A stretch of DNA of 64,000 nucleotides, taken from NCBI GenBank assembly GCA_020137815.1, contig CM035360.1, positions 3,968,001 to 4,032,000 on the forward strand, given 5' to 3'. The notes under the pieces are model-generated. The model made no database searches and had not been told where the DNA came from. It saw only the letters and a program-made list of their open reading frames with translations. This DNA comes from Hormiphora californensis. Lineage: Eukaryota > Animalia > Ctenophora. This document shows positions 1-64,000 of this stretch, one piece after another; within the stretch, counting starts at the first letter, position 1, and each line of letters starts with the position of its first letter. The translations under genes and the position numbers were made by a program.

Positions 1-537
1 TATCAGTGCAATCTTCTGCCAAATCCGAGATCCGACATCCAGCCTACCACACTCACTTTACAACAATACAACATGCAGCATCTTTATGTGTACTTGTCAT
101 GATCTTGACAGAACTCTCTGTCAGCAGCTCTTCTGCCAAGTAGCGTAATGTGTGTCTCACCACTGCACAAGCTGTGCATTGCTGCTGGGACTCAGCTAGC
201 TGATCATTGCATCTTGTTTTGTGTGATCTCTCAATCTCAAAGATTTTGTTTTGTCTTCCATTTAACGCGACTGATATCAAACAACGTTTTCCTCTATAGT
301 AAGGGAAGAGGAAAGTCAAAGAGTGGGAAGTATGCAACAAAGTAACGTGGACGAGCTCTACCCAGACCCCTTCGAGAGTGCCCCACCAGCCTTTGTAAAT
401 CGACTAGCTGAAATGACTTCCCACCAATCAGACACCGTTAGGTTTGAGAGGACTCGCCGGACTAAAACACGCACTCGATTAAACAATTCTTGAGGGATGT
501 GCGGTCACGTACAAACAATCTTCTTTGAGTTATGCTG

Positions 538-539
<2 letters not shown>

Positions 540-634
<95 letters not shown>

Positions 635-727
635 GCTCTCTCGTATCGCTCTCTCTCTGCTATCTCTCTCTCGTCTTCGTCGTCTCTCGCTCGCTCTTCT
701 CGCCTCGTCTCTCTCCTATCTCGTCTC

Positions 728-763
<36 letters not shown>

Positions 764-816
764 CTCGCTCTCTCTCTCCTCTATCTCTCGCTCTCTCTCT
801 CTCTCTCTCTCTCCTC

Positions 817-853
<37 letters not shown>

Positions 854-902
854 TCTCCTCTCTCTCTCTTCTCCTCTCCTCTCCTCTCTCTCTCTCTCTC
901 TC
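540..902. repeat. (AG)n tract followed by degenerate (CT)n tract
   Basis: Read directly. Explains the ER/SL ORFs 497..940, 532..933 and 716..979. Confidence 0.95.
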
Positions 903-1877
903 ATTTCGACTTTTTTTTCCCGTTTTGTGTTAAATATTAAAACAAGGGTTGTTAATGTTGTTGTGTTTGGCGTGTACAAAGTGTGTGTATGATTGCAACT
1001 GAAAGATGGGTCAAGAGATAATAACGAATTTGCAAATAAGAGAGTGAAAGATATTGTATTTGGCCGACATAAGAGATGGTGTACGATCGATGGTCAACAA
1101 CAAGTTTTAATACGTGAAACACCTGTCGTCGTGAACTTGATATGGGAGATCGAACTAAGGGTCGAATATTCCGTGGGATTCAATTTTAGAGTTGATGAGC
1201 TGCGGCCTCAGTGAGCTGCCAGCTGGTGTCAGACCTGTTCAAGATATCAAATGCCACTTAAAAACATCTAATAGCTGTGTGGTTTGATGATGACTCAATC
1301 TTGCTATGTCGTGCTCTCTAATGCGGCCTGTACGTGCAGTACACAAGTTAAGTGTATATTGGACACTGTTCATCTTTAGACAAAATTACAAACTAGGCAA
1401 ATGTAACTTTTGATTTTAAACTAATTTGCAACATATACAGGAAAAGTAGCACACATAAAAATATAAATATATATAAGTCCCTGTATATAGAGCAGATTAG
1501 AGGCAGGTCTAATTAGACGCTTACGCCGCAGAGTCACACTAAATCAATTTATAGGGTAATGTAGATAATAAATTAGTTGGGAGGATCCGTCTGGCGGTGC
1601 AGACCCCATGTCTGAGCGCTGCCAGACACTAGACAGGGGAGGATATAAAAACATAGGGTAATGTTGGTAGCTATAGCTACCTGTCTCTTGCCGGTACACG
1701 CACCATGGAGGCAGCGAAGTAAACATAACACACGCAAAGGAAAATGTAGGACAAGAGATACTCGACTAACTCCCAATTCGCCATTCGCCATTATCTGCAG
1801 AAAACAACCGTAGTTCGATGTTGCCACATGTGGTAATACCACACTGGTACACACTGGTACACCACGGAGGTATTATA

Positions 1878-2033
1878 CAGTCGGACCCCGATTTACCGGG
1901 CCCCGATTTAACGGGAGGATAATCTTCCCCCGATATAGGAAATAAACAGTACTTGGCCCCGATATAGCGGACACCCCGATTTAACAGACAAAATCGTTTC
2001 CCCCGAGGGTGCCGTTAAATCGGGGCCCGACTG
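1878..2033. mobile_element. pogo/Tigger-like MITE (CAGTCGGACCCCGATTTA family)
   Basis: TIRs CAGTCGGACCCCGATTTA...TAAATCGGGGCCCGACTG with TA on both sides. Same family at 23913-24760, 26098-26227, 58837-59008 and 60066-60133; partial ends near 3786 and 8483. Confidence 0.85.
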
Positions 2034-2405
2034 TAATAGAGCAAATGAACGTCGTGATGGCCGTTCAGCACGTTGTTTATTCACACTTTTGGGTAGCAAC
2101 CGGACGGTTCGTCTCTCCACCGGGTGGGTCGTCAACAGCCACTTCTTGACCGGCACACCCGGTGAGTGTGCTAGTCGAGTCTTCTTACTACAATAAATTA
2201 TAAAAGTCCCTAACAAGCTGTTATAATGTATAACACAGGCTGTACAAAGACGTGGGACGATATGTTACATGTACGATAAAACTGTAAGCCAATCTCATAC
2301 TGATAGCCATAGCAGATGTATATGCCGTGGCTTTTGAGAATTCGAACTCCCCCGAATTCCTCTCTATTGTAAAACATTGAGGCAATATTAATATATTGAG
2401 GCAAA

Positions 2406-2565
2406 CAGTGCTGCTTGTAGTCGTATTACCGTAATGGAAATACAGTAATAAGACGTGCACGTTGCATAACGCGCAGCAAAAAGTGCATGTGTTCAGCACG
2501 TACTGATTGGCCACGGTTGCGCGTCGTCTTACTGTATCTCCGTTTTCCCACTACAAGCGGCCGTG
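2406..2565. mobile_element. short dispersed repeat (CAGTGCTGCTTGTAGT...ACTACAAGCGGCCGTG family)
   Basis: Close copy at 50895-51075, more diverged copies at about 34080-34240 and (reverse) about 25715-25876. Imperfect terminal inverted repeats. Superfamily not assigned. Confidence 0.65.
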
Positions 2566-3267
2566 AAAGGTTAGTGCCTGTCTGAGCGCACTGTCAAATC
2601 ATGGCGCCGCCATGGTTAGCACACGGTTGATGGAAAATGTAGCCCTATAAAATTTGAGGTGACCATCGAAACGTCGTGTGTCGAGGCCTTGCGTTTCAGG
2701 TGACTCTATCGAGACCACGTGTTCATCATATTTTGATACACGTGTATCACTTGTGTTGAGGGCACGTCGCACGATACAGATCTGTCAGTGCCATCGACCC
2801 AGCCATCTTGGCATTATCAATTTCGACCACGGGGAATGAATGGTCAGTGTCATACTCATAGCAATTGGTAAGCTATCGCTGAGGAAGCTAGGAGAGCTTA
2901 TAAAAGAGAGGGCATGAGAAATTTAACAAATAAAACATGAGGCTATGTTGTTTTTTGTTCAAACCGAGATTTGTGGTGAGACAGGGTAGAGCAAGGCAAA
3001 GTCTAGGCTATGCGGTTGAGTGTGGGAACTGGTCAGATAGATGGGACTGCAGTGTGTGTACACTATAATTTAGAGATTATGTACATTGTGTTACACATGA
3101 TTTTACTACCATTACCAACAATAAATTTTATCGTGATATTTTGTTCTAAATACTGCAGTAAAAAGTGGGCTGTTTAGAATTCTACAAAAATGCTTGGGTG
3201 TGTTGAGCCCCTCTGTTCTCACGTCCGGGGCTGCATGGTCAACAAATAGGCCAAACCCAGGTCGAGC

Positions 3268-3344
3268 CTGTCAGAGCATTGGCCTGACCCATTCTCGTTT
3301 CTCTCAAACGCGCGAGAACTGTGGTCAGAGCATTGGCCTGACAG
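3268..3344 (+). mobile_element. 77-bp micro-MITE, family A (CTGTCAG...CTGACAG)
   Basis: 8-bp TSD GGTCGAGC (3260-3267 / 3345-3352). Two internal direct copies of TCAGAGCATTGGCCTGA. Confidence 0.85.
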
Positions 3345-3370
3345 GGTCGAGCAATGAGCACTGTCGAGCA

Positions 3371-3434
3371 CTGTTATATGGTGGCGCCATACCCTAATTT
3401 GACAGTGCGCTCAGATGTGAGATGCGCCAGACAG
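3371..3434 (+). mobile_element. micro-MITE, family B (CTGT...GCGCCAGACAG)
   Basis: Similar to 32009-32069. Degenerate 8-bp TSD (GTCGAGCA / ATAGAGCA). Confidence 0.6.
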
Positions 3435-4111
3435 ATAGAGCAATGAAACAGGGCCGATCACCAAGGAACATGGTCGAGTAAGGAAACAACAAGGAAGTCA
3501 CGACGCTCGTTTTAACAACGGGGAAGACACAATAAACCTCTCAAGAAACAGCAAATATCATCTGATATGTACGTATTATTATATGGGTAGACAAAACAAG
3601 GCCATAGTTAAACTTTTTAAAAAGCAATGATTAAATTTAAAGAGAAATAACGATTTGGACACGTCACGCAATCCCCTATAGGTAGTGTGTGACGAAGTCG
3701 CGCCACCCCAGACGTCGTACCACGGTCGTGCAACGGCCGTGAGATTATCAGATTAAATACCCAGGTTTAAAAGTAATTTTCGATACAGTCGAACCCCGAT
3801 TTACCGGGAGGATAATCTTCCTACGATAGAGGAAGTAAACGGTATTTGACCCCGATTTATATATCGGGCACCCCGATTTACCAGGCAAACCCCCAAGATT
3901 CTGTTTCACATTGGGCACGTCGCGCCCTCTTTTTTCACGCGCGATTTTTCGCGAACCCCTCACACAGCCAATGTTTCACAGTCCTGTTTCAGTTTGTGAG
4001 TCATCGTCCACCACCGTCCTCGATAATACATTCTTCCCAGAATTTTCAGTCTCGTGGACCATGGAGCCGTGGTGTTTCACAGAGATGAAGAGGGACGTTT
4101 TGTAGTAAACA

Positions 4112-4753
4112 GGGGGGGGGACATGTTAATTGTTAATAAATCACCTCTTTTTTCCGATTTTGTTAATTAACGTTAACGAATATTTCAATTTAGCGTGTAA
4201 AATGTCACTTGAATGTAATTTTTTCATTGAGAGTCCATTCTTCCGACGAAAGAAAGTGATGTACAACGTTTCTGTTTGAAAAATACGAAAAAAAATTCCC
4301 AAAATTGATTTTTTGGGTCAAAAATTGAAAATTTGCTTCGCTACAAATCCTTGTGTTTTTTTAGAAAAAAATATTTTTGGCATATTTTTCGATTGAAGGT
4401 AAATTTATGAGTCTTATTAAGTTTTTAAGGTTGGAAAATGCGGATTAGTGTCATTTGAGCTCAATTGCGGTTCAGGTTGGCTAGTTTTTGTCCGAATTTA
4501 CAAAATGGAACAAATCGTTGTAGGAAGGCTGTAGTAGACGGCTTGGGGGTATGCAAATCATGCAGAAGGAACATCTTTATTCGCAGAACAACATGCAGCA
4601 TGTGTAATACCAAAAAATACGTGCTAAAGGGACTTTAGATGGTATAAATGGCATTTGTTAATGTTTGTTAACTTTTGTTAATTATGTTAATAAATCACCT
4701 GTTTTTTCGATGTTAATATTAACAAAGTTAACAAAATTAACATGTCCCCCCCC
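4112..4753. mobile_element. MITE with poly-G/poly-C termini and 8-bp TSD
   Basis: G9-ACATGTTAAT...ATTAACATGT-C8. TSD AGTAAACA at 4104-4111 and 4754-4761. Subterminal TGTTAA repeats. Confidence 0.85.
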
Positions 4754-4921
4754 AGTAAACAAATTAAACTAAAAGCAAATTTTATTTTCAGAAAAAAAGT
4801 CGATATAATTTACGTAAAACACTGATAAAAATTCTCCCAATTAGCTTCAATTATCTATTTGGGAACTCCCGCAGATCTATTCTACTTGGTAATACAGTCA
4901 AAAATACACAAAGTCAGTAAT

Positions 4922-10791
<5,870 letters not shown>

Positions 10792-12335
10792 GGTAGTTGT
10801 GAACTGGCTGGGATGAAACTTGAGAAGAACAAAATAAGAAGTGAATCAAAAACACTGAGCTGTGTAGGAAGTGCTATCGGAGTTTCTTAGTGGATATATT
10901 CTCTACATAAACAATATAACGTTGTTTGTATAGAGCGGGCAAAAATCTTGGCGTAGGAATCTAGCGGAACATTTTGATATTTTGGGAGGGATGATTGGAG
11001 ATCGAGTCTCACGCCAATACGAGGGTGTTACGAAAAGTTTCCAAAAAACAGCTTAGACGAAATTTGAGACTTTATGAGAAGACGTGTACCTAGAGATACC
11101 CAGCTGTTTAAACTTTTCTTCACGTGTCGTTGATGTGTAATGTAGAACCAATATCACTTTAAAAGTAACAGAACATAAAAAAGTTGTTATTTGACATTCA
11201 TTTTGACTAATACTAAAAATATTGACCGATACGCTACATCATAAGTCACTTTCACCGTTTCTCAGAAAACACCTTCACTTACCGTTTCATCGCGTTTGAT
11301 CTTCTCTCCGTAGGCTGGCATTATTTGATGAGAGGGAGGGTACAAGAGCACTAGAACACACAGTGGGTTGGAATACTTGGAAAGGAAATAGAGTGTGTAA
11401 AATGTTAGTACTAGACCGCCCACACATACACACACTAACAGAGAGACACGTCGTGGGATGATCCTTACACACCTCACTTCTGCCACACCAGGAAAACGGG
11501 GGGAAAACTTCTTGAATTCGAGCATAAAATAACAAAAAACGTGGCAGTTTTTAGGAGGGAGGTGGGATTTATTCATGGCACTGGTGTTCATTATAGTAAG
11601 GCGGGGAGAAGAGTACCATATCAAAAGGGTGAGACTTGAGAGAGATGATCTGGTAAGGATCAAAACACAATGTGATACGTTCTAGAGTGTTGAGTATTGA
11701 GATGATTAATTGTATTAGCTATAGCAGGGAATGAAATAGTAAACATCTCGGTTTTAAAAGTTGTATAATTAGTCAGTTGTACATGCTACGAGAAGGGAGG
11801 TATAACAGCATACACATAAATACAATAAATGACGTTTCTTATCTCAACCCGTCTTATCTTGTATTACTTATTAGATCAACTGACATCGTAGACAGTGAAA
11901 GATCAGTAATTCTAAAAGCTCCATAAAACCGGAGATTTATATCCAAGGATATGATTCAAAGCATCGAATTAAAATGTCTCTGCACCCTCTTCCACTTCCA
12001 GTCTAGAAATGTTCAAAGTAGACCCTATAATAATGCTATACGTTTACCAGAAATGTTACGTTTCACGGCCAATATATTGGTCTAATAGCCGTATTATAGT
12101 CTGTAATGTTATATGAGCCAGTGTTCTATTCGCATCAAAGTCTTTCATTTTTATCCGGTCCCAATTCCTTCCTCAGATCGTCTATCGAAACCCGTTCACC
12201 CTTGATCCCACATTGGACCGCGTCGTGGGCGGCCAATATGACGAAGCATTTCACCACAGCTTCACCCTTGATTCCAAGGTAGTAGTTTAGATCAAACTCC
12301 TCAACCTTGATTCCAGGGTAGCAGTTAAAACCTCC

Positions 12336-15300
12336 TCAAACTGAGATGCTATTCTTTACCTCCGCCGGTACCATCATGAAGGAGCCTCCTCCAGACTGGA
12401 GCTTATCAATCCATCCCTCCATCCTCAGCCTCACAATCCCCACCAACTCCCTCACCTGCCGGCCTTTAACCCTTACAAAGTATATCACTGGGAATGCGGT
12501 GGAGTTGAAGGTACTGAGAATGTTAGTACTGACCAGGTACACGTAGCTGAAATGTCTCATGAACACCACGCTCTGGTCCTGGTCCAGGTAACTCTCCAGA
12601 GGGCTAAAGATTTTTAGATCCCTCGTGACCAGCTCGTGTATCCAGATGATCATGTAGGGCCCGTAGGAGAGGATGAACGCGATCGTGATGTATGTGATGG
12701 TCACACTCGCTCGAAGGGAGGAGTCCGTATCCAGGAGATGAGATTGTGTTCGTTGTCTGCTGAGTGTTTTAGCTCGCTCCCTCGCCTCTGCCTCCAGTGC
12801 GGAACGTTGTGTGCTGCTTGCGGAGGTTTGTCGTGAGGTCGTTGTTGTCATGGTAACCGCACTCAGATTCGATATTTGTCGCTCAACCTTGGCATGTTGG
12901 GCCAGTGATCCTTGATCTGCAGTACCAGATCCCTCGATGTTGTGAAGAAGGAAAACAGTGCGTTCCTCCTCGACTGGTTCCACCATTTCCCTCGATTGAC
13001 CCTCAGTTTCCTGACCACAGCAATGCAGCATAGAACTGCAGTGAGGAAGGGAATGGTGATTGATAGGTTAGCTGTCAGTCGGATAGGAAGGGCAGGAGCA
13101 AAGTTTGCGTGGGTGATATTCATGTAGAATCCTCCGAACTGTTCTGAGTACTGAAAAAAGAGGAATTGTAAAATCTCAGCAGTTTTCAAGAGTAAGAAAA
13201 TTCAACAACAAAAATCCTTTGGGTTAAACACGTTTGCTCTCGTTTCATAAAACCGTGCGTAGGGCGGACGTTTGCTCCCCTGTGTACATTAGGGTGTGCT
13301 AAGTGAAAATTTTGTCGATTTGGCCAATTTGGTAGATATGAAACTATGGACAATTGTCTACTAAATCCTGAAAACGGAATTAGGGTAGTGTATGTCAATT
13401 ACGTGGGCCAGGCGATTGAAAAAGTTTACTTTTTTACCGAAAAAAGGAAAATATGTGTGTTTTACACCAGTGTTTGGCATGTTCTTTATATCAACTTTTT
13501 ATAGACAGGGTCGTGTTCAGCGGTTTGATACCGATCAGAATGGATGTGTATCATGAAAGTTAGCCAAAGTTCATTTTTGACCTGAAAATGTTCATTTTGT
13601 ACCAAAAATGTTCATTTTTGACTAAAAATGTTCGGTTTGGTCATTTTCCTCTATATTTGAGAGCTTTTTCATGAACGGGATCGTGTTCAGCAGGTCAAAA
13701 TTAGTCGGTTACAACCGGAATTTGCATTCCGACAAATAAAATCTTAAAAAGTTAAAATTCGTCTCCACTAATACTGCAAAGTAGGAAAATGTGCAAGAAA
13801 AAAAGATGAAACAAAAAATTTTTCATTATAAAATGGAGTTCTAAAGGTGCAGACTGGAAATAATGGTTGTACTGAGTCTCATGAGGCGATTCATATGTGT
13901 GGTTTTTTCGAAATAACGCCCCAAAAAACATTGTTTGATATGAATATGCCCATATATGGGCATACATCGGCCCACGTAATTGGGCCAGGGTAGGACTAAA
14001 AATTTTTTACCAAATGTTTTAAAATGATCGTAGGAACTCATTCTAGGGGTAAACTATGTGAAAATTGGATTTGATTTATGAGTTGGGAAAAATAGCACAC
14101 CCTAGTATTACACTGTACATACCACGAAGTTGTTGCCAGTGTAGAAGGGGATGCCCGCTATAGCGATGGGTATCACCCAACAGGCACCGCTAATGAAAAG
14201 GGTCTTTTGGATGGTCATGAGTCGAGAGCTACTGAACACGAAGTATACCCCAATCACTCTGCGGGGAAATTGTTATAGATAGGTTGGTTTAGTTCTATTG
14301 ACATTTGGTCTAACGTTTGGCTTGTTCAAACTCTCTCAGGGATAGAGCAATTCGAAGCTTCGAACTCGAAAAACGATATAAGTACAAGAATAAACCCCTT
14401 AAAAGTTTCAAATGAAAGGCTGCATGATAAGTTACCTGATCAGGGAAAGTGATGAGAAGTGGTAGATGGAGAGAAGGGGATGAGAGTTGATAGGAATCCG
14501 AAAAAGTTGCAGAAAACACCAATACCTTGATCAATATCAAAACTTCTTCCTGATATCTGCACAATGATACGTCCAGTTACGATCATATTCCCTAATCCCT
14601 TCCCGAAACCATTCTCTATACATCCCTAACTGAAATCTAACTACATAATTTAACTCTAATCACATCTCAATTTTAGCAAACAGGCATGTACACATGAGAT
14701 ATCTTGTTGAGTAAGGGGTGGTTAGTGGTGTTACTCAACACTTGAGATGTCCCTATGAGATGTCAGACAACTTACCAGACCAAAGCTGACCACGGGAGCT
14801 TGAACGGCACAGCCCACCAGATCCACAATGCATACTTGGAGCATAATCAAGGAGGTTGGGTTTACCTTGCCCCTTCTCAGCTTCACCAGGATGACTGCTA
14901 ACATCAGTGTGTTCGATACTGTCCTGCGGTAAGATATAATAATGTTAGATCGGGGTGCAAAATATTCGATATGTTGTTAAAATGAATAAAGTTAGATCAG
15001 GGTAGTAAAAATTAGGTGTCAGTAATAACGTGAAGAACTGTACTGTCTGGCAGCGCCAGGGCGCCAGATCCCGCTTTTATTATCAGATCATAATCGGGTT
15101 TGACACGTGTTTTATTTCAGCTACTGTACCCGATGAAGCAGAGAAGAAAATAGAAGTATCCCAAGACGGAATCCAGTTGTCTGGTAGACGCTAATGATGT
15201 TTCGTTCATGTTCTATAATACCGGGCACTCCATGAGGTACGTGTGATTCATACACAGACAGTAGGAGGCAAAAAGTAATAAATATCTCACGCACACGAAT

Positions 15301-15643
15301 TTGGAGTGACAACTTCCAAAATTCGACTTTACATACTTGGGGGTGTAAAGTCGGATTTTTGGGACTTTATTTCCCCGGATGCAAAAGAGGGGAAAGTAAT
15401 AATATATCGATTAATATCACAACACATTAGTAATAATATTCCTTACTACTCAGACAAGTCGACTGCATTAGCTATTAGGCTACCGCTAGGTATTAACATT
15501 TTATGCTATAACGCTCAATAAATGGCATGACAAATGGGATATTTAGTTGCCATGTGTGTGTCGGTACTGCGTACCTAATATATGAGACCGACCAACACCT
15601 ATGTAATTATGTATTGACGTCGATACTTCCCTCTCATATTGAG
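12336..15643 (-). pseudogene. rhodopsin-class (class A) GPCR with frameshifts (pseudogene or consensus errors)
   Basis: Exons 15575-15643 (tentative), 14776-14923 (TM1 SN, TM2 LQVCIVDL), 14436-14556 (FCNFFGFL, 1 nt short), 14123-14258 (R-VIGV, TM4 W..P) and 12336-13150 (TM5, frame change in ICL3, TM6 FILSYGPY, TM7 NSTAFPVIY). Start codon not located. Confidence 0.8.
13290..14104. mobile_element. hAT-like non-autonomous element in a GPCR intron
   Basis: 12-bp TIRs TAGGGTGTGCTA...TAGCACACCCTA. Flanking direct repeat is degenerate. Confidence 0.65.
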
Positions 15644-15944
15644 CTGTAGCTAGGATTCTTCAAAGTTTAAGATGGAGAGCGGTAAAAAAGGAGTATGGTG
15701 TGTGTGTATATATGTCTTGCTCAAGTGAATTTTATGTCAGGTGAAAATTGCGATAATTTACAGCTTATGAGACAAAATGACACATTGCTCAGTTTATGAT
15801 ACAATGAAATAGTGTTTATTTAGGACTGTAGACGACTCGGAGATTTATTTCAGGAAAGATAATACGGGACGGTTTCGACGTTTAACGTCATCATCAGCTC
15901 AAATTAATTTGTTTAAAGTAGTGTTGAAAAGTTTGAAACTTTTC

Positions 15945-15987
15945 AGTTTCAAACTTTTCAACACTACTTTAAACAAATTAATTTGAG
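15945..15987 (+). other. retro-copied spliced-leader exon (ctenophore SL-like); inverted copy at 15898-15940
   Basis: AGTTTCAAACTTTTCAACACTACTTTAAACAAATTAATTTGAG matches, from memory, the Pleurobrachia-type ctenophore SL. It ends in TTTGAG like many SL exons. It is not followed by GT or an Sm site, so it is not an SL RNA gene. Confidence 0.8.
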
Positions 15988-16030
15988 CTGATGATGACGT
16001 TAAACGTCGAAACCGTCCCGTATTATCTTT
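15988..16030 (+). ncRNA. type I hammerhead ribozyme core lacking the native 5' strand of stem I
   Basis: CTGATGA (15988-15994), stem II GACG-TTAAA-CGTC, GAAA (16009-16012), short stem III C..G, putative GUA cleavage triplet at 16020-16022. Confidence 0.65.
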
Positions 16031-16183
16031 CCTGAAATAAATCTCCGAGTCGTCTACAGTCCTAAATAAACACTATTTCATTGTATCAAAACTATGCGAC
16101 TCAAAAACAGCCGATTGGTCAACTTATTGATGCTCAGTTTATGACATGAGACATATAGCTCAGCTCGCTATATAAAGTATTGG

Positions 16184-16250
16184 CTGTCATGCCAATGCTC
16201 TGACCACAGTTCTCGCACGCTCCGATAGGGTCAGGCCAATGCTCTGACAG
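16184..16250 (-). mobile_element. 67-bp micro-MITE, family A
   Basis: Perfect 8-bp TSD AGTATTGG (16176-16183 / 16251-16258). Confidence 0.85.
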
Positions 16251-17516
16251 AGTATTGGTTAAAGCGTTTATACTGGTGACGGAGTGCGAAGGAAATGATC
16301 CCCAAGTACAATACAGGTTTAAGTGCGAGTTCGATGACTGCAGGTGGTGCCAACAAATTTGGATTTAAAGAGGTTGTTATAATCATCAGTGGTAGTGTCA
16401 AAGTGGTAGTGTCAAAGTGGTAGTGTCAAGGGATCGTGCTGGATGACACATTATCGCTGCAAAAGGCCTCTACAGCTGCTCTACTACTAATTTGGCTAAA
16501 AGCCAATATGTTCTTGTATCAACACAATTATGAGTTAGTTCAATTGTGGTCACTGGGCATGAATATTGGATGGAAATATTTACTTTGTTGTTCAAACTTA
16601 GGGAGAGATTGGTAATGAAACTACCGGCTCTCAGCGCGAGATGACCAGTGTAAATTTAGTAAGGAGAGAGAGGATCGAGCAAGGCAAGGAAATATTAGGA
16701 ATAAAGAATTCTTGGGAATTCTTTCTAGGGAAATAATCACCCTTTTTGTTCTCCCCACGCCCCAGACGTAGTTGGTTAAAACAAAATGGCCAAATATGAA
16801 CTAAATATTGAATGGCAAAGTTACCCTGTCAGAGCATTGTCCTCAGTGAAATTTCAATACACACTTGACAGATTCAACGAAGGGATTATTGAATGCACCA
16901 ATGAGCATTGGGCAATCTATTCCCCATCTCATTTATTTAATGGTGGGCAGAAAATTAAGATAAAAAGTTGATTTAGCCTTATCGGACTAATACGTTGGTA
17001 GAGCCCTGTCAAGATTTGCTAGGCCCGCCCACTGTGTGAGAGCTGTCACGCTGTGTAACCTATAATTCATATATCTTGGCCAATGCTCTGACCAGTGACC
17101 ACAGTACTCGTGCGCTCCTTATTTGAAGAAATAAGAATGGGGACAGGCCTTAATTTTTAACAAGAATTATTGCATTATGTATTCATAATGCTGTGTTTCC
17201 CTGCCCTACCGTTTCACATGTCAGTGACATTGTCACTGCCAACAGGATCAAGGCTTGGTCATAATGTAATGTGAGATGCATACGATCTAGCTGTCAGTAT
17301 ACTTCTCACATAGCTTAGAGTTAGCTAACTCCCAATCACATGACACTTGCTAACCAGCTTTTGACATTCCAACTTAACTACTTATCTAACATCTCACACT
17401 CGACTCCCAAGATGAAAATGTGTATGTAACGCGCGGCAGAGCATTTCATGTTTTGTTGAGTGGCGCGCGCACACACGTCCATCAAACTGTGTCAATGAGG
17501 TGTTTGATGAAGGAGT

Positions 17517-17680
17517 AGCTCGTCACTGTGTGCGCGGCTCTAGTTGCTACACCGTTGCCCTCGCAACGAAAGTGTGACCAAAAAATGTCCCTCTACCGAT
17601 TAGTTAGTATACCAAAATGTCGTTTTCGAATTCTAACCCTGCTATGCCTTTTTACAAAGTAAAAAGGCATCCGGGTGAAT
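17517..17680 (-). mobile_element. fragment of a dispersed repeat (HINE/Helentron-like), copy of 52523-52687
   Basis: About 160 bp nearly identical to the copy at 52.5 kb. Confidence 0.6.
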
Positions 17681-18675
17681 TATTCTCGAATCCCAATACC
17701 GATTGGCATCACTTTTCAACAGCCGAGGAGAAGCTGACAAAAAGAGAAAGGGGGTAAACATATCTAGCATATCTAGGGTAAACCGCAATGAGTCTGACAT
17801 CTTAGCAGCGAGGGAGCCAACCGAATCTCATGGGATTTTAAGGAAACTGCCAAAGCAACTTTTACCTGCCCAAATTTATTCGCATAGCAGGAAAGTTTGT
17901 ATTTGAAATGTTTATAGGAAAATCCATTTAATCCGAAATGGCTGAACCTTTCTTTTGGTATAGTAGAGATAAAATCTTGATTGTAGCTGGAAGGAGATAT
18001 CTCTACAGATTATTATCATGCGGCTCTCAAACAATTATCCAATACTCATCCCATTTCTTATTTTGAGGAGGTTCTTTTGGGGAATATCAAACATACATCG
18101 CGAATTAATTACTTTGATCTGGCTACTTTTGGCTTTTTAATTGGTTTGTTTGATTTAGCCAATTTGGTGTAACGTAGTAGACCTAAGAAAGGTGAAATGA
18201 TCCATTCTCCAACTAAGGATACCGACTCCCCTATGAGGCCCGGCAGTAGCTGGTGTGCGTGTGTGACGTGTGTCTGTGTGTTACACTGATATTATGTAAA
18301 GGAAGTAGATATTATATGGATCACGCTTTTCCATGACCTAATTCGTTGTGTTTGATGTTTGCTTGCTAGTTGCTACACAATATTTTACAGAAAAAGATAA
18401 TTAGTCCATAAACAGAAACAGATAATTAGTCCATTTTTTAGAGTTCCATCAGTTATTCAACACAAAAGTACCCAACTTTTGACTTTTTACTAAAACTGCC
18501 CTAACAGGTTTTGCAATCTTATTATTTTTCTCTCTCTCTCTCTCTCTCCTCCGATGTGTAACCGAGGTCGTATTTCATTCTGCAGCACTATCTTTGACAT
18601 CAAGCCTGTTCCTTTTAGGAGCACATAACTCGTGTTCAAATTCTTTACTTCTGTTGTAACTAATTCCCCCACGTA

Positions 18676-20023
18676 CCGTAATCTGGGGTAACTTTGTTTT
18701 GCAGGGTAACTTTGGACACTTTCAAAATTTGGCTTTAGTCCAAAATTACCAACAGATAACGACAGATTTGGCATAATTTTTGGGTGTACAAGTAATTGAC
18801 CCACAAATGTCTAACTAACGGTGCAATTATTTTTTTCAATTCTATGCTAATCAGCTCCTAATTAGGGCCAAACATAATTGATGTCAAAATCGCTAAAAAT
18901 GTTCAAATCAAAATGGGTACCATAGATTTGACCGGGCTAATGACCGAATCAAGTTTGCCCCATAGAGTGGAAGGGTTTCGATCAAATAATTCGGGGTACC
19001 ATTTTTCAAACCCGATCAATTACTTTAATTGAGACTAATAGGGGTGGCTAATGTTACCCCACCCATTTTTTGAATTTTGGGGTAACTTTGGACGGGGTGC
19101 CAAAGTTACCCCACACTACAGGTTTTGAACTTTTGATGTCTGTAGAGTTGCCTTAGACCCTCACTGAATTATTTAGGGCCATATAACCAAGATTCAGCCC
19201 ACTCCACGCCCATTTCCATCTATCTATACGATAGGTTAGTGAAAAAAACTAGGATTTGGAATACTCTATGGAGCTAAATCACAGTAATCCGGCCTGAAAC
19301 CCATCAAACTTCAATAATTTGGGGTTCCTCATCCATCCTGTAGCTTGTTAGATGGTATTGGATCTCTAGGCGAGTGTTCTAGTTCTTGTAGACAATCTAT
19401 GCAGGAACACAGGTACCAAAACTCCTTTATTTAGCCAGTACCCATAAGTAGACCACTTCCTGTCTATCCAATTCAGCAAAAAGAACTAACACACTCGCCT
19501 AGATAGAGGGCCAATACCATCTACCAAACTACAGGATGGATGAGAGACCCCAAATTACTGAAGTTTGATAGGTTTCAGGCCGGATGTGGCAACCTCTAAA
19601 TCAAGTCCGATTGAGCTGAAATTTTATTTGGTGGCTAGTTTCATCATTCTTCACACCCAAAAAAGTTGAGTCGACATCATTTACTGACCCCATTTAAACA
19701 TTTTAGGTTCATTTATTTATCATTGCAAAATGTTCGAATTTATGTTTGTTCCAATATTACTATCGTGGGGTAACTTTGGACGGGTGTCCAAAGTTACCCC
19801 ACCCTCATTCCAAAGTTACCCCATGCCCTAAAACCCCACTTACACTAAAATACACGTTAATTAATGTAATTAAATGAGAGGGGACCAAAAATTTCACTAG
19901 TTATATCTGGTGTACTAGGTCTGGAACGGGATTTTTTGGTCCAAAAATTTTCGAGTGTGGTTCTGGCAAGGAATTATTTTAGAAGAATGCTAAAAAGTGG
20001 TACAAAGTTACCCCAACTTACGG
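18676..20023. mobile_element. Tc1/pogo-like non-autonomous element
   Basis: TA|CCGTAATCTGGGGTAACTTTG...CAAAGTTACCCCAACTTACGG|TA. Repeated GGGGTAACTTTG motifs. Internal inverted repeat at about 19288-19390 / 19485-19585. Confidence 0.85.
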
Positions 20024-20656
20024 TATAAATAATTACCTATTAGCTGTGTAAAGCCTGCGGAACGCAGCTGAACCTAAATTGTTGGCTCAGTTTCGTCTCT
20101 TATCACCTGTGTTACACGCCTATGATGATGATTGTTCCTTGTCTAATTATATCGTAGAAGATAATGTACTCCCGTGGGGCGTGGGGCTTTAATAGCTCTC
20201 ACCGCGGCATGCGTTTGACTCATTAACTTGATATACACGTATAATATGTGTACCTACTCTCCCTACAATTTGTAGGGCGAGTAGGTACACATATTATAGT
20301 TAGTTAGTAGTACAAATGTAATACAATCTGCATAATTCTGTCTAAACCCTCGTTTAATATGTTGAGTTGTACAGCTGGTGTACATTACACCCGTCACCCG
20401 GGCCTTTGTTAGCGTTATGTTGGGATCTGTGACACAGCTCTAACTGTTACACTTGGCTCTATTCAGAATATAGTCTATTCTTTTTGTCTATTCTTTTTGT
20501 CTATTCTTTTGTGATTGCGTTTTTAAAGTTTAAACAGTCATTTGTACACATAACATTCCATTGACCATTTCGAACATTACTCTAACCAAACTTCCCCTAT
20601 TTTTATCTGTTGAGCATTACTCTAACCAAACTCCCCCTATTTTAGCTGTTGACACC

Positions 20657-21802
20657 ATGTCTGACGATGAACATGAGCACCTCCGGTGCCCAATCTGTCT
20701 GGAGATCTGCGAGGATGCGGTTGCTACCACGTGCTGTCATCAGCTCTTCTGTGTCACGTGCTCCGAAAACCTGTCCAACTGCCCGACCTGCCGGAAGTCA
20801 CCCTTTCAAGCAACCCCGAACATAGCGATACGCCGGCTGATTGGTGCCATGAAAACTTCCTGTGAGTGGTGTGGCGTGGAGAAGATATGCCGAGCTGATA
20901 TGAAAAATCATCTTGAGAAGTATTGCCCGGCAAATAAAGTCAAATGTAAAGACTGCGGGCTGACTGAAATAGCAAAGTCAGAACTACCGGAGCACAAGAG
21001 GGACTCGTGTCTGGGGAGGCTCGTTGATTGTACCCAGTGCCAAGACAAGGTCAAAGTCTTAGAACTCCTCGAGCACAAGGCCAAATCGTGCCCTCGGAGG
21101 ACGGTGACGTGCGAGCTGTGCGAGATGTCGGTAGTCTGCGAGGTCTTACTGGATCACAAGTACAAAAAGTGTTCCAAGCGGCAGGTTTCGTGTCCCGTAG
21201 CGGGTTGTGATATGGAACTAGGGATACCGTTCCTCAGTCTCCACTTGGAGGACATACACGGCCCAGTTGAGGAAATATTCCAAAAACTCAGCGCCAGTAC
21301 ACCTCCCCCACCTGATCCCCCTGCACGTCAAGCAGCTCCTGAGTTCATAGACCCCATCGAATCTAAGCAGAACCGAAATGGGAATCACGCCCGACTTGGT
21401 AGCACTGGAAAGTTCTACTGCGGATCTCGGCTGGGCTTCTCCTGTGGCTGCTGCAACGGCTTCTGTGGGCCTACTAATGGTTGTAACTGTGTGGCGTGTT
21501 ATGAGCTGGACCTGAAAACCCGGCGGTTACCCCCGGGATACTACGTCAACAAGTTGGGCGCGGTGTGTCGGAAAGGGACTATTGTCCAGTCTAAAGTGTA
21601 CTGTGGACGTAAGGTGATGCAGGTGACCCGGAGGTGTGATGGTTGGTGTGGCGATGACAATGGACCGGAGTGTGAGGAGTGTGCCCTCTTGTTCCTTCAA
21701 ATTCAGACTTGTTATCGGGAGTTTTGCTCCAGTGAAGACTGGGAGGAGTGGGCTGGAATGCGGGATAGAGGCCGTAATGTCAATAATTGTAGACATCAGT
21801 AG
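20657..21802 (+). CDS. intronless RING-HC + TRAF-type zinc-finger protein with a duplicated Cys-rich C-terminal domain (probable E3 ligase), 381 aa
   Basis: ATG at 20657 (accATG). RING CPIC..C.H.FC..C..CPTC, four to five CxxC..H..C TRAF-like fingers, a Pro-rich linker, then two YCG-xn-C[ND]GxCGxxNGxxCxxC repeats. No MATH domain. Branch point, pyrimidine tract and AG acceptor lie just upstream. Confidence 0.9.
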   Translation: MSDDEHEHLRCPICLEICEDAVATTCCHQLFCVTCSENLSNCPTCRKSPFQATPNIAIRRLIGAMKTSCEWCGVEKICRADMKNHLEKYCPANKVKCKDCGLTEIAKSELPEHKRDSCLGRLVDCTQCQDKVKVLELLEHKAKSCPRRTVTCELCEMSVVCEVLLDHKYKKCSKRQVSCPVAGCDMELGIPFLSLHLEDIHGPVEEIFQKLSASTPPPPDPPARQAAPEFIDPIESKQNRNGNHARLGSTGKFYCGSRLGFSCGCCNGFCGPTNGCNCVACYELDLKTRRLPPGYYVNKLGAVCRKGTIVQSKVYCGRKVMQVTRRCDGWCGDDNGPECEECALLFLQIQTCYREFCSSEDWEEWAGMRDRGRNVNNCRHQ

Positions 21803-22809
21803 AACGTAGACAGGGGAGAAACTGACGTGAAGTGTGAATTATTGTAGTGATCTCTGAGGTTTGGGGACTGAAACAGGTCATTTTTTGAGATGATTATGGG
21901 AGCTTTATAGTATTTTTTAAAAGTGTGAGCGAGGGAGAACATGGGACTAGCTCTTAATAAATTTTATAAATAGTAGCAAGTTTTGATGATTTGCTTTTAT
22001 TTTGTGTTTCTAAACGCTTTTTTCAAGAACTGAGCACTATAATACTTAGTATAATAACACCAAACGCACTTCCACAAGGCACTTCGACAAACTAAAATAG
22101 CTCTTTGAAAGCTCATCAAATCAACAAAACTTCCCTGTACCAAGCAGCAAGTACAGCTATATCGCTGTTGAAATGATTTAAGAACACGGAGCATCCCAGA
22201 CCGCACGTTGCTTGAGAGTGGAACAGTACGAAGGAGCTGGCGATCAGAGGGCATAGAGGGGGACGGGGTATAACAGAGAGAGAGAGAGAGGAGAGAGGGT
22301 GGTTGGAGCAGAGGCTAGAGAGAGGTTGTATAGAAGGGATCAGAGGGCATAGAGGGATGGGGTATAACAGAGATTATGGTGGCGGGGGTCGGTTGGAGCA
22401 TCGAGAGAGAGAAGAGATTATATGTAGAACGCTGCGGCTGGCTGAATATCAACTGGATCGAACAATGGAAAGCTATATACTTCAACTCCGAGAGTAGCAA
22501 TCTGCTCACGTATTATTCTGATCTGAACTTAGTTTAACACATGTCTTTTCAGAAGCTGTCTCGTGCCAATATAAGAAGTATCATGAACAGGACAAGGTTA
22601 AACAATCCATTTCTTGGTAGGCTTCCAGGGATAGTTGCAACAATGCTAAACGGAAGTTAGAATTAGAAGCTAGTCAACAGCTCTGTCAGAGCATTGACCT
22701 GACAGCTATTAGCTAATGTTGGATATAAAATGAGTAAACAAAGATAGAGTAGGGTCTACCGCTGCAAATTATAATGATAGGGGTTTAAGTGAAAACAGAA
22801 ATCGCAAAT

Positions 22810-23000
22810 GAAAACAAGTGGTTTTATCAGACAATTGTTTCGATCCATCTGGATCTCATCAGTATTCAGTAATTCCACTGATGAGATCCATCTGGATTCT
22901 GGATCGAAACAATTGTCTGGTAAAACCGCTTGTTTTCATTTGTTTTCTGCTCTCGGTCCTGGATCGATTGAGCTCTCTCGTGTGAATCGACTACTCACAT
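22810..23000 (+). mobile_element. second Penelope-like palindromic insertion with hammerhead ribozymes
   Basis: Inverted arms at about 22805-22863 / 22877-22942, then an approximately 55-bp tail. Flanking 20-bp near-identical direct repeats TGAAAACAGAAATYGYAAAT (22790-22809 / 23001-23020). Confidence 0.8.
22875..22920 (+). ncRNA. minimal type I hammerhead ribozyme
   Basis: Stem I CCA/TGG, CTGATGA, stem II GATCCA/TGGATC, GAAA, palindromic stem III C-AATT-G, and GUC cleavage site at 22915-22917. Inverted copy on the minus strand at about 22828-22863. Confidence 0.85.
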
Positions 23001-23912
23001 TGAAAACAGAAATTGTAAATTTGTTTTTAAAAAAAACAAGCAAAATGATACCTGTTATGCAAAGTAAAACACAGTTCCAAATACGAAAGCCGTGGAACAA
23101 CTAGCCTTGCACCCTTCGATAATACGGCATGAGAGTCCGCATTGCTGCGTATCTGATACGCAGCGATGCAGATACGGTATCTAATTTGCCAAGATATAGA
23201 AACGCCTAGATTAAGCAAAAATTAACGGAAAACATTTGTCACATGCCTTGCATCTAGAAGCAATTAGCGCAGCAGCTGGGCTTATGTGTGACATGCGCTG
23301 TATGTAGGGGAAACTCTACCTGTAATTTTCATCAATAAGGGATAGACTGTTAGTCTCACGTAAGCAACAGTTGCGAAACACCTATGCGATACGTCAAATA
23401 CTTGTCTCACAAAAGACTACCCTCTCTGAATCAGACACGTGAAGCAGAAGTTTTTCAACCGCTGTTCTGAGAGAATAGGCCCAATGCTCTTCGGCCATGC
23501 AGTAAATTTATACCGGTTAGTGGTAGAATTAGAACGAGTAGATGACATGGGAAATAAGAAAAACCTTAAGTGCTTCATGCAAAAAATTCCCAGAACTTCC
23601 TCTTGAATTTACAGCAGAACATAAACTGGCACGCATTCTCACAAGGGGGAGAGAGACAGAGAGAGGGGAGATAGACAGAGAGAGGATGGACTATGGAGAG
23701 AGGGGATGGACTATATGGACATCGTTTCATTACTTTAGACTCGAGCTGCTCTAAAATAGTAACACCCGTCCTCCGTTCTTTCAAGCACACTACCAGCCGA
23801 TAGACGTGTCTATAGAGTGAACTATTACAGGGGACGTGTTACTTTTTAGACGGTCCTCTAAGGAACCTGTGAATTTTTTTGTATAATAATTCCTTCGAGA
23901 GAACATTATATA

Positions 23913-24760
23913 CAGTCGGACCCCGATTTAGGTCTTGTCCACTAAATCGGGGTGTCCACTAAATCGGGGTGAACCATATTTGACCCAAAAAACCTATTTT
24001 ATTGCCCAAAATGCTATATTATTAAGACTAAAGACACCTCTAACTGTTATTATATGCAATATTCATGTATTGATGACATGATCATTTCTGATTAGAAAAA
24101 GAAAAATACAAAATAATTCTTTTTCAAAAAAAAGTGGAAAATTTTCTAAGTTATACCAGTCCGTCCGGTTTGTATTTCGAATCGGTGCAACTTACTGGAT
24201 ATCCTGTCTAATTAGCGGGTTCAAAACGAACCGATACGTGATACCATACCGAATCGGGGCACCCTAAGCGGGTGAGGAAGTATAAAAATTTCAAAATAAC
24301 TTTTTCTCTCAAAATTTATGGGGAGCACCGATCAAAGCATTGACAATCGTACTGTAAAATTTTGCAAAAAAGTTATAAATTTTTTTAAAGGTATACCAGC
24401 CACGTCCGAATCGTGTTTCGAATCGGTGCATCTTATCGCATGTCCTGCTGCTAATTATACGGAACGAATCGAAACGTGATCCCCATCGAATCGAAATTTT
24501 GACGATTGGACCTTGGTGAACTTGTGATTCAATGGGCACCATGGGGATCACGTGTCGGTTCGTTCCGAACTGTCTAATTAGCAGAGGGACATGCGATAAG
24601 ATGCACCGATTCGAAACACGATTCGGACATGGCTGGAATCTTTTTGAAAAATTTCACAAAAAATTTCCCAAAAAAAATTCAAAAATTTTTGGGGGAAAAA
24701 AATCCTGTCCCTAAATCGGGGTGTCCCTAAATCGGGGGTCCCTAAATCGGGGTCCGACTG
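23913..24760. mobile_element. longer pogo-like MITE (CAGTCGGACCCCGATTTA family)
   Basis: TA|CAGTCGGACCCCGATTTAGG...CCTAAATCGGGGTCCGACTG|TA. Internal inverted repeat at about 24390-24490 / 24540-24640. Confidence 0.85.
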
Positions 24761-26454
24761 TAGTAGCTGAGACATAATATCTCACCCTCCCTCTCTCGCT
24801 TTATCTTTCTCAGAATCTCTTTTTCAATTTCAAATTGCTATTGGCGTGGTCGAATCAAATTGCAGGAGTAGTACACAATTGCTCACGGCCTCGAAAACAG
24901 TTCTTTGGACCCAATAACCATGATATACCATGATGTAATTCGTTCGAATTGGACAATATAAGGAGGGCGTTGATGTTATATAGTTTATCAACTTTTCTAA
25001 AGCCAGTAGCTACTATGTAATTGGTACGGACGGACTACAATCTTAAAAGGATGCCACGGAGAAAACAAAGCCGATACTTCAGTATCCATTCAAGTATAAA
25101 AACAATCCGATCGTGAGTCAATCGTCCTTTCATATAGATTCATTTTATAGTAGATGAAAACACGCCTCTATTTATAAAAACATCTGATGTTCCTGCTGTT
25201 CCTAGTTCATTTCAATAATGAATGAGAAAAGACTGGACGAACATGGGACGTAGAGATCAGCTACCTGCAAAAAGATGTTTTCGCTCTCACTACCACTATA
25301 ACTCTCTCTCTCTCTCTCTCTCTCTATCCTTCTCTCTATCTATCTCTCTTTCTCCCTCTATCTATCTACCCCTATTTTTCTATCTATCTTTCTGTTCTTT
25401 CTCTGTTGCTTCTATCGTATGAAAGTCTCATAACACCTTGTGACCGCCAGTAGATGAAAATCCCATGCATATTATATTATTGCTTTACTTCGAGAAAAGC
25501 CAAAAGGTGGGAAAAGTTCCCTGCAGCAGCCGTTGAAATCATTCCCTGGCAAAAAGCCAATATAAGACTTGAACCAATGCAAAACTGTGCAGTTAACTGC
25601 ACAGGTTACCGTTTACCGTTTAGCTGACTCACACATGGGTGCTATCTGGCGGCGCATATGGGTGCTTATAGTGATAATACGGTATTAGTTCAACATGGTA
25701 TCAGTTGACAGTTCATAATGGTAAATCGATGCACAAGCGGGACCAATCAACACGCTATGACGTGCTGACCAAATGCACTTTTAACAGCTTTCTGACAAAT
25801 ACACTCGCCAATACAGTATTGAGTATCCGCCATTACGGTATCTCCACTACTGTAGTGTGTAACACAAGCACCACTGTCACGGGGCAGAGTTTTGATAAAT
25901 AATAGACTAAAGTAGGTTTTTTAAAGTTGTCACCCCAAATATCGAATTTTCTGAAAACTTTTTAGCACACGTTATCATGTGATAGGCTGGGGATAGGCTC
26001 ACAAAAAAACGAGCGCACGAGAAGGGGATGAAAACTTCAAAAAATCCGACTTTATAAGATAAGGAGCAGTGTCAGAGCTCTGACACTCAGCAGAGTACAG
26101 TTGGACCCCGATTTACTGGGAGGATAAATTCACCCCGGTATGAGGAATTATCAATTAACAATTCTTGACCCCGATTTTCCGGGCAAAACTCTTTCCCTGG
26201 GCATCCCGGTAAATCGGGGTCCGACTGTTATAGTACCATCCTCGTTACTATAGATTCCTCGCCCTAGTATGTAGGTTTAATAGTGTTTGTATGTGACGTG
26301 TGTACGGTATTTCACCATGTATATCTCTCACTATATCTCGAGGCATTTCTCTCAATAGACGACCTTGACGTGCTTTCTGTTAGTCTTGATCCGATAGATT
26401 TAAACTCATATATTCGATACTTTGATAGTTAAAGATCCATTAATTGGACATGAT

Positions 26455-27908
26455 ATGGTAATTAATTATAATAGACCTGTCAGGCCAATGCTCTAACCAT
26501 GACAGTTCTCGCACGCTATTTGAAAAAAAATTATAATAGGGCCAGGCCAATGCTCTTACAGTAATTGACTGACTTGTGCCCTCACGCCGTGGCCAATGTA
26601 GTAGCAATGGGAGAAGCTGTATCTCAAACGGGGCCGGCGCTAGAGCTCACAGAAAAATTTCCAGATTTTTAGTTGTCACCCGTTAGCGCTCTATCGGTCG
26701 TTCACCAAAATATATCATTTCTTCAGCACCTAACGGGCCTGGTTGAACCCACAGAGAACACACTACTAACTCAGCAAAGCAACAATGGCACTGTGGAAAG
26801 TGGATATGCGTCCATCAGCACTGTCAGCTCTGGACCCTTAACTGCAGTTACCAGCGCACCACGAGATAGTCCAAGGTCTGCTGATATCATTACAGGTGAC
26901 CCTTTTTTTTTCTTTTCTGTGCGGTATGTTCCCCTTTTTTTTCCATCTCTCAGAGTTACTTACACATAGCTATAACAGGTTATGTTCTAACCCTTCCTTT
27001 ACATAAAAGAGGGTCGAGCTAGGCAAGTTTGTGACATTCAAACCTCCCTATAGGTAATAACAATCAACCAGGAGAGGAGGATTTGCCCAGTATGGTGCGT
27101 GTCGTGTACCAGATGGACACAGTTCAAGGACCACAGCCCGGATACCAGGCGTCTGGGGGTGGTGGTGATCCCTACCAACTTGATGCTTTAGACAAAGCAG
27201 CAGGTACATGTGGGGGAAAGCAGTCGTGCCTGAACCTCAGGTTCAAGCCACGGCTATTTCCCCCTGTGGGAAAGGAACGTAAGTGCCAGTACCTCAGAAT
27301 CTCTAATCAGTTCCTCCTAATTTACTAATCCAGCTTTCTACTTCTTCTTGTACTTTAGCTTATTAAACGAAGTGTATTCGTCAATTTAACCATCTTCTAA
27401 ATCCCACCTAGATGAGAAGTTCCACAATATATCTGGCCGGTCAGACTATCATCATTCAGTTGAGGTACCAGCAACACCGGCAGCAACCACCCGACTCTTT
27501 GGCTGCTTTGGGTCACCAACAACAGGGGATGATGGTGCCAACTGTATCATACTTGTTTACAGGTACATGTATCTCTTGTTATGTGTTCCAGCCTTGTTCA
27601 AGGTTCGATCCTCTGTCCGCGACAGAATTTAGGGAACCGATGAGAGATCAGAGAGGATCGATCGATCAATGCAATGCATCTTATCTTACTGATCTTAAAT
27701 AGAACCATGCGTGTGTTCAGGATTCGTTAATGCAAGGTGTAAGTGTTATTGAAAACTTGGGTATATTGATTATTGATTAAATCCCTTCCCCTCAGCCGCC
27801 TGCTGGAGCTTGTCATCCCGAACAACAAAGATGGCTATGTGGACGTGGACGCAGTACCCGACACAACAAATAAACAGTACGTGAAGAGAAGGAGAGAGAG
27901 AGGGGAGA

Positions 27909-27944
<36 letters not shown>

Positions 27945-28677
27945 CAGAGACAGAGACAGAGACAGAGACAGAGACAGAGACAGAGACAGAGACAGAGACA
28001 GAGACAGAGACAGAGACAGAGACAGAGACAGAGACAGAGACAGAGACAGAGACAGAGACAGAGACAGAGACAGAGACAGTGACAGAGACAGAGACAGAGA
28101 GGAAAAGAAGAGAGAAAAGGGAGAAAATAAAGAGTGATAAATTTACTTCTAAGATTCACATATTGTAAATAACTTTTCATGCCCACTTTAAGGCAGGGCT
28201 CTACTATATAGGTCCTTGCTTGTCAAAGTTTTTTAACTGTTTCTTCTTTCTCTCTCAAGTGAAGCTTCTAAATTGTTGGCCTATTCAGTCGGCTATAACA
28301 GTAGCTACTTTCTGTGGTTAGCACACTCATGTAGCATATAATGCGAGGATTTTGTGACAGACCGTAATATATGATATCGTATATGTTATATATTATGACA
28401 GTTTTAACACACCCTAATTTTATACCGAGACGCCTCTCGTTGGTATTTTTTCCCTTGAAACTGGTAATATATGATACTGATACACTGATTAGTCAGAGCT
28501 TCTTTTTTTCTTGTGCGGCATATTCCCCTTTCTTGGTAATAGACCATCTCTGCAGTTGGTGTTACACTAGTCAGAGCTTTGTAAGGGCCCGTTTTGTGAA
28601 TTAGAATATTTCGATTCCTTGTTTTCCTTTTCAACTTTGTTCCTAGTGATCACAGTTGCAATGCTTCCTCCGATTGA
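26455..28677 (+). CDS. multi-exon protein of unknown function, low complexity; 5' end uncertain
   Basis: Phase-consistent GT-AG exons 26727-26895, 27054-27278, 27412-27562, 27796-27876 and 28647-28677 (TGA). Tentative ATG|GT at 26455-26457. No recognisable domain. Confidence 0.6.
26477..26561 (-). mobile_element. micro-MITE, family A
   Basis: TSD TAATAGAC / TAATTGAC (7/8). Confidence 0.7.
27921..28099. repeat. (GAGACA)n hexamer microsatellite
   Basis: Read directly. Complementary (TCTCTG)n tract at about 56400-56590. Confidence 0.95.
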
Positions 28678-28799
28678 TCATCGTGGAAAAATAACTAACA
28701 AGACGGACCCCAAAACCAGGTAGGAACATCGAGATTAAATAGAATCCAAACAGCGACTCTTTGTTGAGTAAAGGGCGGAGAAGGACCGCCTCTCATCCC

Positions 28800-28876
28800 C
28801 TGTTAGAGCATTGGCCTGACCCTATTATCATTTCTCTCAGCACGCGAGAACTGTGGTCAGAGCATTGGCCTGACAG
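28800..28876 (+). mobile_element. 77-bp micro-MITE, family A, nested in a small TTGTTGAGTAAGGG hairpin repeat
   Basis: Perfect TSD CTCATCCC (28792-28799 / 28877-28884). The host hairpin family also occurs at 14704-14740 and 53681-53716. Confidence 0.85.
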
Positions 28877-30725
28877 CTCATCCCTTACTCAAAGATACGC
28901 CATTTAATATACGTACTAAAATACCCCATCGTATCTATATTGTAGAGGTATAGAGCATACATGCTACTGCAGTTATGGTAACCACTGCCTGGTATCCATT
29001 ATGGTATTGGTATAGCTGATAGATCTACTAAGATCTTGCTACGATACCGCACACACTATCTGACATATCTGATCCCTGATATACTATCACTATCAGAACT
29101 TATTGGGTAAATCAGGACCCTTCGTGGGAGGCGGTAAATGGGTGCCCCAACTTTAAAGCGTGCCCCTTTATATAATCAATGATGAGATCTTGTTCAGGAT
29201 TAAATATATGTGTGAGAGAGATAGTGAGATTAGCAGCCAGAGAAGATATTAAAAATCTTGTTCCTTTATATAGTGTACGATTTAAATTGTCAATAATTTA
29301 AGCTTTCGATAAATCTGCTCCATACTTGTCAGGTCAATGCTCTGACATGACAGCTCCATACTGGTTTCATTACCCTTTACACATTATCAATAAACCCAGA
29401 TATCCTAGAAAACTCTGATTCCGAGAGATTTCTGGAAGATTACTCAAGCATTACAGCTGATTAATCCGAGTTGTACGAGATTTATTTGGCATGCGTTGCA
29501 GGCCCCAGTGTGCACGACGCGGCCACTAAGCCACCTAATAATATACAGGGGACTGCAGCGTAGGCCAAGGGATTGGATATTCTTTGATCACTCATAGCTG
29601 CTTGTGGCCATGGCTTCAGATGAAGTATAATAGTTTTTGAAAGTCGGCGGGCTGTTTTACTTTTGATAAAAACATTGCACGATGGATTCCCATTTAAAAG
29701 TTGACTTCATCAATAATCGTTTGCACCGTTTTATAGTGTGTTCGTGATAGCTCGTTTGTGCGTACCGACTGCATAGACTGCAGGAGAGATAGCTCCTTTG
29801 AAGGAACAGCTGCACCGAACAGACCATGAGATATTACTGAAGTGATCAACCTGTTTTAACCTTGTGTAACAAGTTTAAACACAGCTCTGTACGACTCGCT
29901 CGCATGCTTGCATGCAAAAAATGAATGAGGCCTAAATTATAAAATATTCAACATGATGATACAGGTTTCAAACAGTGCCAATGACACTCCCTCCGTCACT
30001 AATCAACCGCGCTTGATCTCTCTATCCTCTCTTCCCTTCATCACTGTACCACCTCAGAACCCATAAAATTACAACTTAACACACAATATGCTGCTGGTGC
30101 AGAGAGAGATCAATCATCGACCTATTGACGTACATCATATGTGCTATCAGTCGACCTTATCATTATATATGTCTGCAGAGTGTGCAGTAGCTGCTGTGTG
30201 CCACGTTCTGTCTTCCCTCTCGTTCTTGTTCATTATTTATTTGGTTGGTTGATTGGTGAGAGCAGTTGGTGATGTTGTTGGCCTTGTTGAGGGCTAACGG
30301 TTGACCATGTAAAGCTTCCCATTTATGGGATTTGCCACCGCTGAAGAACTTGATTATCACGGGATGTCGAGTTGCCGTTCATTATTTGTATAATATCGTC
30401 CTCAGGAAACATTCCTGTGTTGACTGTAATTGGCTTATCTCGTTATCATTGAACAATTCATTGTGGGACCCGGGACCAGGAGGTCACGTTAGGACTGATC
30501 AGAGTATAAATTCTGGTGACTATTCGTGCCGTATTAGCCGAATTTTGTTCGGCTATATCTTTCTGCACATTCGATCCTCTCCACTACGATAGGATCAGCT
30601 ATCATGTGACGAGGTCAAATCTTTCTGGACAAGCCGCGGCAGCCGCTTTCATGGTTACAAATCATAGTTCATATATATGAATGATCATAGTTCATATATG
30701 ACAGGAGTTCAACCTTTGTTGGGAT

Positions 30726-31407
30726 GGGGGGTTCCCATGGTATACTTTGGTATACTTTGGCACTTTCCACAACTTTTTCAGCGATTTTCCATATACCAAA
30801 GTATACCAAAGTATACCAAAATATACCAAGGTATACCAAAGTATACCATAAAAATTTTGAAAAAGGTAAAATTTAAGCGATAAGATAAAATAATTGACTA
30901 AATTTGTAAAACTACATATAATATATATGCTTATTAAACTGATTTTTACGTATGTTACATCACCCGGCTAGTGCTCAAGGCTGGCCACTCAGTGGCCAGG
31001 GGTTCAATTCCCGGTTGAGGCAATTTTTGAAAAATTTTTAGAGACTTTACCAAATACTATTTGAACTTTTTCTTGACTTTTTAAAAAGTTTTTTATCGCA
31101 CTCAAATTAGTCCCAATGTGTCAAACCCCAGTTTTGTGACTCATCATTTCATAGGCAAAATAAGTTTCCTCGATTCTATGAAATTAGCCAATTTAGCCTA
31201 GTTAACATCAAGTTTATGAGTTAAGAAAGTTTATACAAACTGTTTTAAAGCCTTAATTATTGTAAATTAACACTTTAAAGTACGTAAAGCTATTAAAAAG
31301 ATATGGTATACTTTGGTATACTTTGGTACCTTCCACATATTTTTTTGGAATTTTCCATATGCCAAAGTATACCAAAGTATACCAAAGTATACCATGGGAA
31401 CCCCCCC
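30726..31407. mobile_element. MITE with poly-G/poly-C termini and 8-bp TSD
   Basis: G6-TTCCCATGGTATAC...GTATACCATGGGAA-C7. TSD GTTGGGAT (30718-30725 / 31408-31415). Subterminal TATACCAAAG 10-mers. Confidence 0.9.
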
Positions 31408-31583
31408 GTTGGGATACAAAACTCCTAGGTTAGGTTTAATGTACTAGTTGATTGTTTTTACATTCCAATACTTCTACATCTCACTGCTGATCAGCTACTA
31501 AACAAAACCAATCAATTTCTTGATGTGCATCATTGCATATATCCACGAGGTTTCACACATAACTTTCTCTCTGCCTCCCTCTT

Positions 31584-31763
<180 letters not shown>

Positions 31764-32008
31764 TCTCTCTCTCTCACATGACCACCCATCGTGCCGTGGT
31801 TGACATGGCGACGACAAAGCTGTACTAGGCACGTTGCGTACTTAACAACCATACAAGCTCAACTGAAAGCACTACTTTTTCTTCTGAATCGCTAGGGGAC
31901 TTTTCTCTTTGCCTGATATGACATATTATTTTTTTTGATGCCAGCAGTGTTTTGTTCGTTCTCTCTCAACAGGTAACACGTTATGAATTCTGTAAACCAT
32001 AATTTATA

Positions 32009-32069
32009 CTGTATGGCGGCGCCATACCCCATTTGACAGTGCGCTCAGATGGGTCACGGCGCCAGACAG
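32009..32069 (+). mobile_element. 61-bp micro-MITE, family B
   Basis: CTGTATGGCG...CGCCAGACAG. TSD AATTTATA / AATTTACA (7/8). Confidence 0.7.
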
Positions 32070-32659
32070 AATTTACACAAGCTATTTTAATACACATGAA
32101 ATAGTGTAAGAAGCCAAAATATAAGTTACTTTTTGAAAATGTCTCGAAAAAAGGCTACAGTCTGGTCTGAGACGAGTATAGTAGTATTTCTTTGAACCTA
32201 AATTGTAGCTTAAAATATTATTCGACCACACCTATGACTATGATCTTTTAGTTGAGCTGCATAATACATTTCGTAAATCTGCTTCATATTTCAAAGACTT
32301 TGCAATATCTATTCTACTGATGTTGATGAAGCCTATAAGCCTATATATATAAGGTGCTATTTTCACGTTGCAGACGCCCTCTAGTTTGTCTTCCGTGCCC
32401 AAATGTGAAAGGAGAGTTACAAAACGTTTTTAAGTGTTCGTCGAAGAGCCCCAGGTTAGATTTCTCTTCCATTGGGAGAGTCCCAAAATCTAAATTTCAG
32501 TCCGATAATTCCCTGCCCATTTGATATCTGATAATAGTTAGACGCATTACCGCGACAGGACGATGTGTGTGTGTAATATTCCAAGAGAAGCAGCCAGCAC
32601 ACACACACGACTCATATAATACCTTGAGGGAGGTGTTGAAAACTCTCAGTTATCACATG

Positions 32660-32760
32660 ACGGCTGATTCTCCCCTCTGATTGGCTGTCAGCATGTCACG
32701 TGACCAAAATGGAGAGTTCTCATTGGTTCTCTCGGAGTAACGTCATAGGGGCACGTGGGT
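32660..32760 (+). promoter_or_regulatory. putative proximal promoter
   Basis: Two ATTGG (reverse CCAAT) boxes, two CACGTG E-boxes and an ACGTCA half-CRE lie within 100 bp, about 110 bp upstream of ATG 32873. Confidence 0.45.
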
Positions 32761-32872
32761 GGTTAAAATAACCGTCTTTAGAACACTCTCAAGTATCCCA
32801 ACTAAAGTGTCTCTCTCCTTTTACTGAAGTTTTGTTTTGGTATTGCTGGGTGCAATTAGTGTGTGCCACTCA

Positions 32873-33198
32873 ATGTCGAGCCATCATAAAAGGCACTCAT
32901 CGGTGATTGTCAACAAATGTAGCACCCTTGCCCCCGTGTCTGGTTCCTTGGCAACCACTTCCAGGAACTCTGCCGACTCCCTCCTTCACCCTCGGAAGAG
33001 TTTCTCGCTGGACAGGAACGACCACCACAACCATCAAGCAACCACATCCTCTTCTGCTACCTTTGATTTCAAGAGGAAGTTATCACTGTCCATGAGGAAG
33101 TCGGAGAAGAGACCCCTGCCGCCCCTTCCCCCAGATTTCTATAACACCCAGCCTGGATCCACGGCTACTTTGGGGAGAATTCGGGCTACTGATCCTAG
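32873..33198 (+). CDS. probable first coding exon of a signalling/adaptor protein; downstream exons not identified
   Basis: MSSHHKRHSS...RKSFSLD...KRKLSLS...RPLPPLPPDFY. Ends at AG|GTTTGT. Higher GC than the flanks. Confidence 0.5.
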
Positions 33199-35066
33199 GT
33201 TTGTTATGTTCTAACCCTCCATTACCCTCTCTCGCCGTTGCAGGTCGCGGAGAGAGGGTCGAACAAGGCAAATCCTAGCTATTGCGCATGACGTAGGTAC
33301 TGTTTGAGTTGTACGTGGCGTCAAATGAATGAGTTGTGTGCTTCCTAAAACATTTACCGTTAAGTTATGAGAATTATTAGAATTAGAATTAGAATTAGAG
33401 TCAAATTATGAGGTATAGTTATGATGCAATGGGTTCTTTATTCTTGAGAACTTACCTAATTTTATAAAAGCTTATATGGGCTTCTAGGCTTTTAATGCGA
33501 ATACATTTGAATATATGTAAGCTTTATCGAGGATGAGAAAAAACCATCACCATTGTTCTCCAGCAACCCAAAGAACTAAATTGGTTGGTCGACAAAAAAT
33601 ACACCGTCTGTGCAGTATTATAGTGGTCTGTTTTTGTTATGCTCTAACCCTCCTCCGGAGCGCACGGAAAGAGGATCGAGCAAGGCAAATCCGATTGACA
33701 TTATTGGTGCATATTATTGCCGTATTTCGTTTGGTAAATCGATCTGCTTTATATCCGCGTGTTATTGTGATGGTCAGTATCCCTAATTGCAGTACAAGCT
33801 GAAATCGACACCATTTCCGTCCCAAATTATTATCCAAAACGAAATAAATCTTGCAGAATGAGCTTTAAAAAAGAAACATATTTTATAAATCTGCCTTTTA
33901 CGTAAAAAATCTCACCTGCCACAGTGATATCCATAAAACGACAAATCATTTTAAGCTTAGATTCTTAGTACGTGTACTCTCGAGCTATGTATAAATTGAA
34001 CGTCAAACGGGTCGTTCGTCTTTTTATTTTCCCAAGTACCATCTTCTTATATATTCAGTCCTTTGGCTATAGATCGCTACAGTGGTGCTTGTAGTGGAGA
34101 TACCGTAATGGCGGATACCGTATTGGCGTGGACTTTGCGTAAAACGCGAGTGATTTTGTCAGCACTTCATAGCGTGTTGATTGGCCGCGGTTTCACGTCT
34201 TCTTACCCAAACGGTTTTTCATTACCGTTTTCCACTACACAGTATAGTAATCAGCTATATGTAGTTTCGAGATCTGCTAAGTGCACTAAGAAACGTTAGC
34301 TTACTACATACTTAGTTTTTGTTGGGTATTATATACATGTATCGTTCCATTATTAATAAACCTTTTAACTTGCTTGGGAGAGATAGAGAGATAGATAGAG
34401 CGAGAAACTAGAGAAGGAGGGGAGGGAGGTACTTTCTCAAACCTACTTACAGTATAGAAATCGAGACAAATATAATAGAGACTAGAACTTTCAGATTGGT
34501 ACTGTTTTAGTATCTCTCAAAACACCAATTGACTAGCAAATAGTTTTCAACGAACATTTGTACACCTATGAGGCTTTCTTCTACTACTCTATTATTGTTG
34601 CGGTTCTCGCACCCGAATCATAGACTAATTGTGAATACACATTGTAAATACTTAGTACGCTTGAACACATTTATAAATTTAGCTTGCAGTTTTTAACAAT
34701 GATCCTACATGATGGCAGATACTCATTTCTCACGAAGATCGACTCTCTCACAACATTGCATTGATCGTGCTGCACAATTATTGTACTATTTCAATTAAAT
34801 GTAACGCACTTTGTTCTCTCAGCAGCAGCTGAGTAGCTGTAACATGAGGTGTGGTCATGATTTTGAGATTGGTGTATAATATGAGAGTAGTTGAGCTGTG
34901 AGAGAGAGAGTAGGCCATATTGTGAGAGAGATGTTGACAGAGGGAGAAAGATCTCTCTCGCATGTGTAGACTGTTGCTTAATTTGCTGATGAGAGAAAGA
35001 AAGAGAGGGTGTTTGAGTAATAGTGAGAGAGATAGAGTGAGGGATACTAAGAGAAATAAAAGAGAG

Positions 35067-35130
<64 letters not shown>

Positions 35131-35803
35131 AGAGGGAGGTGAGAGAGCACACTCTCTAGTTTCGACTCGTTTTCAAATACTTTTAGTTCACTATTCGTTT
35201 GTCACGCTCAACAAGCTACCACATTGGATACCAGTGTCCAGCGTCCAGTATGCTTATTATACTATAGTGTAGTTTGTACCCAACCCTTCTCTGAATTTCA
35301 AAGTGAAAAAGAGTGGGATACAAATGAAATTCAATTTTTCAAACTATTATTCCTTGAACTCTTTGAACCATTCAAGAGATAAGACTTTGGCCAGGTAGAG
35401 CAGAAGAAGGTAGAGCAGAAGCGGAATCTTGAAAGTGAAAGCCATGTTTCGAAACAAGAAAGATCAGCCATCTTTCGAGACAAGAAGAGTCCTAGAAGAG
35501 TATGTGTGTGAGTCAGGAGAGTTAAGACAGATAAAAAGATATTGTTAGTAAATGACGTTAATGACCAATGTGTGTACGGTCTCTTCTTGATACTATACAT
35601 CTAACTTTATATACATGTTTCTGTTGTACTTACTCTCTTTTATTCTCTCTTCCTCTCTCTCTCCTCTCTCTCCTCTCTCTCTTCTCTTCTCTTCTCCCCT
35701 AAAAGGATGTGTGTGGGCATGCATTCAGATCAGGGTAGCTGACAGATTGAAAAGAGCGCACAACAAAGCCCAGAAACACGTGGGAGAGATAGAGAGAGAG
35801 AGG

Positions 35804-35847
<44 letters not shown>

Positions 35848-35865
35848 GAGAGAGAGAGAGAAAGA

Positions 35866-35926
<61 letters not shown>

Positions 35927-36414
35927 AAGAGAGAGAGGAGAGAGAGGAGTGAGAAAGAGGGAGATGGGGAGAGAGAGAGGAGTGAGAAAGAGGGAGAAAG
36001 ATCGAGAGAGAGAGAGGAGTGAGAAAGAGGGAGATGGGGAGAGAGAGAGGAGTGAGAAAGAGGGAGAAAGATCGAGAGACAGAGATAGTCGGAGATAGAG
36101 AGATCAGGGTGAGAGAGACCTCACTCTGAGACATCAGACATTCACATTATTTCACAGCCGCTCTCCTTGACTCATAATTTTGGACCGAAACCATTTTTTA
36201 CTAAGCAGCCTTGAAAGTTTCAAGATCCATTTTGCCTCTTGATAAAAACTGTCCCCCTTGTCAACACCCCCCCCCCTAAATGATTTTATCACAAATACAA
36301 AGCTCCATATTTTAAGTATAGTAGCTGCAGAGCTGGTGTACTAAACTAGCAGATGAGCCGACGTACAGTTCAGTAATAATCATTTAGACGTTAGTGGAGA
36401 GAGTGGAGAGAGAG

Positions 36415-36448
<34 letters not shown>

Positions 36449-38242
36449 GATGAGGAGAGAGAGAGAGAGAGCGTAAATTATGAAGACACATAACATGTTT
36501 CAGTGTTTCTAACATGAAACTCCCTCAGATGAACAAACGAAGGGTACTGTAACACGGTACAGGGGATAACAGTAACGAAGACAACTGATAAGTTCCTACC
36601 CAAATTATCATGAGGGATGTGATGTTATGGGGAACGTGGTTATATTAATTATAGTGCTGGATCGGATTGGGGGGATACCCCAGCTGTACTGTATAAGTTA
36701 TAACTGGCTGTGAGGGTATATACTGTATTGTGGGGATAATATAAGGACAGTGGTGTATTATTTGGGCTAGGAATAGCGTTATTATATATGGGACTGGGAT
36801 CAATTGACTTGTAGTTGTAATATTATCGAGTTAAGGAATAATTGTATTTAAGAGAAATAGTGATGGTAATATTAATTATTAATTCTCCTTAATTAATTAA
36901 TTATTATGCTACCGTCTCTGTGTATAGAAACTCTTTAATTATTTGTAATGGGATTTTGAGTCTATACTGTATTTATGAGAGATAAGAATATAATGCTCTA
37001 TATTTAGCACACACTTGTATTCAAAGTAAAATCCAACCAATACAACATTAGCCCTCTCTATAAAAACTTCTCTGTGCACTCTCTAAAATATATTATGTTG
37101 GGATCGAATTGGAAAACCCATGTAATATATTGTTGTTTGGGTTTTACTTTACTTATTATCAGGCTTTATACTTGCCCGAGCAATCATGCAACCTTGTCAA
37201 GATTATTCCTGACTTTTTAACCCAGCTGAGAAGTTTCTGGATCGATGAAGAAGTTTTCTTATTATAGTTAGACGATCTAGGTTCTTTTTTGGGAGTCCTG
37301 CAGGGCCAATCTTGACAAGGACTTGTGTGCATTTTACATGTTTGCAGCGTTTCTGTACTTTTTCTGTGTAAACACTTGTACTGTTTCTATATTCCCACGT
37401 TAGTTGACACCGATATGTATTTAACGAGATTGAGGGAGAGAGAAAATGAGAGAATGTGTGCTGAGAGAGCGAAGTCCCTTGAATGCTTATATCTATTTGT
37501 GCAGGCCGCTTCATCTATGCCCTCATTTTCAATGTATGTAGTGTAAGATACTTAATTTCACTCTTTTAAATCACAGCTGTCTCTATTTGAACGTAATTCC
37601 TGGTGGTCGAATCATAACTTATTGAATATGACTTGGAAATGGGTAACACATTCGGTCACGGGATCCCTTTCCAGCGCGTCAATTCCATGCCTGGTCCATG
37701 CTATGAAGTCGAGTGCTGACGGCGCGTACTTACATCTCCTGATGTCACCGCGCGCGACGCAATGAAACACTGAAAGTGGGACAGTGTGGCAAAATGCCGC
37801 TCATCCAGTGCCGCTGTTAGTGGTTCGAGGTTTCTATAACTTCCCCCTATAATTTCCCCGACCTCCAGGTTCCGAATATTGAATAACAAGGTTCCGGATA
37901 ACAATAAACCAAGATAATCATTCCCGGATATTTAGTGTCAGGGCTGCTAAAATCTCAAAAACCGTACATCATTTTCATTATCAAAAAGGCACACATCCAC
38001 CACCAATTCCAACTGGCATGGGTAATCCAGAATGTTCTTCGACAACGGTCGAGTCTAGACATCGTTCTTTCAGGGTGTGCGGACTCTAGTGCTACACTCT
38101 AAGTCTACAATGGACTCTATATCTAAATTTAGATTTAGATAAAGAGTCCAAATAAGTCTAAAATCTAGGAGGACTCTTTATCTAAAAAGTCTACACAGGG
38201 CGGACTCTTTATCTAAAAAGTCTAAACAAAGTGGACTCTATA

Positions 38243-39802
38243 CAAGGTGGCCCATAAATTATGATAGCGGGGGACGAGCTGTACCTCCCAAACGGTGATA
38301 GTTGTGTAAAAACAAACTACGGGAACATGCTGGAACAATTCCTGGACGGCTTTTTGCAAATTATGAAATTTTTATTCAAAAGTTCATTTTTCATTCATGA
38401 ACTTTCTTCACGTTCATTAATGAACTAAGGACTCTAATTTACCGAGAGTGCGGCATTTTGTTTGGGTTGAATTTATCTTTCCAATGAGCACCATAAAAAT
38501 CAAATTGAAGCACCAGGTCACATGGCAGTTGAGAAAATGCACATGCATGATTTTGGCTGTTCCTGCGACTGTCGAGCGGCTGTATCCATGATACCATTTT
38601 GTTCAATCTTTTTGAAACTTTGGGTGAACATTAGCTTTGATAAGATCTTTGTTCACAAGAAAAATCAAGGTCAAAACTCAAAGTTCATTTTTAAGTGTTG
38701 GCAGTTCATTCCACTCATTCAAGAACCAACATCCCCAAAGTGATGAAAAGTGATGGTTTTTGTTTGGCCCATACCCTGCATCGATAGAGATGTGTAAAAA
38801 TACGTTTCCGGGCTAGTTAGTGGGTGTCCATGTGATCATGATGATATCTGACACCTTTTCTGAGCCATAATTAAGGTATTTTCTCAAATTCAAGCATGTG
38901 ATTTGAGTTTTGCGATTGGTATCGTGCCACAATGTTGAAAGATCTCATAGCACCTCAAAAATGATGATTAGTTCAATGACAGGAGTTGATTTATGATAGA
39001 AAAGATTTAAACAGACGTCAAAATGAACTAAAAGATAATTTAAGATCATAAATCAACTCATTTCGTTGAACTAATCATCATGTTTGAGGTGCTATGAGAT
39101 CTCTTAACTTTGCTGCACGATACCAATCGCAGAAAACTCAAATCACATGCTTGAATTTGAGAAAATCCCTTAATTATGGCTCAGAAAAGGTGTCAGATAT
39201 CATCATGATCACATGGACACCCACTAACTAGCCCGGAAACATATTTTCACACCTCTCTATCATTGCAGGGTATGGGCCAAACAATAACTATCACTTTTCA
39301 TCACTTTAGGGATGTTGGTTCCTGAATGAGTGGAATGAACTGCCAACACTTAAAAATGAACTTTGAGTTTTGACCTTGATTTTTCTTGTGAACAAAGATC
39401 TTATCAAAGCTAATGTTCACCCAAAGTTTCAAAAAGATTGAACAAAATGGTATCATGGATACAGCCGCTCGACAGTCGCAGGAACAGCCAAAATCATGCA
39501 TGTGCATTTTCTCAACTGCCATGTGACCTGGTGCTTCAATTTGATTTTTATGGTGCTCATTGGAAAGATAAATTCAACCCAAACAAAATGCCGCACTCTC
39601 GGTAAATTAGAGTCCTTAGTTCATTAATGAACGTGAAGAAAGTTCATGAATGAAAAATGAACTTTTGAATAAAATTTTCATAATTTGCAAAAAGCCGTCC
39701 AGGAATTGTTCCAGCATGTTCCCGTAGTTTGTTTTTACACAACTATCACCGTTTGGGAGACACAGCTCGTCCCCCGCTATCATAATTTATGGGCCACCTA
39801 CA
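38243..39802. mobile_element. Tc1/mariner-like foldback element nested in the MULE
   Basis: Near-perfect inverted arms of about 750 bp starting AGGTGGCCCATAAATTATG, with TA flanks. Explains the mirrored ORFs 38522..38743 and 39301..39522. Confidence 0.85.
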
Positions 39803-39930
39803 TAAATCTAAATTAGATATAGAGTCCGCCTTTCGCCGCGAACTCGAGATTTCGGCCGTTAGGCCGGAAACGAGAGTTTGCTCTACCCCTATACTAATTT
39901 AGAAGTGTTAGGGCCGTTATTTGGGTTCGA

Positions 39931-39978
39931 GGTTAGGATTAGGGTTAGGGTTAGGGTTAGGTTTTGGGTTGGGTTAGG
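39931..39978 (+). repeat. interstitial TTAGGG telomere-like repeats inside the MULE
   Basis: GGTTAGGATTAGGGTTAGGGTTAGGGTTAGGTTTTGGGTTGGGTTAGG. Confidence 0.8.
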
Positions 39979-40238
39979 ATTTTAGACATAGAGTCCGGGT
40001 TGGAGGATTTGGCGCCAAAATGTACTAGAGGACTCTATATCTAAAAATTCTACACAGGGCGGACACTTTATCTAAAAAGTCTACACAGGGAGGACTCTTT
40101 ATCTAAACTTTTTTCAAAATCTAACCGTAGATAAAGAGTCCGTTTTTAGATATAGAGTCCGCCTTGGATTTAGATAAAGAGTCCGTTAGCACTAGAGTCC
40201 GCCCACCTTCTTTCAGACGTTGTCTACACGTTGTTTAA

Positions 40239-41046
40239 GGGATGATCGTAGAGACATGTGACCAAGCTTAATCGATTCAGAAGGTCCGATTTTGGGGGGG
40301 TCTTCTGAGAGACATTTTGCTCCTACTCCAACCGTTTTTGCTGTAATTGCAAAAAACCAATTCTATGAAAAGGGGGAACAACTCTATTCCAGTAGCCTGC
40401 TTCGGGCTGATTTCCCCCTTACTTGCTGATACCTTTTTCGCAATTACAGCAAAAACGGTTGGAGTAGGAGCAAAATGTCTCTCAGAAGACTCCCCCAAAA
40501 TCGGACCTTCTGAATCGATTAAGCTTGGTCGCAGGTCTCTACGATCATCCGTTTTTGAGATACAGGGAATTCCCCTCTTTTTCAAAAAGACGGGTTTCAC
40601 AAAACAAGCTCTGTACACCACATCTTTGGCAGGAAAGTTCCAAAAATTTTGGGCCACATAGATAATCGTTTTGAGCAACTACTTCCAGATTTTCATCTCT
40701 AATGAAGCATGGGAACATTCTCAGCCAGCGTGTCAAAGAAGCAAAAAAGTAAACCGTTCTCATGGCCAGAAATAAGCTCCATTTCAAAAATCCTTCTTTG
40801 GGCTTATTCACCTTTACATTCTCTTCAAATTCCAAGAATTTAATGTTTCTATCTCAAAAAAAGTGGTCCTGAGGTTAAAAAATCCAACAAAATTTGAATA
40901 AACGCCACTTTGAAAATAGGCTGTAGCAAAAATATGAATTCGACTTTAGGGCTAAAATTGCATATTTGTGGTCCATTTTGTATGGCCTAAACCCTGGTGA
41001 AGTCATTTGGTTGGGCACTCGATGATGAAAAACGCCAGGTGTACCC
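40239..41046. mobile_element. TTAA-flanked element (Kolobok-like) with an internal inverted repeat
   Basis: TTAA|GGG...CCC|TTAA. Inverted repeat at 40240-40356 / 40433-40550. It interrupts an older ACCGTCT/AGACG-rich repeat. Confidence 0.55.
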
Positions 41047-41455
41047 TTAAACGGTATTCGTATCGAAATCGCTGGAGAAGTTGTCTAGATGTTATTTGAA
41101 AATTGAAACTGAATCGCGAGATTTTGCTTAGACGTTGCTTAGACGGTATGTTTACCGGTTTCAGTAGAGAAGTTGTTTATACGGTACGTTCATCAATTTT
41201 CCTTTAGACTGCGTTTAAACGTACTTTTAGAACTCCGTCTGAGTTACAGACGGGGTTGTAAAAATCCGCCTCAACGTCTGGTACAATTTTCAGACGTGCC
41301 GTCTCAACTTTGAGACGACACCGTCTATTATACACCGTCTAGACACCGTCTAGAGACCGTCTGATACCGTTGCAACACCGTCTGATACCGTCTATAACCC
41401 GTCTCAAGCTTGATCAAGCACCTTTTTACAGTTTACTCCGTTTCAAGCAATTTTG

Positions 41456-41680
41456 ACTGAATGGCATCCCATTAATGGGATCCCATCAACAGTAAAACTC
41501 TAACTGATAATGGACCACAGTGATGGTTCTTTCTCTGTATTCTCTCTGTAGGCAGTACATTGGGAATGCCCGGGCGCGGCGTGCACACAGAGAGAATACA
41601 GAGAAAGAACCATCACTGTGGTTCATTATCAGTTAGAGTTTTACTGTTGATGGGATCCCATTAATGGGATGCCTTTCAGT
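41456..41680. mobile_element. hairpin MITE
   Basis: Near-perfect inverted arms of about 95 bp around a GC-rich spacer. Confidence 0.75.
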
Positions 41681-42073
41681 TAGAGTTTCCCCAAAACCGT
41701 CTAGCCGTATACGTTAGAACGCTAGACGGGCGTTGCTACCCACCCGTCAGACGCCTGAGCGGCCAAAGGAACCAAATGCCCTTCCTTGGTATGAAGGGAG
41801 TTCCTGGTATGAAACCATAATGGGATTGCATGTTGAGTCCACAGAGTTGGTTAAGATAGAACTACTAAAAGGCAGTAAATCATAACATGATTGATGGATT
41901 GGGATACCGACAGAAAAAGAGAGAGACTTACAGATTATTCGAGAGATAAACAGAGAGAGGAGAAATAAGAGAGAGGATGGAACGAGAGAAAAGAGAGAGA
42001 GAGACAGGAGAGACGGAGGAAAGAGGAGAGAGAGAGAGAGGAGGAGAGCGGAGGAGAGGAGGGAGAGAGAGAC

Positions 42074-42141
<68 letters not shown>

Positions 42142-42876
42142 CTGAGATAGTCTAGTGGGATACCGACAGGAGATATTCAGGTAGATCATATTAACTGCTG
42201 CCACGTCACAGCTTTTGAGTGATGGGCAGCTATTGTCCGTTAGGTCCTACATTGTCCTGTGTGTTGTTAGGTCTGTGAACACTAAGGCACGTGCAAATGG
42301 CAATCAAGTGGACGCGGTGCACCCCAACTCGACTATCTCTCCCTTCCCTGCAGAGACGGATGGAGTGCCTATATTTCTCTCTCTCTCTGATCCCTCTCGG
42401 GGGAGCTCTCTTTTTCTCTCTCTTCTTTCTTTACGGACACGGCTCGCCGTAGAATATTCCTGACAAGGCCAATGGTTCATTGACATGAATCACGTCCCAG
42501 CCTCATTCATTGAGCAGCAGGGAACAGCCGGTCGTATATTCACAGAAAATTCGGTAGACATTTAGGGCATGTCAATGAAGGGCGACCATGCAATATGCAT
42601 TCCATCAAGTCGAGAAAGATCTCTTTGACATTCCTCATTACTTTGCGTGCTAAAGGTGTTAAAGGTGTCTGGTGTGCTAAAGGTTTTTACCAGAATACCC
42701 TCCCTCCATTTTCTTTGTGAATCAACACAGTTCGGTGTATCATTATATTCTTGTACGGAGGGCGTGTGTGTGTGTTGATCACCAGAAGGAGATATCAAAA
42801 TTACTTCCTCTATCACATGGTGTCTAGCTAAGGGCATGTGCTTGAATATAGTGTGAAGAAATGCGATCTGTACAGG

Positions 42877-42949
42877 GGTTCGGTAGCTCAGTGGTAGAGC
42901 ATCGAGCGCGTCTCTCTGGAGGTCCCTGGTTCAATTCCCGGTCGAACCC
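42877..42949 (+). tRNA. tRNA-like pseudogene / SINE-type head (copy 1)
   Basis: 73 nt. Acceptor GGTTCGG/TCGAACC, A box TAGCTCAGTGG, B box GGTTCAATTCC, T5 terminator just downstream. The anticodon arm is irregular (loop CGCGTCT, no U33) and the T-stem has a mismatch. Confidence 0.7.
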
Positions 42950-43196
42950 AGTATTTTTCGATTTTCTTCCCTATTTAATTCTTGCTCAGATCTCTTTATT
43001 CTGAATAATCAATTAATCTCTCCTTGACCGAGATCTGCCCGTGTGTGTGTGAGATTCCCCTATATAACCGTTGTACGGAGGGCGTGTGTGTGTGTTGATC
43101 ACCAGAAGGAGATATCAAAATTACTTCCTCTATCACATGGTGTCTAGCTAAGGGCATGTGCTTGAATATAGTGTGAAGAAATGCGATCTGTACAGG

Positions 43197-43269
43197 GGTT
43201 CGGTAGCTCAGTGGTAGAGCATCGAGCGCGTCTCTCTGGAGGTCCCTGGTTCAATTCCCGGTCGAACCC
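43197..43269 (+). tRNA. tRNA-like pseudogene / SINE-type head (copy 2)
   Basis: Identical to copy 1, 320 bp downstream. Confidence 0.7.
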
Positions 43270-43411
43270 AGTATATTTTTCGATTTTCTTCCCTATTTAA
43301 TTCTTGCTCAGATCTCTTTATTCTGTATATTCTTACCATTATCCTTTAGGTCACACCTCACGGAACATCTGCAGATATGATCTGGGGCGTAGACACTAGA
43401 CAAAGATATAT

Positions 43412-43484
<73 letters not shown>

Positions 43485-43795
43485 TGCAGTGTGTAGTAAT
43501 TGCTTGGATCCAGTGCAGGTGTACCCCTTCATTCACGCTGTCCGATTAGATTCTAGATCTTAATATCACTTGCCTATCAATTTCACCCAATTATAGGTAG
43601 AGCAGTGAGCACTGGATACAAAACCCAGCACCTCGCCAGATATTTTTCTAATCTTATCCTGATCAGAACTCATTTACTAATGTCATACTGTCATAGTAAA
43701 TTTTGTGACCCAGTTTCTGAAGCGGAATGTCATAGTGCTTTAGCAGCACTACTTCCACGTGTGTCCTTAATAATGCCATGAATTATCACCTCTCT

Positions 43796-43855
<60 letters not shown>

Positions 43856-44216
43856 GCCGCTGGAGCTAGAGAGAGAGAGAGAGAGCTCTGCATATACAGC
43901 TATGGTGGTATTACATAGTCTGTCCCGCACCTATACTAATACTTGCTGCAGCTCTCCATCTCTCTCAATCTCTCTACCCCCTCTGACCTCTCGCTCTCTC
44001 GTACCATTTCTAAGTAATATTTTATCCAGACGAGTCCATAATACTACTGATATACAGGTTACCCTACTATTAGGCTTGACTCACCCACTATATAGTTTAG
44101 TTGTTCGACCCAGTTTGTCACACATGAGTCGGTTGCACTATACATAAGTTTATTTTACGCCCACGATTTGTTCGGTTATGATCATTCAACCAACAGATTT
44201 GAAGGTTGTGTCAGAC

Positions 44217-44306
44217 TTGGTGACATAGACACCGTGCGCGACCAAGATTGAGCTCACACACATGTGCGAGCTCGATCTCGCACGCACTAGGTGTCTATGT
44301 CACCAA
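44217..44306. mobile_element. 90-bp hairpin MITE
   Basis: TIRs TTGGTGACATAGACACC. Flanking direct repeat GTGTCAGAC (9 bp, or 7 bp if the TIR is one base longer). Confidence 0.75.
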
Positions 44307-44495
44307 GTGTCAGACCGTTCTGCAGTGCCACTCTCTTCCGACTTCCAATAAACAATTGATTGCTGCATTTGTCAGTTTTATTGCATGTCTCGAGACATAC
44401 GCCGTCTAGTGTCTTGAGCCTGTGACCGTTCGTCTGCACTGTATTCCTAGCTTCTCTATAGTTTACAGTGTGTTTCCTACTGGATATTGGTATTT

Positions 44496-47400
44496 CCCTA
44501 GTCAGAATATAATACGTATTATTTTCAACAATACGTATTAAATACGCGCGCAAATATGTATTTAATACGTATTAAATACGTATTATAAGCCGAAAATACA
44601 GAAAAGCCGCGCATTTAGCAAGTGCTACCATCGCGAGCCGCACAACTTCCGACCCAATTTTAGGTCAAAAGCGCGTTACAGATACTACCTACAGCCTCAC
44701 CCTGCCACATGTCCCAATACAGCTCTGCCGCGAAGTGCTAGTACTGTGTTCCTTCGTCTTCTAAAACAGATCCCTGTCCCAATACAGCTCTGCCTGCCAC
44801 GAATTGCTACTGTGTTCCCCCGCCTTCTAAAACAGGTCCATGTCCCAGTACAGCTCTGCCACGAATTGCTACTGTGTTCCCCCGCCTTCTAAAACAGGCC
44901 CCTGTCCCAGTACAGCTCTGCCACGAATTGCTACTGTCTTCCCCCGCCTTCTAAAACAGGTCCCTGTCCCAGTACAGCTCTGCCACGAATTGCTACTGTG
45001 TTCCCCCACCTTCTAAAACAGGTCCCTGTCCCAATACAGCTCTGCCACGAATTGCTACTGTCTTCCCCGCCTTCTAAAACAGGTCCCTGTTTTAGAAGAC
45101 GGAGGAAGACAGTAGCAATTCGTGGCAGAGCTGTATTGGGACAGGGACCTGTTTTAGAAGACGGAGGAACACAGTAGCAATTCGTGGCAGAGCTGTAGTG
45201 GGACAGGGATCTGTTTTAGAAGGCGGGGAAGACAGTAGCACTTCGTGGCAGAGCTGTAGTGGGACAGGGACCTGTTTTAGAAGACGGAGGAAGACAGTAG
45301 CAATTCGTGGCAGAGCTGTATTGGAACAGGGACCTGTTTTAGATGGCGGGGGAAGACAGTAGCAATTCGTGGCAGAGCTGTATTGGGACAGGGAGCTGTT
45401 TTAGAAGGCGGGGGAAGACAGTAGCAATTCGTGGCAGAGCTGTAGTGGGACAGGGACCTGTTTTAAAGGTCAAAAGCGCGTTACAGATACTACCTACAGC
45501 CTCACCCTGCCACATGTCCCAATACAGCTCTGCCGCGAAGTGCTAGTACTGTGTTCCTTCGTCTTCTAAAACAGATCCCTGTCCCAATACAGCTCTGCCT
45601 GCCACGAATTGCTACTGTGTTCCCCCGCCTTCTAAAACAGGTCCCTGTCCCAGTACAGCTCTGCCACGAATTGCTACTGTGTTCCCCCGCCTTCTAAAAC
45701 AGGCCCCTGTCCCAGTACAGCTCTGCCACGAATTGCTACTGTCTTCCCCCGCCTTCTAAAACAGGTCCCTGTCCCAGTACAGCTCTGCCACGAATTGCTA
45801 CTGTGTTCCCCCACCTTCTAAAACAGGTCCCTGTCCCAATACAGCTCTGCCACGAATTGCTACTGTCTTCCCCCGCCTTCTAAAACAGGTCCCTGTCCCA
45901 ATACAGCTCTGCCACGAATTGCTACTGTGTTCCTCCGTCTTCTAAAACAGGTCCCTGTCCCAGTACAGCTCTGCCACGAATTGCTACTGTCTTCCCCGCC
46001 TTCTAAAACAGGTCCCTGTCCCAATACAGCTCTGCCACGAATTGCTACTGTCTTCCCCGCCTTCTAAAACAGGTCCCTGTTTTAGAAGACGGAGGAAGAC
46101 AGTAGCAATTCGTGGCAGAGCTGTATTGGGACAGGGACCTGTTTTAGAAGACGGAGGAACACAGTAGCAATTCGTGGCAGAGCTGAATTGGGACAGGGAC
46201 CTGTTTTAGAAGGAGGGGAAGACAGTAGCAATTCGTGGCAGTGCTGTAGTGGGACAGGGACCTATTTTAGAAGGCGGGGTAAGACAGTAGCAATTCGTGG
46301 CAGAGCTGTAGTGGGACAGGGATCTGTTTTAGAAGGCGGGGAAGACAGTAGCAATTCGTGGCAGAGCTGTAGTGGGACAGGGACCTGTTTTAGAAGACGG
46401 AGGAAGACAGTAGCAATTCGTGGCAGAGCTGTATTGGAACAGGGACCTGTTTTAGATGGCGGGGGAAGACAGTAGCAATTCGTGGCAGAGCTGTATTGGG
46501 ACAGGGAGCTGTTTTAGAAGGCGGGGGAAGACAGTAGCAATTCGTGGCAGAGCTGTAGTGGGACAGGGACCTGTTTTAGAAGGCGGGGGAAGACAGTAGC
46601 AATTCGTGGCAGAGCTGTATTGGGACAGGGACCTGTTTTAGAAGGCGGAGGAACACAGTAGCAATTCGCGGCAGAGTTGTACTGGGACAGGGACCTGTTT
46701 TAGAAGACGGAGGAAGACAGTAGCAATTCGTGGCAGAGCTGTATTGGGACAGGGACCTGTTTTAGAAGGCGGAGGAACACAGTAGCAATTCGCGGCAGAG
46801 CTGTACTGGGACAGGGACCTGTTTTAGAAGACGGAGGAAGACAGTAGCAATTCGTGGCAGAGCTGTATTGGGACAGGGACCTGTTTTAGAAGACGGAGGA
46901 ACACAGTAGCAATTCGTGGCAGAGCTGAATTGGGACAGGGACCTGTTTTAGAAGGAGGGGAAGACAGTAGCAATTCGTGGCAGAGCTGTACTGGGACAGG
47001 GACCTGTTTTAGAAGACGGAGGAACACAGTAGCAATTCGTGGCAGAGCTGTATTGGGACAGGGACCTGTTTTAGAAGGCGGAGGAACACAGTAGCAATTC
47101 GCGGCAGAGCTGTACTGGGACAGGGACCTGTTTTAGAAGACGGAGGAAGACAGTAGCAATTCGTGGCAGAGCTGTATTGGGACAGGGACCTGTTTTAGAA
47201 GACGGAGGAACACAGTAGCAATTCGTGGCAGTGCTGTAGTGGGACAGGGACCTATTTTAGAAGGCGGGGTAAGACAGTAGCAATTCGTGGCAGAGCTGTA
47301 GTGGGACAGGGATCTGTTTTAGAAGGCGGGGAAGACAGTAGCAATTCGTGGCAGAGCTGTAGTGGGACAGGGACCTGTTTTAGAAGACGGAGGAAGACAG

Positions 47401-48069
47401 TAGCAATTCGTGGCAGAGCTGTATTGGAACAGGGACCTGTTTTAGATGGCGGGGGAAGACAGTAGCAATTCGTGGCAGAGCTGTATTGGGACAGGGAGCT
47501 GTTTTAGAAGGCGGGGGAAGACAGTAGCAATTCGTGGCAGAGCTGTAGTGGGACAGGGACCTGTTTTAGAAGGCGGGGGAAGACAGTAGCAATTCGTGGC
47601 AGAGCTGTATTGGGACAGGGACCTGTTTTAGAAGGCGGAGGAACACAGTAGCAATTCGTGGCAGAGCTGTACTGGGACAGGGACCTGTTTTAGAAGACGG
47701 AGGAAGACAGTAGCAATTCGTGGCAGAGCTGTATTGGGACAGGGACCTGTTTTAGAAGACGGAGGAACACAGTAGCAATTCGTGGCAGAGCTGAATTGGG
47801 ACAGGGACCTGTTTTAGAAGGAGGGGAAGACAGTAGCAATTCGTGGCAGAGCTGTACTGGGACAGGGACCTGTTTTAGAAGACGGAGGAACACAGTAGCA
47901 ATTCGTGGCAGAGCTGTAGTGGGACAGGGACCTGTTTTAGAAGACGGAGGAAGACAGTAGCAATTCGTGGCAGAGCTGTAGTGGAACAGGGACCTGTTTT
48001 AGAAGACGGAGGAACACAGTAGCAATTCGTGGCAGAGCTGAATTGGGACAGGGACCTGTTTTAGATTCT

Positions 48070-48116
<47 letters not shown>

Positions 48117-48351
48117 TTCTTCTTGCAGCTGGTCCCTTCTACGAATTGCTGCTGTTTTTCCCGCGCTCTAGGTTCATCCAACGCGACTTTCAGCCTCAGC
48201 TTGGACGTTTAATGGCGCGGCTCAAGTGCTAAATGCGCGGCTTTTCTGTATTTTTGGCTTATAATACGTATTTAATACGTATTAAATACATATTTGCGCG
48301 TGTATTTAATACGTATTGTTGAAAATAATACGTATTATATTCTGACTAGGG
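44496..48351. mobile_element. CMC/EnSpm-like non-autonomous element carrying a satellite array
   Basis: TIRs of about 125 bp, CCCTAGTCAGAATATAATACG..., at 44496-44620 / 48227-48351. TT on both sides (possible 2-bp TSD). AATACGTATT subterminal palindromes. Confidence 0.75.
44710..48064. repeat. 61-62-bp tandem satellite (about 50 monomers) with orientation switches
   Basis: Monomer GAAGACAGTAGCAATTCGTGGCAGAGCTGTATTGGGACAGGGACCTGTTTTAGAAGACGGAG. Switches at 45071-45098, about 45465, and 46061-46088. Followed by (TTC)n at 48066-48125. Confidence 0.95.
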
Positions 48352-50381
48352 TTCCTACTGGTGTCTGTGTTGGAAGGGCGTGGGCCCAGAAGTAGTAGGA
48401 AGTAGTAGCCGTGGGTGCACAAACATATTCCGTTTTAGTGACATGCATCGTGAAGTTGTAGTACTGCCTTTCTATCAATAGACATGTACCGCGACTATTA
48501 CTTAGGCACCTATCATAATACATGTCACTTTAGAACTACATATTGCTAGGTATCTGTCTTTTTATTGAAGTAACCTATATGAGATAAGTGGAGCGTTTAG
48601 CAGTATATAGCCACTTACCAGAATGCCCGAACTGTGGATTTTACCTGGATCACCTGCCGAGTAGAGTGACACACCTTTACACAACCAATTCAACCACAAA
48701 CAATTCAACCAGAATTTACCAGCTCGTTGCATACTAGTAATTAATAGTAATAGTAACAACTAACAGCTATGATCTATAGTTTAAAGTAAACAACCTATTG
48801 ATGTTTTGAATATCTGCCATGCTGCCATGCCTAGGTTGGGCCGTTGGCCTACGCTCCAGTCCCCTGTATCCTATAGTGGCCGACCCAATTATACATGCAG
48901 GTAGTATAAGAGACAACTAAATCTTCGCCGTGCACATTCAAATTAAATTTGATTACCCGTGGATTCTGTATAATATATGTAGGTACCATAATTCTAAAGA
49001 ATTCATTCTGTACCACGTCGCAGGTCGCAGGATTAAACTAATTAATAATTCATTGTGTGACATAACTAACTCTCCAACTGAATTTATTAAAAAGTTCTTT
49101 GTATGGCGGTTGTGGAGACGGAGTCTTTGTCGAACGTTCACGAACTCGAAGGTTCGATTGCAATTGATCGAAAAGTCTAAACTAGTACATATGAATTGCA
49201 GAAGATATCAATTTGGTCTAGACGACTTTGACCATGTTTAAACCATATTTAGATAACAGTGCGTTTTTGTTGCTTCCTCCGAGCCAATTACGAGCTATCT
49301 TTACTTTGAAGGAACCTATTATATCTAGCAAAACGACAACTGTCTCTGCTGTCAAAAAAGCAACCGATCGCTGACCTCGCTAAATTATACATATGTTGTT
49401 GCACTCATTTGATCATGGTCATCGTTGGATATTTTGTTCGTCAATTCAATCAGTTTGGCTTATTTTTCGGATATTCCTGATCCGCCACGATCTTGATATA
49501 GCTGATTTATATAAGCTCCGTTCGTTTTTCTGAAACAGCTCTCGGTTGAGGCCCAACTCAGTTTCCAGACCACTGACATATATCGGCCGTATTGTCAAGC
49601 ATGCTTAAGCAGAGTACTGGCATTATTCCAGCTAGTTGCCCTTCAGGCAGGAAGGTTGAGTTATATTCTGAACAAGTCAACCTAACCCTACACTGACACA
49701 TTGTCCTTCCTGAACAACATATCAGGGTTGCTTTCTCTATAAATTGTTGGGTACAATGTGCCGCGTATCTCTCGCCGAATGCGTGCGGGAGAATAGAGAG
49801 GGACCATTTTGTCTATTATACTTGTTCACTGTTCCTGCTCTCCGTTACATTATAATGGTTTATATGTACATACTGAAAGGTATATGTAGCAATATGCCGT
49901 ATAGTTTTTTAATTTACTTATCCATGCGTCGACACGTAATAGTATTGAACGAGAAACCAATGAGAATGAAAGACGAGATTAGAGGCTTCTGACATCATCT
50001 GAGTGTGAGAGAGACAGGTAGTCGAGATAGACACTAATAATATACAGAGTGGGTGAAAGAAGAGAGATATAATGTAGATCAGAGGGACATGTAGATGCAG
50101 GCCAATGCTCTATGGAGCACTATCGACTATATCGACACGTGGTAATGTAGTGCAGGATCACTTTCGTGGGTTATACATACTGCTGTTACCAGTGGTACTA
50201 CCACGATAATTCATCATTCTCAAGCTCGTCATGCGTGAGTGATCAGTATATCGCATTCCCATTTCTTGATCAGTAGACATCCCCATTTCTCTAGCATCTG
50301 TCAAAATGTGATCAGTTGAACTCTATTTCTGAGGGTTCAAGCCTAAAAGGTTGTCACATCATGATAGGGAAAGAGAGAGTA

Positions 50382-50483
<102 letters not shown>

Positions 50484-51750
50484 CGACACTTTTCTTTGCT
50501 TATAAAAATTAATTATAAAAATTAAATCTTGTATTACTTTGTAGCGACACTTTTCCATATCTATCCCTTACTTCCGCCTTCCGGCCTTTGGCAAGTGGAA
50601 GTGGTATCAAAATCTGACTGAGTATTACTTTCTATTGTCGAATATTATAATCCCTTTGTTCTCGCATTCCTAATATAATATCATTTTCTGTCTCATAATG
50701 AACATACTGTGTGTCTGGACATCAATTATAATACATGCCTTTTCGATCGTCGAAAAATATGCCGATTCGTTTGTCCTTCAACAAAATTATTGGAGCTTTT
50801 TCTTAATTATTGTCAAATGATGTAATGAATTGTTTTAGCAATGGAAACGATTACAACGACAGCATGGAACGCCATCATTATAAATCGTAAGTAACAGTGC
50901 TGCTTGTAGTCAAATTACCGTAATGAAAATACAGTAAGGAGACACGCACGGTGCATAACGTGCGGCAAAAAGTTCATGTGTCAGCACGTACTAGCGCCCT
51001 GATTGGTCACGGTTGCGCGTCGTCTTACTGTATCTTTCGTTTTCCATTACCGTTTTCCCACTACAAGCGACCGTGTTACAATATCATTGAGTTGATTTTG
51101 ATATTTCACTAGAGACTAAATGATCACTGATCATAGTCATATTCTTGAATCTTCAATTGAAGATTGATCAATCCATACTTATAGTGAGAGAGAATTGAGT
51201 GAGCTACTTGCTAAGTGTTATCCAGAGGCCCAGTTAATGCACCTTTAACAGGTCTGTGGTAATAGTGAAAGGGCTTTTAGTTGTTGAGTAAGGGGGAAGG
51301 GCTTTTAGAGAATAGATGAGGAGTTAATTTAAGGTGTTAAATCGTACTACGATTCGTAGTGGTAACCCAATTAACACATAGTTCTTTAAACGGGGGTAGT
51401 ATATGGCTATAAGAGCTCGGTCACTGCAATCGAAAGGTGCAAGATGTGATTTACTGCCTTATTTTGTAAAGTTTATCGGAATTTATCTGAATAGATGATG
51501 TAGCCGATATTTTAGGGACCACGGAATGTTCATCGATGAAAATATTTTGATGTGCCCTTTTGAAAAAGACCTTTTCACTATCCCGTCAATGTCAGTGAAT
51601 CCTTGGTATTGTGGTACAGTACCGGGATCCTCGGGGGAAGCCGACTGTATGTACTACCCAAATCCTCCATACATTCTTAAATCGACATTGAATTTTTACA
51701 CTTCTGTGCAATTTTGAGCAGTACATAATTAAAACCTGGGAACCACGTCA

Positions 51751-51972
51751 CAGTGGTCATCCGACATAATTGCCATATCTCGACGTGAACTTCGACGTGG
51801 AATTCGACGAGGAATAGCAGGCGTTTGTAGTTATGAACGCCTGATGTGCGCGGCACATTGGCACGTGCGGCATGGGCAGCAGGCGTTCATAACTACAAAC
51901 GCCTGCTATTCCTCGTCGAATTCCACGTCGAAGTTCACGTCGAGATATGGCAATTATGTCGGATGACCACTG
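51751..51972. mobile_element. hairpin MITE
   Basis: Perfect inverted arms of about 93 bp starting CAGTGGTCATCCGACATAA. TCA on both flanks. Confidence 0.8.
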
Positions 51973-52522
51973 TCACAATGAAAAGAGGAAAGAAACTAGT
52001 CATTCATTGTGTTTTTTATTAATGTCCCATGCGTATATATTGCATTCGCAGTAATACAACCCTATAGCCGCAGCTAGACCTTTTAAAAGAGCTAAACCAT
52101 CTGAGCTCATTACACCCTTTATCTTTTCCTTTTAGGCAAGGTGGTTAAGGGGATGGTCAGATGGCGAGAAGCCATCGGTATACACTAATAGACTGGTTAT
52201 ATATGCGAGATGGCAGACTACTGCAGTTACCCTATTTAAGAGCTGCTATTCACAATTTTAACTATTCAACAAGATTAATTGCATTATGTTCTATCATAAT
52301 GCGGAATTTCCCTGCCATGTGAATCCATGAAGAAAGGAAATCATGACCAGATCCGCTGTAGCAGCAAGCGGGACAAAAAATCCCGATCATTTATATATCA
52401 CACAAACAGTATAGAGCAAATCCTTGTGTTTTAGTAGTACTAAATTGCGCGCCACGCCGCCACATTGCGCGCCACACATTTCCTGAAAACGTGCTAATAA
52501 AGTGGTTTTATTTATGAAGGAT

Positions 52523-52719
52523 CAGCTCGTAACTGTGTGCGCGGCTCTTGTTGCTACACCGTTGCCCCTCGCAACTAAAGTGTGACCAAAAAGGTCCCTC
52601 TACCGATTAGTTAGTATACCAAAATGTCGTTTTCGAATTCTAACCCTGCTATGCCTTTTTGCAAAGCAAAAAGGCATCCGGGTGAATGCCTTCGGCATTC
52701 ACCCGGGCAGGGAAATAAA
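52523..52719 (-). mobile_element. HINE/Helentron-like repeat
   Basis: The minus strand begins TTTATTTCCCTGC, followed by the GC hairpin CCGGGTGAATGCCGAAGGCATTCACCCGG, a second hairpin and the complementary GCAGGG. Second copy at 17.5 kb. Family assignment is inference. Confidence 0.55.
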
Positions 52720-53263
52720 ATTGTTTTGTTGAGGTTTGGGCTTTTCGTTATGGAAATATAATGGTAATGAAAAGGGTCAACTAATGAAAATAACGCCAAC
52801 ATGTGCAACCACCAAAAAAACCGCAATTAATAAAACACGCGTGAACATGTTACTTGGGCCAGTAACCAAACTTGACCCTATACGAGCACAGATTTGACCA
52901 TGGAATGTGTCGCTGCTAGTGTTCCAATATTTGATATTGGATTCAACAGTTTAGTTTAATGTAATCTTCGAACCACATTCACTATGACACTGTGTGTATC
53001 AACTCCATCAGTTCACCTCTCCGCTTGTTGGATTTCTCTCAGTATATCATTGCGCCATGTTTGCCAAATCATTCTCTCATGTAATGTGTGTCTGTGTTTT
53101 GCTCATGTGTGTCTGTGTACACATGTGGAGAATATCTCTCTGTCAGTGCCATGATCACTCTTTTACATGTGCTGTCTCCACTTCTATAATCGCAGTGTAA
53201 TTGAGTCCTTCTCGACCGAAATTACCGTCATGATGAGTGAATTAAACTGAACGGAGAGAATTA

Positions 53264-53334
<71 letters not shown>

Positions 53335-54010
53335 AGAGCTAGAGCTAGAGCTAGAGAGAGAGATAGTGAAAGAAAGAGAAATGTAGAGACAAAATGAAAT
53401 AAAGGAAGACTGAGAGAGATACAATCTGGCACGAATCTCAGTTGAAGACTATCCTTTTCCTCACTACAACATTTCTCTGGTAGCTCTTCACCGCGTTTAA
53501 TTTGTCGTGTCCCTCCCTCTGAACGCGTTATAGCGATAGTTAAGTTATAGTTACAGCTTTAACCGATCATTCTGCCTGTCGAGTTTTAATGGATTGGGAT
53601 ACTTCATGAAGGCCCCCCCCCACTCTTACCATATATTTCAGTTCTAGCTACTCACTCTCATGAGTGGAACCGAGAGCTACTTGTTGAGTAAGGGGTGAGA
53701 GACCACCACTTAACAAAGTACTGCATTATTAAACTTCAAAACAGTTGTCTCACTCCTGCAATGCCATGATAACAATCATGTTTTTGTTATTGCTTAGCTA
53801 CTCATCTTATCAAGTTTTTACAACACCCCCCCCTTTACCCTATAAGATACGGTATTGAGCATCCATATGACCATGATGGCTTAGTAGCATATATCCTGAG
53901 TTCAATCAAATATTTTTCTTTTTCATTCAGCTTGCATGTAAAGGGTGAGTGAGTAAATGAGATAAGCTTGAGAAAACCTTTGCGCAATATAAATACGTTG
54001 AGGACACGCT

Positions 54011-54240
54011 CCAGTTACAGATTTGGAACCGGGCGTCAGTTTCCTGATGGGAGATTCCTGATGGGAGATTCCTGATGGGAGATTCCGGATTCCCGATGAA
54101 CCATGCTGTGCGTCATCATTTACAATGCGTGACTAAATTTCCAGCTAGAATGAATGGGGAGTTGAGCAGGATTCATTGTCAGCAGTGTGCAAAAATTCGC
54201 GCACCAGGAACCTGACGCCCGGTTCCAAATCTGTAACTGG
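54011..54240. mobile_element. MITE
   Basis: 29-bp TIRs CCAGTTACAGATTTGGAACCGGGCGTCAG. Internal (TTCCTGATGGGAGA)3. Confidence 0.75.
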
Positions 54241-54613
54241 TCCCTTACTGTTATAGATAGAGCTGAGGAAAGTTGTTGGGCTTTGGAAAAAATGTCCAGG
54301 CTTTCTGTAGAAAAAAGAAGGAATATTTGCAGCGACTTTGTGTGTGTCCCAAGAGGAGGAACTAGGTTATTCGCTGCCAGGAACTCAATAACCTTTACCC
54401 TTTCCTCTCATGGGACTCATCGTTGTAATGACAATATTTTGCTAATAGCTCCTCCTCCCGCTAGTTGGCCACTGTGTACTGGAGCAACACACGCCGAGAA
54501 TTCAATATCCATCACCTCTACTACAGCAGCAGCTCTGGCAAGATTATTAATATCGCCATTTGTTTCCCTCTCTATCTATGATCTTTCTATCACTCTCTTT
54601 CTTTTTCTCTTTA

Positions 54614-54648
<35 letters not shown>

Positions 54649-54895
54649 TCCTATCTCTCTTTCTTTTTCTCTCAGTTGCAGCTCCAATAGTCTCTTCTGA
54701 CTTCTCATTCTCGAAAGTGGAGGAGGGTATGACTTATGATACTGCTTTTGTTGGCACCACATGCGGTATAGCGTGTGTTTTAGTAAACAGAGAGATATTA
54801 TATGAGATACCGTGAGATATTATATCATTATGCTAAAATTGTTGTCATATAATCTAATATTGTATATTGACCACATTCCTTTGAACTTTGTATGA

Positions 54896-55355
54896 GAGGA
54901 GACACACTGAAGTTGGTGGCACGCGTTGAGATCTCAACCGCATGACACACACTGAAGTTCGAATTTCGAAGTTTCGTGGAAATATGGAAGCAACGATTTT
55001 TGACTGAAAAATTATTTACAAGGGGCTAATTTCTTCACTAGTACATCTCTCGAGGCGTTCTTTATCCATACTGAGTCAATTTCACCGTTTTTGGCATTTT
55101 TGGTGAATTGGGACAACTGTGAGTGTGGCTGGATTGGCCATAATTGACAGAAACGGTGAAATTGACTCAGTATGGATAAAGGACACCTCGAGAGATGTAC
55201 CAGTGAAGAAATTAGCCTCTTCCCCTCTTGCAAATGATTTATCAGTCAAAAATGCTTGATTCCATACTTTCGCGAAAGTTTGAACTTCGAACTTCAGTGT
55301 GTGTAACACGGTTAAGAGATCTCAATGCGAGCGACCAACTTCAGTATGTCTCCTC
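54896..55355. mobile_element. diverged foldback MITE
   Basis: GAGGAGACACACTGAAGTTGG...CCAACTTCAGTATGTCTCCTC. The arms pair imperfectly toward a centre near 55110. Confidence 0.7.
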
Positions 55356-56598
55356 CCTATGTTGTGTAATTTTCTTATTTAGGCTAGGTTTATTCTGTAC
55401 TAATTAGGCTAGGTTCATTTTGTATACTATCATCCCCGCGTCGAACCTTGTGTTCATCAACTGCATTGTTGGCGAATGCAGGGATAAGCTCAATCAACTT
55501 GTGTTAAAATAGCACTGTTTCATCACAGAAATCCTTCGTAAAATTCCTTTAAATATACCCACATGCCTGTTGAATTGTGGTTACGAAATAACCCCTCGAT
55601 TGAAAATCTTAGTAGAAATTTATGTCTAGTTGTCATTTTAAAATCGTTTTAAGAAATATTTCTCCGTTTCACAAAACGATTTTTAATTAATAATTGAAAA
55701 TCGTTTTGCGCATTAAAACCGTATACAATGTACATTCATAAATTGGTTTCCATTCATACAAATTGCTATGTACACTTGTCATATTAATATATCATATCAT
55801 ATGCTGCTTGGTTTTTACAGCATTATGATGACTATGCTATTCCTCTCAATTTCACCAGAGTCCACATGAGCACAGACATTAGTGAGCGATCAACGCTGCA
55901 CATCATGTATGCATCTTCTACTGTCGTCAGAAATTGGTAGTCCACCTGCAATTGTATGAACTCAAACCCAATCGTTCATTGAGTTGTGAATCTAAAGATG
56001 GAACAAATAGTACTGATTTTACCACCCTCTGTATGTATTTGTTTATCAGCAACTTGTACTTTTTCCAATGGTACATGGGAGAGTAAAATCTCTCTCCGAA
56101 ATATATGTTAAAAGCTCTCTATACTTCTCTCACCCCACCACATGCAGCCCGATTAGCTCTCGGGTACTCCAAAAAGCGTTCTCCTCACAATATCGATCTC
56201 GATTTCGTGTATTTAATCAGTGTCTGGTATGTGTGTCGTGCGTCACCAATATAAGCTGCAATCATGACTAGTACAGTAACTGTAACCCAGTTGAATACCT
56301 TTCTTTCTCCTTCTTAGTCTCCTTCCTCTTCAGTCTCAATCTCTTTCTCCTTCAGTCTGAGTCGTCTGAGTCTGAGTCTGAGTCTCTGTCCCTGTCTGAT
56401 GTCTCTGTCTGATGTCTCTGTCTCTGTCTCTGTCTCTGTCTCTGTCTCTGTCTCTGTCTCTGTCTCTGTCTCTGTCTCTGTCTCTCGACTCTGTCTCTGT
56501 CTCTCGACTCTGTCTCTCTGTCTCTCTGTCTCTCTGTCTCTCTCTGTCTCTCTCTGTCTCTCTCTGTCTCTCTGTCCCTCTCTCTGTCTGTCTGTCTG

Positions 56599-56698
<100 letters not shown>

Positions 56699-56842
56699 CC
56701 CATTCCCTCGCATGAGTTGCATGATCAATGTAATTTAGCGGTGGCCCCAACGCCTGCGATGCAGTACTCCCCCCTTGACAAGGGACACTATTTGATACTG
56801 TGTGCCTCTCTCTCCCCTGTAATTAACATATTGGGCTGCTAG

Positions 56843-56922
<80 letters not shown>

Positions 56923-57905
56923 GGTTGTTGACTAGTAGTAACCACGGCTATACCTATTGTAATCCACACGTGCTTATCGCGGCGCCATCACAAGCCCATC
57001 GTACATTATGAATTGGTAGTGGTGGAGAATCTTTCAGGCATCGAGCTGACGCGAGGAGAGCTAGGAGAGTGGTCAGGCATCAAAATGCAGTATAGTGGAT
57101 AATGCAGTTATTTCGGGAGAATAGTTCTTAGTTCATTGGTGGCCGATAATTGATCGGCTCAAAGTCGCCCTGAATCTAAGTGGTTCTCATTTAGTAAAGG
57201 TCTTTTAATGCAGTTCCCATTGTACTGTAAGCATATTACACTGGGGTATCATTGTCACCATATTAACATGGCCGAACTATATTAGTTAGTGGCACAGTAT
57301 AACTGCACTGTCATCAATTACAGAGTTGGGTTGCCGCGTATTCAATAGTAGTTGTATAACACTACAGTGAGCGTAGTATTGCCAAGATCTTTTGGGCGAA
57401 TGATTAAGTGGATTAGATCAGGGAGGATGGGTTATCACAATTTCTTATTGAACACACGTGTACTAGCACATGACACGTGTCTTTGAGAGAGTCTCTTTGA
57501 TATGAAATTGTAGTGATATGTGCAGATAAGATGATTAATGAAGGTTATTTGACTTGAATAAGGTATAGACTTTACCTTACCTTATTCAAGTCTCTACCCA
57601 GTAGAATAGGATATTCTCAAGAATCAGATATACCGATTTTCTCCGGTGTTTTCTGTTTTCATCAGATATAATGCATGTAGTAATGACTAATGGCTCCATT
57701 TCCGGTTTTAAGGCCAGTAATTCTAGTCCATTGTATATACGAAGTAGTGGAATTTTTCTAATCTTTTCTATAGTAGTGATTCTATACATGTAAAACGTAT
57801 TCTAGCAAATCGGTGCGATCTCGCTTGGAGCTCTTGAATTAATCACGGGTTGACATGCAGCGTTCTACTTATCAGGATTGCAGGTGAAGACGAGAGGGAA
57901 ATACA

Positions 57906-57938
<33 letters not shown>

Positions 57939-60191
57939 CAGTGGAGAGAGATGAGAGAGAGAGAGAGAGAGAAGACGAGCTCAGTATATCGATAGGACTC
58001 TCTCTCGCTGCTGCATCGCCCGCGCCGAGACCGCGACATGCCGTCGAGCGCGCGATATTAGATGAGCGCTCGATCGTAGAAAATGTTTGCTCTCACTCAT
58101 TCCTCCCTAGAATAATTCCCACGTCTGCCAGTGCCATTATTATATAATGTCTAACACACGACAATTAGTAAGTGTTCGATTATTATCATACTAGACATAA
58201 GTTATTGTATAATTATTTCCCCGTGATCTTGATTTCCTTTCCTGTCTTCTCATTGGAGTATACGTTATCGTTTATCATAATCATATCATACTAAACATAT
58301 CGAAGATTATTTTACTACCAAGTTAGCCTACTAATAATTTACAGAGAATTCTCTATTTCTTGGAACGGTTAAATCGTTTATAATTTGTCAGTTTAACTGA
58401 GTGTCGCGGTACTTTTACCTTGATTGAGACTGTCATCTTTATCTCGTGACACGTGAGCTTCCGAAATTCGAGAATTCCTGAATTAGTGGGCCCATGATCT
58501 CTCCTTCTATCCTTCAATCTCTACATTGAAATTGAATGATAAATGAAAAGTATACTTTATGCTTGATATTCATCATTCAATTTCAACGCTTTCTCCGCTC
58601 AACGCATCTATAATTATAGCACAAAGTTATGAAACTCATGACGTCAAATGGACATGACAGCTCTTAGCTATTTATTAGATAATATTTGTGATGATGAATG
58701 CGTGTGTGTTAATCAAATCGTTTTGTGAAGGGAGAATAAAAGATTCAAGTTCTTCATTAACTATCGACTTCTCTATGTTTCTTTTCATGAGGATTCATTT
58801 AGTTAAAATCACTGTTTATGAATTATATACCATGTACAGTCGGACCCCGATTTAACGGCCCCCGATTTAGCGGCACCCCGATTTAACGGCAGCATAATCT
58901 TCCCCCGATATAGGAAATTAACAGTACTTGACCCCGATTTAGCGGATACCCCGATTTAACGGACAAAACCCTTTCCCCCGAGGGTGCCGTTAAATCGGGG
59001 TCCGACTGTATACGGTTATGTGCTCCTTTCCAGCAGTTTGATTTTAAAACCCAATTTGAGTAAGCAGGAAATTATAATTTGATATAGCTGAAGAGAGCTC
59101 ATAAATTCATAAATTTTTGTCCTACTTTTTAAGGCATGTTCCCCCTTCGAGTTCAAATTGGTTGTCACAAAGAAAATGTCAAGTCGATCGACTGCTATTT
59201 AAAGGTGACCCCCCACAAAGCCAACTCGACAGAAAGAATATATTTCTTTAATTTCATACATTTCTAGAAACAGCTTTTTCACTTGAACTTCAATTAATCT
59301 GTCGGTACCTTCAACGGTCAACCAGTAGAACTGCATTATAGGAAAAAACGCTGGGAAATGAGGTTGAGGTCTTGTATTATTTTCATTTTGGTGCCGTTTT
59401 TTTGCTAGATTCAAAAGTAATATTTTTGGGAGAAAACCGATAGCATGGCGAGGGTGACCGATATTAATAGATGTGAATCTGATGCAGGGAACATTTATTA
59501 AAATTTTCACATTACCATTCTGATAATGTGAAAATTTCTTGCATCAGTTTTCCTCGGTCAGGAAATAAATAAAAGATAGAGAGGAGAAAGCTGAATTCCA
59601 AAAGGTTGTGTTTTCACGTCGTCATATTTTCTGCCGAAAATAAAACTGTTTCTGCTTTCATACAATCTGTGAAATTATGCAACTCTGAGCTAGTTCTCGC
59701 CTTATTCTGCTCTTATATCATCCCAATCTCTCTCTCGGTTGTTAGTAGCACCTAATCTAATCAGTCTGAGCAGTTTCGACCCAATTCATATAAGTCGTCT
59801 ACAATCTCGCTATGGTATATTTAGTTCCAAGATGACATGATCATGTATATATCAGTCATGATCCATCTTCCCCTACTCAACATTGAATCATACTAATCAA
59901 CCTTGAATCATAATATTGTTTCCGTGCGTGCATGGGCACATTGTCCTAGGCGACTCAAATCTAACCACCATCACTGGTTGTTGAGTTTTTACAACGATGT
60001 CTTTAGTATAACACAACTTGACTTCCCTGGTTCTCTAATTATGATTAAATCTAAAGTCTATATTACAGTCGGACCCCGATTTACCGGGTAAAACCGTTTC
60101 CCCCGAGCATCTTGGTAAATCGGGGTCTGACTGTATTACTAATTACTACTGCACTAGAGTTCACTCGTTAAATCTCATTTTAGAGACCGTC

Positions 60192-63100
60192 ATGGGTTAC
60201 TCAGAATCAAACGAGGAAGCGATAGAGTTGTTCGGGGATACGGATCACAACGAGGATTGGTGGATAGGATCAGATCCAGTGCTGGGTTCCATCACCCTAG
60301 CGATAACCCTGGTGGCTGTACTGGCAAACTCCACAGCTGTATACTATATAAGCACGGTAAGAATTGTTCATTCTGTTCTCCTAAAGAGTTTTTTCAAAAT
60401 ATTTCACACTAATATTTCTCCCAGAGTACGGCATTGCGAACGCCTTCATTTCTCGTACTACTTCTCCTTGCATGTGTGGATTTGTGTACGGGAGTCCTTC
60501 ATTTACCCTTCGTAGCCTTGGCCTGCTTCACCGGCTCATGGCTAGGAGGTGAGTGTTAATTAAATAATTAAGTGGGTGATTTAGTTTTAGTAAGTAAGAT
60601 TTCTACCAATTTAGTCATGTCGCGGAAAACAGTTGAGTTGATAATGGATTCTGATTTCTGATAGCTTATACAAGATAACCATCAACACCTAAACCACCTA
60701 TCGAATCACGTTCCATTATTTTAACAATAGCATGAGACATGACAACCACGAATATGAGATAACCCGAGTAGAGGAAGAGCGAAACTTCGATTATCTTATA
60801 CCCGCCATACAGATATATGTCAAAATATACTGATTTTCAGTTTTTACCGATATGAATTATATTTGGGCCCAATATTCTTATCTGTCAAAACTCAAATTTT
60901 GGGGTTAACCCCCAACTACTCTCTAATTTACAGTGGTTATCCCTTCAGAGCCTTCCATTTCACAATCAGAGATTGATAGAGATGTTTCAAAATAATAAAA
61001 ATTATGATTTTGAAGACCTCCAACTGCTCTCTAACTTGCAGTGGTTAATAAATTCTTTGAGAGCGTTCCATTTCACAATCAGAGATAGTTTCTGTGGGTA
61101 ACAGACTACATAACCCCCGTCCCCCAAAGTTTTGCAGAATTGCATATCACGTACAATGATAATTTAATAATTCCTTTCAGAGCCTTCATTTCACAATCAG
61201 AAATAGTTTCAGACTACATAAAAACACCCAGCGTTTTGCAAAACTGCATAATTTAATTATTCCTTTTAGAGCCATCCATACCAAGTGATCACGAGGCGAT
61301 AACGAATATGAGCAAGTGTAACTGCACACAAATGGTAACGGCAACCGGACCATGGTGTATGATCAGCAGTTACATTCGACCTTTCATCCAGCCAATATCT
61401 TTTGTTACTGTCGTTCTCATCAGCGCCCTCAGGTACGTTTCGGTGGACGATCCAATCAGAAGCCTGGATTTCGAAATAAAGGCCTCTGATTGGCTCAGTA
61501 GATCATCCAGCTTTGAGCTTGGGATATATCTTTGGACTACGCTGCTGTCCCCTGTTATCAGTGGCCGTCAAAAACGTGCACACTGGAGGACTGCAGCGTA
61601 TGCCAAGGGTATACTCCACTTTTGGAGTACATTTGAGAGCGTCTTGACTAAGACCCTTCATCAGAACCATCGCCTAGTTTTGCATCTATGTAACACTATT
61701 GAATGGCATATCTCTAGTTCGTATGAACAATACAATTGTAGGGGTCAGGGGCGACTATTTATTGGGCGTGGTCCAAGGGTCAAGATACATTGTCCCCTAT
61801 AATAGCATAGATAATTATCTGTACAGTGAATACAAATGGCGCCAAAATACGAACCCCTAATACTTCCAACCAAAATACTCAAAACTATTCCCCAACTCTC
61901 TCTATCTCCCTATGCAGGGTGTATTCCTTATATTTTCCTCTATCCTACCGAAACCAAATATCAAAACGAAGGGTAATACTCACCACCTACGTGGTGTGGT
62001 TCCTGACCATCCTCGGGCACCATTCCCACAACTTGGTTTGTCAAGGGCTACAACTACAATCTCATAGCAAAACAGGTAACACCAATCATTTTGTAGCAAA
62101 ACAGGTAAGATAATATTCTTTTGCTGATGCGTCAGCTAACAAAACAATCAGCCTTTGACATACAACTATTATTCCCATGGCAATAAAACAATCAACAATT
62201 TTCAGTGTTTCTGGAATTTCACGGAGGAGTCTCATATCAAGTTTGGGTTCGTCTACAACCTTGTTGTGTTTTTACTACTTTTCGCACTGCTAGCCTTTAT
62301 GACTATTCTACTCACATTGGGGCTTTATGAGAGGCACAAAGTTCGGACTTCGCATGTCTAAAAAAGGGTAAGGCAAAAGTTAAATCAACTAAATTGTTCA
62401 AGCTCTAACTTGTAAGTTTAAGTCGTTAACTCTAGTTAATAAAGACTTATAATGCTGTTTTTTATCAGGCCGCAGAACGCAGTATCCAATAACCATGCCC
62501 GAGTAGCAGCCAAGGGGTCTGGTAAAAGCACGGGCAGCGGTGGGGATAAGGCTGGTGGGAGGGGTGAAAAACAGAAGACAGACTACAAACATGCCAGTTT
62601 GATATCAATAGCGATAGGCGTGGTTTTCATGATATCTATATTACCATTTTACATTTATGGAATGATCCGATTCTACTCAAATGTAACTAACAAGTAAGTG
62701 AAGGGGGTTGTCCAGGAAGAATTATTCCTTAAAGTTTTCCAAATCATACTATTTTTGGGGTAAGAGCTACAGAAGAGTCTGCACAAGTGAAAGTGGGAAA
62801 TTACAAATCATTTCTTCAGGCTAGATAAAAACACTCAAATGTTACTACGTATGATAGCATTTTGGATGCTCTACCTAAGTCCAACCTTAAATCCCCTTTT
62901 ATACGTCCTGCGCCTGCCCAACGTCAGAAATGAGGTAAGTAAAAGCTTTTCTAATGATGGTGGGGGACACACAAAACACAATAGCTGGGGACTCTGCTCT
63001 TCCGAAGTTAACAAATAATGATCTTACTATGTGACCGTATTGAGCTTGACTTGAGGGCCTATATCTTACAAACGTGAAGAAGAACGGGGAAGACTACTTA

Positions 63101-63195
63101 CTATAACTCATTGTACACAACCGCTAGTATATTAAATCGATATTGTATATCTTAGATTAGGGCTCGATTCTCCAGCTCACTTCGTCGGTTACTGA
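60192..63195 (+). pseudogene. rhodopsin-class GPCR with at least 8 exons and two apparent +1 frameshifts (pseudogene or consensus errors)
   Basis: Exons 60192-60356 (TM1 LAN), 60425-60548 (TM2 LACVDL), 61270-61432 (WC..ISALR), 61918-62075 (TM4, extra G near 62016), 62206-62367 (TM5, extra G near 62345), 62469-62693 (TM6 FMISILPF), 62820-62934 (TM7 NPLLY) and 63156-63195 (helix 8). C-terminus uncertain. Confidence 0.85.
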
Positions 63196-64000
63196 GTGAG
63201 TTTTGCGCTCGCATATCGTGTGCCTTTACTCCTCTTTCTCTTTACCTCTTTCTCTGTGCACGCACCCAAACATGTGCTTTTATATGTAGCCACCTTCATC
63301 AAGAATAATACCCATATATGGGCACTAACCTTGTTGAAATCTCAACAAGATAAACCCTGTGTCGCGGTCTCTATCGATCACGTACACATCACCCGCACAT
63401 CTGTAAAATACAGTATCATGGTTCCCCTGCTGCTCTACAATCGGTACAAGCCATCCTGATGGCAAACGCTGCAGTCCCCCTATATAGCCTGTCGAAAACG
63501 TTTGCACTGGTGGTCTGCTGCAGCGCATACCAAAGCGATATCTGTAAAGCTTCGTGGGAACCAGGTTACTAAGTCTATGACCCCTTCCTCTCTCATGTTG
63601 ATATGCGCTATGTCTGTGTAAATATGTTTTCTGTAGCTCGTACATCAACTTTTCAACTAAAATATTGTGAATAGCAGTGCATGAGTGAAACAACGCTATA
63701 CGTATCATATTCTATTAAATGTCGCACCGGAAATCTAGTAAATACAATTCACAAACACCACTCACCACCTTCCTCTGCTCCGCTAGTCACATAAAACCAC
63801 TGTTTTCAAAGCACACAAATCAGTTCAGACTGGTCCTGAATGTTAGTGACCACCCTGAATATTACAAACACCCCAGCCATGCACCACACCAAGCAATGCA
63901 TCACACCAAGCCATGAATCACGTAGCATAATATTGATCTGCGGATTGAGAGTTTCCCGAAAACCCAACACCACTTCATCTAGCTGGTAGACCGATCGAAC

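Follow-up and report, generated by a model that had tools for sequence, protein, structure and literature searches.

The window, the 64-kb stretch of Hormiphora DNA that was analysed, carries a head-to-head pair of spliced-leader (SL) and hammerhead sequences that was likely produced by a Penelope-type reverse transcriptase from a likely trans-spliced sense RNA, a reading to which we give a probability of about 0.7.

Architecture of the insert and identity of its leader

An exact 14-nt direct repeat (14 of 14 nucleotides identical) bounds a 331-nt insert at 15800-16130 (Table 1). The two arms, 15797-15940 and 15945-16088, comprise 144 nt each and are perfectly complementary with 0 mismatches; the last 3 nt of the left arm come from the left target-site duplication (TSD), leaving 141 nt inside the insert. 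The runner-up exact inverted repeat in the window, at a gap of no more than 10 nt, measures 17 nt. These coordinates confirm the geometry proposed in the sequence-only reading, in which a 331-bp insertion between 14-bp TSDs was composed of a perfect 144-bp inverted repeat and a 42-bp tail. The same reading had placed a 43-mer at the hairpin tip, where it is indeed located, although as one copy per arm, the two 43-mers meeting head to head rather than making a loop. The 3' end of the insert displays no A-run and abuts an exact 14-nt TSD. Direct tandem monomers are absent, the element being a single head-to-head unit with no tandem copy within the 64-kb window. The further proposal that the event was recent is plausible but weakly shown, because 0 mismatches in 144 positions still permit a divergence of up to ~2% and palindromic arms can be homogenised.

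Table 1. Features of the SL-bearing insert, in window positions.
Feature	Position	Strand	Basis
Left target-site duplication, 14 nt	15786..15799	+	repeat comparison
Inverted arm, 144 nt: SL, hammerhead core and body, without tail	15797..15940	-	inverted-repeat search
SL copy in inverted arm, 43 nt	15898..15940	-	identity to published leader
4-nt spacer TTTC between arms	15941..15944	.	sequence
SL copy in direct arm, 43 nt, then CT, no GT donor	15945..15987	+	identity to published leader
Core of a minimal type I hammerhead; predicted cleavage 3' of C16017; weak Helix I	15988..16017	+	descriptor
Remaining pLTR-like body, AATAAA at 16036 and 16065	16018..16088	+	sequence
42-nt tail, direct arm only; ATG at 16094 open to boundary; family 3' end near 16131	16089..16130	+	
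Right target-site duplication, 14 nt	16131..16144	+	repeat comparison

The sequence at 15945-15987 corresponds to the last 43 of the 44 nucleotides of the published Hormiphora leader, with 43 of 43 positions identical. This leader is printed in PMC8527503 (here and below, papers are cited from the excerpts available), which reports that 56% of Iso-Seq reads carry it and that the genome contains 718 copies, and which suspects leader copies of creating false shared first exons. In the excerpts of that paper the words "retro" and "penelope" each occur 0 times, and no link is drawn between the 718 copies and retroelements. Metagenome contigs scanned with the last 22 nt of the SL returned 121 loci of ~140 estimated. 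The leader is preceded by no more than 30 nt in 113 of these 121 SL contigs, and it is followed by diverse, unrelated sequences resembling mRNA 5' ends. The 43-mer is thus the pleurobrachiid SL, as the sequence-only reading had recognised, and this identity points to a pleurobrachiid ctenophore as the host. Two loci within a single contig (L088 and L089), ~780 nt apart, are tandem SL RNA genes, in which the exact 43-mer is preceded by C and followed by a GTAAG donor; the window SL continues with CT and is therefore not an SL gene. The SL begins with an 11-nt near-palindrome. It gave 0 matches in viral contigs, a collection poor in animal DNA in which a blank shows no absence.

Each SL copy of the window has an ORF downstream on its own strand, such that leader reads there could mis-map as a first exon. 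The ORF downstream of one copy (20534-21802, +) encodes RING and TRAF zinc fingers, while that downstream of the other (12336-13067, -) resembles half of a 7-TM receptor by eye, without Pfam support. A short, very high-copy repeat lies immediately right of the insert (16184-16250), with relatives at 3268-3344, 26477-26561 and 28800-28877 and in contig L063. Elsewhere, the window contains two long inverted-repeat elements that are foldback- or MITE-like (38245-39799 and 6024-7171, with arms of 667 nt at 98% and 281 nt at 95%, respectively), a 62-nt tandem satellite with an internal inversion (44660-48070) and sulfotransferase exon fragments at 5537-5815 and 10122-10409 (-).

The multi-copy family and its Penelope affinities

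Contigs of four public runs were compared with positions 15300-16700, runs X1, X5 and X22 representing one organism (A) and run X9 a related organism (B). Relative to the flank, depth summed across the body came to 132-368x in X1, 71-192x in X5 and 427-570x in X9 (with the X9 flank taken as 50), values that indicate many copies but are not a copy number. The insert belongs to a multi-copy family. A common 3' end is marked by 22 X1 contigs that depart from the window sequence at 16131 and continue into heterogeneous sequence (agreement 0.47), and G is found at 16089 in most X1 and X5 family contigs. The listed family pieces diverge by up to ~12% (15 differences in 123 nt, X9 record 28). Among the 32 pieces listed of 8277, SL-SL tips with gaps of 5-10 and ~single-copy depth occur in X1 records 4, 5 and 6 and X5 record 18, and X9 records 27 and 28 display SL plus body within unique contigs of 1.3-1.5 kb. 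Nine of the 14 joints listed of 28 cross the palindrome tip at other points, with SL on at least one side in seven and on neither side in two, and family tips elsewhere are truncated at many points. No clean empty site appeared among the 14 joints listed of 28; alleles in X1 and X5 skip a block larger than the insert, from 15774 to 16344 and to 16277, respectively, and X1 also carries a window-identical piece (16227-16377) at half depth. One X5 contig joins the SL (15985) to the position of the tail ATG (16094) with unknown letters between, and perhaps represents a related family.

Positions 15988-16017 form a hammerhead-like motif, a predicted ribozyme, comprising CUGAUGA, one unpaired U, a 5-bp stem II opening with G-C, GAAA, a 2-bp stem III and GUC. 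The SL-to-CTGATGA..GAAA junction described in the sequence-only reading accordingly holds the core, stem II, stem III and NUH. A descriptor of minimal hammerheads found six matches on the two window strands, whereas 60 Markov controls averaged 0.28 and none exceeded 3, and four of the six fall within two TSD-bounded palindromes. Rfam returned no hammerhead or SL family match to the insert, even at E<=10, and its sub-threshold miRNA hairpin matches were rejected as generic hairpins. Helix I, expected at 4-5 bp, is weak, with a single G-C pair standing beside the core. Completion of Helix I by the SL was rejected, since its pairing with the 3' strand was no better than that of shuffles (fractions 0.44 and 0.22; 2000 each). 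In a hand count in the same register, which compares different species, the acceptor-bearing form paired 4 of 5 positions (two of them wobbles) and the SL form 2 of 5; the idea that the SL switches the ribozyme off was set aside as too weak, resting on this cross-species hand count. The motif resembles the minimal type I hammerheads of metazoan Penelope-like elements (PLEs) in its core, the unpaired nucleotide before stem II, the G10.1-C11.1 pair and a tiny Helix III needing a dimer, and differs from them in that Helix I is poorly formed, with the SL in place of its 5' strand (PMC4209133).

The element acts like a Penelope stub, and its motifs and layout make membership of the PLEs likely. Head-to-head copy, one-sided tail, TSD and hammerhead are alike in EN+ Penelope-like insertions (Pen2a_Av, PMC3846280; PMC8557442), which share with the ctenophore insert a possible ORF start in the tail. 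The insert differs in containing neither an ORF nor a second direct pLTR. Its 42-nt one-sided tail is slightly above the published 30-40 bp. The ATG at 16094 remains open for 12 codons to the insert boundary; two codons further on, the heterogeneous consensus that follows 16131 (agreement 0.47) would end this frame. Since the pLTR plus tail of Pen2a_Av contain the ORF start (PMC3846280), the arrangement may hint at a coding stub, a resemblance that is suggestive only. A difference lies in splicing, as PLEs are noted for retaining introns, while the ctenophore arms begin with the host SL and thus represent a spliced form.

It is quite probable that Penelope machinery wrote the insert. This machinery is read from the shape of the insert, because neither an RT or GIY-YIG ORF nor a parent was found: none of the 115 window ORFs of at least 75 aa encodes RT or GIY-YIG, and exact-pattern scans for the SL-hammerhead junction, the hammerhead and the tail gave 0 matches in metagenome, viral and prokaryote collections, which hold little animal DNA and whose empty scans do not show absence. 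Of the Penelope assignment made from sequence alone, the inverted copy, tail, TSD and hammerhead core stand, whereas a parent with RT and GIY-YIG was found neither among the window ORFs nor in the pattern scans.

A second Penelope-like stub, of another family, occupies 22790-23013. It is flanked by a 13-nt TSD (22790-22802 and 23001-23013) and comprises head-to-head hammerheads at 22862 (minus) and 22878 (plus) with a palindromic Helix III, diverged arms and a tail of ~58 nt. This palindrome carries no SL, and the palindrome plan therefore does not need one.

The family could also have been trans-spliced in the same manner and yet consist of self-standing short non-coding elements, SINE- or retrozyme-like, with an RNA of SL plus ~143 nt mobilised in trans. 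Non-LTR retrozymes are built of direct tandem monomers with circular RNA, in contrast with the head-to-head pair, tail and SL of the ctenophore insert. The likeness of the insert to metazoan non-LTR retrozymes is that these are short, non-coding, hammerhead-bearing retroelements (PMC7229834). Many copies with a common 3' end at 16131, the AATAAA motifs at 16036 and 16065, and a coding parent found neither among the window ORFs nor in pattern scans of public collections are all compatible with such an element, and non-autonomous pLTR-forming elements are known (PMC8557442). However, the tail has an ATG-started open frame as in autonomous elements (again suggestive only), the other copies break off at many different tip positions, as stubs would, and the missing parent reflects a search confined to the window and public collections. 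A self-standing element is thus unlikely, and the sequence-only claim of a tiny non-coding retroelement gives way to a stub of a longer Penelope transcript, which fits at least as well and is the more likely of the two.

The probable trans-splice junction and leaders on other retroelements

An SL is added only to sense RNA, by the spliceosome, and marks the true 5' end of that RNA. Beyond 15899, four X9 contigs from organism B (among the 24 rows listed of 530) diverge from the inverted arm, and their consensus has an agreement of 0.8. Read on the sense strand, the organism B junction consists of ten T residues, GT, an AG held in common with the SL and then CTGATGA. This T10-GTAG at the SL junction is a textbook 3' splice acceptor, observed in organism B only; the acceptor is not among the rows listed for organism A. 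The Penelope element of D. virilis has an intron in its 5' UTR (PMC2377424) that ends on the 5' side of Helix I (PMC4209133), such that its splice acceptor occupies the same place as in the ctenophore element. Because the D. virilis intron also ends there, the acceptor that the ctenophore element offers to trans-splicing is likely the usual Penelope one.

The hammerhead followed the SL in 0 of the 121 SL contigs, 41 of which have a flank of only 300 nt. One X22 record (16) opens with the SL and the start of the hammerhead and then diverges, in a run that is only guessed to be RNA. Identity of the SL, the organism B acceptor and the other SL-bearing tips together give good support to the proposal of the sequence-only reading that the insert is a fossil of a trans-spliced element RNA that was reverse-transcribed, and a trans-spliced origin is very probable.

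SL capture is not special to the hammerhead palindrome, as LINE copies carry the SL too. In four loci (L028, L039, L043 and L065), mutually 65-71% alike, 40-43 nt of SL stand directly before a two-ORF element, and ORF2 matched the endonuclease families PF03372 and PF14529 above cut-off in both elements tested (L039 and L043). Unrelated sequence precedes the SL over 102 nt in L028 and 38 nt in L039, which are therefore read as genomic LINE insertions. Three further loci (L072, L082 and L086) display the SL inside unrelated DNA, before unclassified sequence; the transcript-like L015 resembles L072 by eye. DinoSL-relic retrogenes are known in dinoflagellates (PMC12014239), where a DNA-encoded SL is a tag of retroposition as in the ctenophore insert, and in Hydra ~30% of TE Iso-Seq reads carry the SL (PMC12220107), host trans-splicing being used there as is proposed for the ctenophore element. 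The former are retrocopies of host genes and the latter is an RNA-level observation, in contrast with the ctenophore insert, where the SL is fixed at the DNA level in each of the two arms of a palindrome with hammerheads.

Alternatively, the SL could have been captured once, long ago, and now be a fixed part of a copied master element. SL-hammerhead junctions are shared by the two organisms and extend to diverged copies (X1 record 4, X9 records 27 and 28), which would fit such a history, but the SL of the insert is identical to the present-day SL gene while family pieces differ by up to ~12%, and acceptor-bearing copies persist, leaving this history a slim chance. Other taxa have retroelements with SL genes as their targets, and also template-switch chimeras, and the SL might by analogy have been joined at the DNA or cDNA level without splicing, through a template switch onto SL RNA or mRNA or an SL-gene insertion. 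This route is barely credible, as the junction coincides to the nucleotide with the end of the SL exon and with the acceptor AG of the parent, and the insert contains no SL intron or SL-gene flank (L088). Finally, a fold-back read or assembly artefact, a concern raised in the sequence-only reading and prompted by the perfect palindrome, by the lack of any listed contig spanning the whole stretch and by other haplotypes without the insert, has a negligible chance and is rejected, because the inversion ends at a 14-nt duplication with the tail on one side, the second window element shares the plan with its 13-nt TSD, and head-to-head SL tips occur at ~single-copy depth in contigs of two other samples.

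Proposed mechanism and its implications

Trans-splicing followed by reverse transcription by Penelope machinery, which we prefer to the alternatives above, would proceed as follows. The unspliced parent has the T10-GTAG acceptor right before CTGATGA, as seen in organism B, and the spliceosome would replace the part upstream of the acceptor by the SL. The resulting RNA probably corresponds to the 5' part of a Penelope transcript, or else to a terminal fragment released from one, rather than to an independent SINE-like element. An endonuclease would nick the two target strands 14 nt apart, and each 3' end would prime on the sense RNA, one at ~16130 and the other 42 nt further in, at 16088, an offset that would leave the tail on one arm only. 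Both cDNAs would run to the 5' end of the RNA, and both arms do reach nucleotide 2 of the 44-nt SL. The cDNA ends may then have been joined through the self-complementary start of the SL with a 4-nt fill-in.

Two details of the insert bear on these steps. The 3' end of the left TSD agrees with positions 16086-16093 of the element RNA in 8 of 9 nucleotides, with one bulge, and is a candidate priming site of the inverted arm at the top-strand nick. Positions 15936-15945 repeat the SL-internal 15951-15960, and the TTTC spacer reads as a short templated fill-in that preceded the joining of two complete ends. The arms are better explained by two cDNA ends than by a single fold-back, because the latter could not copy its own primer end, yet both arms keep the 5' end of the SL; the two-cDNA route is accordingly favoured, if modestly. 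The poly-T acceptor has been lost, and the insert copy is therefore probably a dead end.

A possible precedent, SL-tipped Penelope palindromes in bdelloid rotifers, was named in the sequence-only reading. In the excerpts available of the rotifer Penelope paper (PMC3846280) the word "leader" occurs 0 times, and nothing on this point was found in those of PMC7986045, PMC6431247 and PMC4664967. A literature search, with most subscription papers outside its coverage, found no paper on SL-tipped Penelope insertions or on SL-tipped ctenophore retroelements. Already known are Penelope palindromes, SL relics in dinoflagellate retrogenes and the SL on Hydra TE reads. The Penelope transposition cycle is described as still undefined (PMC8557442), and PMC3846280 leaves open whether head-to-head palindromes derive from an antisense template through self-priming or, alternatively, from a sense transcript that is unspliced. 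The ctenophore insert points instead to spliced sense RNA as the template of Penelope palindromes, at least for the stubs of this element. Because spliceosomes attach the SL to sense RNA only, and at the point where that RNA truly starts, its presence on each of the two arms naturally labels the template strand, the splicing state and the completeness of each cDNA.

More broadly, we advance as a tentative view, held with less than even confidence, that in pleurobrachiids SL trans-splicing routinely gives Penelope-like and LINE retroelements their 5' end, that the several hundred SL copies in the genome are therefore mostly retroelement tips rather than SL genes, and that Penelope palindromes arise when spliced sense RNA is reverse-transcribed twice, starting at opposite nicks and perhaps with two RNAs kept together by the dimer-dependent hammerhead, rather than by antisense self-priming. 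Many of the leader copies counted in the Hormiphora assembly (718) may be accounted for by SL-tipped retroelements, a testable proposal, and a genome with many SL-tipped copies makes the question of the Penelope template countable.

Follow-up and report, generated by a model that had tools for sequence, protein, structure and literature searches.

A splice site that falls on a hammerhead ribozyme has been described for Penelope of D. virilis, where, according to the accessible part of Cervera and De la Pena (2014, PMC4209133), the intron ends at the 5′ end of helix I, with the result that the ribozyme differs between spliced and unspliced RNA. For insertions of Penelope-like elements (PLEs), the accessible text of PMC3846280 describes a pLTR with a tail covering the start of the ORF, an inverted pLTR and duplications of 8-10 bp, and that of PMC8557442 gives an inverted 5′ copy and a one-sided tail of 30-40 bp as typical of PLEs. 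Self-priming on an antisense template was argued for the head-to-head forms in the accessible part of PMC3846280, where the question was left open. In PMC11167929 the tail is the stretch between two internal start sites of reverse transcription near the ORF start, with uncut RNA as the main template in vitro; for the anole element, cleavage was found to need protein, to be dispensable for insertion in vitro and to go unseen in RNA-seq. Genomic spliced leader (SL) exons fused to mobile elements have been reported from flatworms and put down to trans-spliced element RNA (PMC5832876 and PMC12582326, accessible parts), and in ctenophore genomes 718 SL copies have been counted (PMC8527503, accessible part).

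The window (i.e. the whole stretch of 64,000 nucleotides of Hormiphora californensis DNA that was analysed) holds an insertion that can be set against each of these systems. As in D. virilis Penelope, there is a minimal type I hammerhead in a pLTR, with an extra base between 9 and 10.1, a short helix I and an acceptor at helix I, whereas, as far as the accessible text of PMC4209133 goes, it is unlike Penelope in that the acceptor here appears to take the host SL in trans, the junction lies exactly at C3 and the loop of helix III is non-palindromic. In addition, Penelope is known, in the accessible literature, for keeping its intron, whereas here it is the spliced form that fills many genomic copies. 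With EN+ PLE insertions the locus shares the head-to-head arms, a tail with the ORF start on one arm, end points about 43 nt apart and the copying of uncut RNA (PMC11167929, and the accessible parts of PMC3846280 and PMC8557442), and its flanking direct repeat is a candidate for their short target-site duplication; it differs from them in the complete SL at the end of both arms, by which the template can be recognised as sense, spliced RNA. The flatworm SL copies, by contrast, mostly involve LTR and LINE elements and partial leaders, and the accessible text on them contains no tie to a PLE or a ribozyme and no acceptor shown in an unspliced parent. Non-LTR retrozymes are likewise short, non-coding derivatives of PLE pLTRs with a type I hammerhead (bioRxiv 10.64898/2026.07.22.740005, accessible part), but they are described there as tandems of complete ribozymes, in contrast to the inverted pair seen here, in which the 5′ arm of the ribozyme is replaced by the SL.

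A literature search (covering titles and the starts of abstracts, with subscription journals thinly covered and supplements that may bear on the matter) returned no description of an SL joined to a PLE hammerhead or of such a ctenophore family, and the term 'spliced leader' had 0 occurrences in the PLE-hammerhead papers that were text-searched. The overlap of splice site and ribozyme is already in print; what is new is its trans-spliced version, together with the SL as a tag for the sense, spliced template of a head-to-head insertion.

Layout and recurrence of the insertion

Contigs of public sequencing runs were aligned to the window, i.e. DNA runs X1 and X5 (organism A), X9 (organism B) and X13 (a second study of organism B, with a shorter stretch), as well as RNA run X15; RNA runs X17-X20 (shares below 0.1) were left out. 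A join was counted as bridged when a contig extended over at least 31 letters on each side of it. Metagenome contigs, scanned by pattern, gave 34 loci, comprising one member of the family (L012) and 33 non-members, and viral contigs gave 0 pattern matches and 0 protein loci.

The whole insertion is a 345-bp head-to-head unit with a candidate target-site duplication, in which the junction of SL and hammerhead core occurs twice, once per arm of the inverted pair. Its parts are as follows.

15786..15799, + strand: left copy of a 14-bp direct repeat, identical to 16131-16144; its last 3 bases are common with the left arm
15797..15940, - strand: left arm, an inverted second copy of SL, hammerhead and pLTR end, without the tail; a perfect 144-bp reverse complement of 15945-16088
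15941..15944, no strand: 4-nt spacer at the fold, equal to the bases that a snap-back of the SL 5′ hairpin would add
15945..15987, + strand: exon of the ctenophore spliced leader, with the 5′ end included (SL of PMC8527503, accessible part; ends of X15 RNA contigs)
15986..15987, + strand: AG common to the end of the SL and to the acceptor before splicing; it supplies the 2 pairs of helix I left once the SL is joined
15988..16022, + strand: predicted minimal type I hammerhead core of PLE type, with the predicted cut after 16022 (consensus in the accessible part of PMC4209133)
16023..16026, + strand: helix I 3′ strand, TTAT, partner of RTAG in the unspliced acceptor (L012 and loose ends of organism B)
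16027..16088, + strand: remaining pLTR-derived segment, to the inner 3′ end point (the L012 match runs to 16085 and then diverges; the left arm stops at the mirror of 16088)
16089..16131, + strand: one-sided 43-nt tail to the outer 3′ end point, containing the likely ORF start, an ATG at 16094 (X1 contig exits, depth drop, translation)
16131..16144, + strand: right copy of the direct repeat; its first base is common with the tail end

RNA contigs of X15 leave the reference before 15945 with an adapter-like end, which is presumably sequencing adapter. When the letters are compared by eye, 15945-15987 equal positions 2-44 of the H. californensis SL in the accessible part of PMC8527503, and the base before them (15944) is C in the window versus G in that SL. 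A complete SL exon, the mark of an SL trans-spliced RNA, heads the 5′ end of the joined unit. The original prediction had the coordinates of the junction right, and the terminal AG of the SL (15986-15987) does abut CTGATGA (15988-15994), i.e. the SL meets the hammerhead core at C3. It also held that the 5′ strand of stem I is missing, which is only partly the case, as the AG of the SL retains 2 contiguous pairs (G.U and A-U), and that the 3′ strand is still present after GTA, which it is, as TTATCTTT at 16023-16030 with TTAT at 16023-16026 as the pairing part.

The 14-bp flanking repeat, a length reached by 0 of 1000 random flank pairs, is a candidate target-site duplication judging from the letters at the two ends. 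There are two 3′ end points, an outer one at 16131 and an inner one at about 16085-16088, the latter common to the left arm and L012.

Copies joined in the same way recur in independent data. The join of SL and core is bridged in 7 of the 24 DNA records listed, which cover three of three DNA runs and two organisms, and since it is also present in X13 it occurs in the DNA runs of four studies (X1, X5, X9 and X13). The summed depth over 16001-16132, an indicator of repetition and no measure of copy number, amounts to about 7,800-165,000 in three DNA runs, against 28-70 in the flank bin (X1, X5). At 16133-16168 the depth is 0 in the three DNA runs, the window's own flank junction is uncovered in all four runs aligned over this stretch, and 23 X1 contigs exit the reference behind 16131. 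The SL-joined unit is a repeat with its outer end at 16131. Three further copies carry joints between opposite strands within the SL, and the fold at this place is thus recurrent too. A chance origin of the junction was considered and is ruled out by its recurrence in other copies and by the break in identity with L012 at the AG. Apart from this, 12 contigs of X1 exit at the SL end, at 15988, with a mixed consensus (agreement 0.53) that still starts with CTGATGA, and the SL may be joined at this position to further subfamilies of hammerheads.

Parent element and splice acceptor

The original prediction did not name the element concerned, which carries the pLTR and ORF start of a Penelope-like retrotransposon. 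In L012, a 3′ copy without the tail, the sequence 5′ of the acceptor contains the last part of an RT frame (3-587) and, in another phase, a GIY-YIG frame (529-1092), i.e. the pLTR lies 3′ of an ORF for RT with a C-terminal GIY-YIG, as in EN+ PLEs. The RT part of L012 has 29 longer homologues among 227 candidates, and all five full-length RT plus GIY-YIG proteins (at least 900 aa) match both of its frames with E 1e-81 or better. In Pfam, RVT_1 was above cut-off in one of the six proteins scanned (P0003) and GIY-YIG was found only below cut-off. A Cys motif in the linker resembles that of Neptune/Nematis in the accessible part of PMC8557442.

The window unit itself combines an inverted 5′ copy, placed head to head, with a one-sided 43-nt tail that covers the ORF start (30-40 bp in described EN+ PLEs). 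The five full-length proteins all start with M-R-(L/I)-x-(N/S) and have L at 12, and the 12-codon translation from the ATG at 16094 fits five of these five N-termini, as does only 1 of the 2090 ATGs in the window (by a pattern chosen after seeing the proteins). On this comparison, the ATG at 16094 is likely the start of the element's ORF. Searches with the five full-length proteins (tblastn) gave no PLE ORF in the 64-kb window nor in the other 33 metagenome loci, and among the sequences examined no single molecule links the pLTR to the ORF start. Tandem units with complete hammerheads, as in retrozymes, are found neither in the window nor in L012, the window having an inverted pair instead. 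The unit is likely a truncated copy of an EN+ Penelope-like element that comprises pLTR and ORF start.

An unspliced counterpart of the junction is present in relatives of the unit. L012 and the window are identical at 93 of 100 positions for 15986-16085, versus 15 of 41 before 15986, and in L012 the sequence upstream of CTGATGA resembles a 3′ splice site, in which TAG (...TTTGTAG) is preceded by a U-rich tract and by a CTAAC branch-like motif, the A of which lies 22 nt ahead of the junction. In organism B, pyrimidine-rich loose ends before 15986 end in TTTAT, giving TTTATAG (at least 6 X9 contigs, agreement 0.81, and at least 1 in X13). For organism A, there was no unspliced loose end among the rows listed for X1 or X5, the only hint of a second upstream path being X5 contigs that begin exactly at 15986. 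In the unspliced form, RTAG pairs with TTAT, so that helix I has 4 bp. The TAG acceptor that had been predicted directly before CTGATGA is therefore found in L012 (TTTGTAG) and in organism B (TTTATAG), and in both it doubles as the 5′ strand of helix I. Of the predicted parent sequence, AAGATAG, the TAG is borne out, but the 7-bp strand is absent, with pairing that stops after 4 bp and the U-rich tract further up; likewise, unspliced copies do end in AG before the core, as had been proposed for checking, but their pairing with TTATCTT is limited to TTAT.

The pattern scan also returned hammerhead-like loci outside the family. Five of them (L001, L008, L011, L014 and L032) are unrelated and AT-rich, with a pyrimidine-rich tract and YAG 1-7 bases before CUGA, and YAG lies within 7 bases of CUGA in 8 of 25 distinct metagenome loci (a count without a control, from loci where no PLE ORF was found); an acceptor beside the core may be common in hammerhead-like motifs. 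Ten others (L004, L018, L019, L021, L024, L027, L029, L030, L031 and L034) have a common hammerhead-core-like motif just upstream of an ATG, with no GUH after GAAAC and a contig GC of about 0.5, and this motif is possibly another ribozyme topology or a leader RNA.

Predicted hammerhead and RNA evidence

The 5′ half of the core consists of CTGATGA (15988-15994), U9a (15995), helix II (15996-15999 with 16005-16008) and GAA-AC (16009-16013), and the 3′ half of a loop (16014-16019) and GTA (16020-16022), followed by the strand at 16023-16030. Helix II has 4-5 bp and helix III has 2 bp with a non-palindromic 6-nt loop. The consensus elements CUGANGA, GAAA and GUH, the extra base 9/10.1 and the pair G10.1-C11.1 are all present, and across copies the core nucleotides are all kept, with variation in loop II (position 16003). 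Rfam Hammerhead_1 (RF00163) gave no match at 15988-16022, neither at the gathering score nor at E up to 10, and the hammerhead call is made on the core consensus in the accessible part of PMC4209133. The other Rfam hits in the window were set aside: at the gathering score these are tRNAs only, and the miRNA-hairpin matches at E up to 10 are a meaningless effect of the palindrome.

Helix I has 4 bp in the unspliced relatives versus 2 bp in the SL-fused copy of the window. In a nearest-neighbour model, which leaves out tertiary contacts and protein, the probability of helix I is 0.000 in the unspliced and the spliced form alike, and forcing the hammerhead fold costs 11.2 kcal/mol unspliced versus 11.1 kcal/mol spliced. 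The isolated core has an energy of +1.4 kcal/mol unspliced versus +4.1 kcal/mol spliced, i.e. the unspliced one is 2.7 kcal/mol less unfavourable. By these calculations, neither form folds stably in silico. A dimer is the usual rescue for minimal hammerheads of this kind, but it looks poor for the SL-joined one in the model: the palindromic 15.2-16.2 and loop 3 needed for the dimer fold are absent from the SL-joined core, and the helix III segment forms a self-duplex of just -0.7 kcal/mol, versus -6.6 kcal/mol for a second hammerhead family in the window. The ribozyme is probably already marginal, and protein- or dimer-dependent. The second family lies at 22805-22942, as a head-to-head pair of minimal hammerheads with cores at 22878 (+) and 22862 (-); its helix III is a perfect palindrome and its CUGA is not preceded by AG, it reaches 26 bits in Rfam Hammerhead_1 (E 0.0057, under the cut-off of 34), and it is probably a further truncated insertion of a PLE.

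The join of SL and core is also present in a 50-nt contig of RNA run X15 (depth 8.5), where its flanks measure 22 and 28 letters, i.e. below the 31-letter rule. Because of these short flanks, and because the join exists in DNA, the contig is no proof that trans-splicing is still going on. It shares 30 nt with a 333-nt X15 contig that is uncut through core and tail; the latter runs from 15986 through the tail and on for 187 letters beyond 16131, and this far part could be the full ORF start or genomic flank. A further contig (X15 record 10; 213 nt, depth 2.2) is unspliced and intact across the cut site and covers window positions 15987-16085. Compared with L012 in the core region, ten out of ten listed differences are A to G (13 of its 15 differences from the window being listed), and by eye the same is true of five out of five differences from L012 in the 30 printed upstream letters. 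The A-to-G sites include the A of the acceptor and A17. It is possible that this contig, a single one of depth 2.2 without matched DNA, reflects A-to-I (ADAR) hyper-editing of sense RNA. The contig ends listed do not accumulate at 16023, although RNA ends are beyond what contigs can reveal. Ends of contigs close to the predicted cut were also considered as marks of cleavage and rejected: the X16 end at 16019 is adapter-like, the X15 end at 16015 is the 30-nt overlap with the next contig, and the X13 ends (16017 and 16025) were likewise not accepted as such.

Origin of the SL-joined copies and neighbouring features

The best explanation, with a probability of roughly 0.85, is that the mRNA of a PLE received the SL at a 3′ splice site overlapping the 5′ strand of hammerhead helix I, and that the insertion arose by retrotransposition from the 5′ part of this mRNA. 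In a partial tandem of the element, transcription would start in or before the upstream pLTR, and the 5′-UTR acceptor that closes a cis-intron in other PLEs would here be served by SL trans-splicing, yielding a capped mRNA with SL, core, ATG and ORF in that order. The element protein would then prime reverse transcription at two positions inside the RNA, close to where the ORF begins (16131 and about 16088), from which the cap would be reached after 187 or 144 nt, so that short SL-headed copies would pile up; the inverted arm would arise where the cDNA reaches the cap, with the hairpin of the SL as an aid. Because SL addition is confined to sense transcripts, the SL-headed copies came from sense, spliced RNA, and L012 shows that unspliced pLTRs are copied too, as expected for a 3′ copy. 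By shortening helix I from 4 to 2 bp, splicing should weaken a marginal ribozyme, and a regulatory role for this shortening is possible.

Whether the shortening amounts to a switch is a separate matter, which would add to this explanation and not offer another origin. According to this idea, which goes back to the original prediction, unspliced RNA would fold helix I and cleave itself, and trans-splicing would disable the ribozyme and protect the capped mRNA, as rival outcomes for a single site. The same 4 bases serve as acceptor and as the 5′ strand of helix I and cannot at once pair and be read as an acceptor, and the pairing is kept between the two acceptor variants through a one-sided change (A-U to G.U). 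In keeping with a switch, the isolated core is less unfavourable before splicing (+1.4 versus +4.1 kcal/mol), the core nucleotides are all conserved next to a variable loop II (16003), the same overlap exists in D. virilis (PMC4209133, accessible part) and the anole PLE ribozyme cuts on addition of protein (PMC11167929). However, helix I has a probability of 0.000 in both forms with an equal penalty (11.2 versus 11.1 kcal/mol), and the self-pairing of helix III (-0.7 versus -6.6 kcal/mol in the second family) makes dimer rescue look poor. Moreover, the unspliced form likewise runs unbroken through the predicted cleavage position (in L012 and X15 record 10), i.e. both forms are copied uncut, and the contig ends listed, which cannot show RNA ends, do not pile up at 16023. 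In the anole system, insertion is normal with catalytic mutants and the cleavage position is not marked by read ends (PMC11167929), and in D. virilis a helix I of 2 bp still cut weakly with a lengthened helix III (PMC4209133, accessible part), so that 2 bp need not be dead. On balance a switch seems doubtful. A wider version is speculative and rather unlikely as well: one four-base site would decide the fate of PLE RNA in ctenophores, the spliced RNA being capped with a disabled hammerhead and the unspliced RNA self-cleaving with protein, and A-to-I editing would hit the acceptor AG and the cleavage triplet. The SL mRNA would be translated and copied from tail to cap into masses of SL-headed head-to-head insertions, the hairpins of which would in turn feed the editing. 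If true, this would be a switch of host splicing, ribozyme and editing that acts on a retroelement, and the SL would naturally label the polarity of the PLE template.

Other origins are less probable than the retro-copying of currently spliced parents. A single old event of trans-splicing and retro-copying might have given a chimera of SL, hammerhead and tail that was later amplified as a non-autonomous, SINE-like family, in line with the high summed depth over the whole unit, with the same join in two organisms and with copies that retain the tail which the protein would recognise. This is quite unlikely, however, given that a T at 16003 is found in L012, in all 3 X15 contigs covering the position (the joined one included) and in most of the X13 depth, and is rare in X5; such lineage alleles, common to SL-joined and unspliced sequences, fit the repeated splicing of current parents. 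A solo copy ending at 16131 would, furthermore, be without the part of the ORF further downstream on which the anole protein depends in vitro (PMC11167929), and no promoter is evident ahead of the SL. Splicing might also be dispensed with altogether, if the reverse transcriptase changed template at the common AG, passing from the RNA of the element to the SL on a host mRNA of any kind; PLE copies do show jumps and joins at microhomology (PMC3846280, accessible part), AG is common to both sequences, and SL-bearing mRNAs are abundant. A jump is nevertheless highly improbable, as the join falls at one exact base in many copies, the SL ends exactly and relatives have the full acceptor signature upstream, whereas 2 bases of homology would not fix the join in this way. 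As for a fold-back artefact of library or assembly, or contamination of the assembly by cDNA, a perfect 144-bp palindrome at the SL hairpin and a flank junction that is uncovered in the runs are what would be expected, but the 14-bp flanking repeat (0 of 1000 by chance), the one-sided tail and the join in the DNA runs of four studies (X1, X5, X9 and X13) reduce the likelihood of this to almost nothing.

Under the preferred explanation, i.e. retrotransposition of trans-spliced PLE mRNA, an insertion of which both arms end at the first base of the SL is a natural record of the PLE template. This bears on the question raised in PMC3846280 (accessible part) of antisense self-priming versus a sense template, and on why PLEs keep introns, and it agrees, in a living genome, with the model of internal initiation from PMC11167929. 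The natural pair of RNAs with a helix I of 4 bp versus 2 bp is usable to probe the purpose of PLE hammerheads. The results also suggest that some of the hundreds of SL copies in ctenophore genomes are retro-copies and not SL RNA genes.

The surroundings of the insertion are rich in other repeats. Just downstream, 16184-16252 is a short repeat of very high depth with internal direct repeats, and has relatives at about 3270, 5160, 5870, 17080, 22690, 26480 and 28800. Long inverted repeats are present at 38245-38911 with 39133-39799 (667 nt, 98%) and at 6024-6304 with 6891-7171 (281 nt, 95%), and 44662-48065 is an array of 62-bp tandem units with a strand switch near 46050. Two identical tRNA-like copies (42877-42949 and 43197-43269) lie within a 320-bp repeat, and 20534-21802 (+) is an open frame of 422 aa with RING and TRAF-type zinc fingers.
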